Part shown: positions 1 through 64,000 of the stretch, in pieces | Position numbering within the stretch: position 1 is the first letter of the stretch | Layout: each line of letters opens with the position of its first letter | From: Eledone cirrhosa | Taxonomy: Eukaryota | Direction: 5' to 3' | Length of the DNA: 64,000 bases | Assembly: GCA_964016885.1 (NCBI GenBank) | Contig: OZ024759.1 | Location: forward strand, 24,924,001 to 24,988,000 | Program-made: the position numbers and the translations under genes | Notes under the pieces: generated by a model | Databases searched by the model: none | What the model was told of the DNA's origin: nothing | What the model saw: the letters and a program-made list of their open reading frames with translations, nothing else

Positions 1-429
1 CTAATGAAATATATACACCCTGTGTTTTAATTCATTTTAAAAATTAAAAAAAATTGGCAAAATCTAATAAAATAACTCTTTCATTAGCAAGTTTGGAAAA
101 TTACTCAGTGAAAAACTTTTAAAACCAAAATCAGCAAATCCTGTGTAAACACAACAGAACAGATAGAGTTATATGTGACAGAGAACAAAAGTCACGTTTT
201 GTTGTTGAGGGCAGTGGAATATATTTCCTGTATAAAGTTGTGCAGAAACGAGAATAACTATCTGAAACTAATACAGACAGACACACATGCACACATACAG
301 AGACATACACACAGACACACAAACACACAGAAATAAACATGTACCACTAAAAATATAAAACTAAAACAAAAAAGATATTTACAGTTGACCTACAGCCAAT
401 GTAGAAGATATTTTTGTGTGATTACTTTA

Positions 430-800
430 TGATATGGTATGATATGGTCCCGTAACTCCTGAAGGAAGTTGTAGGAGCGCCATATTGACATATGGCGTGA
501 CATAGGGCATTTTATTTTAAAACCTGGCAGAGCCCATCTCCTTTCCAGGTCTGAATATAGCAGATTTCTCCCAAGGAAGGATAGAGAGAGCGAGAGAATG
601 GATGAAAGGCAAAGTTGAGCTCAGCAAACTACAGTGATAGAGAGTAAGTGAGAAAGAGATATAGAGGAAGTATCGATTCCATTATTTGACTGATACTTTT
701 TTTTTATCGACCTTGAATGGATGAAAGGCAAAGTTGACTTCGATGGGATTTGAACTCACAGAGCAGAGAGCCGAAACGAATACTACAAAGAATTCTGTCA
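430..800 (-). mobile_element. tRNA-derived SINE, family 3 (shared head and central domain, long distinct tail)
   Basis: On minus: B-box-like GAGTTCAAATCCC, then GTCAACTTTGCCTTTCATCC...GGTCGATAAAA, tail ending in CATATCATACCATATC. Homologous to 18782-19118 and 59070-59385. Confidence 0.75.
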
Positions 801-1519
801 TGTGTGTGTGTGTATAACAACAGTTACAGGTAGCACTCTGTTCGAAGCACTCAATTCTGTGACGACTGACAGAAACACTGGGGGTGAAACTGTGTATGTT
901 TGTATGAATGTATGTATGTGTGTGTTTTTTATAAGTGTATGTTTGTGTGAGTGTATGTGTGCCTGTTCGTTTATATTTAAATTCTCATACCATTAAATTA
1001 GCAGTTAATAAATGTGCTTATATTTGGTTAATTTACACTACATACAAAAATAATAATTGATATACATTTCTTTTCGATGTTGATACTTGTTTACAATAAT
1101 GAAAAAAAAATGTCTTTATTCTAAAAATTCCTCTCATACCTACAGCTGTTCCATTTGAATTTAAGAAGCTTCAGTTTCCAGTCAAACTAAGTTTTGTTAT
1201 TTCAATTAACATATCTCAGGGTCAATCCCTCAAGGTAGTTGGACTTGATCTCTATACTACATGTTTTTTCCCATGGTCAACTCTATGTTGGTTGCTCCCG
1301 AGTTGGAAGCAACAACAATTTATTCATTTGGACACCAACAAAAAATTACACAATGAATATTATTTACTCTGAGGTGCTTCAAGATTGACAGATTTTCATT
1401 TCTAAATTCTACTATCATTACAATTTTGATGTTTTTTAAAAATAAAATATAGATATTTTGAAATAATTATGATAAAAAATATATCTTCAATATTTATTGT
1501 TTACTATTCTGACTAAAAA

Positions 1520-1556
1520 CAGCAGTAACCCAGGCAATGTCGGGTCATTCAGCTAG
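1520..1556 (+). mobile_element. Helitron-type 3' terminus (5' end not located)
   Basis: Imperfect hairpin CCCAGGCAATGTCGGG followed about 9 nt later by CTAG|T, as in the Helitron ends at 33377 and 41498. Confidence 0.5.
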
Positions 1557-1924
1557 TATATATATATATATAATATCTATATCTAAAATATAAAATTATA
1601 TTTGGGAAAAGTAAACAAGATAAGAAGAAAAAAATCTTTATCTATTGACTTTAACCTAATATATTCTTTCCATATACTGTACTGATTGTGTTGCTCTTTC
1701 TGTTTACCTTTTACACACATCACACATATTTATTTAGGTTTGTTGGTTCACCACTGGATAGAGCTGGTCATTCCATATGGTCAGCCTCGATGTAATATTA
1801 TGAAGAGCACTCAACGTAATGCAACTCACCTGTCTTCTTTTGTGTAGTTGGTGGTGCGAGTACGGAGTTAATTATTATAAAATAACAGGAGGCTGGACTG
1901 GTGTAATTCCTTAAAAGGTTTATT

Positions 1925-1982
1925 ATACTATGATCATTTCAATGACCGAGTTCAGTGTGAATCCGGTGACATCATCAGGTAT
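1925..1982 (-). ncRNA. Minimal type I hammerhead ribozyme motif (family A, left arm)
   Basis: Mirror image of 2148-2205. Confidence 0.7.
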
Positions 1983-2147
1983 TCGAAATATAACAAAGGA
2001 ATATAATAGACAAAATCCATGGGGCTGAAAATCAGAGACATGATGGCGGCCGACCAAGGTAGAAGCTGCTAAATGTTTGGTCACCCTCATGTCTCTGATT
2101 TTCAGTCCCATGGATTTTGTCTATTATATTCCTTTGTTATATTTCGA

Positions 2148-2205
2148 ATACCTGATGATGTCACCGGATTCACACTGAACTCGGTCATTGAAATGATCAT
2201 AGTAT
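2148..2205 (+). ncRNA. Minimal type I hammerhead ribozyme motif (family A, right arm)
   Basis: ATAC-CTGATGA-stem II (ACCG..TTCA cac TGAA..CGGT)-GAAA-TGATCA-TA-GTAT, then AATAAA at 2206-2211. Confidence 0.7.
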
Positions 2206-2496
2206 AATAAACCTTTTAAGGAATTACACAAGTCCAGCCTCCTGTTATTTTATATATATATATATATACATACATACACACACACATATACATACATATA
2301 TCGTGAGATGGATTTATGATATCATGACAATATAATAGTGAAAATTAAACTACTATTGATTAGTCAATATATCAATATTATGATCAATAACCCAAAACGA
2401 TCGTAAAACAATGAACCTATTAAGTACTAAACTTCACCTACTTTGTTGTTATTGTTCAACCTATGTATTTACACACACGCATATATATATATATAC

Positions 2497-3154
2497 ATAA
2501 GAGGGATCAGATGTTGTTTACTCGAGAGAAGGCTACGTTGGTATGGACACGTGATGCGCATGAAAGTCGATAGCTGTATAACAAAGTGCAGGGCAATAAA
2601 GATAGACGCTAGTCACGGAATAGGCAGACCTAGAAAAACCTGGGACGAGCTGATAAACTCCAACATCACACACTTACACCTCTCCAAGACAATGTCACTG
2701 GACCGAGACCTTTGGCGGTACTCAGTAACAGAGAAGACCCGCCTTACCTAAATATATAGTAAAACCTACTCCAGCCAGTAGGCATCTCTAACAAAATACA
2801 CCCCGTCCCACCACCACCACCCCCACCCCATCCACACCACCCCGTTCTATGTAAAGTTATGTTGGTGCCGCGCCATCCAGGCCGAAACAAATGAGATCGC
2901 GTAGGTGTCACGACAAAAAAAACACACAGTCCACGCTGTAATGTGGCCGTGTAGGCAACACGGTAAAAACCTCCCAGTTCCACACTGTAAATGTGGTTGG
3001 TGTTAGGAAGGGCATCCAACTGTAGAAAACCTGCCAGACAGTCCTATGCGAGCAAGACAATCACTCTTGCCTCAAGTGGGACTACCCCCGTCCAAACCCA
3101 TGCAAGCGTGGAACACGGACGTTAAACGTTGATGATGATGATGATGATGATGAT
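2497..3154 (+). mobile_element. RTE-clade LINE family A, 3' fragment
   Basis: Encodes ERRLRWYGHVMRM...GRPRKTW (RTE C-terminus); 3' UTR and (GAT)n tail; near-identical to 5105-5763. Confidence 0.92.
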
Positions 3155-3206
3155 ACATAATATATATAGAGATTACAATAATCAAAGTTCAGTTTAAGTC
3201 ATTTAT

Positions 3207-3255
3207 TTGCTTACAATTGTTTCCTCCAAACCGAGGTTTGGATTCTTCGGAGCAA
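3207..3255 (-). ncRNA. Minimal hammerhead motif, U4C core variant (family B, left arm)
   Basis: Mirror image of 4016-4064. Confidence 0.7.
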
Positions 3256-4015
3256 CTATTTACTGATCTATAACGTACTTGACCTCCTTTTCAACCCAAG
3301 AGACATATAAAACATATGCGCATATTGATCAACAGTGGGGTGACATTCATCAAATGATATAGCATGGCAATTTACATATACAGGTTACAGGATAAAAATA
3401 AAAATAAAAACAAAAATGAAAAGAACCGACTAGATACGGTATATAACTTGATTATATGCCGAACCATCTTGAGTTATACGATAGACACGTGTTCTATATA
3501 TTGCGTCTCATGGATTATGGTGAGCGAAGACAGTGGTACGGCTTTGCCTACGATACAATAAGGTTTATAGTATGTTGAAAGTTTCTGATATTTTGGTGTT
3601 TCCCTGCATCCGGGACTGTATATCATACAGATGTATGCGAATAAATGACTTAATAATTCAGCCCACATAATAAGATCGATTGCCTGCTTCAACTGCCTGA
3701 CCCTGCAAATATCATTCTGACGCACTCTAATCATGTATAAATAAGACACGCGTGCATGCTACACGTGAGATTGTTTCATACACAGACTACTCTAAACTTT
3801 CCTCTTGCTTTATCTTCATAGACTGCCAACGCTTCATGTTTATCTTTATTTTCATTTTTGTTTTTATTTTTATTTTTATCCTGTAACCTGTATATGTAAA
3901 TTGCCATGCTATATCATTTGATGAATGTCACCCCACTGTTGATCAATATGCGCATATGTTTTATATGTCTCTTGGGTTGAAAAGGAGGTCAAGTATGTTA
4001 TAGATCAGTAAATAG

Positions 4016-4064
4016 TTGCTCCGAAGAATCCAAACCTCGGTTTGGAGGAAACAATTGTAAGCAA
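4016..4064 (+). ncRNA. Minimal hammerhead motif, U4C core variant (family B, right arm)
   Basis: TTGCT-CCGAAGA-a-TCCAAACC tc GGTTTGGA-g-GAAA-CAATTG-TA-AGCAA, with AATAAA at 4064-4069. Confidence 0.72.
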
Positions 4065-4307
4065 ATAAATGACTTAAACTGAACTTTGATTATTGTAATC
4101 TCTATATAACTGCTCTGTAAAACAACTGATGTTATTACATTGAGCTATTTATCTTACTGGTAATAGGATAGTAATTAATGACTATCTTTCACTATTTAGG
4201 GTTTGTATAAATAATATATTACCATTAAAGGTTTTATTACATACATAACCATAAATAGTATCCTTAATACATAATATATATATATACATAATATATATAT
4301 ATATATA

Positions 4308-4415
4308 TAATTGTTTCTACTTTAGGCACAAGGCCAGCAATTACCCAGTGCATTACTGGTACTTTATTTTATCGACCCCGTAAGGATGAAAAGCAAAGTC
4401 AACATAGGCGGGATT
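4308..4415 (-). mobile_element. SINE family 1, 3' part
   Basis: Matches the recurrent GCCTTTCATCCTTACGGGGTCGATAAAATAAAGTACCAG...GGCCTTGTGCCTAAAGTAGAAACAATT. Confidence 0.85.
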
Positions 4416-4511
4416 AAACTACTATTGATCATATAATATATATATATAGACTACTATTGATCATATAATATATATATATAGACTACTATTGATTATATAA
4501 TATATATATAT

Positions 4512-5763
4512 AGACCAAAGTTCTAGTTTATAGGAAAGAAAATAAGGCGGCGGTCCCTTCCGGGAAGTGGCCATGCTCAGTGTGTAGGAATGGCGTAGGT
4601 AGAAACTCCATTTTGTGTCCCAAATGCAAAGTATGGGTGCATAAAAGATGTAGTGGGATCACAGGTAAGCTAACTAAGAACATAGATTTCACATGTGGCC
4701 GGTGCTCTGGTGCAATAAGTAGCAGCAAGTGCCCACAAAATACTAGCTATTTCAACTGCGCAGAGGGTTCTATAGAAATAGTGGACAGCTTCCGTTACCT
4801 GGGTGACAAAATCAGCAGTGGGGGAGGGTGCTCTGAAAGTACTGTAGCTAGAGTCAGAACTGGATGGAAAAAGTTCAGAGAGCTTATACCACTATTAGCC
4901 GCTAAAGGGTTCTCCCTAAAAACGAAAGGCAGGTTGTATGATGCCTGCATACGAACAGCAATGTTGCATGGCAGTGAGACCTGGGCATTGTGTGCAGAGG
5001 ATATACGCAGACTAGAGAGGAACGAAGCTTGCATGCTCCGCTGGATGTGTAATAGTAATATACGTGAACGGCAAAGCATAAGTGAACTAAGGGAAAAATT
5101 AGAAATAAGAGGGATCAGATGTTGTTTACTCGAGAGAAGGCTACGTTGGTATGGACACGTGATGCGCATGAAAGTCGATAGCTGTATAACAAAGTGCAGG
5201 GCAATAAAGATAGACGGTAGCCACGGAATAGGCAGACCTAGAAAAACCTAGGTAGAACTAGAGAATAAATTCCGAACTGATAAACTCCGACCTCACACAC
5301 TTACACCTCTCCAAGACAATGTCACTGGACCGAGACCTTTGGCGGTACTCAGTAATAGAGAAGACCCGCCTTACCTAAATACATAGTAAAACCTACTACA
5401 GTCAGTAGGCATCTCTAACAAAATACACCCCCGTCTCACCACCCCCACCCCATCCACACCGCCCCCTTCTATGTAAAGTTATGTTGGTGCCACACCATCC
5501 AGGCCGAAACAAATGAGATCGTGTAGGTGTCACGACAAAAAAACACACAGTCCACGCTGTAATGTGGCCGTGTAGGCAACACGGTAAAAACCTCCCAGAC
5601 CCACACTGTAAATGTGGTTGGTGTTAGGAAGGGCATCCAACTGTAGAAAACCTGCCAGAAAGTCCTATGTGAGCAAGACAATCACTCTTGCCTCAAGTGG
5701 GACTACCCCCGTCCAAACCCATGCAAGCGTGGAACACGGACGTTAAACGATGATGATGATGAT
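4512..5763 (+). mobile_element. RTE-clade LINE family A, 5'-truncated
   Basis: ORF 4580-5251: Cys finger, VDSFRYLG, LHGSETW, RRLRWYGHVMR; (GAT)n tail. Confidence 0.95.
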
Positions 5764-6025
5764 ATATGTGTTGTTTCCTTGAGCAAGACACTTTATTTCA
5801 CATTGCTCCAGTTTACTCAGCTGTAGAAATGAGATGATAGGGACTTAGGCCCCTATCATTCCACTGCAAAGTGGTCGTGGAGGTGCCATGGCAAAAAAGC
5901 ACCCAGCATTCACTGTAAATGAGGTTGGTGTTAGGGAGGGCATCCAGCTGTAGAAATCAAGCCAGAATCAGTTCCTGTCCCACCCTTGCAAGCAGGGAAA
6001 AAGCGGACGTAAAATGAAATGATGA
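5764..6025 (+). mobile_element. SINE family 2 (CORE-like body plus RTE-type tail), headless
   Basis: CCTTGAGCAAGACACTTTATTTCAC...CTCAGCTGTAGAAATGAG then LINE-like tail; matches 42130-42455. Confidence 0.85.
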
Positions 6026-6099
6026 ATATATATATATATACATAATATATACATATATATATATACATAATATATAAAATATATATACACATAATATAT

Positions 6100-6545
6100 A
6101 AAATATATATACACACATACACATTATCTAATGTCCGATTTAAACACACACACACACACACATATATATATCATCATCATCATAATGATGTGTGTGTTTA
6201 AATTGGACATTAGATAATGTGTATGTGTGTATATATATATTTTATATTTTATGTATATATATATATATACATAATATATAAAACATATATACACACATAC
6301 ACATTACCTAACGTCCAATTTAAACACACACACATATATATAAAATATATATACACACATACACATTATCTAATGTCCAATTTAAACACACACACACACA
6401 TATATATATAAAATATATATACACACATACACATTATCTAATGTCCAATTTAAACACACACACACACATATATATATAAAATATATATACACACATACAC
6501 ATTATCTAATGTCCAATTTAAACACACACACACACACACATATAT
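6100..6545. repeat. Compound minisatellite (ACACATTATCTAATGTCCAATTTAAACACAC) with one inverted unit
   Basis: About 5 direct copies separated by TA/CA runs; reverse-complement copy near 6190-6235. Confidence 0.9.
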
Positions 6546-6567
6546 ATATACACACACAAATATATAT

Positions 6568-7075
6568 ATCATCATCATCATTATCATCGTTTACCGTCTA
6601 TCTTTCCCGCTCGCATGGGTTAGACGAGTTTGTCCTATTTGAGGCAAGTTGGGTCGGATGACCATGTCTCGCTCATATAGGACTGTTTCTGGCAGCCCTT
6701 CCTAGCGCCAACCCCTTTACAGTATGGGCTGGATGTTTTGTGGTACCAACATAACTTTATAGAGTAAGGGTGGTGTGGGTGGAAGTGAGAGGGAGGTGTA
6801 GCGGGTTTGGGGTGTGTATTGGATTAAGAGGTGCCTACTGAGTGTAAGTTCAAGTCTGTGCGCAAGGGAAGGTGGGTCTTCTGTATTACTGCATAGCGCC
6901 AAAGATCTTGATCCTATGTCATTGTATTAGAAAGGTGCAATGTGCAAGGTCAGCTTTTACCAACTCGTCCCAGCCCTTTCTGGGTTTACCTACTCCTGCA
7001 CTTCATACACATCACATGACCATACCAATGCAATCTCCTCTCAAGTACACTGTATCTCATCATTCTGATGCCTAA
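6568..7075 (-). mobile_element. Diverged RTE-clade LINE 3' fragment
   Basis: LGIRMMRYSVLERRLHWYGHVM on minus; tail read as (CAT)n on plus. Confidence 0.85.
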
Positions 7076-7136
7076 TTTTTCACTAAATGTATATATAAAA
7101 TATATATATGCATATATACATATATATATATATACA

Positions 7137-7178
<42 letters not shown>

Positions 7179-7205
7179 AACATACATATATATATACAAA
7201 CACAG

Positions 7206-7237
<32 letters not shown>

Positions 7238-7505
7238 TTCATTTTCATTTCATTTCATTTTACGTCCACTTTGTCCCTGCTTGCAAGGGTGGGACGGGAA
7301 CTGATTGTGGCTTGATTTCTACAGCTGGATGCCCTTCCTAACACCAACCTCATTTACAGTGAGTGCTGGGTGCTTTTTTGCCGTGGCACCTCCACGACCA
7401 CTTTGCAGTGGAATGATATGGACCCCAGTCCATATCATCTCATTTCTACAGCTGAGTAAACTGGAGCAATGTGAAATAAAGTGTCTTGCTCAAGGAAACA
7501 ACACA
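7238..7505 (-). mobile_element. SINE family 2, headless
   Basis: Reverse complement of 5764-6025; tail (AAATG)n. Confidence 0.85.
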
Positions 7506-7522
7506 ACACACATATATATATA

Positions 7523-7705
7523 CAATATATTAACAAATGGAAACTATATTTATAAAACCATATTTATTTCATTATACATATTTCAAGGGCCACCAGAGCA
7601 AACTATGGTGCGCTTTCATGAGATAAAATATAATATAGGTTACTTTTATAAATAAATATTGACATACCCTTTAAAAATGCAACCATTCTGGTTGGAACCT
7701 CTACA
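7523..7705 (-). mobile_element. Hammerhead-bearing element family C, copy with mutated core (CTCATGA)
   Basis: Homologous to 14785-14965 and 60465-60700; motif at 7566-7629 on minus. Confidence 0.7.
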
Positions 7706-7966
7706 TATATATATATATATGTATATATATATAGTATATATATATATATATCATTTATATTGGAGAGTTTAATTAATGGGTAGATCATGTCATTCACGTC
7801 TTATGAAAAAAAAATATATATATTGATTAAACAGTGTTCTGTTGTGAGATAACAGTTATCATTTTTTACTTAAGCAAGACTCAACTGTCTGAAATATTAC
7901 CACATGTCCTATAATCATTTCCAGGTTTGCCATATAGGGATTGGCTTTAGTCTATTTTGTAATAAG

Positions 7967-8503
7967 TATATATTAATATAAAAGCCTTGTGTATTTGTCC
8001 GTCAAACACTAGAGAGGACTGAAGAAGGGAGGGGTGATAACGTCAACTGAGGAAGGAAGAGGTGGCAGCGTCTGACATTCGCTACACCTGTATGTGCATA
8101 GCGAATTGGCTACACACATTGGCTGTCATAATTGTGAGAGTATATGTGTATATGTGTGTTTGTGTAAATTATATTTATATATGATATTTGCGTGAGTGTA
8201 TATGTATTTGTGTGTGTATTTAGAAAGATACATAGACAATCTACACATACATATATATAAACACACACACTTAGAAAAAATAATTATTACATTCACACAT
8301 CTATGTGGTGACTGAAGGAGGGGGACGAGAAACTATAGAAGTTCAGTATTCTAAGATTCGTCACAGCTGTGATTTGTATCACTTGTGTGAGTGAGGGTGA
8401 AGGAACCAACCAACAAACCACCCAACAAACAAACATCTCTTTTTTTATATTATGTATAGATATTACAATTAGCTGTCATTCTTGGTGGCACAGGGCCAGC
8501 TAG
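7967..8503 (+). mobile_element. Possible degenerate non-autonomous Helitron
   Basis: Starts TATATATTAATATAAAAG, ends GGGCCAGCTAG|T; terminal hairpin weak. Confidence 0.35.
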
Positions 8504-8529
8504 TAATTTTATATTTTGCTGGCTGAGGG

Positions 8530-8650
8530 AACTGGAGCAATGTGAAATAAAGTGTGTGCTCAACGATGCAATGTACTGCTGGGAATTGAACTCATGACCT
8601 TACGATCAGGAGCTGAATACCCTAACTAATCACAAAACCATGCGCCTCTC
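8530..8650 (-). mobile_element. SINE family 2 head and body
   Basis: tRNA-like head (GGCGCATGG...GAGTTCAATTCCC) on minus plus CACTTTATTTCACATTGCTCCAG. Confidence 0.75.
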
Positions 8651-8767
8651 TTAACCCTTTAACATTTAAACCGGCCCTATGCAGCCAGAATTCTCTCACC
8701 TCTTTCTGTTCAAATTGGCCACTCATACTAATGTTAAGGTATAGTTCTCTTAAATGAGGTAAAGCCA

Positions 8768-10066
8768 GGAGTTTAAGACCGGATGCCAATGGGAACTCCT
8801 GTATGCTGATGACCTCGCACTCATAGCTGAATCTATGGTAGAACTAGAGAATAAATTCCAAACTTGGAAGCAGGGACTAGAAAGAAAGGGTCTCAAAGTC
8901 AACATGTCAAAGACTAAGGTCCTTGTAAGTAGACGAGAAAACAGAACCCAGATCCCCTCAGGGAAATGGCCTTGCTCAGTATGTAGGAAAGGTGTAGGTA
9001 GGAACTCCATTCTCTGCCCCAAATGCAAACAATGGGTAAACAAGAGATGTAGCGGGATCTCAGGAAGTTTAATTAAAAATGTAGGCTTCACATGCAGCAG
9101 CTGTGCTGAGACAGCAAGCAGCAAACAGCCACAGGAAACAAGTACCACCAATCTCTGGGAGGGCTCTGTAGAAACAGTAGACAGCTTCTGCTACCTAGGT
9201 GACCGAATTAGCAGCGGAGGTGGGTGTTCAGAAAGTACAATAACTAGGGTAAGAACGGGATGGAAGCAGTTTAGGGAACTACTACCACTGCTAGCTACAA
9301 AAGGCTTCTCCCTCAGAATGAAAGGCAGACTGTATGATGCGTGTATCTGAACAGCAATGTTGCATGGTAGTGAGACCTGGGCGCTGAAGGTGGAAGACTT
9401 ACGTAGATTAGAGAGAAACGAAGCCTGCATGCTCCGATGGATGTGTAACAGTAATATACGAGAACGACAAAGCATAAATGAATTGAGAGAGAGACTGAGC
9501 ATAAGAGGAATCAAATGCTGTGTGCAGGAGAGGCGGTTGCGCTGGTATGGAAATGTGATGCGTATGAAGGATGACAGCTGCATAAAAAGGTGCAGACCAC
9601 TAGAAGTTGATGGAAACCGCGGAGTGGGGAGACTCAAGATGACCTGGGATGAGGTGATAAAAGCCGACCTTACCCAATTACACCTCCCAAAGGCAATGAC
9701 ACACGACCGTGACTTCTGGCGTCACGCAGTAATACAGAGTACCCGACCTCCCATGGGTACAAGCTGAAGCATATAGACAATATGCCCTCACACCCCCCAC
9801 CGCAAGGTGGTCGTGGAGGTGCCATGGCAAAAAAGCACCCAGCCCACACTGTAAAGTGGACGTGTTTGGCGCCACGAAAAAGCACCCAGCGCTCACTGTA
9901 AATGAGGTTGGTGTTAGGAAGGGCATCCAGCTGTAGAAATCAAGCCAAATCAGTTCCTGTATGAGCAAGGCATGGTCAGCCGACTAGACACTGCCCACAG
10001 AAGGACAACCCGTCTAACCCATGCTAGCGTGGAGGAACGGACGTAAAACGGTGATGATGATGATGA
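8768..10066 (+). mobile_element. RTE-clade LINE family B, 5'-truncated, one nonsense codon
   Basis: ELLYADDL, Cys finger, FCYLG; CGA>TGA at 9348-9350 splits ORFs 8835-9350 and 9357-9767; (GAT)n tail. Confidence 0.95.
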
Positions 10067-10177
10067 AAATATAATAGCAAATATGTTGTTGTTGTTGTTG
10101 TTGTTTTACAGCTCACACCTATCAGGTTTAGCTGGCCTCCTCCAAGGTATATCTCGTTGGCGGTGTCTTGGGTAATT

Positions 10178-10347
10178 TAATGATAGGGACCCCAGTCCTA
10201 TCATCTCATTTCTACAGCTGAGTAAACTGGAGCAACGTGAAATAAAGTGTCTTGCTCAAGGAAACAACACATCACCCAGTCCGAGAATTGAACTCACAAC
10301 TTTTCGTATGCAAGCCCAATGCTCTAACCACTAAGCCATGCGCCTTC
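10178..10347 (-). mobile_element. SINE family 2 with tRNA head
   Basis: GGCGCATGGCTTAGTGGTTAGAGC (A box) and GAGTTCAATTCTC (B box) on minus. Confidence 0.85.
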
Positions 10348-10393
10348 AATAAATATAGAGTAATGTAAATATTAAAGGGTTAAGCTATATATC

Positions 10394-10510
10394 AGCCCAG
10401 GCTCTGCTGCCCACCAGGCCAAAGAAGGCAAACTGTCCAAATATCGGCCGCACTCTGATAAGTTTGTGGTAGAGACTGTAACAGTGGAGACCTCCGGGGG
10501 TATAATCCTC
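10394..10510 (+). mobile_element. Fragment of CRE-like non-LTR element (restriction-like endonuclease region)
   Basis: Translates SPGSAAHQAKEGKLSKYRPHSDKFVVETVTVETSGG, fitting the GxAA..AE..K..KY.....F.P.AVET.G pattern. Confidence 0.6.
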
Positions 10511-10640
10511 TGAATCAAATAAATATAATCGGATGATAGAACTGGGCCATCGAAATATGTGTAGTGCTTTCGCAGAATTCAAAAGTAAATTTTGCAGTCT
10601 GGACTTCTGTTGTTGTTTTAACCCTTTAGCATTTACATTA

Positions 10641-11095
10641 TAATAATAATGAAATTATTGTGTAGGGTGCTCAGGTGCACAACAACTCATCAAAGGTGCA
10701 TGTATAGTACATAGAATAATGTTCAAATGTCAGGAAAATGAACAGTGTGCGAGTCATGATATACATGTGTGCGTGTGTATGGAGGGGCGACATCAGGTGC
10801 AGTGTTGGCAAATTTCAGGAAACTTGGGAGGTTTTAAAGGATGCAGTGTCTCGATAGCTAACAACTGATGCAGGTAGTTTGTTTCATGCTTCAGCAACTC
10901 TGCGCGTGAAAAAGTGTTTCCGAAAGTCATGGGAACTGTAGTTTTCTGACTTTGTAGGCTTGCCCACGTGTGTTAGACACATGGAAATTAAACAGGTACT
11001 CAGGGTTGTTGTTGGCGAGATGGTTAATAATGTTGTGGGTGTTTACCAAGTCAGTTGCCAGATGTCGGAGCTTCAATGTATCCATGCCCAGGGTA
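10641..11095 (-). mobile_element. CR1-like LINE 3' end nested in a piggyBac-type MITE
   Basis: Minus frames give TRGQAYKV...DFRKHFFTRRVAEA*NKLPASVVS..DTASFK; MITE halves at 10617-10640 and 11093-11212. Confidence 0.8.
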
Positions 11096-11224
11096 AAGGC
11101 TTTACCTCACATAATATCATATCTACAAGATTTTGATATTATTTATTTTGAGAACAATACCTTAATAACCATGAGCAGCCGGTTACAGCCGGTTTGAACA
11201 GAAAGAGGTAGAAAATGAAGGGAA

Positions 11225-11425
11225 TTCCTTGGTACAGTAAGATAAATTTGAAAAAAAAGGGTGGAAGAATGACTTCACTGGTGATTGATGTTCGTTAATA
11301 ATTCAAATCTTTACAATAAGTCATTATTGATATTAATTCTGGTAAGTCCTTGTTAACTATCTGGGGAGGGGAACTTTCTCGCATTTGGTGAGATTTTCAA
11401 ACTGGTCTGTTGTGTTGAATATGTA
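11225..11425 (-). repeat. Unclassified interspersed repeat, homologous to 27200-27392
   Basis: Shared blocks CAGTTTGA.AATC, CAAATGCGAGAAA, GTTAACAA..GACTT, AGTGAAGTCATTCTT, CTTACTG.ACCAAG. Confidence 0.7.
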
Positions 11426-11680
11426 TACATACATATATAGAGTATAGAGGGAGAAAAGCTTGAGAGGAGGGGAGGTCAGGGAGTGAAGTGGTGTAGAGGA
11501 ATGTACAGATGAAAGGATGTAATAAAAATAAAAGATTAAAGAATTAATAAATAAAAAGAAAATTTTTTTTGGTATTTTCTGATGATTAAGGAAATGAATA
11601 TGCAGTGAGAATATATATATATATATAAAGTATTTCCGTAGGAAAGGTAAAGGAAAAGAGAGTGCTCTATGTAGGCTTTT

Positions 11681-11814
11681 TAGTTATGTAATAAACAACG
11701 TAAGATAATTATTTCATTTACCAAAGGTTACACGAAGACAGTGTCAAGCTTGTCCGTCTTAGTGAAACCTTTGGCAAATAAAATAATTATCTCATGTCGT
11801 TTATTAAATAACTA
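11681..11814. repeat. Imperfect 59-bp-arm hairpin next to (TA)n
   Basis: 11681-11739 vs 11756-11814, 8 mismatches, 16-nt loop. Confidence 0.85.
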
Positions 11815-11868
<54 letters not shown>

Positions 11869-11972
11869 AATTAAAATACTAGAGTGTGTTGGAGTTAAAC
11901 ACCCTCTTCGTATTATAGAAATGACAGTAAAGGTACAGCTCAATGTAATTAAACAGAGCCGAAGAATTATGC

Positions 11973-12015
<43 letters not shown>

Positions 12016-12046
12016 GAAATATATATATATATATATATATATAATG

Positions 12047-12089
<43 letters not shown>

Positions 12090-12226
12090 GAAATATATAT
12101 ATATATATATATAATGAAATATATATATAATGAAATATATATATATATATAATGAAATATATATATATATATATATAATGAAATATATATATATATATAA
12201 TGAAATATATATATATATATATCTAG

Positions 12227-12258
<32 letters not shown>

Positions 12259-12329
12259 TGGAAAAGTAAATAACAACAACAAAGAGTAGAGTTAGGAAAG
12301 GTGAAAGGTGTTAGGTATTATTAGGTTAT

Positions 12330-12545
12330 ATATATATCAGATCAGATAGGGTGTGATAAAAAAAAACCTGGTGGACCATAACCCACCAGAGTACTCGATA
12401 CTTGGGATAGTAGAGTGGGTAATAGGAAAATAGTCAGTACCCCGACGGTAGAGCTCTGGCCATTTCGACAGCTAGATCTGAACTGTTCAGATCTAGCTGT
12501 CGAAACGGCCGGAGCTCAGCCGTCGGGGTCCTGAATTTTTTCATA
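12330..12545. mobile_element. TA-embedded element family H with terminal fold-back
   Basis: About 50-bp arms centred at 12484; 12340-12480 is the reverse complement of the 55046-55210 family (AAGTATCGAGTACTC, TTATGGTCCACC). Confidence 0.75.
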
Positions 12546-12855
12546 TATATATATACTATATCAAAGTAAGAATGAAACAGTTCTAGTCTTGTAGAAGTAA
12601 TTTCTATATTAGCTGAATATTCTTATTCTCTATTTATGTATTGACTACCTTCAGAAGACCATCCTTAGTTTTTTTTTATGCGTATGTGTGTGAGTGTGTA
12701 AGACCCGGGTTCAATAGGGGGCAACCACAATTAGTAAAGTACTCAATACATTAGTCGAGTGTAAACATCAAGAGTTTGATATGAATGAAATGAAGAAAGC
12801 CAATTTCCCGATAATTTCTTTTTAATGAAACAGTTCTAGTTCTGTAGAAGCCATT

Positions 12856-12915
<60 letters not shown>

Positions 12916-12968
12916 TATATATACATTGATACTCTGCTCCCAAAGAACAATTAACTTGCACCTTAACA

Positions 12969-13014
<46 letters not shown>

Positions 13015-13076
13015 TTGATACTCTGCTCCCAAAGAACAATTAACTTGCACCTTTACACCTATATATACATATATAC

Positions 13077-13156
<80 letters not shown>

Positions 13157-14141
13157 GTGTGTGTGTGTGTGCGTGTGTGTGTCCAACCCATGCAAGTGTG
13201 GAAAAACGAATGTAAAAATGATAATGGTGATGATGTGTGCTAGCAGCCGAAGTGTATAATAAAGTTATATCTGTATGAATACAGTGTATTACCGAAAGTG
13301 TACCATGTTTACCTGCCTACGTATTAGATCTGTGTATATATATTTATACACGTTGATGCACGTCTCAGTTACACACACTGCATTTATACAGATATACATA
13401 ACACACACATACATACATACATACATACATACAGATATATATACCGAGAGAGGGAGAAAGAGTGTCCATACATATATATAGCGAGAGTGTGTGTGTATAT
13501 ATATGTGTGAGTTTGTGTATATACATAAATATATATAGAGAGAAAGACTATGTATGTATCTATGTGTGTGTATATATATATATATGAGAGAGAGAGATAG
13601 AGATGAAATGTTTAGTATAAGATGTTAAAGAGGAAATGAGTTCGCAATGTGAAACAGTAATCTTATGTGAGTATAAGAAAGTAACACAGTTTCTTAAGAC
13701 CTCTCATTATATGAGAGAATGAGAGAATGGTGAAATATCATTAAAAATATTAATTGTTTCTTTTATTATTTCTTGGGAGATCGAATGGCTAAAAACACAC
13801 AAGTTTGGGAAGAAAAGTTACGGATATTTTTATAAAACTGCGAATTTAAAAAAAAAACAATGTTTCGTGTTTGTTTTTTTTTTGTTTTGTTTTGTTTGTT
13901 TTTACGCAGATGCGTAATCATTCATCATTCATAAACAAAGAACTCGCCAGTTTGTGAATGAAATTGACCTTCACACGCACTCACTCACTCACTCACTCTC
14001 ACGTACAGATACATACACACACATGTAAGTATTTATATATGTATGCATATAACTATGCATACATATATAAATACTAAATATAAATCTATCTATGTTACAC
14101 ACATATATATTTGGGTGGTGTGTGTGTGTATATATATATAT

Positions 14142-14275
14142 AGTAAAATGTTAGTGCCGGCGTCGTGAGCTCAGCCGCCGGGCACTAACCTTTTACTATA
14201 TATACCTTCTACTAAGTATCGAGTACTTAACTGAACATTGCCCAACTGGTCTAAACTGGTAAATCCCAATCTCTC
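14142..14275. mobile_element. Family H-related fold-back element
   Basis: GTAAAA-GTTAGTGCC-GGCG..TGAGCTCA..CGCC-GGCACTAAC-TTTTAC palindrome followed by AAGTATCGAGTACT. Confidence 0.65.
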
Positions 14276-14292
14276 TCTCTCTCTTCTCTCCG

Positions 14293-14328
<36 letters not shown>

Positions 14329-14360
14329 TACATACATACATGCATACATGTGTGTTATGC

Positions 14361-14408
<48 letters not shown>

Positions 14409-14443
14409 GCGTATGTATGTTATGTATGTATATATTATATATG

Positions 14444-14519
14444 TATCCTGATGATTTCTTTCGAATGAAACAGTTCTAGTCCCGTAGAAGCCATTTCTAT
14501 ATAAAATTTGATGTTTACA

Positions 14520-14588
<69 letters not shown>

Positions 14589-14645
14589 TATATATATATA
14601 TTGGAATACCTTGCTATGGTTACCCTCGATTGAACCCGGGACTTA
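14444..14645 (+). mobile_element. TA-embedded element family G with partial hammerhead core
   Basis: CTGATGA-tTTCtttcGAAt-GAAAC at 14448-14471; homologous pieces at 12570-12610, 12800-12860 (direct) and 12699-12775 (inverted). Confidence 0.55.
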
Positions 14646-14851
14646 TATATACACACACACATGTATGTGTTACTGCCTCTCTGTTTTGTTCCCGTTCCAC
14701 TATATCTATATATATATATGCAAAAGTTTTATTTAAAATTGTTGGGGTACAACGAGTAAATATTTTATAACTGATATAAAAGCACTCAACAGTTTCTGGA
14801 GTAGGTTTACGATATTAAACAAATGGAAACTATATTTATAAAACCATATTT

Positions 14852-14915
14852 ATTTCGTTATATATATTTCTGGGATATCATATTAAAAATATGGTATGCC
14901 TTCCTCAGACAAAAT
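14852..14915 (-). ncRNA. Minimal type I hammerhead motif (family C)
   Basis: ATTTTGT-CTGAGGA-stem II (CATATT ttt AATATG)-GAAA-TATATA-TA-ACGAAAT, overlapping AATAAA. Confidence 0.72.
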
Positions 14916-15444
14916 ACAATACATAAGCTGTTTTATAAATAATTTTTGACATACCTTCCATTTAATATATATATATGCGCGCGTACTAAAAGCGGAAATG
15001 AAAAAAAAAGTCTTACGAACCGAGGAGTTGAACATCTCTGTTTGAAGTGTGAAAGAAGGTGAAGAATGAAAAAGTCGGATGATGAGCGATAATGAGTTGG
15101 AGAAAGCAGACTAGTTCTACTGACTGACATACACATACATCCCATATATGATATGTGTGTGTGTATATATATATATGTAATATGTATATATATATATACC
15201 ATCGTCGTCATCATCATCATTTTACGTCCTCTTTTCCATACACTCACGTATATACATTCATACATATATACACACATATATATAGATAGATACACAGACA
15301 CACACACAAACATATATATATATATACACTCTCTCTCCCACATATATTCACACAGGAAAGGGGAATAGGGAAGGCGGCGGACAGAAGCACCAAGTGCGAA
15401 CAACGTGCCCGTCGTGTGTAAGGGAAACGGTCAGAGACGGGATG

Positions 15445-15765
15445 AGGTGTGGTGTGGTGTGGTTCGGTGTAGTGCGGTGTGGTGTGTGGTATAGTGTAGT
15501 GTGATGTATTATAGTGTAGTTTGGTGTAGTTTGGTGTGATGTATTCTAGTTTGGTGTGATGTATTGTATTGTAGTGTGGTGTGTTGTGGTGTAGTGTGAT
15601 GTATTGTCGTGTGGTGTGATGTAGTGTAGTGTAGTGTGATGTAATATGGCGTAGTGTGGTGTATTGTAGTGTGGTGTGGTGTGATATGATGGATGTGGTG
15701 TAGTATAGTGTGGTGTATTGTATTGTGATGAGGTGTACTGAATTGTAGTGACGTAGTGTGGTTGT
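15445..15765. repeat. Degenerate pentanucleotide satellite (GTGTG/GTAGT)
   Basis: 5-nt periodicity visible throughout. Confidence 0.9.
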
Positions 15766-16639
15766 GGTCATACTATTTCACATAACAGGGGAGACGGGAT
15801 ACCGTAGTAATATTTTGGTGTATGTGGTGTCATCGGGGGCGGGGCGGGGATGGAATCGGGATGTAGTTTTGGATGGACAGAGAGATGGAGAGAGAGGGGG
15901 AGATACGTTGATGGTATGGAGGGGAGGAATTGTTGTGGTCTTGATAGAGTGTGGAGGAAGAGTGAGAGAGGGAGAATGAAAAGAAGACACAAACACGAGT
16001 ACCAGACATAGAAGAAAGAACGAAAGAGAGAGAGAGAGAGCACAACCAAGAAAGAACGAGAAACAAGGAAAGAAAAGGGGGAAGATGATGAATTTCTTTA
16101 ATGGTGGAGAGGAAAGCCGGACGACGATAGAAAGTAAAGAGACGAGAAACTAGCAAATAAAAGTGGTGAAGAAGGTGAAATAATACATACCCGGGGTAGA
16201 TGAAACATTGGTCTGGGTAGTAAAGAAAAGAAAAGTGTAGACACATCATATATATATATATACACTCTGATCAAGACAAGAGACTTATCTGTCTATCTCT
16301 CGGTAAACACACATATATATATATATATATTATGTGTGTGTGGACGCTGGTATGTATGTGGTGTATATATATAGGTGTGTAAATATAGGTATGCGTGGTG
16401 TACATATGATCAAAACCCGACACTTGTGAAAGCCACGGACTCTCCTGTCGGCCTCTCTCTCTCTCTCTGAAGGATGGTATGAATATAAGTGTGTAATGTA
16501 TAGATGTATATATCAACAATGGTATGTATGTCGTATGTATGTCGTATATATAGGTATGTATACCGATCTCTGATCCGAGACTTGTTTACAGCGGTGTGTC
16601 TGTGTTTGTGTGAGAGATAGACAGATAGATAGATAGAGA

Positions 16640-17154
16640 GAGAGACAAATAAGGATAGAGACAGGTAAAGCAAAAGGCCGATGAAGAGGGAGAAAGATAA
16701 AGACAGAGGGATAGGGAAAGAAAGAGAGAGCACTTGGTGGTGCTGTGTTGTGTGTGTGTGTGTGAGGGGGGGGGGGGGGTAAAGAGAGACAGGTAAAGCA
16801 AGAGGCAGAGAAAGATAAAGACAAAGCGATAGGGAAAGAAAGAGAGAGCACTTGGTGGTGTTGTGTGAGAGAGAGGAGTAAAGAGAGAAGCAGATAAAGA
16901 CAGAGAAAGAGAGAGAGACAAAGAGAGAGAAATAGCACTTGGCGGTGCTGTGTTGTGTGTGTGAGATAGAGAGCACTTGATATCACTGTGTTGTGTGTGT
17001 GAGAGAGAGGGAAGGGAATAGATAGATAGAGAGAAAGAGAGCACACGATAGTGTTGTGTGTGTGTGAAAGAGATAGAGAGAGCACACGATAGCGCTGTTT
17101 GTGTGTGTGTGTGTGTGTGTGTATGTGAGAGGGAGAGAGAGAGCACGATAGCGC

Positions 17155-17190
<36 letters not shown>
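16640..17190. repeat. Compound repeat AGAGAGCAC(TTGGTGG/ACGATAG)TGCTGTGTTGTGTG
   Basis: About 7 related units separated by GA/GT runs. Confidence 0.85.
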
Positions 17191-17191
<1 letters not shown>

Positions 17192-17529
17192 TATATTTCT
17201 TTATTAGCCACAAGGGCGCACAAAGAGAGTAAGATAGAGAGATAGAGCAGTTAGCAGGGCAGTGTGAGAGACGCCAGCAATGTGGTGGGTTGTAATGTGG
17301 CCTTTTTCTATCGGGGTTTTGTACTGACCGACAGGAAAATGAGAGAGGATGAGAGACGAAATGGTGAGATAAAATACTGAACGGAGCTTATCAGAGAAAT
17401 TGTCTCACCCCACCAAGATAGAAGACTGAGAAGAAGATAGATGGAGTTGGCGGCGGTGGTGGTGGTGGTGGTTGTGGTGAAAGATAGCGGGGTGAGGTCA
17501 AAGTTAGTGTTAAAGTAACTGGTAGATAT

Positions 17530-18760
17530 GCTAGGTGTTGGTTGTAGTAGTGGTGTTGGTGATGCTAGTGTTAGTTGTGTTGGTGTTGGTAGGGGTGTTA
17601 GTAATGATGATGGTGTTGGTTGTAGTAGTGGTGGTTGTGTTGGTATTGGTGTTGGTTGAAGTAGTGGTGTTGGTGTGTCTGTGTTGGAGTTGGTTGTGTT
17701 GGTGTTGGTGGTAGTAGTGTTGGTGTTGGTGGTAGTAGTGCTGGTTTTGGTGGTAGTAGTAGTGTTGGTGTGTCTGTGTTGGTGTTGGTTGAAGCAGGAG
17801 TGATTGTGTTGGTTGTAGTAGTGGTGTTGGTGGTAGTAGTAATGGTGTTGATATGTCTGTGTTGGTGTTGGCTGTAGTAAGAGTGTTGGTGGGAGAAGTG
17901 CTGTTGTCGTTAGTTGTGTTGGTGGTAGTAGTGGTGTTGGTGATAGTAGTGTTGGTGGTAGAAGTGCTGTTGTTGTTAGTTGTGTTGGTGGTAGAAGTGC
18001 TGTTGTCGTTAGTTGTGTTGGTGGTAGAAGTGCTGGTGTTGTTAGTTGTGTTGGTGGTAGTGGTGGTGTTGGTGGTAGAAGTGCTGTTGTCGTTAGTTGT
18101 GTTGGTGGTAGAAGTGCTGTTGTTGTTAGTTGTGTTGGTGGTAGTGGTGGTGTTGGTGATAGTAGTGTTGGTGGTAGAAGTGCTGTTGTTGTTAGTTGTG
18201 TTGGTGGTAGTGGTGGTGTTGGTGGTAGAAGTGCTGTTGTTGTTAGTTGTGTTGGTGGTAGTGGTGGTGTTGGTGATAGTAGTGTTGGTGGTAGAAGTGC
18301 TGTTGTTGTTAGTTGTGTTGGTGGTAGTGGTGGTGTTGGTAGAAGTGCTGTTGTCGTTAGTTGTGTTGGTGGTAGTAGTGTTGGTGGTAGAAGTGCTGTT
18401 GTCGTTAGTTGTGTTGGTGATAGTAGTGTTGGTGGTAGAAGTGCTGTTGTCGTTAGTTGTGTTGGTGGTAGTGGTGGTGTTGGTGGTAGAAGTGCTGTTG
18501 TCGTTAGTGGTGTTGGTGATAGTAGTGTTGGTGGTAGAAGTGCTGTTGTCGTTAGTTGTGTTGGTGGTAGTAGTTGTGTTGGTGGTAGAAGTGCTGTTGT
18601 CGTTAGTTGTGTTGGTGATAGTAGTGTTGGTGGTAGAAGTGCTGTTGTCGTTAGTTGTGTTGGTGGTAGTGGTGGTGTTGGTGGTAGTAGTGGTGTTGGT
18701 GATAGTAGTGTTGGTGGTAGAAGTGCTGTTGTCGTTAGTTGTGTTGGTGGTGTTGGTGTG
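17530..18760. repeat. GT-rich trinucleotide-derived minisatellite (GTGTTGGTGGTAGAAGTGCTGTTGTCGTTAGTT plus 15/18-nt modules)
   Basis: All modules are multiples of 3, giving stop-free T/N-rich (minus) and V/L-rich (plus) frames. Confidence 0.95.
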
Positions 18761-18781
18761 CGTGTTGATGAATAAACGGTG

Positions 18782-19118
18782 AATTGGCAGAGACGTGAGC
18801 AAATGGGATAGATAACTTTGTGGTATTGGCTTCCTCTCTCTACTCTCTGAGTTCAAATCCCACAGAGGTCAACTTTGCCTTTCATTCATTCGAGGTTGAG
18901 AAAGAAAAGTACCAGTCTGGTACTGGGATAAATTATTTTGCTATATCTCTTTCTCACTTTCATTCTCTCACTCATTCTATCCTTCTGTGAAAGAAGTCTG
19001 CTGTACTCAGGTCTAGAGAGGAGATGGGCTCCAGCAGGCTTTAAAATGCCCTAAAAGCACTGTATATCAATATGGCGCTCCTATGATTCCCTCAGGAGAT
19101 ATGAGTTCATATCATACC
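18782..19118 (+). mobile_element. SINE family 3, near full length
   Basis: TGGCAGA...GAGTTCAAATCCC...GCCTTTCATTC...AAGTACCAG, tail to CATATCATACC. Confidence 0.78.
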
Positions 19119-19333
19119 TGTGTTGATGGTAGTGTTGGTTGTAGTAGCATTGGTGTTTGTGTGTGTGTGAGTGGTGAAGATAAGTATAGTGGTGGTGATA
19201 ATGATAGTGAAGAAGAGGTATGAATATATCTTGGAGATAAGGAAAGAGGGACAGAAAGAGAAAAGGGGAGAAAGAAAATGTAGATTTATACGATATAAAT
19301 ATGTATTATAGATGAGATATAGAGATAAACAGC

Positions 19334-19401
<68 letters not shown>

Positions 19402-19404
19402 TGT

Positions 19405-19448
<44 letters not shown>

Positions 19449-19709
19449 TATAAGACACACCAACACCATTTTTAAAACTAACACCACTACTATAACCAAC
19501 ACCAACATCACTACTAACACCCATTCCAACACCAACACAACTAACACTAACACCACCAACATATATATTTGGTAAAATATGTGTTAGTCAATCACCAACA
19601 CTATTGTACGCAGAATAGAGAACAGAACGAAGTATACAAGTAGGTCTGATTACTCCGGAGTATAATTATAATAATGAAACACAAGTCAACAGGTTAGAAT
19701 TTATTCATT

Positions 19710-19768
19710 ACTGTTATATATATTTCAATGATAACTGTTATGCAACAGTTATGACTTCATCAGACAGC
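19710..19768 (-). ncRNA. Minimal type I hammerhead motif (family D, left arm, intact core)
   Basis: GCTGT-CTGATGA-(ATAACTGTT gcat AACAGTTAT)-GAAA-TATATA-TA-ACAGT, AATAAA 4 nt later. Confidence 0.75.
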
Positions 19769-19934
19769 TAGAAGTTGAGCAGAAAAAAAACAAGAAAAAG
19801 AAATAAAAATTACTCCTGTTGTATGAATTCATTAATATGTCCTGGGCTAATCATTGGTGTTGCTTTCTCAAAGCACTGTTGACAAATAAATTGAAACAAC
19901 AGGAGTAACTTTTTTATTTTCTGTTCAACTAGTA

Positions 19935-19993
19935 GCTGTCTGATGAGGTTATAGATGTTGAATAACATTTATCATCAGAATATGTATAACAGC
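19935..19993 (+). ncRNA. Hammerhead motif, damaged (family D, right arm)
   Basis: GCTGT-CTGATGA-(ATAGATGTT gaat AACATTTAT)-AGAA-TATGTA-TA-ACAGC; the GAAA box is altered. Confidence 0.5.
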
Positions 19994-20046
19994 AATTGTA
20001 TAATGAATAAATGAAGTAAATCATAACCTGTCGAGTGGTACTTCAT

Positions 20047-20085
<39 letters not shown>

Positions 20086-20364
20086 GTTTAGAAAGAATAA
20101 GAGATGAATGTATAGAGAGAGTGTGGGAGGAAGTTTAGACAGAGTAAGAGATGAATGAGAAGAGGGAGAGTGTGAAATGTCTTGAAGTGACAGTGTAAGA
20201 GAGAAAGGGGGGGGAGAAGGGGGAGCGAGAATGTGACAGTAAAAAGAAAGGCGAGGAGGGGCGGGGTCAGGAATGTAAGTCAAAGAATGTATGAAAGAGT
20301 TGTAACAATGCATGTTTAATGTCTCAGATATGATGGCTGTTGTGTGAGGGAGATAGCTAGGCAG

Positions 20365-20444
<80 letters not shown>

Positions 20445-20496
20445 AGATAGACTGACAGGTAGATAGATAGAGCGAGAGAAAGACAGGTAGTTAGAT

Positions 20497-20541
<45 letters not shown>

Positions 20542-20826
20542 GGGGGTAGAGAGAGAGAGAGAGGGGGGTAGAGAGAGAGAAAGACAGGTAGATAGATAGA
20601 TAGATTGAGAGAGGTAGATAGACTGACAGGTACATAAACAGATAGAGAGATAGAGAGACGGGTAAGGTAGATAGATAAATAGATAGAAGTGTAGATACAT
20701 AGACAGAGAGATGGATAGGTAGATAGATAGATAGATCAAATAATACAAAAAGTATAAACTAGAAGTACCTACATAACGAGAAAGTATAAACTAGTAGTAG
20801 CTAGATAGATAGAGTATAAACTAGTA

Positions 20827-21577
20827 TTAGGTTGTTCCGAAAATAATGGCCGATTTCAGAAACATAATTTTATTCTTGAAAAATTAACAACAGAAATGTT
20901 TTGATTAGTGAAAGTATGAGCCGTGAACATCTATACATCTCTGTCTATTGACTAATCGGTCAAGAAAAAGATCATTGGTGTTTCGCAGAAAGAGCATCGA
21001 GCACACTTCAAAACGCCGAACTTTTTGATTTTCATTGAGCTCATGCGGTACCCATTTATCGAGCTTTTTCACCTTACCAATCTTCTGCAGATGGTGTGAG
21101 ACCGTTGCAATACCGACACCAAGTGCTTGAGACATTTCTTTGACACTTTGACGTGTGTTTTGTTCAACAATTGCTTTCAATTGTTCATTGTCAAGACTGC
21201 ATGACTGTCCTCTACCTTCTTCATCTTCAAGGCTCTCGTCACCACTAGGGAATTTCTGAAACCACCTTCGTACTGTGCGATCACTTGTGGACTCCTCTCC
21301 CCATGCTCTGTTGATATTGGCAGCTGTTTGGAATGCATTGTGCCCAAGCTTGAACTCATGCAAGAAAACTAAACGAAGGTCCGTTTTTGTCATGTTCATA
21401 ATTAAGGGCGCCTATGCTTCAAGAATGTTTTCTGTCTGAAATAAGTAGAAAATTATTAAAGAGCATACATCTATTATTAAGTATGTCGGAATTCACCTAA
21501 AATATAATTAAAATACTATGATAAAATTGCGTTTCAAAAGAACACTTAGAGCGGCCATTATTTTCGGAACAACCTAA
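20827..21577 (-). mobile_element. Internally deleted mariner transposon
   Basis: 26-bp TIRs TTAGGTTGTTCCGAAAATAATGGCCG, TA on both sides, transposase ORF inside. Confidence 0.95.
20905..21399 (-). pseudogene. Mariner transposase lacking the catalytic domain (HTH + WVPHEL linker + C-terminal tip), 164 aa open frame
   Basis: FLHEFKLG..TVRRWFQKF..WVPHEL..FLDRLV fused in frame to NRQRCIDVHGSYFH. Confidence 0.9.
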
Positions 21578-21664
21578 TAACTAGATAGTTAGAGAATATT
21601 TACAGGAGAATAAGTGAAACACTGGGACAAAAGTTTAATTTCCTGGTTGAGTTATTAATAGATG

Positions 21665-22293
21665 TTAACCTTTTAGTATTTAAACTGGTCATATCTGGAC
21701 AGAATTTCCACACCTCTTTCTGTTCAAAACTTTAGCATTTAACCCTTTAGCATTTACATTACTCTACTATTATATTTTCATTTATAATCATCTTACATAA
21801 TATGGAATCTACAAGATTTTGATGATGTTACTATTTATTTTGCGAATACTACATTAATATCAGTATGAGTGGCCGGTTATGGCTGGTTTGCACAGAAAGA
21901 GGTAAGAGAATTCTGGCCGGATATAGCTAGTTTAAATGCTAAAGGATTAAACCAGCCATATCCGACCAGAATTCTCTCACCTCTGGCTGTTCATACTTAT
22001 GTTAAGGTATTGTTCTCAAAATAAATAATATCAAAATCTCATAGATTCGATATTATGTAAGATAATTATGTGAGATAAAGTGTTTACCGTGAAGATACAA
22101 TAGTATATATAGAGTAATGTAAATGCTAAAGGGTTAAACTGGCTGCACTGGCCACTCAAACTGATGGTATGGTATTGTTCTCAAAATAAGTAATATCAAA
22201 ATCTCATAGATTCAATATTACGTGAGATAATTATGTGAAGTAAAACCTTTACCTCAAAAATATAATATATAAAGTAAATGCTAAAGTGTTAAA
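21665..22293. mobile_element. Cluster of nested or tandem piggyBac-type MITEs
   Basis: Repeated TTAA-CCCTTTAGCATTT and AAATGCTAAAGGG-TTAA termini in both orientations. Confidence 0.8.
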
Positions 22294-22530
22294 CTAGTTA
22301 TAAAATGAATAATTTTCAATTAAGAATATGGGATAAATAATTCGTATTCTTATTGGTAATGACTAGAAAGAAACTAAATTACCATCACACACACACACAC
22401 ACACACATACATATATATATACTGTTACTATCACACACACACATGTATAAACTAAATTACCATCACATACAAATATATATATATATATAAACTACTATTA
22501 CACACACATATATATAAACTAAGTTACCAT

Positions 22531-22609
<79 letters not shown>

Positions 22610-22611
<2 letters not shown>

Positions 22612-23028
22612 AATTCTTTTCTTTAGCACGCTTGGCCAGGCCGGTTCGCCTTTTTTCTCTCTCTCGTCTACGATTTCACAGAACTTATGTTCACCGAATT
22701 CACGGACTAGACCCCTTCTTCCTCCCGTTAGACCTGTGAGGAATTCCTTCCTTGCTCACATTTCAACCAGGTTTGATGGTCTTTATTCTCTCTCGTTCAC
22801 GATTTCACCGAACTTATATTCATGGAAATTTGGGACTTGACTCGTTCTTCCTCACTTTTCGTTGCTTCACCATCTTTGTTTGTTTACACTCTCGCTGTTC
22901 CCTTTATTTACGTGTCCCAACGACTTTCTTTAGCCGTTGCTCGCACCAACCGGAGGTATATGGTCTTTAAAGCGAAGAAATACCGATGATGGTTGGAAGA
23001 TCACTGATGAAGGACCACTTTATTCATA
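22610..23028 (+). repeat. Unclassified ~420-bp element, homologous to 27430-27905
   Basis: Colinear blocks CCTTGCTCACATTTCAACCAGGTTTGATGGTCTTT, TTTACGTGTCCCAACGACTTT, TCACTGATGAAGGAC; both copies lie in microsatellites. Confidence 0.85.
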
Positions 23029-23374
23029 TATATATATGTAAACTGTTACCATTTCACATACACACACATATCGATAAGCTAAGTTACCATCAAAGTCTCG
23101 ATCTTATAAACTGTTTACTTTGTATTGCTATGTCATATTCCTACTAACCTTTTCCAGTTTTAGTTACGAGGTTTTGTCCAAACTACAATTCCTTCTCTCT
23201 CTCACTATCTATTTATCTATTTATTTATCTAGCTAGCTAGCTATCTCACTATCTATCTATCTATCTATATCTATATATAATAGAACACTGGTGGGTTATA
23301 TCCGTAGTAGTATAGCACTCAGTTTATGGGACGAGTTTTGTAGAAGTAGTTCTACTACAGTTAATTCACCATTT

Positions 23375-23415
23375 CCGAGAACAATTGTTTCACCTGAGTC
23401 GGATCATCAGCTTGG
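23375..23415 (-). ncRNA. Minimal hammerhead motif (family E)
   Basis: CCAAG-CTGATGA-tCCgactcaGGt-GAAA-CAATTG-TT-CTCGG on minus; truncated mirror CCGAG-CTGATGA at 23422-23433. Confidence 0.6.
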
Positions 23416-23438
23416 TTTAAACCGAGCTGATGATGCAA

Positions 23439-23520
<82 letters not shown>

Positions 23521-23673
23521 GAGAGAATAAGAAGTCAGATTTGCAGCTTGTTATGAAACTGTTTTGCATATTACAACTTTTTCGATAGCGATCAGCTCAG
23601 GTTTGAGCAGGCGATCAGATCCCGACTCAAAATCAACATATCTTCAGATATACGAGTTTACATGGGTGGTCCT

Positions 23674-26090
<2,417 letters not shown>

Positions 26091-26854
26091 TATATAATTA
26101 TCTATCTATCTACCTCACTCTAAGACAAAGGGCAAGAACACAAGATGTTACCTTATTCCAACCAAACCCCCCACCACCAATCACACCCAGCTGAACCTAT
26201 TCAACTCTTCTACTTAATTATTTGAAAGTTCAAATCTTGAATGGATCAACTTTTCCTTTCATCCATTCTTCCTGTGAATGATAAATTCCATTCGCATCTT
26301 GGGATTAAGTCCATCTCTTACTACCACCCTGATTACGTGTGGAGAAGTACCATAACCACGAAGACACGTACCTTCACTACCATTAGTAATTAGTTAATCT
26401 GTTTCTATAGTGACAATCATCTGATGAAAGAGTGACAAGAGTGATGTACGTTTTAAAGAAAAGATCAAGTGACTGAGAAAACATCCCAGCAAAGAAACTA
26501 AACAGAAACTAAATCATAACTAATCTCAACAACTAATCTCTTATCTTAAGATCCTGTCACCTTTGTTCTAATAAAATACATTCTTACCACTTTAATGTAG
26601 ACTTTGTGGATACAGCATGGCCAAACAGTTTAAGAAGTTTGCTTCACAATTGTTAGGTATTGGGTTCAATTCCAGTGTTTGGCATTTTTGGCATGTGTCT
26701 TTAACCATAGCTTTCGGTTAACCCATGACTTAAGTCTTAAGTTCAAACTCACTGTTTGACATTTTTAGCAAAAGGATCTTTCACCATAGCCTTGGTTTCA
26801 TCATTCATGTTGCTATATATATCTATATACATACATATACATATATATATATAT

Positions 26855-27035
26855 ATCATCATTACCGTTTTATGTCCATTCTTCCATGCTAGCGTGGGTT
26901 AGATGAGTTGTCCTGTTGTGGGCAATGTCAGGTCGGGTGACCTTGTCTTGCTCATACAGGAACTTATTTTAGCTTGATTTCTACAGCTGGATGTCCTGCC
27001 TAACATACCCTCATTTACAGGGAGTGCTGGGTGCT
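26855..27035 (-). mobile_element. RTE family B 3' UTR, diverged
   Basis: Matches reverse complement of 39400-39585. Confidence 0.8.
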
Positions 27036-27110
27036 TTTTTTATATATGATATATTTATATAAATATATATATACATATATATATTTACACCTCATTGATA
27101 CACCCAAATT

Positions 27111-27191
<81 letters not shown>

Positions 27192-27429
27192 AAAACATTA
27201 TAACCTTAGATCAGTTTGACAATCACCACCAACAAATGCGAGAAAATTAACCCGGATTTTTTTAAAAACTTTCCTCCAAGGTTAACAAAAGACTTAGAGC
27301 TACGTAGCAAAATTAAATTATTATAGAATACAAACTACAAGTGAAGTCATTCTTTTCTTTTTTTCAAATATACCTTACTGCACCAAGAACCACACACATT
27401 TCCTAATATACATATATATATATATATAC

Positions 27430-27905
27430 GGTCTTGGCCAAGCTGGTATGGAATTTTTTTCTCTCTCTCTCTTTCGTCTGCGACTTCACAAAACTTATGT
27501 TTACCGAATTCGTAGACCAGACCCCTTTATCTTCTTCTTCTTCCTCTTCTTCTTCTCCCCCCCCCCCCCCCCGTCAGACCTGTGCGAAATTCTTTCCTTG
27601 CTCACATTTCAACCAGGTTTGATGGTCTTTTGTCTCTTGTTCACGATTTCACCGAGTTTATATTCATAGAGATCTGGGACTTGTCTATTTCTTCTCACTT
27701 TCCGTTGCTTAAACCTTTTTGTTTGTTACCCTGGCGTCCCCTTTGTTTACGTGTCCCAACGACTTTTTTTAGCCGTTGTTCGCACCAACCTGAAGCATAT
27801 GGCCCGTAAAGCGATGAAATGCCCGGGACGGTTGGAGGGTCACTGATGAAGGACTTACTTTTTCATATGCACCACCATTTGCAACGCGCAGCCATCATTA
27901 TTATC
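27430..27905 (+). repeat. Second copy of the unclassified element at 22610-23028
   Basis: Colinear similarity; flanked by (TA)n on both sides. Confidence 0.85.
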
Positions 27906-27916
27906 ATATATACATA

Positions 27917-27966
<50 letters not shown>

Positions 27967-28028
27967 ATACCTATTTACTACCATATTCTCATCTTGTTAG
28001 ATGCTCTGATGTGTAAGTCACACCTTAA

Positions 28029-28250
28029 CCCTTTAGCATTCACATTACTCTATATATACTATTGTATTTTCACAGAAAAGGCTTTACCTCACATAATTAT
28101 CTCAGATAATATCAAATCTATGAGATTTTAATATTATTTATTTTGAGAACACTACCTTAAAGTCAGTTTGAGGGAGGCAGTTATGGCTGCTTTGAACAGA
28201 AAGAGGGGAGAGAATTCTGGCCGGATATGGCCAGTTTAAATGCTAAAGGG
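28029..28250. mobile_element. piggyBac-type MITE, complete (222 bp)
   Basis: TTAA-CCCTTTAGCATT...AATGCTAAAGGG-TTAA. Confidence 0.88.
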
Positions 28251-28524
28251 TTAATATAGGAGAAAATAATAAAAAAATAAATTATGAGTGACTAATACAA
28301 AGTACTATTTAGGTTACACTGAAATCTAACCTTATTTCGCCTAGAAATACCCAATAATCGTAACAATTTAATATGATAAAACAGGAAAGAACTCTAAATT
28401 TATATCAAATATATGTAATTCTAGAGGTGTAGGTGTGTGAGAGAGAGAGAGATACAGATTAAACAGATAAACAGATGGATAGACAGTTAGAAAGCTAGGC
28501 AGTAAGTTTAAGAATGTATTCTAT

Positions 28525-28806
28525 ACATCATCATCATCACCGTTTTACGTCCGTTCTTCCACGCTAGCATGGGTTAGACGGGTTGTCCTGTTGTGGGCAG
28601 TGTCTGGTCGGCTGACCATGCCTTGCTCATACAGGAACTGATTTGGCTTGATTTCTACAGCTGGATGCCCTTCCTAACACCAACCTCATTTACAGTGAGT
28701 GCTGGGTGCTTTTTCGTGGCGCCTACACGTCCACTTTACAGTGTGGGCTAGGTGCTTTTTTGCCGTGGTACCTCCACGACCACCTTGCAGTGGGCGGTGT
28801 GGGGGC
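28525..28806 (-). mobile_element. RTE family B 3' UTR
   Basis: Near-identical to reverse complement of 39300-39585; followed by a SINE2 tail on plus at 28875-28990. Confidence 0.9.
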
Positions 28807-29147
28807 ATATATTTACACATACATACATATATACGTACACATATACACATACATATATACGTACACATATATAGGAGGTTGGTGTTAGGAAGGGCATCCA
28901 GCTGTAGAAATCAAGCCAGAATCAGTTCCCGTCCCACCCTTGCAAGCAGGGAAAAAGCGGACGTAAAATGAAATGATGATGATGAATGATGATATACACA
29001 TACATACACATATACACATACATATATACATACATACATACACATATACACATACATAGATACATACATACATATATATACATATATAGATACATACATA
29101 TATAGATACATACATACATATATATACATATATAGATACATACATAC

Positions 29148-29181
<34 letters not shown>

Positions 29182-29770
29182 TAAAATATAACAGATTAAA
29201 GTTTAAGCAAAGAATCGCTGCTTTCATCCTTAACGGGATCTTCTGAAACTAAAAAAATCAATCTGTGAACGCAGAAGTAAATATTTCGAAAAACGTTTCA
29301 ACCGAAGGAAAACAGGAAGACGATACTTTGGTTCGTGAAGACGTTCTCTGGCAATGAACGGAAAAAAGTGAAGATAATACGTCGTTATGTGGAGCGATGA
29401 AAACAAATACACACAAAGACAAAACTACGTTTATGGTATAAATGGAGTCATAGACTAATATTCTAATTAGGAAACCGAATGATTCTCGGCTTCGGAGTCA
29501 AGAATAATGTAAATAAATTAGTAGAACGAAAAATAAGAAAGGTTATTAAAATCATAAAAGTAATAATAATTAAAAATATACATACACACATCTATATACG
29601 TACATACACATGTATACGCGAAAACACCCGCCATGCATGCATATACATGCACGTACACACATACATAAACCGGCATGACACATCTACCCGCACATATATG
29701 AATGTATACACCAAATACACATAAAAAATATGTGTGTGTATATACATATAATTATATAAACGTATACATA

Positions 29771-29868
29771 CAAGGTGCCCCAAAAATGTATACACAATTT
29801 GATTACCTGTACAGGCAATATTTATTAGAATGCTGTTGAAGTATGTATACCTTCTTTGGGACACCCTG
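29771..29868. mobile_element. Tc1/mariner-type MITE (~98 bp)
   Basis: TA-CAAGGTGCCCCAAAAATGTATAC...GTATAC..TTTGGGACACCCTG-TA; relative at 46333-46412. Confidence 0.75.
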
Positions 29869-29967
29869 TATATATATATATATACACACACACATATATA
29901 TATACATACACATATACACACACACATATATATATATATACTCACACACATACATATACATATATCA

Positions 29968-30140
29968 AGTAGGGGGTCGGACGCCATGCTTTACAGCATA
30001 GAGTTATGCCCCTTTACGGTCTGAGTTCAAATCCCGCCGAGGTTGACTTTGCCTTTCATCCTTACGGGGTTGATAAAATAAAGCACCAGTAATACACTGG
30101 GGTAATTGCTGGCCTTGTGCCAAAAGTAGAAACAATTATT
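29968..30140 (+). mobile_element. SINE family 1
   Basis: GAGTTCAAATCCCGCCGAGGTTGACTTTGCCTTTCATCC...GTAGAAACAATT. Confidence 0.9.
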
Positions 30141-30747
30141 ACTATATATAATATAGTGTAAATGAAGAAATTAGTTTTATCATCAAAAGTGAACCTGAGA
30201 ATTTTTCTAGTTAAAAGGTGTGGTAAAGTTATGAAGTTCACACTTTGCTTGTGACGTAAATGGTGTGATCTAGGCACACATGTGGATAGTAGTGGTGGTG
30301 GTGGTGGTTGTGTGGTGGTGGTGTGAGAGAGATAAATGAGGGCTTGATGTGGGAGTAATAAGTGAGGGCGTGATGTGGGAGTAATAAGTGAGGGCGTGAT
30401 GTGGGGGTGATAAGTAAGGGCGTGGGGTGGTGGGGGTGGGAGTGTGGTGGCTATCAGAACAAGGTGAGGTCGTGTTTATTGACTTACAGTAGTCAGTCCT
30501 ACTCTTACTATAACACCTATTCAAAGAAAGAATATTCTTTCCTCTTCATTTCCTTAAATGTCAGCTGGGAAGTAAAGAAAGAAGGATGGAAGAAATGAAG
30601 GAACTCTGATATAATTAAGGAATCTTCCACCCACCCCCGCCCCACTCCTCTAATATATCTCTAGGAAAAATAATAATGCCAGCACAATTAGCAATACTAT
30701 CAGGAAGAGACACTTATCTGTCTGGTAGACAGGAGAGAAATATACAA

Positions 30748-31425
30748 ATAATTGTTTCTACTTTTGGCACAAGGCCAGCAATTACCCAGTGTAATACTGG
30801 TACTTTATTTTATCGACCCCGTAAGGATAAAAGGCAAAGTTAACCTCGGCGGGATTTGAACTCAGAATGGCAAGGGCCGTAACTCTATGCGTCAAAGAAT
30901 GGTATCCGACCCTCTACCGATACTGCCAATCCACAATGGTTTCTACTTTTGGCACGAGGCTAACAATTATCCCAGTATATTACTGGCACTTTATTTTATT
31001 GACCCCATAAGGATGAAAGGCAAAGTTTACCTTGGCGGGATTTGAACTCAGGACGTAAAGGGCCATAACTCTATGCTGCAAAGGATGTCGTCTCACACTC
31101 TACAGATACTGCCAATCCACCACCCTATTACAAATAATGTTTTCTACTTTCAGTACAAGGTCATAACTCTGTGCTGCAAAGCATGGCATCCAACGCTCTA
31201 CAGATACTGCCAATCCACCACCTTTATACAAATAATTGTTTCTACTTTAGGCACAAGGCCAGCAATTACCCAGTGCATTACTGGTACTTTATTTTATCGA
31301 CCCCGTAAGGATGAAAGGCAAAGTCAACCTCGGCGGCATTTGAACTCAGATCGTAAAGGGACGTAACTATGCTGGAAAGCATGGCGTCCGACCCTCCACC
31401 GATACTGCCAATCCACCACCCTTAT
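30748..31425 (-). mobile_element. Head-to-tail array of SINE family 1 (3 full plus 1 deleted unit)
   Basis: Each unit runs from AATTGTTTCTACTTT to GATACTGCCAATCCAC on plus. Confidence 0.92.
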
Positions 31426-31892
31426 ACAATACGTCCATAATAGAGAATATAATTGTTTAGCAGCCTTCATTAGTTGTTCGCCGTCAGTTGTTAGTTAGCC
31501 GTAAGACAACAAACTCCGAAATTACTGAAACTAGATTAAGTTTTATCAGTCAAACAAACATTGCATATTGATAAGGAGACCGATATTGTGTTGAATTTAA
31601 CTATATTAGAAAGATTAATAATTGGGAAATGAAATATTAACTGACAAAAGTGACAGTATTCACGTGTGAATACTGTCACCATCACACTCACCCCAGGCCA
31701 ATCTTTTGCTAGCAGCGAAGACAGATGTTAAATGATGAGAGTGATGATATTGATAAATGATGATGATGATAATGATGATGATGTTAAATGATGAAGAAGA
31801 TGATGATAGTGATGATGATGATAATGACATTAATAATGATGACGTTGATATGTCCTGCAGTTAATAAAATCTGAAATATTTACCCTATGTTG

Positions 31893-32090
31893 GTGTTGGT
31901 TGGCAGAAAAGTTCATAGGCTGACTATGAAGAAGCGATGCTAGAACTGTGAAATCTTGCATGCATTAATTTCAACTCTTTTTATTAATAACTATTATTTC
32001 TTTCCAGGGACTATGTTGAAAAATAAACCTCAATTTGTCATTCCATGAGAGTATCTTGGTCAGCCTATGAACTTTTCAGCCGACCCTCAA
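31893..32090. mobile_element. Mariner-derived MITE
   Basis: TIRs GGTTGGCAGAAAAGTTCATAGGCTGAC / GTCAGCCTATGAACTTTTCAGCCGACC. Confidence 0.8.
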
Positions 32091-32094
32091 TCGA

Positions 32095-33060
32095 GACCAG
32101 CCAAGCTCATGGATGTTATCCAACCATCTTGCTCAGGGTCTACTTCTGAGTCTCTTGTCAGTTGGTTTTGCTTATAAAATATAACTCGCGATTCTTTACT
32201 GAGACGTTCTAACCACATGCCCATAGTATCGGAGCTGTGATCTCTCAATTTGGAGACGTAGTGGCTCTACCTGGAGTGACTCTCTGATCTCTGAGCCATC
32301 CACTCTATTGATTAACGTTACTCTAAAGACACTTCAGAGGAAACGGCCGCTTGTCATATTCTTTTGGTCATTACCCAAGATTCATGACCAAAGCTTGATT
32401 CGATTACCTTATGCTGAAGCTGGGGCATTATTGCATCAGCTCCCGCAATTCTTGCACTTAATTCAGCCTCCTGCCTTCCATCACTCATGAACATGGGCCC
32501 CCAAGATACTTGAACTTCTCCACCTACTTCAGTGAAACTACATTCACATGTAGAGTGCACTGAGCAGGCTTCATTGAAAGGACGAGTGTTTCAGTTTCCG
32601 CAGGACTGATTTTCATTCCTGCCATGCAGCACTCGGCATCAACCCTATTGAATGCAAGTCGATCACCTTCTGTCATGTTAAGTAACACCATATCTTCTGC
32701 AAATTCCAGTTGACTGGTTTTACACTTTCCAGTCATGATACCACTTCCAAACCAGCTACACATGTCAATCCTGTTGGTGTAAATAATGAACAGGAGAGGT
32801 ACACACCCTTGATGGAGTCCGACTCGCACATTGAATGGTTTCGATTTAGCACCATTTATCTGAACACAAATACTCGGGCATTCATATAGAGACACCAGGG
32901 CAACTCCTGCACAGCCTTCCACAGCAGGTCCTGAGGAATGCAGTCATATGCCTTCTCAAGGCCGACAAAACAACAATATACTTCTTGGCAATCAATACTT
33001 CCATGATTTCTCGAATACCTGCCACAGTGTGAACATTTGGTCAGCTGTGCTGCAGCACTC
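32095..33060 (-). mobile_element. Old, frameshifted RTE-type LINE RT fragment (no Cys finger)
   Basis: CFVGLEKAYDCIP, FNVRVGLHQGCV-PLLF, FAEDMVLL, GHESWVMTK. Confidence 0.85.
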
Positions 33061-33376
33061 TTACAAAACAAATTCAAGTAAAAAATGTTCTCAATATCAT
33101 TACAACTGTCTTACACCCTCTGGACATAACCATACTATTACACAGTAACCCCTTAACCCTTGGTCCTTGTTTTATGACACCAGTTTCTAAATGGTACAGT
33201 CTCCAGTAGAGAAAATTTACTGAATGTTCTGTTCAAAAGCACAAAATGGCTACCAGATACAAACTCATTAGTTTGTCTACATGGTTCAAACAGTTTACCT
33301 TTTCTCTCCCTCCTTTCCTTCTTTCTTTTTGTTTTATTATGTTTTATGTTATATGTTGATGATATTTTATGTTATA

Positions 33377-34333
33377 CTAGCAGTAAAGCCCGGCGTTGCT
33401 CGGGGTCGCTCAGTAGCTGTGTTAAAGTTACAATGTTAAGTTTCTTTTTTGGCTTAAAAACTGTAGTGTCTACTGTGCAGACTTGCATGTGGTGTTTTTG
33501 ATTAATATTCCCTCAACCAACAATATGCCTTATGAAGTTAAGAAAACATAACGATAACCCGAATGTTATAACAAAAGAGGATGCTGGGGATAGAAACTGC
33601 ACTGGTTATTTATTAACAAAGATCGAAAATGTAAACACTGCAACGCAGAGAAAAACATTAGCGTAACCAAATTATCAGTTATGTCTGTCTGCACGCCTAT
33701 ATCACCTCTCTGCACGACTGTCTGTCTGCACGCCTATATCACCTCTCTGCACGACTGTCTGTCTGCACGCCTATATCACCTCTCTGCACGACTGTCTGTC
33801 TGCACGCCTATATCACCTCTCTGCACGACTGTCTGTCTGCACGCGTATATCACCTCTCTGCACGACTGTCTGTCTGCACGACTGTCTGTCTGCACGCCTA
33901 ACGACGAAATATTTGCTTGTTTTACGTAGTCTTTAAATAGACTTGTTTTCAAGTAAAAATATTGTTTTAAAATGCTTTTAAATGGAAATGAAGCAAAACG
34001 GAAGCTTAGTGTTCGAACTGATGAATTTTGCAGGTCAATATTTTGCTATGTCATTTTAAACGCTGAGAAAGCCAGCGTAATTTTTTACGTAAGACGCTCA
34101 ATGTAAACAGAACAAAGGGAAATAACTGATAACTTACGCTCAAAAATCGATACATTATATTCGATTTCGTCACATAGGGTGGGTCAATTTGAATTTTTTT
34201 TTTTTCCGATGTCTTCGCTAGGGCTCAATGTACAAGTATAGCAATTTCGGTGCAATTCCGTGAGAGATTCTAAGAGGAGATGTGTGCCAAAAATCGATAG
34301 ACAGACAGACATCCACAGTTTTATATATATAGA
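33377..34333 (-). mobile_element. Non-autonomous Helitron with internal 37-bp tandem repeat
   Basis: On minus: A|TCTATATATATAAAA...CCCGAGCAACGCCGGG hairpin...GCTAG|T; about 5 copies of TGTCTGTCTGCACGCCTATATCACCTCTCTGCACGAC at 33682-33900. Confidence 0.85.
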
Positions 34334-34724
34334 TTATCTCTGAATTTTTAGCTAGTTGCCAAAGCTAGCCTAATTTTCTTTGCTATAGGTACAGTAATGA
34401 CAGCTTTTAAATGAGGCCACGCTGTCTTTAAACTAAAACTAATAAGCGACACACACACACACACTTGGCTTTAAATATTCCTGTTACTTTTGACCAGGGT
34501 TTAGTAAACTTTTCTGGGGGTGGTGGTGTAGATGGGAGGCAGGCGGGTTTATTGCTGTACCTCTAAACATTCCTGTATTTGGAAATATTTCTTCTGTACC
34601 TTGGAATAATGTTCTGTCTTGGAAACACCCCTGCGTCTTGGAAACATCCCTGCATCTTGGAAACATCCCTGTGTCTTGGAATGGGCAGCAAGATCACTGG
34701 AAGGTCCTATGTTCATATCCCACT

Positions 34725-34955
34725 GGGCGGTGGATTGGTAGAATCAGTAGAGCGGCGGTTAACAGGCTTTGTTTCATAAAGTTACAGCCCTTTAAATTCT
34801 GAGTTCGAATCCTACCGAGGTTAGCTTTGCCTTTCATCCTTACGGGTTCGATAAAATAAAGTACCAGTCACGCACTGGGGTTTATTTAATCGACTGTCTC
34901 CCCATTCCACCCCTTCAAATTGCTGGCCTTGTGCCAAAAATAGAAACAATTATTA
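34725..34955 (+). mobile_element. SINE family 1, long variant
   Basis: A-box-like TGGTAGAATCAGTAG, GAGTTCGAATCC, central domain, tail. Confidence 0.88.
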
Positions 34956-35469
34956 CTTTATTACTTGAAATGTTTGTGTTTGTGTTTTTGTTTTATTTCA
35001 TTCTAAACTCAACATTAATTACAGGTGATATAACGAAGAACAACCAAAAGAGCAGGTGTTTCTTAAATACCACCACCTTGTTTAATTGCATTAATAAAAA
35101 ATATTTTTGTTAAGCTACAGATAAACCACATTGGTGGCAGGGTCAGGTGGGGGGTAGTGGTGGTGATGTGGGGTAATATTGGTTGTGTGGGGGAGAGTGT
35201 ATAAGACATTGTTAGTTTCTGTTGATTCAGTAATTTAAGAAAAGGAATAAAACTTTTACAGTTAAAAATCTTTCATCTGGGCAAACTTTCAATTTTTGAC
35301 CAAATGAAAACATCTTTTTTATTTCTTTTTTCTTTTATTTCTTTATTCATTGTCTATTTATTTTTTTATTTATCACTATAAAACATGTTAACCACAGATT
35401 GATTAGGGGCACCACCACCAACACAACCAACAAGTATTTTAAGGCTATTTTACCTGATTAAATCGGTGT

Positions 35470-36118
35470 TCAGCCTTACAGACCTACCAAATACAACCTT
35501 GCAGACCCACTAAATATAGCCTTGCAGAACCACCAAATATAGCCTTAGAGACTTACTAATTACAGCTTTACAGACCCACCAAATACAACCTTACACCCCC
35601 AACAAATACAGCCTTACTGGGCCATTAAATTCAGCCTTACAGACCCACCAAATATAGCCTTACAGACCCACCAAATATAGCCTTACAGACCTACAAAATA
35701 CAGCCTTGCAGACCCACTAAATAGAGCCTTACACCCCCACAAAATAGAACCTTACTGGGCCACCAAATATAGCTTTAAAGAGCCACCAAATACAGTCAAA
35801 CAAATCTACTAAATAAAGCCTTACAGGCCCACCAAATACAGTCTTACAGACCCACAAAATATAGCCTTACAGACCCACCAAATACAGCCTTACAGACCCA
35901 CCACATATAGCCTTACTGGGCCACCACATATAGCCTTACTGGGCCACCACATATAGCCTTACTGGGCCACCACATATAGCCTTACTAGGCCACCACATAT
36001 AGCCTTACTGGGCCACCAAATACAGCCTTGCAGACCCACTAGAAACAGCCTTGCAGATCCACCAAATACAGCCTTACAGAGGCACCAAATATAGTCTTAA
36101 AGGCCCACCAAATATAGA
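35470..36118. repeat. 23-bp minisatellite (TACAGCCTTACAGACCCACCAAA)
   Basis: About 28 units with a homogenised 22-bp variant block near 35930-36015. Confidence 0.95.
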
Positions 36119-36304
36119 GTACCAGTAATGTACTGGGATTGATATAATCGACTTCACTCACACCCACCCCTCAAATTTACTGGCTTCATGCCAACATTAA
36201 AAAGAATTAATATGTCTGAATTGAATATTTCAAGTAATGTTGATACCTCTTCTACACAAGGTGTGGGAAATCTTATTAAATATATATACAAATATACATA
36301 CAAA

Positions 36305-36515
36305 CACGCACATCTAATAGACAGCCTGACATACAGACACACACATCTAATAGACAGCCTCACATACATATAATCACACATATCTAATAGACAGCCTCAC
36401 ATACATATAATCACACATATCTAATAGACAGCCTCACATACATATAATCACACATATCTAATAGACAGCCTTACATACATATAAACACACAACATCTAAT
36501 AGCCTTACATACATA
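36305..36515. repeat. 37-bp minisatellite (CACACATATCTAATAGACAGCCTCACATACATATAAT)
   Basis: About 6 units. Confidence 0.92.
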
Positions 36516-36572
36516 CACACACAGACATATATATACACACACACACACAGACATATATACACACACATACAG

Positions 36573-36603
<31 letters not shown>

Positions 36604-37140
36604 TATATACACAACAACATGGTGTAAACTTCTCTTTTAAATCAGATAAAATTCAATTTCAGGTTATGAAAGCCTATACATCATTTTAATAAACAAATAT
36701 ATTGACTATTTTTATTTAAATGTCAAACTTTAAACCCCCCGCTCAACCCCTTACCATCACCATCACCACCACCTCCAAAAAAACATGAAATATTTTGAAA
36801 AAAAAAATAATTAAAAAATAAACACCTTTTTATTTTCCTTTGTGAAAAATACTACCAAAACCTGGTTTCTAAATTTATTATATGAAATAATTTTATTTAA
36901 AATATTTTAATAAAATCTGTGAATAGAAAGGAGATATTAGTAATTTAGATTCTGTATCTCTCGAGTTTTATAAACCTAAAAATATGTAATTTTACTAACA
37001 TTTCCAGACTGCCTTCATAATCTTCATCAACACACACACACACTTGATAAGATAGATCTACATCATCCTCATAGTTATCAACATTATATGGTTAATTCAT
37101 GTTAAACCTTCATACACATTGAAAACATCTCTACAATATT

Positions 37141-37437
37141 TGGTAGAGGGTCGGGCACCATGCTTTGTAGCATAAAGTTACGCCCCTTTACGTTCTGAGT
37201 TCAAATTCCGCTGAGGTTAACTTTGCCTTTCATCCTTACGGGGTCGATAAAATAAAGTACCAGTAATACACTGGGATAATTGCTGGCCTTGTGCCAAAAG
37301 TAGAAACAATTATTTATAATCGGGGTTGATAAAATAAAGTACCAGTCACGCACTGGGGTCGATTAAATCGACCCCCCCACCACCACCCCCCAAAAAAAAT
37401 TGCTGGCCTTGTGCCTATAGTAGAAACAATTATTTAT
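37141..37437 (+). mobile_element. SINE family 1 plus a tandem partial copy
   Basis: Two GTAGAAACAATTATTTATAAT ends. Confidence 0.88.
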
Positions 37438-37779
37438 AATGTAATTCACAAAGGTTAGTTTCCAGGTCGTTCAACTACATAGCCAGTGAGTAAAACTACA
37501 TCCCTATTTTCAAAGTTCAGCTGTTGCAAGAGCAGGAGAGATCATCCTGTCGAGAACCAGTTCAGTTTAAAATGCATCTACAATTGTCGCCCTTGCTTCT
37601 GCTGGACACCGCTAGGTGGTGTTCTGCCAGTGTTTTGGCATAGCTATGGCTTTCTATATGTTTATTTATAAACACACCGTATTTCTTTATAAATACGAAA
37701 TTCAAATACATATTTGTAAACAGTTATGCTCGAAGCTAAATTCTAATTCTATTATATATATATATTTATATATACATAT

Positions 37780-39585
37780 ACCAAAAGATTGGTGCAGTAG
37801 CATCATTGTCAACTGCTACAAAGGTAAAGGCGATGCACTAGATAGAGGAAACTATAGAGGTATAAAGTTGATGGACCAGGTCATGAAAGTAACAGAAAGA
37901 GTTATAGCACAGCTGATTAGGGACCGGGTGAATATAGACGAGATGCAATTTGGGTTTGTTCCAGGGAAAGGTACCACTGATGCGCTCTTCCTTGTGAGGC
38001 AATTACAGGAAAAGTACCTAGCTAAAAGTAAGCCACTCTACTTGGCATTTGTCGACCTTGAGAAAGCCTTTGACAGAGTTCCACGTGCAGTAATCTGGTG
38101 GGCTCTTAGAAAACTAGGAGTAGATGAATGGCTTGTGAAAGCGGTACAAGCCATGTATAGGGGAGCAGTCAGCAAAGTTAGGATTGGCAATGAGTATAGC
38201 GAGGAATTTAGCGTACAGGTTGGGGTCCACCAGGGCTCTGTTCTTAGCCCTCTCCTGTTCATCATAGTCCTGCAGGCAATAACGGAGGAGTTCAAGACCG
38301 GATGCCCATGGGAACTCCTGTATGCTGATGACCTCGCACTCATAGCTGAATCTATGGTAGAACTAGAGAATAAATTCCAAACCTGGAAGCAGGGACTAGA
38401 GAGAAAGGGCCTCAAAGTCAACATGACAAAGACTAAGGTCCTTATAAGTAGACGAGAAAACAGAACCCAGATCCCCTCAGGGAAATGGCCTTGCTCAGTA
38501 TGTAGGAAAGGTGTAGGTAGGAACTCCATTCTTTGCCCCAAATGCAAACAATGGGTACACAAGAGATGTAGCGGGATCTCAGGAAGCTTAATTAAGAATG
38601 TAGGATTCACATGCAGCAGCTGTGCTGAAACAGCAAGCAAACAGCCACAGGAAACAAGTACCACCAATCTCTGGGAGGGCCCTGTAGAAACAGTAGACAG
38701 CTTCTGCTACCTAGGTGACCGAATTAGCAACGGAGGTGGGTGCTCAGAAAGTACAATAACTAGGGTAAGAACGGGATGGAAGAAGTTTAGGGAACTACTA
38801 CCACTGCTAGCTGCAAAAGGCTTCTCCCTCAGAATGAAAGGCAGACTGTATGATGCGTGTATCCGAACAGCGATGTTGCATGGTAGTGAGACCTGGGCGC
38901 TGAAGGTGGAAGACTTACGTAGATTAGAGAGAAACGAAGCCTGCATGCTCCGATGGATGTGTAACAGTAATATACGTGAACGACAAAGCATAAATGAATT
39001 GAGAGAGAGACTGAGCATAAGAGGAATCAAATGCTGCGTGCAGGAGAGGCGGTTACGCTGGTATGGACATGTGATGCGTATGAAGGATGACAGCTGCATA
39101 AAAAGGTGCAGAGCACTAGAAGTTGATGGAAACCGCGGAGTGGGGAGACCCAAGATGACTTGGGATGAGGTGATAAAAGCCGACCTTACCCAACTACACC
39201 TCTCAAAGTCAATGACACACGACCGTGACTTCTGGCGTCACGCAGTAATACAGGGTACCCGACCTCCCATGGGTACATGCTGAAGCATATAAACAATATG
39301 CCCCCCCCCCCACCGCAAGGTGGTCGTGGAGGTGCCACGGCAAAAAAGCACCCAGCCCACACTGTAAAGTGGACGTGTAGGCGCCACGAAAAAGCACCCA
39401 GCACTCACTGTAAATGAGGTTGGTGTTAGGAAGGGCATCCAGCTGTAGAAATCAAGCCAGATCAGTTCCTGTATGAGCAAGGCATGGTCAGCCGACCAGA
39501 CACTGCCCACAACAGGACAACCCGTCTAACCCATGCTAGCGTGGAAGAACGGACGTAAAACGGTGATGATGATGATGATGATGAT
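37780..39585 (+). mobile_element. RTE-clade LINE family B, 5'-truncated with uninterrupted RT frame
   Basis: PKDWCSS...NYRGIKL...LYADD...RLRWYGHVMR open to 39283; (GAT)n tail; starts right after a TA-rich run. Confidence 0.97.
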
Positions 39586-39587
39586 AT

Positions 39588-39631
<44 letters not shown>

Positions 39632-39635
<4 letters not shown>

Positions 39636-40252
39636 TCATCATCATTTTACGTCCGCTTTTCCCTGCTTGTAAGGGTTGGACAGGTCCTATTCAGCACAGC
39701 ATCTCTCCATTTGTCACGGTCCTTCGTCATCTCCTTGGTGAGTTTCAGCTATCTGAGGTCTGCTCTCACCACCTCCGCCCATGTTTTTCGTGGTCTACCT
39801 CTACTGCATCTTCCCTCCACTTGGATTTCCTGGCACTTCTTCACCCAGCGGTCATCCTCCATGCGCATCACATGTCTATACCATCTCAGCCTTCTCTCCT
39901 GCACACCACAACTTATCCCACTTATACCCAGTTTCTTTCTCAACTCGTCTATGCTTGGTCATGCACATTGGCATTGCACATCCAACGGAGCATACTTGCT
40001 TCATTTCTCTCCAGCTGTCGCATATCTTCAGCAGTTGCTGCCCATGTCTCACTACAATGCAGCATCGCGCATCTCGCACAGCCATCATATAACCATCCTT
40101 TCGTACGCAGGGAGAAACCCTTCTTTGTCAACAGAGGAAGCAGCTCCCTGAACTTCTTCTAACCCGTCCTTATTCTAGATACTATGGTCTTGGAACACCC
40201 CCCTCCCATGCTAATCTGATCACCTAGGTACCAGAAGCTATCAACCACTTCT
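39632..40252 (-). mobile_element. RTE-clade LINE family C fragment
   Basis: KGFSLRTKGWLYD..LHCSETW..RLRWYRHVMRMEDDRWVKK..GRPRKTW; tail-to-tail with the family B copy. Confidence 0.9.
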
Positions 40253-41102
40253 ATAAATAAACATATATATATATATCACGATCTCTTGGTTTAATGGTTA
40301 AAAGTACCTAGCCAGTATCTGGGAGATATGGGTTCTATTCTTCATAGCAGCCAATGACAACTCCTATCGAACCCATGTTAGCGTGGAAAAATAGACATTA
40401 AACGATGATGATGTTGATACAACCTTTCATCCTTAGATGACATAAAATACCAGTACCAGTAATAAACTGGTGGCTGATATAACCAACTATGCCCCCTCCC
40501 ACTAATATTTCTGGCCTTGTTCCTCAAATATAAACCATTATAATGGTATCAGTCAACTTGTTCTTCAGCATTTCCTTGATTTCTTTCTTTTCTTTATTTA
40601 TATTTCATATTTATTCCTGTTTTTCTTCCATCCTTCCTCACTCCGCTTCCAACTCCCACACCTCACTACAACCTCCGCCCACATGTTGCCTAATGCACAC
40701 CCCTCCCCCACCTGCACCACCACCACCATCGCCAACTCCCTCACACCACCAACTGACATACAGTAAACTGTAAACTGCATTAGTTTATTGCAATACTACT
40801 ACCACCACTACCACCACCACCACCACCACCACCACCATTACTACTACCACCACAACCACCACTACCTCCACCACCACCACTACTACTGCAGTACTTCTAC
40901 TACCACCACCACCACCACCACTACTACTACTGCAGTACTTCTATTACCACCACCACCACCTTCACCACTACCACCACTACTACTACTACTACTGCAGTAC
41001 TACCCTGGTGTCATTCACTAACTCAGATCTATTATATTATATTTGTATTAAACTTTGTTCAAACACAACAAAGTTTACATAACAGCACAGCAAGCTTCAT
41101 CC

Positions 41103-41239
<137 letters not shown>

Positions 41240-41306
41240 CATGCATAGATATCATCATCATCATTTAATGTCTATCTTTCATGCTTGTATATGCATACAT
41301 ATATAT

Positions 41307-41370
<64 letters not shown>

Positions 41371-41440
41371 GAATAATCGAGTATCGAAAAATCAGCGCAC
41401 GAGTTCACGATAAACAAAATTCGACATGAGTGGCAGACAC

Positions 41441-41471
<31 letters not shown>

Positions 41472-41497
41472 CACACACACACATATTTATATATATA

Positions 41498-41962
41498 CTA
41501 GCAGATGTACCCGGCGTTGCTCGGGAACTGAATGACAGCCTGTTTGTCCGTATAAAGAGAGCCAAAGGTTGAGCAAAGAATTGAAATGTAATTGTAAAAA
41601 AAAGTTTAACAAAATGGGTGTACAGTGACATGATTGAGTGAAATAAGCGGCAACATAAAAACAATTGATGGGGTAGCTTGAGTTAATTGACGTGAATGAT
41701 TTCAGGTCCAGCCTTGCTGTAGTAGGTATGAGTAAGGGGATAAAGATGGAATAGACGCACTGTATGTCCTTCAATAGACTAAACCCTATGCGTAAGATGG
41801 CGCTGGCACTACCACGTTGACCATCCACTGGACATAGAAATATCATTCCTTGAAGCAAATCGGCCTAGTACTTCAAAAGTTAAAAGGAGCCTAGTATTTG
41901 TACACAGACAGACACACAGACTTGCACACACACAGACCGACTTGCTTTTATATATATACAGA
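41498..41962 (-). mobile_element. Non-autonomous Helitron
   Basis: Same termini as 33377-34333: A|TCTGTATATATATAAAA...CCCGAGCAACGCCGGG...GCTAG|T. Confidence 0.82.
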
Positions 41963-42129
41963 TGTCCAACCAATGCAAGCATGGAAAAACAGACGTAAAA
42001 CTGATGATGATGATATATATTGAAAACAGGGTGCGCACAGGGCAAAGACAATGGAAAAAAAAATAGATAGACAGACAGTCCCATCTCCTCAGTCAACCTC
42101 TAGAAAACACTAATATATATATATATAAT

Positions 42130-42455
42130 GGAGGCACATGGCTTAGTGGTTAGAGCATTGGCCTTGCAATCGAAAGGTTGTGAGTTCAATTCTCAGACCG
42201 GGTGATATGTTGTTTCCTTGAGCAAGACACTTTATTTCACATTGCTCCAGTTTACTCAGCTGTAGAAATGAGATGATAGGGATTGGGGTTCCTATCATTC
42301 TACTGCAAAGTGGTCGTGGAGGTGCCACGGCAAAAAAGCACCCAGCACTCCCTGGTTGGTGTTAGGAAGGGCATCCAGCTGCAGAAATCAAGCCAGAATC
42401 AGTTCCCGTCCCACCCTTGCAAGCAGGGAAAAGTGGACGTAAAATGAAATGAAAT
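42130..42455 (+). mobile_element. SINE family 2, full length (tRNA head, CORE-like body, RTE-derived tail)
   Basis: TGGCTTAGTGG A box, GAGTTCAATTCTC B box, tail shared with the RTE family B 3' UTR. Confidence 0.9.
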
Positions 42456-42456
42456 T

Positions 42457-42487
<31 letters not shown>

Positions 42488-42584
42488 AAGAGCCCGGAAT
42501 CTATTCCTTGAGCTCATTAAATTATAGGGGATTAATATGAGTCTTTATCTCCGTATTTTAATTCGATATATATATATATATATG

Positions 42585-42900
42585 AGCAAGCATGGACAAG
42601 TTGAGAGAGAAACTGTGTATAAGAGGAATAAACTGTAGTGTGCAGGAGAGAAGACCGTGTTGGTATGGCCATGTGATTTGCATGGATGATGACCACTGGG
42701 TGAAGAAGTGCCAAGTAATCCCAGTAGAAGGAAGACTCAGTAGAGGAAGACCACGGAAAACATGGGCGGAGTTCATGAGAGCTGACCTCAGATTGCTGGA
42801 ACTCATAGAGGAGAGATGATGTATTGAAAAGGACTTGCACCACCTTTGTAAGCAAAAAAAAGCATATGTATGGTAGTGTGGATGATGATGATGATGATGA
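42585..42900 (+). mobile_element. RTE family C 3' fragment
   Basis: ORF 42592-42819 WYGHVICMDDDHWVKK..GRPRKTW; (GAT)n tail. Confidence 0.88.
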
Positions 42901-43170
42901 AGTATGTGAATTTTGTGTATCTAATATTATTCCAGGTGCTTAATAACTTTGAGCCAAAACTGAAACCGTACTATTTGGTGGGTTGTTCTAGTGATCCTTG
43001 TATAAAGTCGGTAAATGTGACAATGTATGATTATCTAGGGGTAGACCCCAAGCAAGATGGTTGGATAGCATCCATAAGCTTGCTGGTCTCACTTGTGGAT
43101 CCAGCTGATTCAGTTGGACAGGACCAACTGGAAGGATTACTTGAGGACTCTTCCCCCATGACCCTCACAT

Positions 43171-43541
43171 GAAGAAGAAGGCAAAGAAGAAGAAGAAGAA
43201 GAAGAAGAAGAAGAAGAAGAAGAAGAAGAAGAAGGCAAAGAAGAAGAAGAAGAAGAAGGCAAAGAAGAAGAAGAAGAAGAAGAAGAAGAAGAAGAAGAAG
43301 AAGAAGAAGAAGAAGGCAAAGAAGAAGGAGGCAAAGAAGAAGAAGAAGAAGAAGAAGAAGAAGAAGAAGAAGAAGAAGAAGAAGAAGAAGAAGAAGAAGA
43401 AGAAGAAGAAGAAGAAGAAGAAGAAGAAGAAGAAGGCAAAGAAGAAGAAGAAGAAGGCAAAGAAGAAGAAGGGAAAGAAGAAGAAGGGAAAGAAGAAGAA
43501 GGGAAAGAAGAAGGGAAAGAAGACAAAGAAGAAGAGGAAGC
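43171..43541. repeat. (GAA)n microsatellite with GCAAAG/GGAAAG interruptions
   Basis: Direct reading. Confidence 0.98.
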
Positions 43542-43879
43542 AACTGTTAGTGTTTGATTCAACAGAAAAATATTTGATGTATGTAGTGAAGACCTAAAGG
43601 AATAGATTAATGGTTTATATTAGTTCTGAAGAAACATTGACTTATGGCTTTTTGAAAGCTTCAAGGCTAAATTGTCCTGGTGACATATGAACTTAGACAA
43701 AGAGGAGAGATGAGTGACAATGTTAACTGATTGATCATATCTGTCATATGTACCATACTTACAGAGAAGTAGTAAGCCATTGTATGTGTCAAAGCAAAAT
43801 GATTTATCATTATGGCAACACTGAAGGAGGAGAGACAAGATATTAGACTCTTCACTGTCCTCTTAATTTCCTATACAAC

Positions 43880-44745
43880 CTTGTTGAAAAGTACAAAACA
43901 TCACTATGATTGCATCACATTATATATTAATGTTTTTACAATAATACTGCAGATTTTCACAACAATCTGTCTACTAGTAAAGATACTATAAACATTTGAA
44001 TTAACAAGACAACAATATGGCTGTCTCGCTTTCATTTTTTAAGTCTTTAATACTGTACATTTTGCAACAATCTAACATCTAGTAAAAATACTATAAACCA
44101 CATTAAAAAGACATTGTTGAAAAGTTCAAAACAACACTATGGTTGCATCACATATATTGAAGTCTTTACTTTAACACTGCAGATTTTCACAACAATGTGT
44201 CTACTAGTAAAGATACTATAAACATTTAGCACAAAACATCACTATGATTGCATCGAATTATATATTAACGTTTTTACTCTAATACTGCAAATTTCCACAA
44301 TAATTTGTGCATTAGTAAAGATACTGTAAAACATTTGAATTAACAAGAGATTCTAGAAAAGTACCAAAAAAACCCTATGGCTGTATCACATTAGATATTA
44401 AAGTTTGGAATCTAATACTGTACATTCTTGCAGCAATCTGTCAACAAGTAAAAATGCTATAAACATTTGAATTAAAAAACTACATTAACAAGACATTCTT
44501 ACAAGATACAAAACATCACAAGGACTGTATCATACTAAATATTAAAGTCTTTACAACGATACTGCAATTTTCCACAACAGTCTGCCAACTAATAAAGATA
44601 CTATAAACATTTTAATTAACAAACCACATTAACAAGACATTCTATAAAAGTACAAATCAGCACTATGACTGTATTACATTAAATATTAACGTCTTTACTG
44701 TAATACATTACATTGAATATTAATGATTTTACTCTACTACAGTAT
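43880..44745. repeat. Degenerate tandem repeat, unit about 100-130 bp
   Basis: Recurring CACTATG..TG.ATCACATT, TACTGCA, AGTAAAGATACTATAAACATTT; about 7 units. Confidence 0.85.
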
Positions 44746-45140
44746 GAAACCACACTGGCAAGGCATTTACTAAAATTAATAATTATTTCATTCTGGAGAT
44801 TTTATTTGTAACACCACTTAAATGGTTTTTATATCAATTTATGTTGGAAGAATTTAATTTCAATAAGAACCATTTAAAATGGGTGGCTTTGTTTTAATAG
44901 AATCAGAACTAGTTTTGGCTGGGTTGGTATCAAAAGGGTTAAATAGAGCCCCTTAAGATGGGTGGTTTTGTTTCATAGAACAAGAGCTGGTTTTTAACAG
45001 GGTTGGTATCAAAAGGGTTAAATAGGAGCCCTTTAAAATGGGTGGTTTTATTTCATAGAACCAGATGTGGGATTTGGGGCAGTTTTGGGTTAAAAGGGTT
45101 GATACAATCATACAATTAAAGCTGGCTGAGTGTTTTAAAT

Positions 45141-45342
45141 CAAGCATGTCAAACATGCGACCCTTTACAAGAACACCTGCGGCCCACACTAAAGTTTTTA
45201 CAGCACGGGCATGTTTCATCTTCATAATATAAAATAATAAAAAATTAGTTGTAATGTGCGCAATTAGTTATCATGTGTGGCCCTCAGACAACACATATGT
45301 GGCCCATGTGGCCCTTGGGGGACTCTCAGTTTGACATGCCTG
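45141..45342. mobile_element. hAT (Charlie-like) MITE
   Basis: TIRs CAAGCATGTCAAAC / GTTTGACATGCCTG; 8-bp flanks TTTTAAAT / TTTTAGAT. Confidence 0.85.
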
Positions 45343-45499
45343 TTTTAGATAATGTTCTTAAACAAGACTCATTACTTTATTTGCTTCAGTGAACATCGAA
45401 GACAACAGCTTGTCATATAATCAACTTCACACCTGAGTGATTTTTACATTTACTTTTAATCATCTCAATGAAATATCATTTTCACCTGTTTCATCAACT

Positions 45500-46062
45500 G
45501 GACTAACTACCTGCTTATTATATTAGTGTATACATTTAAATACCTACTCATTATATTAGTGTTATATCTTTAATTACCAGTTAAGGCAGAATCATTATAT
45601 TATAGTATATACCCATAACTACCTGCTTATATTACAGTGTATACCTTAATTAACTACTTATATTATAGTGTATACCTTAATTAACTACTTATATTATAGT
45701 GTATACCTTAATTAACTACTTGTTATATTACAGTGTATACCTTAATTAACTACTTGTTATATTACAGTGTATACCTTAATTAACTACTTGTTATATTACA
45801 GTGTATACCTTAATTAATTACTTGTTATATTACAGTGTATACCTTAATTAACTACTTGTTATATTACAGTGTATACCTTAATTAACTACTTGTCATATTA
45901 CAGTGTATACCTTAATTAACTACTTGTCATACTACAGTGTATACCTTTAATTACCTGCTTATTTTACTATAGAGCACACCTTAATTACTTGCTTATTTTA
46001 CTGTAGAGCACACCTTAATTACTTGCTTATTTTATTATAGAGCACACATTAATTACCTGCTT
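45500..46062. repeat. 34-bp minisatellite (TGTTATATTACAGTGTATACCTTAATTAACTACT)
   Basis: Homogeneous core 45720-45950 with degenerate edges. Confidence 0.93.
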
Positions 46063-46332
46063 GTTCATGACAATAATGATGAAGATGATATTGACAACGA
46101 TGATGATAATGATGATGATGTTGACAATAATTATAATGGTTTGATGATGATGACATTGGCGATGATGATGATGATAATGATGACGATGATGGTGACAATG
46201 ACGATGATGGTGACGATGACAATAATGATGACGAAGCTAGTACATAGGAGCACCAAACATACGGACATAAATCCTTATCTAATTGAAAAGAAAATGAAAA
46301 AAAAAATATAGTAATATCTAAGCCAATATATA

Positions 46333-46412
46333 CAGGGTGTCTTCACAAAAATGTATACACACTTTGATTAGAATGTTATTGAAGTGTGTATACATTTTTG
46401 GGGGAAGCCCTG
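46333..46412. mobile_element. Tc1/mariner-type MITE
   Basis: CAGGG...CAAAAATGTATACACACTT / AAGTGTGTATACATTTTTG...CCCTG. Confidence 0.7.
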
Positions 46413-46439
46413 TGTGTATGTGTGTGTATATATATATAT

Positions 46440-47101
46440 ACATGCTCCGATGGATGTGTAATAGTAATATACGCGAACGGCAAAGCATAAATGAATTGAG
46501 AGAGAGACTGAGCATAAGAGGAATCAAATGGTGTGTGCAGGAGAGGCAGTTGCGTTGTGATGGACATGTGATGCGTATGAAGGATGACAGCTGCATAAAA
46601 AGGTGCAGAGCACTAGAAGTCGATGGAAACCGCAGAGTGGGGAAACCCAAGAAGACCTGGGATGAGGTGATAAATCCGACTTTACCCAATTACACCTCTC
46701 AAAGGCGATTACACACGACCGTGACCTCTGGCGTCACGCAGTAATACAGAGTAACGCCCCCCCCCCCCCCACGGGTACAAGCCGAAGCTGAAGCATATAG
46801 ACAATATGCCCCCACACCCTCCCACTGCAACGTGGTCGTGGAGGTGCCACGCCAAAAAAACACCCAGCCCACACTGTAAAGTGGTCGTGGAGGTGCCACG
46901 GCAAAAAACCACCCACCACTCACTGTAAATGAGGTTGGTGTTAGGAAGGGCATCCAGCTGTAGAAATCAAGCCAGAATCAGTTCCTGTATGAGCAAGGTA
47001 TGGTCAGCCGACCAGACACTGCCCACAACAGGACAACCCGTCTAACCCATGCTAGCAGGGAAGAACGGACGTAAAACGGTGATGATGATGATGATGATGA
47101 T
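46440..47101 (+). mobile_element. RTE family B 3' fragment
   Basis: MLRWMCNSNIRERQS... plus 3' UTR and (GAT)n; starts at (TA)n. Confidence 0.93.
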
Positions 47102-47350
47102 ACACACATACACACATTGAAAATCCCAGTATTTATCAAGAATATTTCTCGAGGATGAGAACTGAACAGATGGTGAGAATATTAAGTAAATAAGGTTATC
47201 CTGACTTTTAAACTAATCAGCAAAGCTTAAATATAAAAACAACAACAACAACCACACGCCTCCCACCACCCCGAAAAATAACCAACAATAAACTTCCCCC
47301 CAAAAATGTAACACAAAAAAGTCATTTTTCTAAGTTCTGTTGTTATACAT

Positions 47351-47425
<75 letters not shown>

Positions 47426-47512
47426 TGTATGTATGTATGTATGCCTATGTATGTATGTGTGTGTGTATATATATATATGCATGTATGTATATGTATGTGT
47501 GTGTATGCGTAT

Positions 47513-47543
<31 letters not shown>

Positions 47544-47546
47544 CAC

Positions 47547-47577
<31 letters not shown>

Positions 47578-48749
47578 TATATATATACATACATACATAT
47601 TCAAACACGTATATACACACACATGGACATAAAAACGATGATAAGGATGGCATATATAATGTGTATTGTTAGCCAAGATGGATGACAGAATATCCCTGCA
47701 CTTAGCACAAAGAAACAACAGAACAAGAACAACAACAACAACAACCACCACCACACCAAAACAATTAACCTAACTTCTTGAGTGTTTTAGAAAAAATTTG
47801 TTTTCCTTTGAAAATAAACTTGAAAAGGCTCTGTTCAGAAAATGTTTGTGTAAAAAAAAAACTCATACACACATATATATATATGTATTAACCCATGCTA
47901 GCGTGGAAGAACGGACGTAAAACGGTGATGATGATGATGATGATATATTATATAATATATATATTATATCATATATATATATATATATATATATACACGC
48001 ACATACACATATGTATTATATAATTTTTTAAATCATACATATATATACATATATATATATTATATAATACATACATATATATATATATACATATATATAT
48101 TATATAATACATACATATATATACGTATATATATATATATATATTATATAATACATACATACATATATATATACATATATTATATAATACATACATATAT
48201 ACATATATATATTATATAATACATATATACATATATATATTATATAATATATATATATATATATATACATACACACGATGATACTCACTCACACACATAT
48301 ATATACATATGTGTGTATGTCTGTGTGTATTATATGAAAATAAAACAAAGACATCTATATACAAAAGCAACAGACTAAATAATGATGTTTTTTTAGAGTT
48401 ATGAGAAAAATGCTTTGAAAAGTTTGGTCCCTTTTTCTCATGTATAGAACAGAACAAAGAACAGATAGAGAATAGAGGAAGAATGGAAGGACAATGGTTT
48501 GTTTCTGTAGGCAGTCACATTAAGTTGCCAGAAGATATTGTTACAAATAATGGGGTGACATTTACAAGAAAAGAAGCAGCTGGATGTAGTAAGAATGGTG
48601 ATAAAGACAGAAAGTAATCATGGCAAGGTAGTAGAAACTTTTCTTGTCTGGGCAAGTCTCAAACAAATAACTCAGTATAACCTACAGTGAATCAAACTTT
48701 TTACTAGGTAAACACTGTGCACATTGAAAACTAGAACTGCTATTGAATT

Positions 48750-49578
48750 TCTCGGATGTTGGATGTACAATGTAAATATGGGAGAAAGGCAAAGCTTGGA
48801 TGAACTGATGGAGGGAGAAACTGGGTTTAAGAGGAATTAGAAGTAGTGTATTACACCTACCATGCTCCGTTGGATATGCAATGTAAATGTGAGAGAAAGG
48901 CAGAGCTTGGGTGAACAGAGAGCTGGAGAAACTGGGTTTAACCCTTAAGCATTTAAACTGGCCATATCCGGCCAGAGTTCTCTCACCTCTTTCTGTTCAA
49001 GCCAGCCATAACCAGCTGCTCATACTTACGTTAAGGTATTGTCCTCAAAATAAATAATATCAAAATCTTATAGATTCAATATTATGTGAAATAATTATGT
49101 GAGGTAAAGACTTTACCATGAAAATACAATAGTAAATATAGAGTAATGTAAATGGTAAAGGGTAAAAAAAGAAAACTGAAGTGGTGTATTACACCTACCA
49201 TGCTCCATTGGATATGTAATGTAAATATGAAAAAAAAGCAGAGCTTGGACAAGCTGAGGGAGAGACTGGGTTTAAGGGGAATCAAAGATGGTGTGCAGAA
49301 GAGATGACTGCATTGGTATAGACATGTGATGCATATGGACAATGACCGATGGGTGAAGAAATGCCAGGAAATCCCAGTGGAAGGAAGTCACAGTAGAGAA
49401 CAACCAAGAAAGAGCTAGGCAGAGGTTGTAAGAGCTGAGCTGAGCTCAAATCACTAAGACTGGAAAAGGGGATAACAAAGGAACAGGACAAGTGGATAGA
49501 TGCTGTGCTGAGATGAACCTGTCCAACCCATGCAAACATGAAAAAGCGGACGTAAAAATGACGATGATGATGATGATG
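48750..49578 (+). mobile_element. RTE family C remnant with triplicated segment and a piggyBac MITE (48942-49162) inserted
   Basis: TGGAT.TG.AATGTAAAT...GAGCTTGG..GAACTG...ACTGGGTTTAA occurs three times; MITE sits at the TTAA of the second copy. Confidence 0.8.
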
Positions 49579-50832
49579 GTCCTGGTTCTATGGGTATTAA
49601 AGTCATTGTCTGTTTTAAAGTGTTCGTCATCATCATATATTTTTCTGCACATCTATTTATTTTCTCTTTTTTTAACCTACAACTCCTGATGGAGTTGTAG
49701 GCATTCCACAGTAACATACAGCGTGTCATGGACATTTTAAACCTGGTAGAGCCTATCTCCTCTCCTGGTCTGAACACAGCTGATTTCTTTCAGGGTAAAC
49801 CCATGTAAGCATGGAAAAAACAGATGTAAAAATGATGATGTTGATGATGGAGAGAGAGAAAGAGAGAGCGTGCGTGTGTGTGTGAGGGATAAGAAGACAG
49901 GCATGAAGTGAAGCAATATTATCAGGGATAAGAAAACAGACATGAAGTGAATTAATGTTATTAGGGATAAGAAGACACAGACATGAAGTGAAGTAACATT
50001 ATTTGGGATAGGAAGACAGAGACAATGTGTAAAGAAAGACATGAGGGAATGTATTTGATGAGATAATAGTGAAAGCATTTGGATAATTTGATGTCACTTT
50101 AATGAGCAGTTTAGCTAATCAGACAGTTCTGTAAAGTTGTGTGTTTAACAGATAGCTGTACAGATATAGCATGTATACATGCACACACATATGTGTGCAT
50201 ACATACACATGTATGTACACACACACATAGGCATATGCACAAACACAGACACACACAGACATAGAGATACACACACAAATACATATGGATCTTCCACTAC
50301 ACAGCAGTCTTAATATCATACACACATGTATGAGATACACACACACACAGAGGCATAGGCACAGACACAGAGGGACACACACAAAGATACACACACATAG
50401 AGATACACATACATACAGAGATACACATACATACAGGTATACACATACATGCATATACACACAAACACACAGAAATACATACATACACACAAACACATGT
50501 ACACACAGACATATGTACATATACACACATTCATACACATATATGTCCACACACATACGTACGTACATAAACACAGACATACATACATACGTGTACACAC
50601 ACAGACACATTCACACACACATGTATATACTCATGCACACACATGTTCATACACATGCACACACATGTGCATACACACACAGAGACATACACATACACAG
50701 ACATGCACACATGTACAGACATACACACATGTACAGACACACAAACACACAGACAGACAGAAAAGCTAGTATGAAAGGTTAGAGCAATAAAAAGTTGAGC
50801 CAACCAAGTGGTTCCCTGGAGGAAATCTTTGT

Positions 50833-51572
50833 AAATAATTCTGGTGGCCATATTTGTTACAGATACTCACTAGGTTTCTAACACATACACACACTTATAC
50901 AGAGAGACACACACACACATACACACACACAATAATTCTGTGGCCATATTTGTTACAGATACTCACGAGGTTTCTAACACATACACACACTTATACAGAG
51001 AGACACACACACAATAATTCTGGTGGCCATATTTGTTACAGATACTCACTTGGTTTCTAACACACACACAGACACACAATTTTGGCGGCCATATTTGTTA
51101 CAAATTCTCACTTAGTTTCTAACAAACATACACACACATATACATACAGAGACACACAGATACATACAGGCAGAGGCAGAGACATACACACACACACAAA
51201 CACACACACATGGGCATACACACAATAATCTGGTGGCCATATTTATTAAAGATACTAACTTGCTTTCTAACACACATACACACAGACATACACACAGACA
51301 TACACACAGACATATACACACAGACATATATACACAGACATATACACACAGACATATACACACACATACATAGAGACACGCAGAGACAGACAGACACATA
51401 CAAACACAGACAGACAATAATTCTGGTGGCCATATTTGTTACAGATTCTCACTTGGTTTCTATCACACACACACATACAGATATAGACACACACACACAC
51501 ACACACACACATACAGATATAGACACATACACACACACACAATAATTCTGGCCATATTTGATACAGATTCTA
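50833..51572. repeat. Compound repeat AATAATTCTGGTGGCCATATTTGTTACAGATACTCACTTGGTTTCTAAC with variable (CA)n spacers
   Basis: 7 copies of a ~48-bp conserved block. Confidence 0.92.
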
Positions 51573-52276
51573 ACTTGAAAAATCTACCAAAAGCAGACCT
51601 GCCACTTTAACACATACACACACACACACACACACACAGAGACACATGCACACACACACAGACACATTCACAGACACATGCACACACACAAAAAAAACAT
51701 ATGCACAGACACACAGACACACGCACAGAGGCATATGCACAGACACAGCGGGGGGACGGGGGGACACAGAGAGAGAGAGAGACACACACATAAACACAGA
51801 CATACAAACACACAGACACACACAGACAAACACTGACACACACACACACACACTGACACACACACAGACATACACCGAGACAGACAGAGACATACACATA
51901 CAGACAGACACAAATACATACACAGACATTCAGAAAGACACACAGACACACACACACAGACTGACATACACTGACAGACACACACACAGACTGACATACA
52001 CTGACAGACACATACACACAGACACAGGAAAGAACCCCCCCCCAAAAAAAAAAATTATATAAATAAATAAAAGGCAACCAAGAACTCAAACTCTGACATT
52101 AGAAAAGAACAAGAGAAGAATTGAATTTGTTGGCGTCGTAATGGTGCCGAGACATTCCAAAACTTTGCAAAGATTAACATCAACGTTAAATTTCTCTCAA
52201 ACATTATTATTATTGTGTCCCCCTATATGTGGGCCCTTGTGGCCAATAAAGAAATAATAATTATTATTATTATACT

Positions 52277-52470
52277 AAGGGTGGTGAATTAGCAGTATCA
52301 GTAGAGGGTTGGACGCCATGCTTTCTAGCATAGTTAAGTCCCTTTACGATCTGAGTTCAAATCCCGCCGAGGTTGACTTTGCCTTTCATCCTTATGGGGT
52401 CGATAAAATAAAGTACCAGTAATGCACTGGGTAATTGCTGGCCTTGTGCCTAAAGTAGAAACAATTATTA
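52277..52470 (+). mobile_element. SINE family 1, full length
   Basis: Closely matches the reverse complement of 31232-31425. Confidence 0.92.
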
Positions 52471-52933
52471 TTATTGTTGTTGTTATTTGGTCTCTTGAGG
52501 AATTTCCATTCAACAAAATGAAACCAGAAATATTTCTTGCAGATTTTTCACTGTGGCTTCGTTTTGGCTAAATTTGTTTTGGTTTGGTTTTTTTCCCCAG
52601 TTCCAGCTCTGGTTTGACATTTTCTTTGTAATGGTTGATAGTTATAGAATGGAGGAGAGTTCTAGAACAGAGGAGATTTGGCAGCTATTTCTACCCATGG
52701 TGTCTTGTTTGATCAGGACAATGCTATGAACTTTTCAGCTGGCCCTTGTAATTTGAAGGATATTTGGTTGCTATTTCTAACATATTGTTTAACTGCTTAG
52801 ATAAACACATTGTTGTTGTTTAGCCCTGGGTCAACCCTAGCCAAATAGAAAATTTGATCAAAGATATTCCATTTGGGGTCATTCTATCATTTTGCCACAT
52901 AAGGCCACATTATCCAATGTGTCCTTTTCTTAA

Positions 52934-53141
52934 CCCTTTAACATTTACATTACTCTATATATACTATTATATTTTCACAGTAAAGGTGTTACCTCATATA
53001 ATATCGAATCTATGAGATTCTGATATTATTTATTTTGAGAACAATACCTTAACGTCAGTATGAGTGGCCTGTTACAGCCAGTTTAAACAGAAATAGGTGA
53101 GAGAATTCTGGCCAGATACAGCTGGTTTAAATACTAAAGGG
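52934..53141. mobile_element. piggyBac-type MITE
   Basis: TTAA-CCCTTTAACATTT...AAATACTAAAGGG-TTAA. Confidence 0.85.
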
Positions 53142-53160
53142 TTAAAGACAAAATAGTGTT

Positions 53161-53379
53161 AGAGGGTTGGCTGAGAAATTCATGGACTGACCAAGATACT
53201 CTCAAAAGGCATTGTGTTTATTGACTATCTTCAAAAGGGCCACATTCTAAATGGAGAATACTATGCCAAATTGGTGAGGGAGTTACGAAAAGCTCCCAGG
53301 ACCAAAAGCCCAGGAAAACTAACAAAAGGTGTCTTGTTTCATCAGGACAATGCTATGAACTTTTCAGCTGAGCCTTGTA
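53161..53379 (+). mobile_element. Mariner deletion derivative retaining part of the catalytic domain
   Basis: TIRs as at 31893-32090; KGIVFIDYLQKGHILNGEYY...KGVLFHQDNA. Confidence 0.85.
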
Positions 53380-54329
53380 ATTTGCAGGAGATTTAGTTGC
53401 TATTTCTAACAGATTGTTTGTCTGTTTGGATAAACAACATGTTGTTGTTTAGCCCCTGGTCAAACAGACATTTTGATCAAAGATATTACTGTGGTGGTCA
53501 TTCCCTTATTTTACCGGGGGGGGGGGGGGGGCACATTATCCAATGTGGTACTTTTCTTAAGACAAAAGTGTGTGATTTGAGGGAGATTTGGCTGGTATTT
53601 CTACCCAGTGTTGTTGTTGTTTAGCCCCAGATCAAAACTGTCCTAACATATATACCAGTGATGGTCATTCTGTCATTTTAGAATGAGAGGGCCACATCAA
53701 CCAATGTGATTTGAGGGAGATTTGGTTGCTAATTCTAACAGATTACGTGACTCTGTAGCAGCTTCCTCTTTGGATAATCAACATCTTGTTGCTACTGTTG
53801 TTTAGCCACAGGTCAACTCTAGCCAAACAATTTAATCAAAGGCTTTCCATTTGTGGTCATTCTGTCATTCTACTATGAGAGGGCCACATTATCTGGTCAT
53901 TCAATGTGTCTTTTTCTTAAGACAAAAGAGTGTAATTAGAGGGGGATTTGGTTGCTATTTCTACCATATTGGGTGACCCCCCCCAAGAGGCATCCTCCTC
54001 AGCTGATAAAGATCAACAACATATGGCCTGATAAGAGATGTATATCCATGAAACTCTAGATATGTAGGTCAATAAACGACATAAATATACAGCCATGGAG
54101 TTGTTTCATCATAAATATTTATGGGAGTTGATGTTGGTGGTGGTGTGCTATGGTGGGTTGAGGTGGGGTGGTGTGGGTAACAAAAGGGTGAGGATGGTGG
54201 TGGTGGGTCAGGATGTGGTGGTGAGTCAGGATGTAGTTGGGGTTGCTTCATCATAAATATTTATGGGAGTTGATGGTGGTGGTGCTGTGGTGTGGTGGTG
54301 GGTCAGGATGCGGTGGTGGTGTCAGTAAT

Positions 54330-54720
54330 AACAGAGGGTGGTGGTGGGTAATAACAGAGAGAAGGTGGTGGTGGTGGTGGGTAATAACAGAGAGAAGGTG
54401 GTGGTGGCAGTGGGTAATAACAGAGAGAAGGTGGTGGCGTAGTGAGCTGAGGAGGTGGTGGTGGTGGGTGGGTAACAAATGAGAGAGGGTAGTAGTGGTG
54501 TGGTGGGTAATAACAGAGAGAGGGTGGTGTGGTAGGTGGTGGTGGTAGGGGGTAATAACAGAGAGAGGGTGATGGTGGTGGTGGTGTAGTGGGTTGAGAA
54601 GAGGTGGTGTGGTGGGTAATAACAGAGAGAGGGTGGTGTTGTAGGTGGTAGTGGCAGTGTATAATAACAGAGAGAAGGTGGTGTGGTAGGTGGTGGTGTG
54701 GAGAATTGAGAAGAGGTGGT
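54330..54720. repeat. Minisatellite GGGTAATAACAGAGAGAAGGTGGTGG
   Basis: About 9 variable units. Confidence 0.88.
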
Positions 54721-55045
54721 GGTGAGGGTGGTGGTAGTGGTGGCAGGTCAATGTGTGGTGTGGTGTGGTGTGGTGTGGTGGTGGGGGTAGGGTATATAAT
54801 AATGAAGTGGGTGGAAGGTCACATCATACATAATACTGCAGTGTATGTGTGTGTGTCAGTGTATATGTCACTTCGAGTATCAGTGAGTGTGTGTGTGTGT
54901 GTCAGTGTATATGTCACTTCGAGTATCAGTGAGTGTGTGTGTGTGTGCGCCAGTATATCACTGTGTGTGTCAGTGTATCACCATGTGTGTGTGTGTCAGA
55001 TATGTTAATGTGTCAGTGTTAGTGTAATTGAACATTCATAAGTTT

Positions 55046-55207
55046 ATATAATCCCGTGATGCGAACTCAGTCCGGATCTAGCTGTCGAAACAGCAGGAGC
55101 TCTGCTGTCAGGGACCTGATTCTTCTCACATTACCCACTCTACTACCCCAAGTATCGAGTACTCTAGTGCGTTATGGTCCACCTGGTATTTTACCACACC
55201 CTCTTTG

Positions 55208-55210
<3 letters not shown>
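55046..55210 (+). mobile_element. TA-embedded element family H
   Basis: GATCTAGCTGTCGAAAC..GGAGCTC..CCCACTCTACTA.CCCAAGTATCGAGTACTCT shared with 12340-12530. Confidence 0.75.
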
Positions 55211-55258
<48 letters not shown>

Positions 55259-55276
55259 TATATTTATATTTATATA

Positions 55277-55368
<92 letters not shown>

Positions 55369-55380
55369 TATATTTATATA

Positions 55381-55430
<50 letters not shown>

Positions 55431-55448
55431 TATATTTATATATATATG

Positions 55449-55510
<62 letters not shown>

Positions 55511-55532
55511 ATATATATGTATATATATATAC

Positions 55533-55574
<42 letters not shown>

Positions 55575-55600
55575 ATGTATGTATGTATATATATATATGT

Positions 55601-55702
55601 ATGTAAGTGCGTGTATGTGTTTCAAATATATGTGTGTTTCAGATATATATATATATATATCTGAAACACACATATATTTGAAACACATACACGCACTTAC
55701 AT
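55601..55702. repeat. Perfect ~102-bp palindrome centred on (AT)n
   Basis: ATGTAAGTGCGTGTATGTGTTTCAAATATATGTGTGTTTCAG-(AT)n-CTGAAACACACATATATTTGAAACACATACACGCACTTACAT. Confidence 0.92.
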
Positions 55703-56059
55703 ATATATATATACATACATACACACATCTGCTACACAGACACACACACATATATATATATATATAAACAATCTGCTACACACACACACACATATATACA
55801 TCTGCTATACACAGACATATATACATCCGCTACACATATCTGAAACACACATATACATACACCAGCTACACACACACACATATATATACAGATATATATG
55901 AAACACATATCTACACACATATACATACACCAGCCACACACACACACACACACACACATCTGCTACACACACACACACATATATATATATATACAGATAT
56001 ATATGAAACACATATCTACACACATATACATACACCAGCCACACACACACACACATGCT

Positions 56060-56096
<37 letters not shown>

Positions 56097-56559
56097 CAGA
56101 TATATATGAAACACATATCTACACACATATACATACACCAGCTACACACACACATACACATCTGCTACACACACACACACACATATATATATATACAGAT
56201 ATATATGAAACACATATCTACACACATATGCATACACCAGCTACACACACACACACACATCAGCGACACAATTGCTACACATACACACATAACTGCCTCA
56301 CACACAACAGCTAGACTCACATACACACACACACACATCTACTATAGTTATTTTCAGTAAAATGTCCTGCATTACTTTAGTCCTTGTCCAACATCTTTGC
56401 TTCAAAATTTTTCAGAAGACGGCAGCAAGATTTGTGATAGAAATTCCAAGAATTAAAGAGCAATTTTCTGCTGGCATTAACTGTCTGGCAGTAATGGAGG
56501 GTGGCCATTTCTCTTCTTCTTCTTCTTCTTCTTCTTCTCTACCTCCTCCTCCACCACCA

Positions 56560-57600
56560 TTACAACCATCTCCTCCATCACAGCCATCACCAGCACCACC
56601 ATCACACCATCACCACAATCACCAACACCGGCACCACCTCCACCATCGATACTACCACTACCTTCTCCCCCCCCCCCTCCAATCACCACTACCATCACAA
56701 CCACCACCACCACCACCACCACCACCGCCAATGTCACCACCACTACCATCTCGTCCGCCACTGCACCACAACCACATGTTCCACCACCAGCACCTCGTCC
56801 ATCCCTACACCACCACCTCGTCCATCCCTACACCACCACCTCGTCCATCCCTATACCACCATCACTACCTCCTCCATCATCAATGTCACCACCACTACAC
56901 CACAACCACATCTTCCTCCACCACCACCACCACCACCTCGTCCATCCCTACACCACCACCTCGTCCATCCCTATACCACCATCACTACCTCCTCCACCAT
57001 CAATGTCACAACCACTACACCACAACCACATCTTCCTCCTCCACCACCACCACCACCACCACCTCGTCCATCCCTACACCACCATCACCACCACTCTGTC
57101 CATCCCTATACCACCATCACTACCTCCTCCACCATCAATGTCACAACCACTACACCACAACCACATCTTCCTCCACCACCACCACCACCTCGTCCATCCC
57201 TACACCACCACCATCACCGCCACCTCTACTCAGTAATTGATCAATTATTGATCTGGCAAGATTCTCAGAAACCTTACCTCTAACTAACTCATTATATCTT
57301 GTGTCCACTGAACAGCAGCATAGGACATTGTATAGGTGGTGGTGGTGTTGTGGTGTGGTGGTGGTGTGGTGTAGTGTAGTGGTGGTGGTGGTGTGGGGGA
57401 GAGTTGTGCGGTGCTGTGTTGTGGTGGTGGTGGTGGTGATGTGGTGTGGAGGCAGTGGTGGTGGAGTTGTGTGGCGGTGTGTTGTGGTGGTGGTGGTGGT
57501 GGTGGTGATGTGGTGTAGTGTGGAGACGGTGGGGAGGGGGGAGTTGTGTGGTGGTGATGATGATAATAATGGTGGTGATGTTGATGATGATGATAATGAT
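56560..57600. repeat. (CAC)n/(GTG)n low-complexity region with ~120-bp higher-order repeats
   Basis: CCTCGTCCATCCCTACACCACCA and TCAATGTCAC.ACCACTACACCACAACCACATCTTCC recur three or more times. Confidence 0.9.
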
Positions 57601-57694
57601 TAATTTCCCAAAACAGATTGAAGAAATGTTCACATCCACACACCCATTTCAAGGTGTGCACAGGCATATACACACATACACAATGGATGTATGT

Positions 57695-58025
57695 ATACAC
57701 CCATCCACACACAATAGCTGTATGTATACACACACACCCACACACAATAGCTGTATGTATACACACACACCCACACACAATAGCTGTATGTATACACACA
57801 CACCCACTCACAATAGCTGTATGTATACACACACACCCACTCACACACAATGGCTGTATGTACACACACACACTATATATATTATATACATATATTATAT
57901 ATATATATTATATACATATACATACATACAGTTCACATACAATGGCTGTATGTATACGTACATACACACACAATGGCTGTATGTATACGTACATACACAC
58001 ACGATGGCTGTATGTATACGTACAA
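57695..58025. repeat. ~31-33-bp minisatellite CACAAT(A/G)GCTGTATGTATACACACAC
   Basis: About 8 units. Confidence 0.88.
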
Positions 58026-58497
58026 ACACACACACAGACAGAAACTCAGGAATAAATAAAACTATTCAATACAAACTATATGTATACACACACAATGGTG
58101 ATATGTATACACAAACTATATATATGAGAGAGAGAGAGGGGGAGATAGAGAGAGAGAGAGAGAGACTGAAAGAAATAAAACTCTATAATTTGATAAAGAT
58201 AATTAAAAATATCATCAAACTGAATAACAAAAAATTAATGAAAAGTAATTAAGGTTTACCAAGAGTTGGTGGTGATTCTTTGACAGCAATTAATTACAGG
58301 TGAGACTTACCTGCAAATAAAAGAAACAGGTGAAGAATGAATTAAAAAGAAAACAGGTATTTTTTTTTTTTCTAAATATTTGTGTCATGCTGAAATGGAA
58401 TAAAAGAATATTGTTGAAAAGAAAAAAAACAAACAAACAAACAAGATTTCACAAATGAAACCATCGCTGACATTAAAACAGAATGTGTCTATATGAA

Positions 58498-58805
58498 CTA
58501 GGATCATGTTTGTGTCAGCTGAAACTGTTGAGTCTAAGATTATCTTTGTGTGAGCTGAAGTTGAAGCTGTTGAGTCTTGGATCAGCTTTGTCAGAGCTGC
58601 TGCTCTTGAGTCTTTGTGGGAGCTGAAACCTCTGTGTTTTGGATCAACTTTAAGGAAGCTGAAGCTCTTGAGTCTTGGATCATCTTTGTGAGAACTGAAG
58701 CTGTTGAGTCTTGGATCATCTTTGTGGGAACTGAAACTGCCAAGAAACTGTTGAGAATTGGATCATTTTTGTGAGAGCTCAAACAGTGGAGTTTTGGAGT
58801 AGCTA
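58498..58805. repeat. Degenerate 36-bp minisatellite (GAGTCTTGGATCATCTTTGTGAGAACTGAAGCTGTT)
   Basis: About 8 units. Confidence 0.82.
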
Positions 58806-59069
58806 AAAAGTTGAAAATAGCACTCTAATCTTTCTAAACATTTAAGGGACCTAATTATTTTGAAACAACCTTTAGGCCATACTCCATTGAGAGAGACTGT
58901 ATGTAGTCGTTGTTGTTAGTGGTGGTGGTGGAGATGAGGAAGGCTGAGTTGATAGAATAAAAAGGGCAAGGGAAAGTGATTTTGAATATGAAAAACAGTA
59001 ACAACAACAAAAAACAAACAGTGTGGGGTGGGTATTAAAAGATAATTCTTTCTTCTTTCTTAGTCCCAT

Positions 59070-59385
59070 AATTCCTGAGGGAATCATAGGAGCACTGTAG
59101 TGACATATGGCAGCATCTCTAGGACATTGTTTTAAACATGGCAGAACCCAATCCTTTCCAGGTCTGAATACAGCAGATTTCTTCCAGAGAAAGATAGAGA
59201 GTAAGAGAATGAGAGTGAGAAAAAGATATAAAGGAAGAATTGACCCCAGTACTCGACTGGTACTTTTATTTTATCAATCTCGAATGAATGAAAAGCAAAG
59301 ATGACCTCAGCAGGATTTGAACTCAGAGAGCAGAGAGCTGAAACAAATACCACAAAGTATTCTATCCTAATGACTCTGCCAATTT
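59070..59385 (-). mobile_element. SINE family 3
   Basis: Colinear with 455-800. Confidence 0.78.
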
Positions 59386-60557
59386 TCTGCTTTATTAATG
59401 GATAATACTGATTAATAAATGAATTATGATATTTTTTTAAGCAACTCTGATGTTACAAACAAGCTTTTGACAGTACAATTAAGTGGACAAGATATCAATG
59501 TTGTTGATTAATGATATTTCAACAGACAGCACCGTCAAATGGACAAGATGTCCACAGTGTTATGATACATGAAAGACAAACACAAATTTTTTTATTTAAT
59601 GTAAAAATGAAAATGAAAAGAAAAATCCGAAAATGGGAAAATGAAAAAAAAATGAAAAAAAAAAAAGGGAAATTAAAAAAACTGAAATATTAAAATGAAA
59701 AAAAAAAATGAAAAGGGAAATGAAAAAAAATGAAAAATTAAAATGTAAAAAAAAAACTGATAACAAGAAAATGAAAAAAAAATCTGAAAAATGAAAAAAT
59801 AAAAAAGATAAAAAATTTTTTTTTTTTAATTGAAAAATACCCCCCCCCCCTCCATCACCAACACCACCACCGGCAGAAGATTTCCTGAAAGACAAAACAG
59901 TAATCCAGTGTGTAGGGGAAGGAGAAAGAGAGATAAATACTATTTACCTAACTTGTAAACAGACCTTCTAACATGGTAGACCTAGGATCTTAAATCCACA
60001 GTTAGGGTCATTTAGGCTATGAAAACATCCAAATTAGACATAACTTCAACAGCAGCGGAAATGTTGAAGTGGTCGGGGAGTAGGGAGGGGTGTTAGCTTT
60101 GTTTTTGGTTTTGTTATTTTTTTTATTTTCTTTTGTTCTCTTTGGTTTTTGTCTTGGAAGCTTGTAAAACAAACGTACACATATGTATATGCGTGTGTTG
60201 GACAGTGTATAGATATGTATATATATATATAACCCATACTAGTGTGGAAAAATGGATGTTAAACGATGATGATATATGTGTGTATAATATATATATATAT
60301 ATATATATATATCATCCTTTTTACATCTTTTATATGGTGGTATGGGTTAGATAGGACTTGCTGATGCAATGTTTTACAATAAGTGCACTTTCTGATACCA
60401 ATCCTTTCAGTCACTTCTTACAACACACAGCGATACGGTGTATATATATATATATAAGCTTAAAAATGTTTATAGCTGATATAAAGCACTCAACAGTTTA
60501 GTGGAGTAAATACACAATATATTAATAAATGGAAACTATATTTATAAAACCATATTT

Positions 60558-60621
60558 ATTTTATTATATATATTTCAAGGGCAACCAAGGAAAATTATGG
60601 TGCACTTTCATCAGATAAAAT
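60558..60621 (-). ncRNA. Minimal type I hammerhead motif (family C, intact)
   Basis: ATTTTAT-CTGATGA-(AAG.GCACCA...TGG.TGC.CTT)-GAAA-TATATA-TA-ATAAAAT, then AATAAA; element spans about 60465-60700 between TA runs. Confidence 0.75.
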
Positions 60622-60727
60622 ACAGATTTATTTTATAAATAAATATTGACATACCCGGAAAAAAGACAACCTTAACGGTTGGAGCTTCCTTGAAATATGT
60701 ATAATAAAATAAATATATATATATATA

Positions 60728-60758
<31 letters not shown>

Positions 60759-60993
60759 AATTACATCCATAGAATTATTTGATAAGATATATACACCATT
60801 TCCTCTCCCAATTAACATAATCAACCACACAAAAAACCAATTAAACCAGGCTATAAGATTAAAAGGCACCTATAAAGAAATACTAGATAAATAAATGACA
60901 GCCATCTATTCGCGATCAACAGCCATAGAATATTTACCCACCATTCCAATAGCACGTGGAAATCGATTAAATATATCGTCAACCATACACAAT

Positions 60994-61096
<103 letters not shown>

Positions 61097-61121
61097 AATA
61101 TATATATACATATATATATAT

Positions 61122-61574
61122 ACGGAGTGGGGAGACCCAAGATGACTTGGGATGAGGTGATAAAAGCCGACCTTACCCAACTACACCTCTCAAAGTCAAT
61201 GACACACGACCGTGACTTCTGGCGTCACGCAGTAATACAGGGTACCCGACCTCCCATGGGTACATGCTGAAGCATATAAACAATATGCCCCCCCCCCCCC
61301 ACCGCAAGGTGGTCGTGGAGGTGCCACGGCAAAAAAGCACCCAGCCCACACTGTAAAGTGGACGTGTAGGCGCCACGAAAAAGCACCCAGCACTCACTGT
61401 AAATGAGGTTGGTGTTAGGAAGGGCATCCAGCTGTAGAAATCAAGCCAGATCAGTTCCTGTATGAGCAAGGCATGGTCAGCCGACCAGACACTGCCCACA
61501 ACAGGACAACCCGTCTAACCCATGCTAGCGTGGAAGAACGGACGTAAAACGGTGATGATGATGATGATGATGAT
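61122..61574 (+). mobile_element. RTE family B 3' fragment
   Basis: Apparently identical to 39135-39585 apart from poly-C length. Confidence 0.95.
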
Positions 61575-61578
61575 ATAT

Positions 61579-61633
<55 letters not shown>

Positions 61634-61893
61634 AAAATATAATGGAAACAACAGAGCCAATAACACAGTATAAGGAAGAAATATACTTGTTCATCACTTG
61701 TTATAGTAGAAAAAGACGCATTATGTTTCGGAGACTAGTCCTTCATCAGAAGATAGAATGAGAAATAAAAGATGAAACATAAATATAGAAAAGGAATGAA
61801 TGGGAAAATTTCTTTTTTGAGAAAAAGCACGTATGTATTCAGTGAACAATCTACCTAGATAGATAAGTGGATATTAAGAAAAGTGACATTGAC

Positions 61894-62202
61894 CCGGGTT
61901 GGATTTAGACGGGGGGGGGGGGGGGGGGGGGGGCACTTCAGGTTTAGGGGCTCATGCACAAAAACTTAGAATACACAGCAAAAACCCCTCCATTTTACAT
62001 ATCAAAGTTAGCTTGGCTCAAATAATTGGAATTGAAAAGTTATACATACAGGTATTAAATTCAAAAATTATAACCATCCTAAAACTAAAAAGACCAGTTG
62101 AGAGCACAAATAAATTGCTATGGCCATCGCTAGTGGGCATCCTCCCTACTGTAGAGGGCCCAGGGCAATTGCCCCCTTTTCCCTCCATTAAATCTGGCCC
62201 TG
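61894..62202. mobile_element. hAT-type MITE
   Basis: TIRs CCGGGTTGGATTTA / TAAATCTGGCCCTG; 8-bp flanks ACATTGAC / ACAGTGAC. Confidence 0.72.
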
Positions 62203-63179
62203 ACAGTGACTTTTAAATTTTAGCTTGGTCATTTCATCTGGCACATCTAGCAACCAGATGAAATGACCAAGTCACTATAACTCAATTACACTGATCCTGG
62301 TACTTGAGCAGGGTTTATTTTATCATCCTTGGAAAAAATGAAAGGATGAAAGGTTAAGTTGATCTTAGTATAATTTGAGCTCAGAACTAAAAAGACCCAG
62401 AACAAATACAGCATGGTATTTTGTCCGATTAAACCAATCTAATGAAATAATGAAAAGAAGAAAAACAAAACAAATTTAATATAATATAAAAAAATATAAT
62501 TTAAAAAAAATTAAAAACCAAAATTCTAATTCAAACCAGAAATCAATATATAGTGAAATGTGAATTGAAATCAATAAAAAATATTGATTAGATGTGAACT
62601 GGAATCAATAAAAATTATTGATTAGATGTTTGATTTTTCATTGGAAGATTATCAGTATTTTTTTTTTTTTTACATTTACAATTTTTCTTTTACTATCAAG
62701 ATGTTCATTGGTTGATGATTAATATCAAAATGTTCATTGGTTGATGATCATGATGATCAATGTATGAATGTTGGATGATTTATTTGTTGTTGACTTGTCA
62801 ATATATCATTTCCCTATCTCTAACTGACCTCCATAAACTCTGCATCTCATTCGTTATTACACACAGTATTGCAACATCTCTTGTAATATTCCTTAAAATA
62901 AGCTCTTGATGGGCTTCTTCACAAAATGGAGAGCAGAAAGAGCAGCAAATCGTTAGCAAGCCGTCTTCTTTTTCTTTGCCTTCTACTTCTTCTCCTACCT
63001 CTTCTTGTTCTTCTTCTTCTTGTTCTTCTATTCCCCCTCCTCCTCTTCATCATTTTATTCTTTGAACCCACAACGTAAAGGGTCGTAAGTAAATCTATGT
63101 TGCAAAGCATATTGTTATATGCCCTGCCGATACTACCATTCTACCTCTCCTAATAATAACAACAACAACAACAATAATA

Positions 63180-63611
63180 ATAATTGTTTCTACTTTTGGC
63201 ACAAGACCAGCAATTATCCCAGTGCATTACTGGTACTTTATTTTATCGACCCCGTAAGGATGAAAGGTAAAGTAAACCTCAGCGGGATTTGAACTCAGAA
63301 CGTAAAGAACTATAACCATATGCTTTAAAAGCATATTGTCCGACGCTCTACCGATTCTGCCAATCCACCACAATAATAATAATCTACACAATAATAATAA
63401 TGTTTCTACTTTAGGCACAAGGCCAGCAATTTGAAGGGGAGGGGAGGGGCAAGTCGATTAAATCGACCCCAGTACATTACTGGTGCTTTATTTTATCGAC
63501 CCTGTAAAGATGAAAGGCAAAGTTAACTTGGGCGGGATTTGAACTCAGATCATAAAGGGCTGTAAAGCGTGGCGTCTGACCCTCTACCGATACTTCCAAT
63601 CCACCACCCTA

Positions 63612-63612
<1 letters not shown>
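63180..63612 (-). mobile_element. Two tandem SINE family 1 copies (short and long variant)
   Basis: Both run TGTTTCTACTTT...CCAATCCACCAC on plus. Confidence 0.9.
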
Positions 63613-63654
<42 letters not shown>

Positions 63655-64000
63655 TATTCTATTAGACAGAGAATCAGGACATGGAAAGAAGAAAAATCTT
63701 TGTTAAATTAATGTTAACGATTGAAACTATAACGACTAAAGTAATATTTGTTGTAGACAATTTTAACGAAACAAATGCAAAAACAACTACAAAAAATACA
63801 AAAACACAAAAACAACAACAACACAAAAACAACTAACCCCCCCCCCCCCCCCCCCATACAATTGAATAAAGTTAAATATTCCAGAAATAAGTTGAATTTC
63901 ATGAACAACCAGCTGAGAATAGGAAAAATGGAAACACTTAATTACATCGTTGACTTAAGCCTAAGGCCTGTGGTGGTGGTGGGGTGATGGTGGTGGTAGA

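What the first reader, a model, noticed from the sequence alone, without database searches (positions are those of the whole stretch)
1876..2254. Element A: 168-bp near-perfect hairpin with two outward-facing hammerheads
Seen: the element is only two inverted copies of a ribozyme plus poly(A)-signal module and a 43-bp spacer; 2 mismatches suggest it is young. Inference: read-through on either strand makes the antisense arm first, so the ribozyme would be sequestered in 168-bp dsRNA, a possible ADAR or Dicer substrate and a self-silencing design.
Basis: partly seen in the sequence, partly recalled or inferred. Interest (0 to 1): 0.72.

Follow-up and report, generated by a model that had tools for sequence, protein, structure and literature searches.

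The report
Head-to-head Penelope-like retrotransposon stub
This DNA hairpin is real, but it is an ordinary back-to-back insertion of two end-pieces of a common, non-coding Penelope-like jumping gene, likely made when both cut DNA ends were copied from the element's RNA at two fixed start points, and not a purpose-built self-silencing ribozyme switch.

Summary
Confirmed: 168-bp arms, 2 mismatches, 43-bp spacer, an outward-facing type I hammerhead motif plus AATAAA in each arm. But the insertion spans 1727-2254. The left arm carries a further ~149-nt family 'tail', and the spacer is the family's own conserved 5' stem-loop, continuous with the right arm. The family has 1,809 exact hammerhead-core matches in the genome and a non-coding full-length unit of ~2.2-2.5 kb. 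Both 3' ends sit in (TA)n, and 19 of 59 unselected copies have an inverted neighbour: the published Penelope-like layout. In 36 of 36 classifiable head-to-head pairs one arm is tailed and the other is not, and the loop follows either arm. This favours priming from both DNA ends over fold-back. 5' ends stop at one base, a likely transcription start (lead from earlier scan notes, tested here). 'Young' is not supported (P=0.11 against sister loci). Read-through RNA would bury the ribozyme, but this motif likely needs a dimer anyway, and copies do not pile up at its cut site. No autonomous partner was found, and expression is untested. The scan noted this kind of structure before on other DNA (582 notes).

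The parts
1727..1875 (-).
   Evidence: 6 of 149 differences from the family majority; ends at the family's distal 3' end
1876..2043 (-). Left arm: inverted copy of the 168-nt pLTR core
   Evidence: 2 of 168 differences from the family majority
1925..1982 (-). Type I hammerhead motif of the left arm, predicted cut after 1929
   Evidence: descriptor hit at 1978(-); mirror of 2148-2205
1919..1924 (-). AATAAA downstream of the left hammerhead
   Evidence: sequence; use as a poly(A) signal untested
2042..2088 (+). The family's conserved 5' stem-loop (12-bp stem 2042-2053 / 2077-2088); contains the 43-bp 'spacer' and is in sense with the right arm; the junction lies in ~8 nt of stem microhomology
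   Evidence: 92.3% of cells paired over 23 copies, 3 of 12 pairs changed on both sides, G-U wobbles on the sense strand
2087..2254 (+). Right arm: 168-nt pLTR core ending at the family's proximal (tail-less) 3' end
   Evidence: 4 of 168 differences from the family majority
2148..2205 (+). Type I hammerhead motif: stem I 2148-2151/2202-2205, core 2152-2158, stem II region 2159-2189, GAAA 2190-2193, palindromic stem III 2194-2199, predicted cut after 2201 (AUA)
   Evidence: core intact in 128 of 154 aligned copies; stem I pair 3 is T-A in 116 and C-G in 24
2206..2211 (+). AATAAA downstream of the right hammerhead
   Evidence: sequence; use as a poly(A) signal untested
2255..2300 (.). (TA)n/(CA)n microsatellite flank, the likely target; no clear target-site duplication
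   Evidence: most sister copies also end in (TA)n

Best explanation
The hairpin is a 528-bp (1727-2254) head-to-head insertion of two end-pieces of a non-coding repeat family with the hallmarks of a non-autonomous Penelope-like retrotransposon, likely made in one event when a borrowed Penelope-type enzyme copied the element's RNA from both cut DNA ends, once from the far (tailed) and once from the near (tail-less) start point, and the two copies likely joined through the RNA's 5' stem-loop. Shown: family membership, boundaries, two discrete 3' ends, the one-tailed/one-untailed rule, a sharp 5' limit, the conserved stem-loop and hammerhead motif, and no long ORF in full-length units. Inferred: the RNA starts at the A of YC-ACTT four bases before the stem-loop; a Penelope RT/GIY-YIG protein acts in trans at (TA)n; one cDNA ran off the RNA's 5' end and its last bases annealed to the matching stem sequence in the other cDNA (8-nt microhomology here), which makes the arms abut the loop exactly. 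The ribozyme is a passenger of the pLTR; it would need a partner copy to form stem III, and uncut RNA was the template. Any dsRNA from read-through would be incidental.
For: 1,809 exact core matches, 0 for the reversed control. Nested 5' truncations running >2 kb upstream. Partial-tandem full-length units with pLTRs at both ends; no ORF above 149 aa in 1.5 kb downstream of the tail in 30 of 30 loci fetched from 66 matches. 3' ends of 59 unselected copies: 26 short, 25 long, 8 other; 19 of 59 have an adjacent inverted piece (1 of 60 loci skipped). Long+short in 12 of 12 (unselected), 16 of 16 (similarity-selected, includes this locus) and 8 of 8 (older subfamily) classifiable pairs; 14 further pairs had one unclassifiable end; none long/long or short/short. 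The arm reaching furthest 5' is the short one in 6 and the long one in 5 of the 12 unselected pairs, 1 tie (read). Arms of one locus share 11 minority variants in 1,992 positions against 0.56 expected between loci (15 loci). 32 of 59 insertions have their 5'-most point within 18 nt at the stem base; of the truncated copies, 8 reach exactly ACTT and 1 goes one base further. 29 of 30 copies sampled downstream of the cut site extend back into the ribozyme. Literature: inverted 5'-truncated pLTR with a tail on one end and palindromes at the junction (PMC3846280, PMC8557442); both strands cut and extended, two RT start sites bounding the tail, uncut RNA as template (PMC11167929); dimer-type hammerheads in pLTRs (PMC4209133).
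Against: No autonomous partner sharing this pLTR was found, so Penelope membership rests on structure, not on a protein. The tail (~149 nt) is much longer than the published 30-40 bp. Two cDNAs that overlap on one RNA need strand displacement or two pLTR copies, and this step is unshown. Shared arm variants could also come from gene conversion. The hammerhead has U-U where G10.1-C11.1 is usual (150 of 154 copies) and scores on no Rfam model. No TATA box at the usual distance and no clear cap-derived G support the start site. No read spans the whole hairpin.
Confidence: 0.7

Rival explanations
1. Same Penelope-like family, but the palindrome formed by self-priming: one cDNA folded back on the 5' stem-loop and copied itself, and the endonuclease then trimmed one arm at the AT-rich core/tail junction (the self-priming and EN-resolution ideas of PMC3846280 and PMC8557442).
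For: The junction sits on a conserved stem-loop; arms share private variants; the short end is AT-rich.
Against: Here the loop is in sense with the tail-less arm, so fold-back of a target-primed short cDNA cannot make the tail. This orientation is as common as the other (6 vs 5). Several inverted pieces are tail only or start at scattered points (L018, L026, L086). The stem's G-U wobbles favour structure in the sense RNA, not in the cDNA.
Confidence: 0.17
2. One reading: a selected self-silencing module whose read-through RNA buries the ribozyme and feeds ADAR or Dicer.
For: The antisense arm comes first on both strands; the full fold abolishes the hammerhead stems; a 168-bp duplex is long enough in principle. 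Penelope copies give small RNAs in rotifers (PMC3846280, Discussion).
Against: Palindromic copies are a minority with variable arm lengths. Arm identity is within the range of sister loci. This copy lacks everything upstream of the likely start site. No host exon was recognised among 99 ORFs of >=110 aa in the window (read by eye), which does not exclude an intron. The ribozyme is likely inactive as a monomer.
Confidence: 0.07
3. A fold-back or MITE-like unit that spreads as a whole palindrome.
For: At least 9 loci have both arms reaching the same stem.
Against: Those 9 have different junction sequences, loop orientations and arm lengths, so each arose anew. The ends are asymmetric, and the family continues >2 kb 5'.
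Confidence: 0.03
4. Assembly or library fold-back artefact.
For: No listed read or contig spans the whole hairpin.
Against: Unmirrored flanks, two arm differences, an asymmetric family-derived spacer, a tail on one side only, both ends at family-specific positions, and the same layout at unrelated loci.
Confidence: 0.03

Closest known systems
Inverted-pLTR insertions of endonuclease-bearing Penelope-like elements (Adineta vaga Pen2/Pen2a/Pen3a, PMC3846280; general scheme in PMC8557442 Fig. 2)
   Same: Head-to-head 5'-truncated copy, palindrome at the junction, tail on one end only, partial tandems, microsatellite/AT-rich targets, Inr-like TCACT in the pLTR.
   Different: Tail ~149 nt instead of 30-40; no ORF in any full-length unit examined; no clear target-site duplication here; junction at a covarying 5' stem-loop.
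Anolis Poseidon element PAc in vitro (PMC11167929)
   Same: Two discrete 3' ends bounding a tail, AT-rich target, hammerhead in the pLTR that need not cut the template.
   Different: In the parts read, that study does not link the two start sites to inverted copies; here the ends are ~149 nt apart and no ORF starts at the hammerhead.
Minimal / palindromic-helix-III type I hammerheads of metazoan PLEs (PMC4209133)
   Same: Conserved core, 4-5-bp helix I, long helix II, small palindromic helix III, pairs on opposite strands 100-700 bp apart already noted.
   Different: U-U at the base of stem II instead of G10.1-C11.1; conserved C-C mismatch in stem II; AUA triplet.
Animal non-LTR retrozymes (bioRxiv 10.64898/2026.07.22.740005, abstract, introduction and part of the methods; PMC7229834, search listing only)
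   Same: Non-coding, type I hammerhead, proposed PLE origin.
   Different: Retrozymes are short head-to-tail tandem arrays; this family is dispersed, with a ~2.2-2.5-kb unit, mostly as single or head-to-head stubs.
L1 twin priming (recalled, no call)
   Same: Two primers from one target give an internal inversion joined by microhomology.
   Different: L1 products do not duplicate the 3' end; here both arms usually cover the same core.

Membership tests
Penelope-like elements (EN+) | Single ORF with telomerase-like RT and GIY-YIG endonuclease | tested here: not met
   No ORF above 149 aa downstream of the tail in 30 loci; six-frame reading of two full units shows none; tblastn of 234 locus ORFs against two bodies showed only short hits that I read as DNA-repeat overlaps, in the part of the output printed. 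So it is not an autonomous PLE; it is filed as non-autonomous, PLE-like.
Penelope-like elements (EN+) | pLTRs from partial tandems and frequent 5' truncation | tested here: met
   L061, L062 and L063 carry pLTR-body-pLTR; nested truncations.
Penelope-like elements (EN+) | Adjacent inverted 5'-truncated copy, head to head | tested here: met
   19 of 59 unselected copies.
Penelope-like elements (EN+) | Optional 3' tail on one end of the insertion | tested here: met
   Two discrete ends; 36 of 36 classifiable pairs have exactly one tail; length ~149 nt, outside the published 30-40.
Penelope-like elements (EN+) | Type I hammerhead in the pLTR | tested here: met
   Descriptor and family covariation.
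Penelope-like elements (EN+) | AT-rich / microsatellite targets | tested here: met
   (TA)n at the 3' ends of most copies printed (read by eye, not counted).
Penelope-like elements (EN+) | Mobilised by a cognate PLE protein sharing the pLTR | tested here: inconclusive
   PLE-like ORFs near L076, L083, L088, L104, L116 and L132 belong to other families with different ends; no partner found.
Type I hammerhead ribozyme | Core C3-A9, G12-A15.1, U16.1, H17 and three stems | tested here: met
   Core intact in 128 of 154 copies; stem I pairs kept with a T-A to C-G change; stem III self-complementary (TGATCA 79, TGTGCA 24, TGTTCA 24).
Type I hammerhead ribozyme | Closing pair 10.1-11.1 of stem II (usually G-C) | tested here: not met
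   U-U in 150 of 154 copies; other families in the window have A-U or A-A there.
Type I hammerhead ribozyme | Self-cleavage | not testable with these tools
   Indirect only: no pile-up of copy 5' ends at the predicted cut.
Non-LTR retrozyme | Tandem array of short units, each with a hammerhead | tested here: not met
   Copies are dispersed; the tandem unit is >2 kb.
MITE / fold-back DNA transposon | Symmetric terminal inverted repeats and identical copies of the whole unit | tested here: not met
   Asymmetric ends; 9 stem-joined loci have different junctions.

The most novel reading that the evidence does not exclude
These stubs record a strict rule of Penelope integration: one enzyme dimer assigns its two RNA start sites asymmetrically, one to each cut DNA end, on a single RNA, with sites as far apart as ~150 nt. 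The covarying stem-loop at +5 of the transcript is a conserved RNA signal that also serves as the joint. This would explain inverted pLTRs and the one-sided tail in one step.
Probability: 0.45. Interest if true: 0.55.

Novelty: new member of a known kind. Interest (0 to 1): 0.28.

Why it matters
The locus itself is one neutral-looking stub among thousands. Its value is as part of a fossil record. How Penelope-like elements make inverted ends and the one-sided tail is still open in the papers read (PMC8557442, PMC3846280, PMC11167929). The 36-of-36 rule and the either-way loop give a sharp prediction for the existing in vitro system. The family adds an unusually long tail and a conserved 5' RNA stem-loop. 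The scan has already reached a similar reading in other genomes, so this locus adds a replicate, not a discovery.

Tried and rejected
Rfam: no hit at gathering score in 64 kb; the E-value hits are generic miRNA hairpins, rejected. Search for an autonomous partner: walking 5', ORF scan of 60 unselected loci, an older subfamily, 30 of 66 tail read-through loci and tblastn all found none. A Pfam scan of one neighbouring ORF gave only a weak DUF hit, so those neighbours are called PLE-like from recalled motifs only. A second ribozyme (HDV-like) in the 5' stem-loop was considered by eye from recalled topology and dropped. Cut RNA as template: 29 of 30 copies extend into the ribozyme, and of 20 sites with a non-A before the cut only 3 begin there while 17 are substitutions; starts after an A would be missed by that pattern. 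My first idea that the 5' pile-up is hairpin-induced termination was downgraded, because the limit is a fixed base four nt before the stem. Sequencing runs: no RNA holder listed, which is no evidence on expression; 8 of 13 listed runs were laid and none spans the hairpin; A>G/T>C differences in contigs come from other family copies and are not read as editing. Look-up of earlier notes by sequence: nothing. One search was a script error, rerun; one search was translated in the wrong frame and not used. Paper searches; 'Penelope + twin priming + inverted + tail' gave one unrelated review (listing only), in an open-access library that lacks most subscription papers.

Full report
OBSERVATION. The window is G000:C20:24924001-24988000 in a 3.0-Gb animal genome. 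Its repeats resemble those of octopods; this is recalled and not tested. Positions 1876-2043 pair with 2087-2254 over 168 bp, with mismatches at 1900/2230 and 2024/2106, around a 43-bp spacer; the flanks are not mirrored. Each arm holds a type I hammerhead motif facing outward (core at 2152 on +, 1978 on -) followed by AATAAA. Rfam does not score it. The description is therefore accurate within its coordinates.

BOUNDARIES. The right arm belongs to a dispersed family: 1,673 first-look candidates, 40 scored, the best at 96-98% identity. There are 1,809 exact matches of an 18-mer over the ribozyme core and 0 for the reversed control. Copies have two discrete 3' ends, mostly running into (TA)n: one where the right arm ends, one ~149 nt further on. 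The left arm has the long end, so the insertion is 1727-2254. The spacer is family sequence that lies 5' of the core in ordinary copies and is in sense with the right arm. Some copies continue more than 2 kb 5'. The longest are partial tandems, pLTR-tail-body-pLTR, of ~2.2-2.5 kb, with an internal ~300-bp duplication and sometimes an antisense SINE-like insert. No long ORF was found in two full units or downstream of the tail in 30 of 66 read-through loci. PLE-like ORFs beside six sampled copies have other ends and are separated by microsatellites or abrupt junctions. The family is therefore non-autonomous as far as sampled, and its partner is unknown.

CENSUS. I fetched the 60 loci that hold the first listed core matches on contig C1; one was skipped because no alignment covered its centre. 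Of 59, 26 end short, 25 long and 8 elsewhere, and 19 have an adjacent inverted piece. Where both ends of a head-to-head pair fall on one of the two discrete positions, one is long and one short in 12 of 12. The same holds in 16 of 16 similarity-selected loci including this one, and in 8 of 8 of an older subfamily (one of these counts a piece ~250 bp from the junction). Fourteen more pairs had one end that could not be classed. None was long/long or short/short; for the first 28, P=7e-9 under independence. The arm that reaches furthest 5' is the short one in 6, the long one in 5 and tied in 1 of the 12 unselected pairs. Arms of one locus share 11 minority variants in 1,992 positions against 0.56 expected between loci (15 loci; L059 was left out as a different subfamily). 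This points to one template or to later conversion.

AGE. The 14 other loci differ at 3.1% between arms. Two mismatches in 168 is low but not unusual (expected 5.3, P=0.105). The locus is about as old as its subfamily.

THE SPACER. It is a 12-bp stem-loop kept across subfamilies: 92.3% of cells paired in 23 copies, 3 of 12 pairs changed on both sides, covariation score above 499 of 500 shuffles. That control ignores relatedness, and the count of such pairs did not exceed the shuffles (211 of 500 reach it). Slid controls pair 28-57%. Wobbles read G-U on the sense strand, so the structure likely matters in the RNA. 32 of 59 insertions have their 5'-most point within 18 nt at the stem base and 14 run further 5'. 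Among the truncated copies listed, 8 reach exactly ACTT and 1 goes one base further (two further rows labelled truncated, L058 and L108, are full-length). Earlier scan notes suggested such walls mark transcription starts. The wall sits at the A of YC-ACTT, like the Inr-like TCACT noted in rotifer pLTRs (PMC3846280, passage). I take it as a likely start site; no cap evidence was found. Nine loci, this one included, have both arms reaching the stem, each with a different junction, against 381 exact matches of that arm end.

THE RIBOZYME. In 154 ungapped copies from the fetched loci, the core is intact in 128. Stem I keeps its pairs (T-A in 116, C-G in 24 at the third pair), and stem III is a loop-less self-complementary hexamer. 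The base of stem II is U-U (150 of 154) rather than G-C, which may weaken it. Such motifs are described as dimer-dependent and weakly active (PMC4209133, Results and Discussion read). Of 30 copies sampled by an 18-mer downstream of the predicted cut, 29 extend back into the ribozyme. Of 20 sites with a non-A before the cut, 3 begin there. Uncut RNA was the usual template, as in vitro for the anole element (PMC11167929, main text read).

MECHANISM. Shown: family, ends, pairing rule, 5' wall, conserved structures. Inferred: a Penelope-type RT/endonuclease, acting in trans, cuts both strands in (TA)n and extends both ends, one from the tail end and one from the core end of the RNA. The anole protein cuts and extends both strands and starts at two sites that bound its tail (PMC11167929). 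Here the short cDNA ran to the RNA's 5' end, and its last bases could pair with the complementary stem sequence in the long cDNA (8 shared nt), giving arms that abut the loop. Fold-back of one target-primed cDNA cannot put the tail on the inverted arm, as seen here and in about half of the pairs. It survives only with an added trimming step (rival, 0.17). How two cDNAs overlap on one RNA is unexplained.

Read-through would indeed pair the ribozyme away. But palindromes are a minority by-product, this copy lacks the region upstream of the likely start, the motif is likely inactive alone, and nothing shows selection. No host exon was recognised among the window's 99 ORFs. RNA data were not available. 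Reads neither confirm nor deny the whole hairpin; the structural arguments make an artefact unlikely.

KNOWN AND NEW. Inverted pLTRs, junction palindromes, a one-sided tail and microsatellite bias are published (PMC3846280: passages and Discussion; PMC8557442: passages). Opposite-strand hammerhead pairs 100-700 bp apart were already noted (PMC4209133). PLEs are recently active in at least one octopus (PMC13282606, passages). Retrozymes differ in being short tandem arrays (bioRxiv 10.64898/2026.07.22.740005, part 1 of 5). Supplements were not read and may list this family. I did not find double-ended priming stated for Penelope in four searches of a library without most subscription papers. The scan's own unchecked notes propose it for other families (582 notes hold the search words, 8 shown). 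I had recorded the one-tail pattern before reading them. Verdict: real, a new member of a known kind, interest 0.28.

Noticed in passing
window 3163-3425 and 3846-4108: Second inverted repeat, 263 bp at 99% with 420 bp between the arms; possibly another head-to-head insertion. My hammerhead descriptor found no hit in it.
   Followed up: partly
window 14908(-), 19763(-), 60614(-), 43626(+): Other type I hammerhead-like motifs. The three on the minus strand have a palindromic TATATA stem III and a mismatch near the base of stem II like the one in this family.
   Followed up: no
many loci, e.g. L008, L027, L051, L061, L077, L079, L084, L094: The genome is rich in unrelated hammerhead-bearing repeats, many with palindromic stem III (TATATA, TGCGCA, CTAG, TGCA, TACGTA), clustered at shared (TA)n tracts.
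   Followed up: no
L061, L062, L172, L177, L182, L184, L189, L190; window ~4310-4410: A very common SINE-like repeat sits antisense inside full-length units at two recurrent AT-rich ATAAT sites, one exactly at the distal tail end.
   Followed up: partly
L076, L083, L088, L103, L104, L116, L132, L062: Long ORFs or fragments that look like Penelope RT or GIY-YIG domains of other families (recalled motifs; Pfam gave no clear hit for L132) lie next to family copies.
   Followed up: partly
tail, window ~1825-1830 (-): A GTGAGT splice-donor-like motif is conserved in the tail of the subfamilies printed; Penelope elements are known to carry introns.
   Followed up: no
L212/L213 (G000:C1:63056711-63058464): A head-to-head pair 1.7 kb apart, again one tailed and one not, sharing a private variant just before the ribozyme.
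   Followed up: no
window 1651-1720: The left flank is itself the end of another high-copy repeat (deep coverage; the same sequence flanks L045 and L067).
   Followed up: no
window 4514-5251, 8763-9767, 24163-26097, 37616-39283; 20905-21411: Fragments of LINE-type reverse transcriptase ORFs and a mariner-like transposase fragment (named from recalled motifs).
   Followed up: no

What the first reader, a model, noticed from the sequence alone, without database searches (positions are those of the whole stretch)
3163..4108. Element B: 260-bp inverted arms with a U4C hammerhead variant around a non-coding core
Seen: both arms read CCGAAGA instead of CUGANGA, with a perfect 5-bp stem I, 8-bp stem II, ACAATTGT palindrome and AATAAA. 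The 426-bp core has no credible ORF but has a TATAAATA near 3736. Inference: a non-autonomous unit with a possible internal promoter and a natural catalytic-core variant. It could be mistaken for a long-TIR DNA MITE.
Basis: partly seen in the sequence, partly recalled or inferred. Interest (0 to 1): 0.72.

Follow-up and report, generated by a model that had tools for sequence, protein, structure and literature searches.

The report
Penelope retroelement lineage with C4 hammerhead
This is an ordinary cut-short, mirror-doubled end of an abundant Penelope-type jumping gene, but thousands of copies across its lineage carry C instead of the near-invariant U in the core of a predicted self-cutting RNA fold, which likely still works slowly and in pairs; cutting is untested.

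Summary
The inverted arms (3163-3425 and 3846-4108) and the CCGAAGA hammerhead motif are real, but this is not a non-autonomous unit or MITE. The 'core' is 3' UTR. Full-length relatives encode an 826-aa RT plus GIY-YIG protein with Hydra-clade motifs; arm lengths vary from 125 bp to 3.2 kb. C4 is the lineage norm: 6,672 matches with C4, 261 with U4, 138 with G5A. It persists across subfamilies with ~62% flank identity, although it is a CpG and flank CpGs mostly decay. The stem III palindrome changes through wobble and compensatory states, as a dimeric hammerhead would require. Against efficient cutting: core mutations here lower activity in print, and no full-length copy starts at the cut site. 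In the papers I could search, U4C is described from one viroid variant and published Hydra hammerheads have U4; a key paper was not held. The scan noted U4C Penelope hammerheads in four other genomes (unchecked). Verdict: known element type, new ribozyme variant; cleavage untested.

The parts
3421..4270 (+). 5'-truncated main copy of the Penelope-like element (positions 3850-4716 of the 4,716-bp unit): 3' UTR, hammerhead region and tail
   Evidence: 96.5% identical over 867 columns to natural full-length copy L038
3163..3425 (-). Inverted, shorter 5'-truncated copy (unit positions ~4291-4554), ending at the short terminus without tail; joined to the main copy through ~5 nt shared sequence at 3421-3425
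3426..3845 (+).
   Evidence: present single-copy in 40 of 40 scored genomic copies and continuous with the ORF upstream in full-length copies
4016..4064 (+). Type I hammerhead fold with U4C: stem I 4016-4020/4060-4064, core 4021-4027, stem II 4029-4035/4040-4046, GAAA 4048-4051, palindrome 4051-4058, predicted cut after 4059
   Evidence: descriptor scan and folding; conservation and pair counts
3207..3255 (-). Mirror copy of the same hammerhead fold in the inverted arm
4109..4270 (+). [quoted passage not shown]
3157..3168 (+). Possible target duplication (12 bp, TA-rich, repeated at 4271-4282); low complexity, weak
   Evidence: read from the flanks printed

Best explanation
This is the 5'-truncated end of an autonomous Penelope-like retroelement with a shorter inverted copy joined to it, and its hammerhead fold carries C4 as the lineage's normal letter and likely still acts as a slow self-cutting RNA that would need two copies paired through the palindrome. 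Shown: the element's identity and layout (about 0.95), the intact RT plus GIY-YIG ORF in relatives, TA-microsatellite flanks, two alternative 3' ends, and C4 as majority state in every subfamily sampled. Inferred from published PLE work: the endonuclease nicks a TA-rich target; reverse transcription starts inside the RNA at one of two sites (short end or tail end); one cDNA stopped after ~850 nt and a second, inverted one after ~260 nt, giving the arms. Inferred here: a full-length copy has two hammerheads 4.7 kb apart; they pair through stem III and cut rarely, so most template RNA is uncut or re-ligated; selection keeps the fold, the dimer palindrome and the catalytic letters, and C4 is kept as a tolerated or mildly favoured weak setting.
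For: Element: 28 of 30 fetched loci match core plus one arm only. Shared sequence runs up to ~4 kb upstream with variable truncation. Inverted partners range from 125 to 3,250 bp, and the tail is usually on one arm only. 826-aa ORF with RWR, DKT, YRDD, CxCx5C, C-terminal GIY-YIG-like, CxxC and CxH motifs. Open frames of >=800 aa in 23 of 50 loci, some fetched twice; dN/dS 0.17-0.19 between subfamilies. The same layout is described for PLEs in PMC8557442. C4: 970 vs 7 exact matches; 6,672 vs 261 with a clade-wide pattern. In 20 loci picked by protein similarity alone, 17 gave the motif, all with C4. Fold under selection: N7, loop II and H17 vary while H17 is G in 1 of 171 copies. One stem II pair switches A-U to G-C. 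The palindrome moves through AATT, GATT, GATC, AGTT and AGCT, and 135 of 144 distinct copies can pair both inner positions in a dimer, against 36 of 256 possible tetramers. Flank CpGs are kept in 21 of 318 comparisons, other dinucleotides in 44%. In the older U7 subfamilies U4 (182) exceeds the catalytically damaging G5A (about 47, estimated from 34 of the first 100 of 138 listed), hinting that an intact core matters for spread.
Against: No cleavage data. In a mutagenesis of another hammerhead, all CUGA single mutants had low activity (PMC9901934 passage), and U4C 'considerably decreases activity in vitro' (PMC3088659). The motif also lacks the conserved G10.1-C11.1 pair noted in PMC4209133. 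Of 23 distinct full-length insertions with an upstream repeat, 21 begin 5' of the predicted cut, 2 begin 3' of it and none at it. Hammerhead mutants did not affect insertion in vitro for an Anolis PLE (PMC11167929). Covariation statistics are modest: 3 pairs with double changes (184/500 shuffles reach it) and covariation score 11/500, which relatedness can inflate. Distant subfamilies were found by patterns that fixed most core letters, so their core conservation is partly built in. The U4 excess in older subfamilies also shows that U4 copies can spread, which argues against a need for C4. No U4 outgroup lineage was found, so the direction of change rests on published Hydra motifs.
Confidence: 0.6

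Rival explanations
1. Same element, but the C4 fold no longer cuts. It is kept as a shape that the element's protein or a partner RNA recognises (dimerisation, template choice, positioning the RT start site 49 nt downstream).
For: No insertion starts at the cut site. CUGA mutants have low activity. Cutting was dispensable in vitro for another PLE. U4, which should cut better, arises constantly by CpG decay and has not taken over.
Against: H17 switches among A, C and U and avoids G, and N7 varies, as the cleavage rules predict. A U4C viroid hammerhead is reported to stay active in vivo (second-hand). A binding-only role does not obviously need every catalytic letter.
Confidence: 0.25
2. C4 is a neutral founder mutation. 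The ribozyme hardly matters, and the variant simply rode along with successful master copies.
For: In younger subfamilies U4 (79) and G5A (about 91, estimated) are about equal, as plain CpG decay gives. Other CpGs inside the hairpin also persist over several subfamilies. Naiads are reported to thrive without canonical hammerheads.
Against: The motif stays nearly fixed while the 200 nt upstream fall to ~62% identity and dS reaches ~0.5. Palindrome and stem II changes are compensatory.
Confidence: 0.13
3. A non-autonomous unit with fixed arms (long-TIR MITE or retrozyme-like) that has its own promoter in the core.
For: One other locus (L002) has a similar overall outline. TATAAATA lies at 3736.
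Against: L002 has different junctions and the tail on the other arm. Arm lengths vary more than 20-fold, the core is 3' UTR of coding copies, and the TATA word is not conserved.
Confidence: 0.02

Closest known systems
Hydra clade of C-terminal EN+ Penelope-like elements (Craig et al. 2021, PMC8557442; seen: passages, section 11, supplement part 2 and search hits), e.g. Hydra-1_Obim, Hydra-1_Ajap, Penelope-13_HM
   Same: Single RT plus C-terminal GIY-YIG ORF; DKT, CxCx5C, CxxC and CxH motifs; (TA)n targets; type I hammerhead near the 3' end with short palindromic stem III and an extra base after A9; inverted 5'-truncated copy, as noted for Penelope-13_HM.
   Different: C4 instead of U4 (all 26 Hydra rows of File S2 read ctga). 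RWR for RWK. Unit 4.7 kb with ~2 kb 3' UTR, against generally <3 kb. Tail 162 bp, against 30-40 bp. The protein is distinct from Hydra-1_Obim by eye, and the best database relative is only 39% identical.
Minimal / dimeric PLE hammerheads (Cervera and de la Pena 2014, PMC4209133; seen: parts 1-2 of 4; two supplements searched, one not searchable; figures not seen)
   Same: Short stem I, long stem II, unpaired base after A9, palindromic stem III implying dimers, opposite-strand pairs 100-700 bp apart from truncated PLEs, low activity; a family-wide core variant (U3-A8) is already known.
   Different: The known variant is a compensatory swap; U4C is uncompensated. G10.1-C11.1 is replaced by U-A flanked by two unpaired bases.
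U4C hammerhead of a viroid variant (Ambros and Flores 1998; not held, known only through PMC3088659 passages and section 8)
   Same: Same core change; reported as reduced in vitro but sufficient in vivo.
   Different: There it is a sequence variant of a viroid RNA; here it is the majority state of thousands of genomic copies across many subfamilies.
Poseidon element PAc of Anolis (Frangieh et al. 2024, PMC11167929; passages)
   Same: Two alternative 3' ends separated by a tail; insertion from RNA not cut at the hammerhead.
   Different: Different clade, canonical core, and a short tail.

Membership tests
EN+ Penelope-like element | Single ORF with RT and GIY-YIG endonuclease | tested here: met
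   826-aa ORF in full-length relatives with YRDD and a C-terminal IIY..YIG motif; collinear with published Hydra proteins by eye. Pfam and PDB gave no hit, so the assignment rests on motifs.
EN+ Penelope-like element | Partial tandem (pLTR), inverted 5'-truncated copy, tail at one end | tested here: met
Hydra clade | DKT, CxCx5C linker, CxxC and CxH at the C-terminus | tested here: met
   all four in 5 of 5 open frames checked
Hydra clade | RWK motif | tested here: inconclusive
   RWR at the matching position, a conservative change
Hydra clade | Insertion into (TA)n | tested here: met
   3' flanks printed for 30 loci run into TA or CT/TA repeats in nearly all
Hydra clade | RT groups with published Hydra RTs in a tree | not tested
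   The published sequences were seen only as cut text in a supplement; no tree was built, so clade membership is likely, not shown
Canonical type I hammerhead | CUGANGA core | tested here: not met
   CCGANGA in 6,672 matches against 261 with U4
Type I hammerhead fold (variant) | Three helices around core, GAAA, NUH site, covariation | tested here: met
   stem III is stable only as a dimer
Type I hammerhead fold (variant) | Self-cleavage | not testable with these tools
   needs an in vitro assay or raw RNA reads
MITE (DNA transposon derivative) | Fixed terminal inverted repeats in all copies | tested here: not met
   28 of 30 loci match one arm only; inverted partners 125-3,250 bp
Non-LTR retrozyme | Short non-coding monomers in head-to-tail tandem | tested here: not met
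   the sequence is the 3' end of a coding 4.7-kb unit; no tandem short monomers in the 42 loci mapped

The most novel reading that the evidence does not exclude
A whole radiation of active Penelope-like elements has been selected to keep a deliberately weakened hammerhead. U4C is maintained against constant CpG-driven reversion to the faster U4 form, because slow, dimer-gated cutting (or a cutting-free role of the fold) is what retrotransposition needs. The same change may have arisen repeatedly in Hydra-type elements of other animals. Such motifs are invisible to CUGANGA-based searches.
Probability: 0.3. Interest if true: 0.72.

Novelty: new variant of a known kind. Interest (0 to 1): 0.47.

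Why it matters
Why Penelope-like elements carry hammerheads is stated as unclear in PMC8557442, and an in vitro study found cutting dispensable. This lineage supplies a natural allelic series (C4, U4 revertants, G5A; five palindrome states) in young elements with intact ORFs, so the need for cutting and for dimerisation can be tested without invented mutants. It also shows that descriptor searches fixed on CUGANGA miss thousands of conserved motifs. The insertion in this window is itself a dead, ordinary fragment.

Tried and rejected
Rfam: no hammerhead among the 150 of 180 matches listed for the window or the 7 matches for 3980-4110. Pfam gave nothing for P0001/P0002 and nothing relevant for three homologues; PDB gave one chance hit. 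Sequencing runs: no RNA holder listed. Two runs of unknown kind, one sample, were laid as contigs; they cannot show ends or expression, and no other letter was listed at 4022 at the 10% threshold. I give this no weight. Outgroup search: a U4 motif with a different stem II in L129 found no family; the pattern gave 2 matches, both C4 copies with indels, and the first 100 of 408 U4 matches were almost all the same clade. The tree of 171 motif flanks scatters U4 copies over many subfamilies with a few small clusters; U4 copies were oversampled on purpose and the alignment is short, so it shows only that U4 is not one clade. MITE, retrozyme and core-promoter readings were rejected (see rivals). Literature: searches found no description of U4C in Penelope elements (one search was uninformative). 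In the PMC8557442 supplement 'ccgaaga' occurs 17 times; I saw 2, both apparently inside coding DNA. Ambros and Flores 1998, Lunse et al. (PMC5785218) and PMC2271363 were not held; Lunse et al. may already describe this variant. One supplement of PMC4209133, all figures, and the supplements of the 2026 bioRxiv preprint (parts 1-2 of 5 and a term search read) were not seen.

Full report
Observation. The arms are real: 3163-3425 and 3846-4108, 263 nt, 99% complementary, 420 nt apart, with two mismatches. Each holds a type I hammerhead-like fold with CCGAAGA in place of CUGANGA, a 5-bp stem I, a 7-bp stem II with a 4-nt loop, and the palindrome ACAATTGT before a GUA site. The two-copy fold pairs the palindromes: -32.4 kcal/mol against -12.3 for each monomer. 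Rfam does not recognise it.

What the element is. A search of the own genome G000 (3.0 Gb) gave 1,910 candidates, of which 40 were scored. 28 of the 30 loci fetched match the core plus one arm only. Shared sequence continues upstream to variable points and up to about 4 kb in longer stretches. Two copies, L032 and L038, hold an 830-codon open frame. The repeating unit is 4,716 bp: short 5' UTR, ORF, about 2 kb 3' UTR, hammerhead at 4467, a short end at 4554 and a 162-bp tail to 4716. The window holds unit positions 3850-4716 at 3421-4270 and an inverted 4291-4554 at 3163-3425. Inverted partners in other loci measure 125 to 3,250 bp, and usually only one arm carries the tail. PMC8557442 describes exactly this layout for Penelope-like elements (passages). 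PMC11167929 explains the tail by two internal start sites of reverse transcription (passages).

The protein. It has RWR, DKT, YRDD, a CxCx5C linker, a C-terminal GIY-YIG-like motif, CxxC and CxH. These match the Hydra-clade description in section 11 of PMC8557442, except RWR for RWK and the larger size. The flanks are TA-rich. Pfam and PDB give nothing. The best database relatives are 37-39% identical; the best named one is from Argonauta hians. I built no tree with the published Hydra proteins, so membership is likely but not shown. The family is young and was recently active: 23 of 50 loci (some fetched twice) have open frames of 800 aa or more. A sister subfamily at 82-83% protein identity has many near-identical intact copies. 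dN/dS between subfamilies is 0.17-0.19, at dS up to 0.55.

The core letter. The exact 49-nt motif occurs 970 times with C4 and 7 times with U4. In 20 loci chosen by protein similarity alone (81-96% identity), the scan found the motif in 17, always with C4, and found none in 3. A clade-wide pattern gives 6,672 matches with C4, 261 with U4 and 138 with G5A, controls 0. These counts are motif matches, often two or three per insertion. Older subfamilies with U at position 7 give 1,128 C4 and 182 U4; G5A there is about 47, estimated from 34 of the first 100 rows listed. The remaining, mostly younger, subfamilies give 5,544 C4, 79 U4 and about 91 G5A. C4-G5 is a CpG, so decay yields U4 and G5A equally. 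That fits the younger subfamilies. In the older ones U4 is about four times G5A, which suggests U4 copies could still spread while G5A copies could not; strand-biased decay is not excluded. All 26 Hydra rows in File S2 of PMC8557442 have U4.

Is the fold under selection? Across 17 hand-picked subfamily representatives (an 18th gave no match) the 200 nt upstream average 62% identity over 136 pairs, while 11 core positions are identical. This is partly built in for families found by pattern. Unbiased signs are the positions that vary. N7, loop II and the two unpaired bases beside stem II change freely. H17 is A, C or U and is G in 1 of 171 copies. One stem II pair changes from A-U to G-C in 4 of 17. 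The four inner letters of the palindrome would be a free loop in a monomer. They run through AATT (73), GATT (35), AGTT (12), AGCT (6) and GATC (6), and 135 of 144 distinct copies can pair both positions in a dimer, against 36 of 256 tetramers. Formal statistics are modest: 6 double-change cells (6/500 shuffles), covariation score 11/500, pairs with double change 184/500, and relatedness can inflate these. Flank CpGs survive in 21 of 318 comparisons against 44% of other dinucleotides, so the lasting C4-G5 CpG is unusual. Other CpGs in the hairpin also last over several subfamilies, which weakens the argument.

Does it cut? This is untested. U4C is reported to lower activity considerably while still allowing viroid infection (PMC3088659, passage and section 8; the primary paper was not held). 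CUGA mutants were low in a full mutagenesis of another hammerhead (PMC9901934, passage). Metazoan PLE hammerheads are weak and dimer-dependent even with U4 (PMC4209133, parts 1-2). One search examined 55 loci; 31 rows had an upstream direct repeat at 88% identity or more, and 8 of those were the same place fetched twice. Of the 23 left, 21 begin 18 to about 1,470 nt 5' of the predicted cut (some limited by the locus edge), 2 begin 3' of it, and none at it. Templates were therefore uncut, re-ligated into circles, or joined by template jumps; the data do not separate these.

Mechanism and odds. Element identity and origin of the arms: about 0.95, shown by comparison; the priming steps are inferred from published work. 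Role of the fold: slow dimeric ribozyme 0.6, non-cutting recognition or dimerisation fold 0.25, neutral passenger 0.13, non-autonomous unit 0.02.

Novelty. The element type, layout and dimeric hammerhead are known. What I could not find described is an uncompensated U4C core as the normal state of a large retroelement lineage (searches; supplements). Lunse et al. on PLE hammerhead variants was not held and may cover it. The scan's own notes report U4C Penelope hammerheads in four other genomes (unchecked AI notes) and no look-alike of this DNA. Here C4 appears old and retained rather than recently gained. I rate it a new variant of a known kind, interest 0.47.

Noticed in passing
window 1874-2247: A second fold-back stub with a canonical CUGAUGA hammerhead-like motif (core at 2152-2158 on +, mirrored on -) and a different palindrome; likely the end of another Penelope-like family. 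Seen; Rfam gives no hammerhead hit.
   Followed up: no
window 2496-3155 and 4512-5760: Two fragments of a LINE-like repeat ending in (GAT)n flank the insertion; a 245-aa open frame at 4514-5251 looks like the C-terminal part of a LINE protein. 'RTE' is my recall; it was not searched.
   Followed up: no
window 4109-4270; L038 and L032: The optional tail is 162 bp, four to five times the 30-40 bp given for PLEs, and is perfectly continuous with the 5' UTR in tandem copies, so the two presumed RT start sites lie unusually far apart.
   Followed up: partly
older U7 subfamilies, e.g. L111, L113, L114, L141, L149: U4 copies exceed G5A copies about fourfold, and several insertions have U4 in both arms, suggesting U4 source elements that transposed.
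   Followed up: partly
L129, minus strand near 5968: A degenerate motif of the same architecture with U4 and a different stem II; a possible outgroup family, not found again.
   Followed up: partly
L082 (80, 1030) and L083 (6876, 6996): Canonical-core hammerheads of unrelated families lie right beside copies of this clade.
   Followed up: no
3' UTR of full-length copies (L031, L032, L038): An internal direct repeat of about 150 bp at ~80% identity, 430-740 bp upstream of the part present in the window.
   Followed up: no
window 19763 (-) and 60614 (-): Weak hits to my hammerhead descriptor with only 3-bp stem II; chance or decayed.
   Followed up: no
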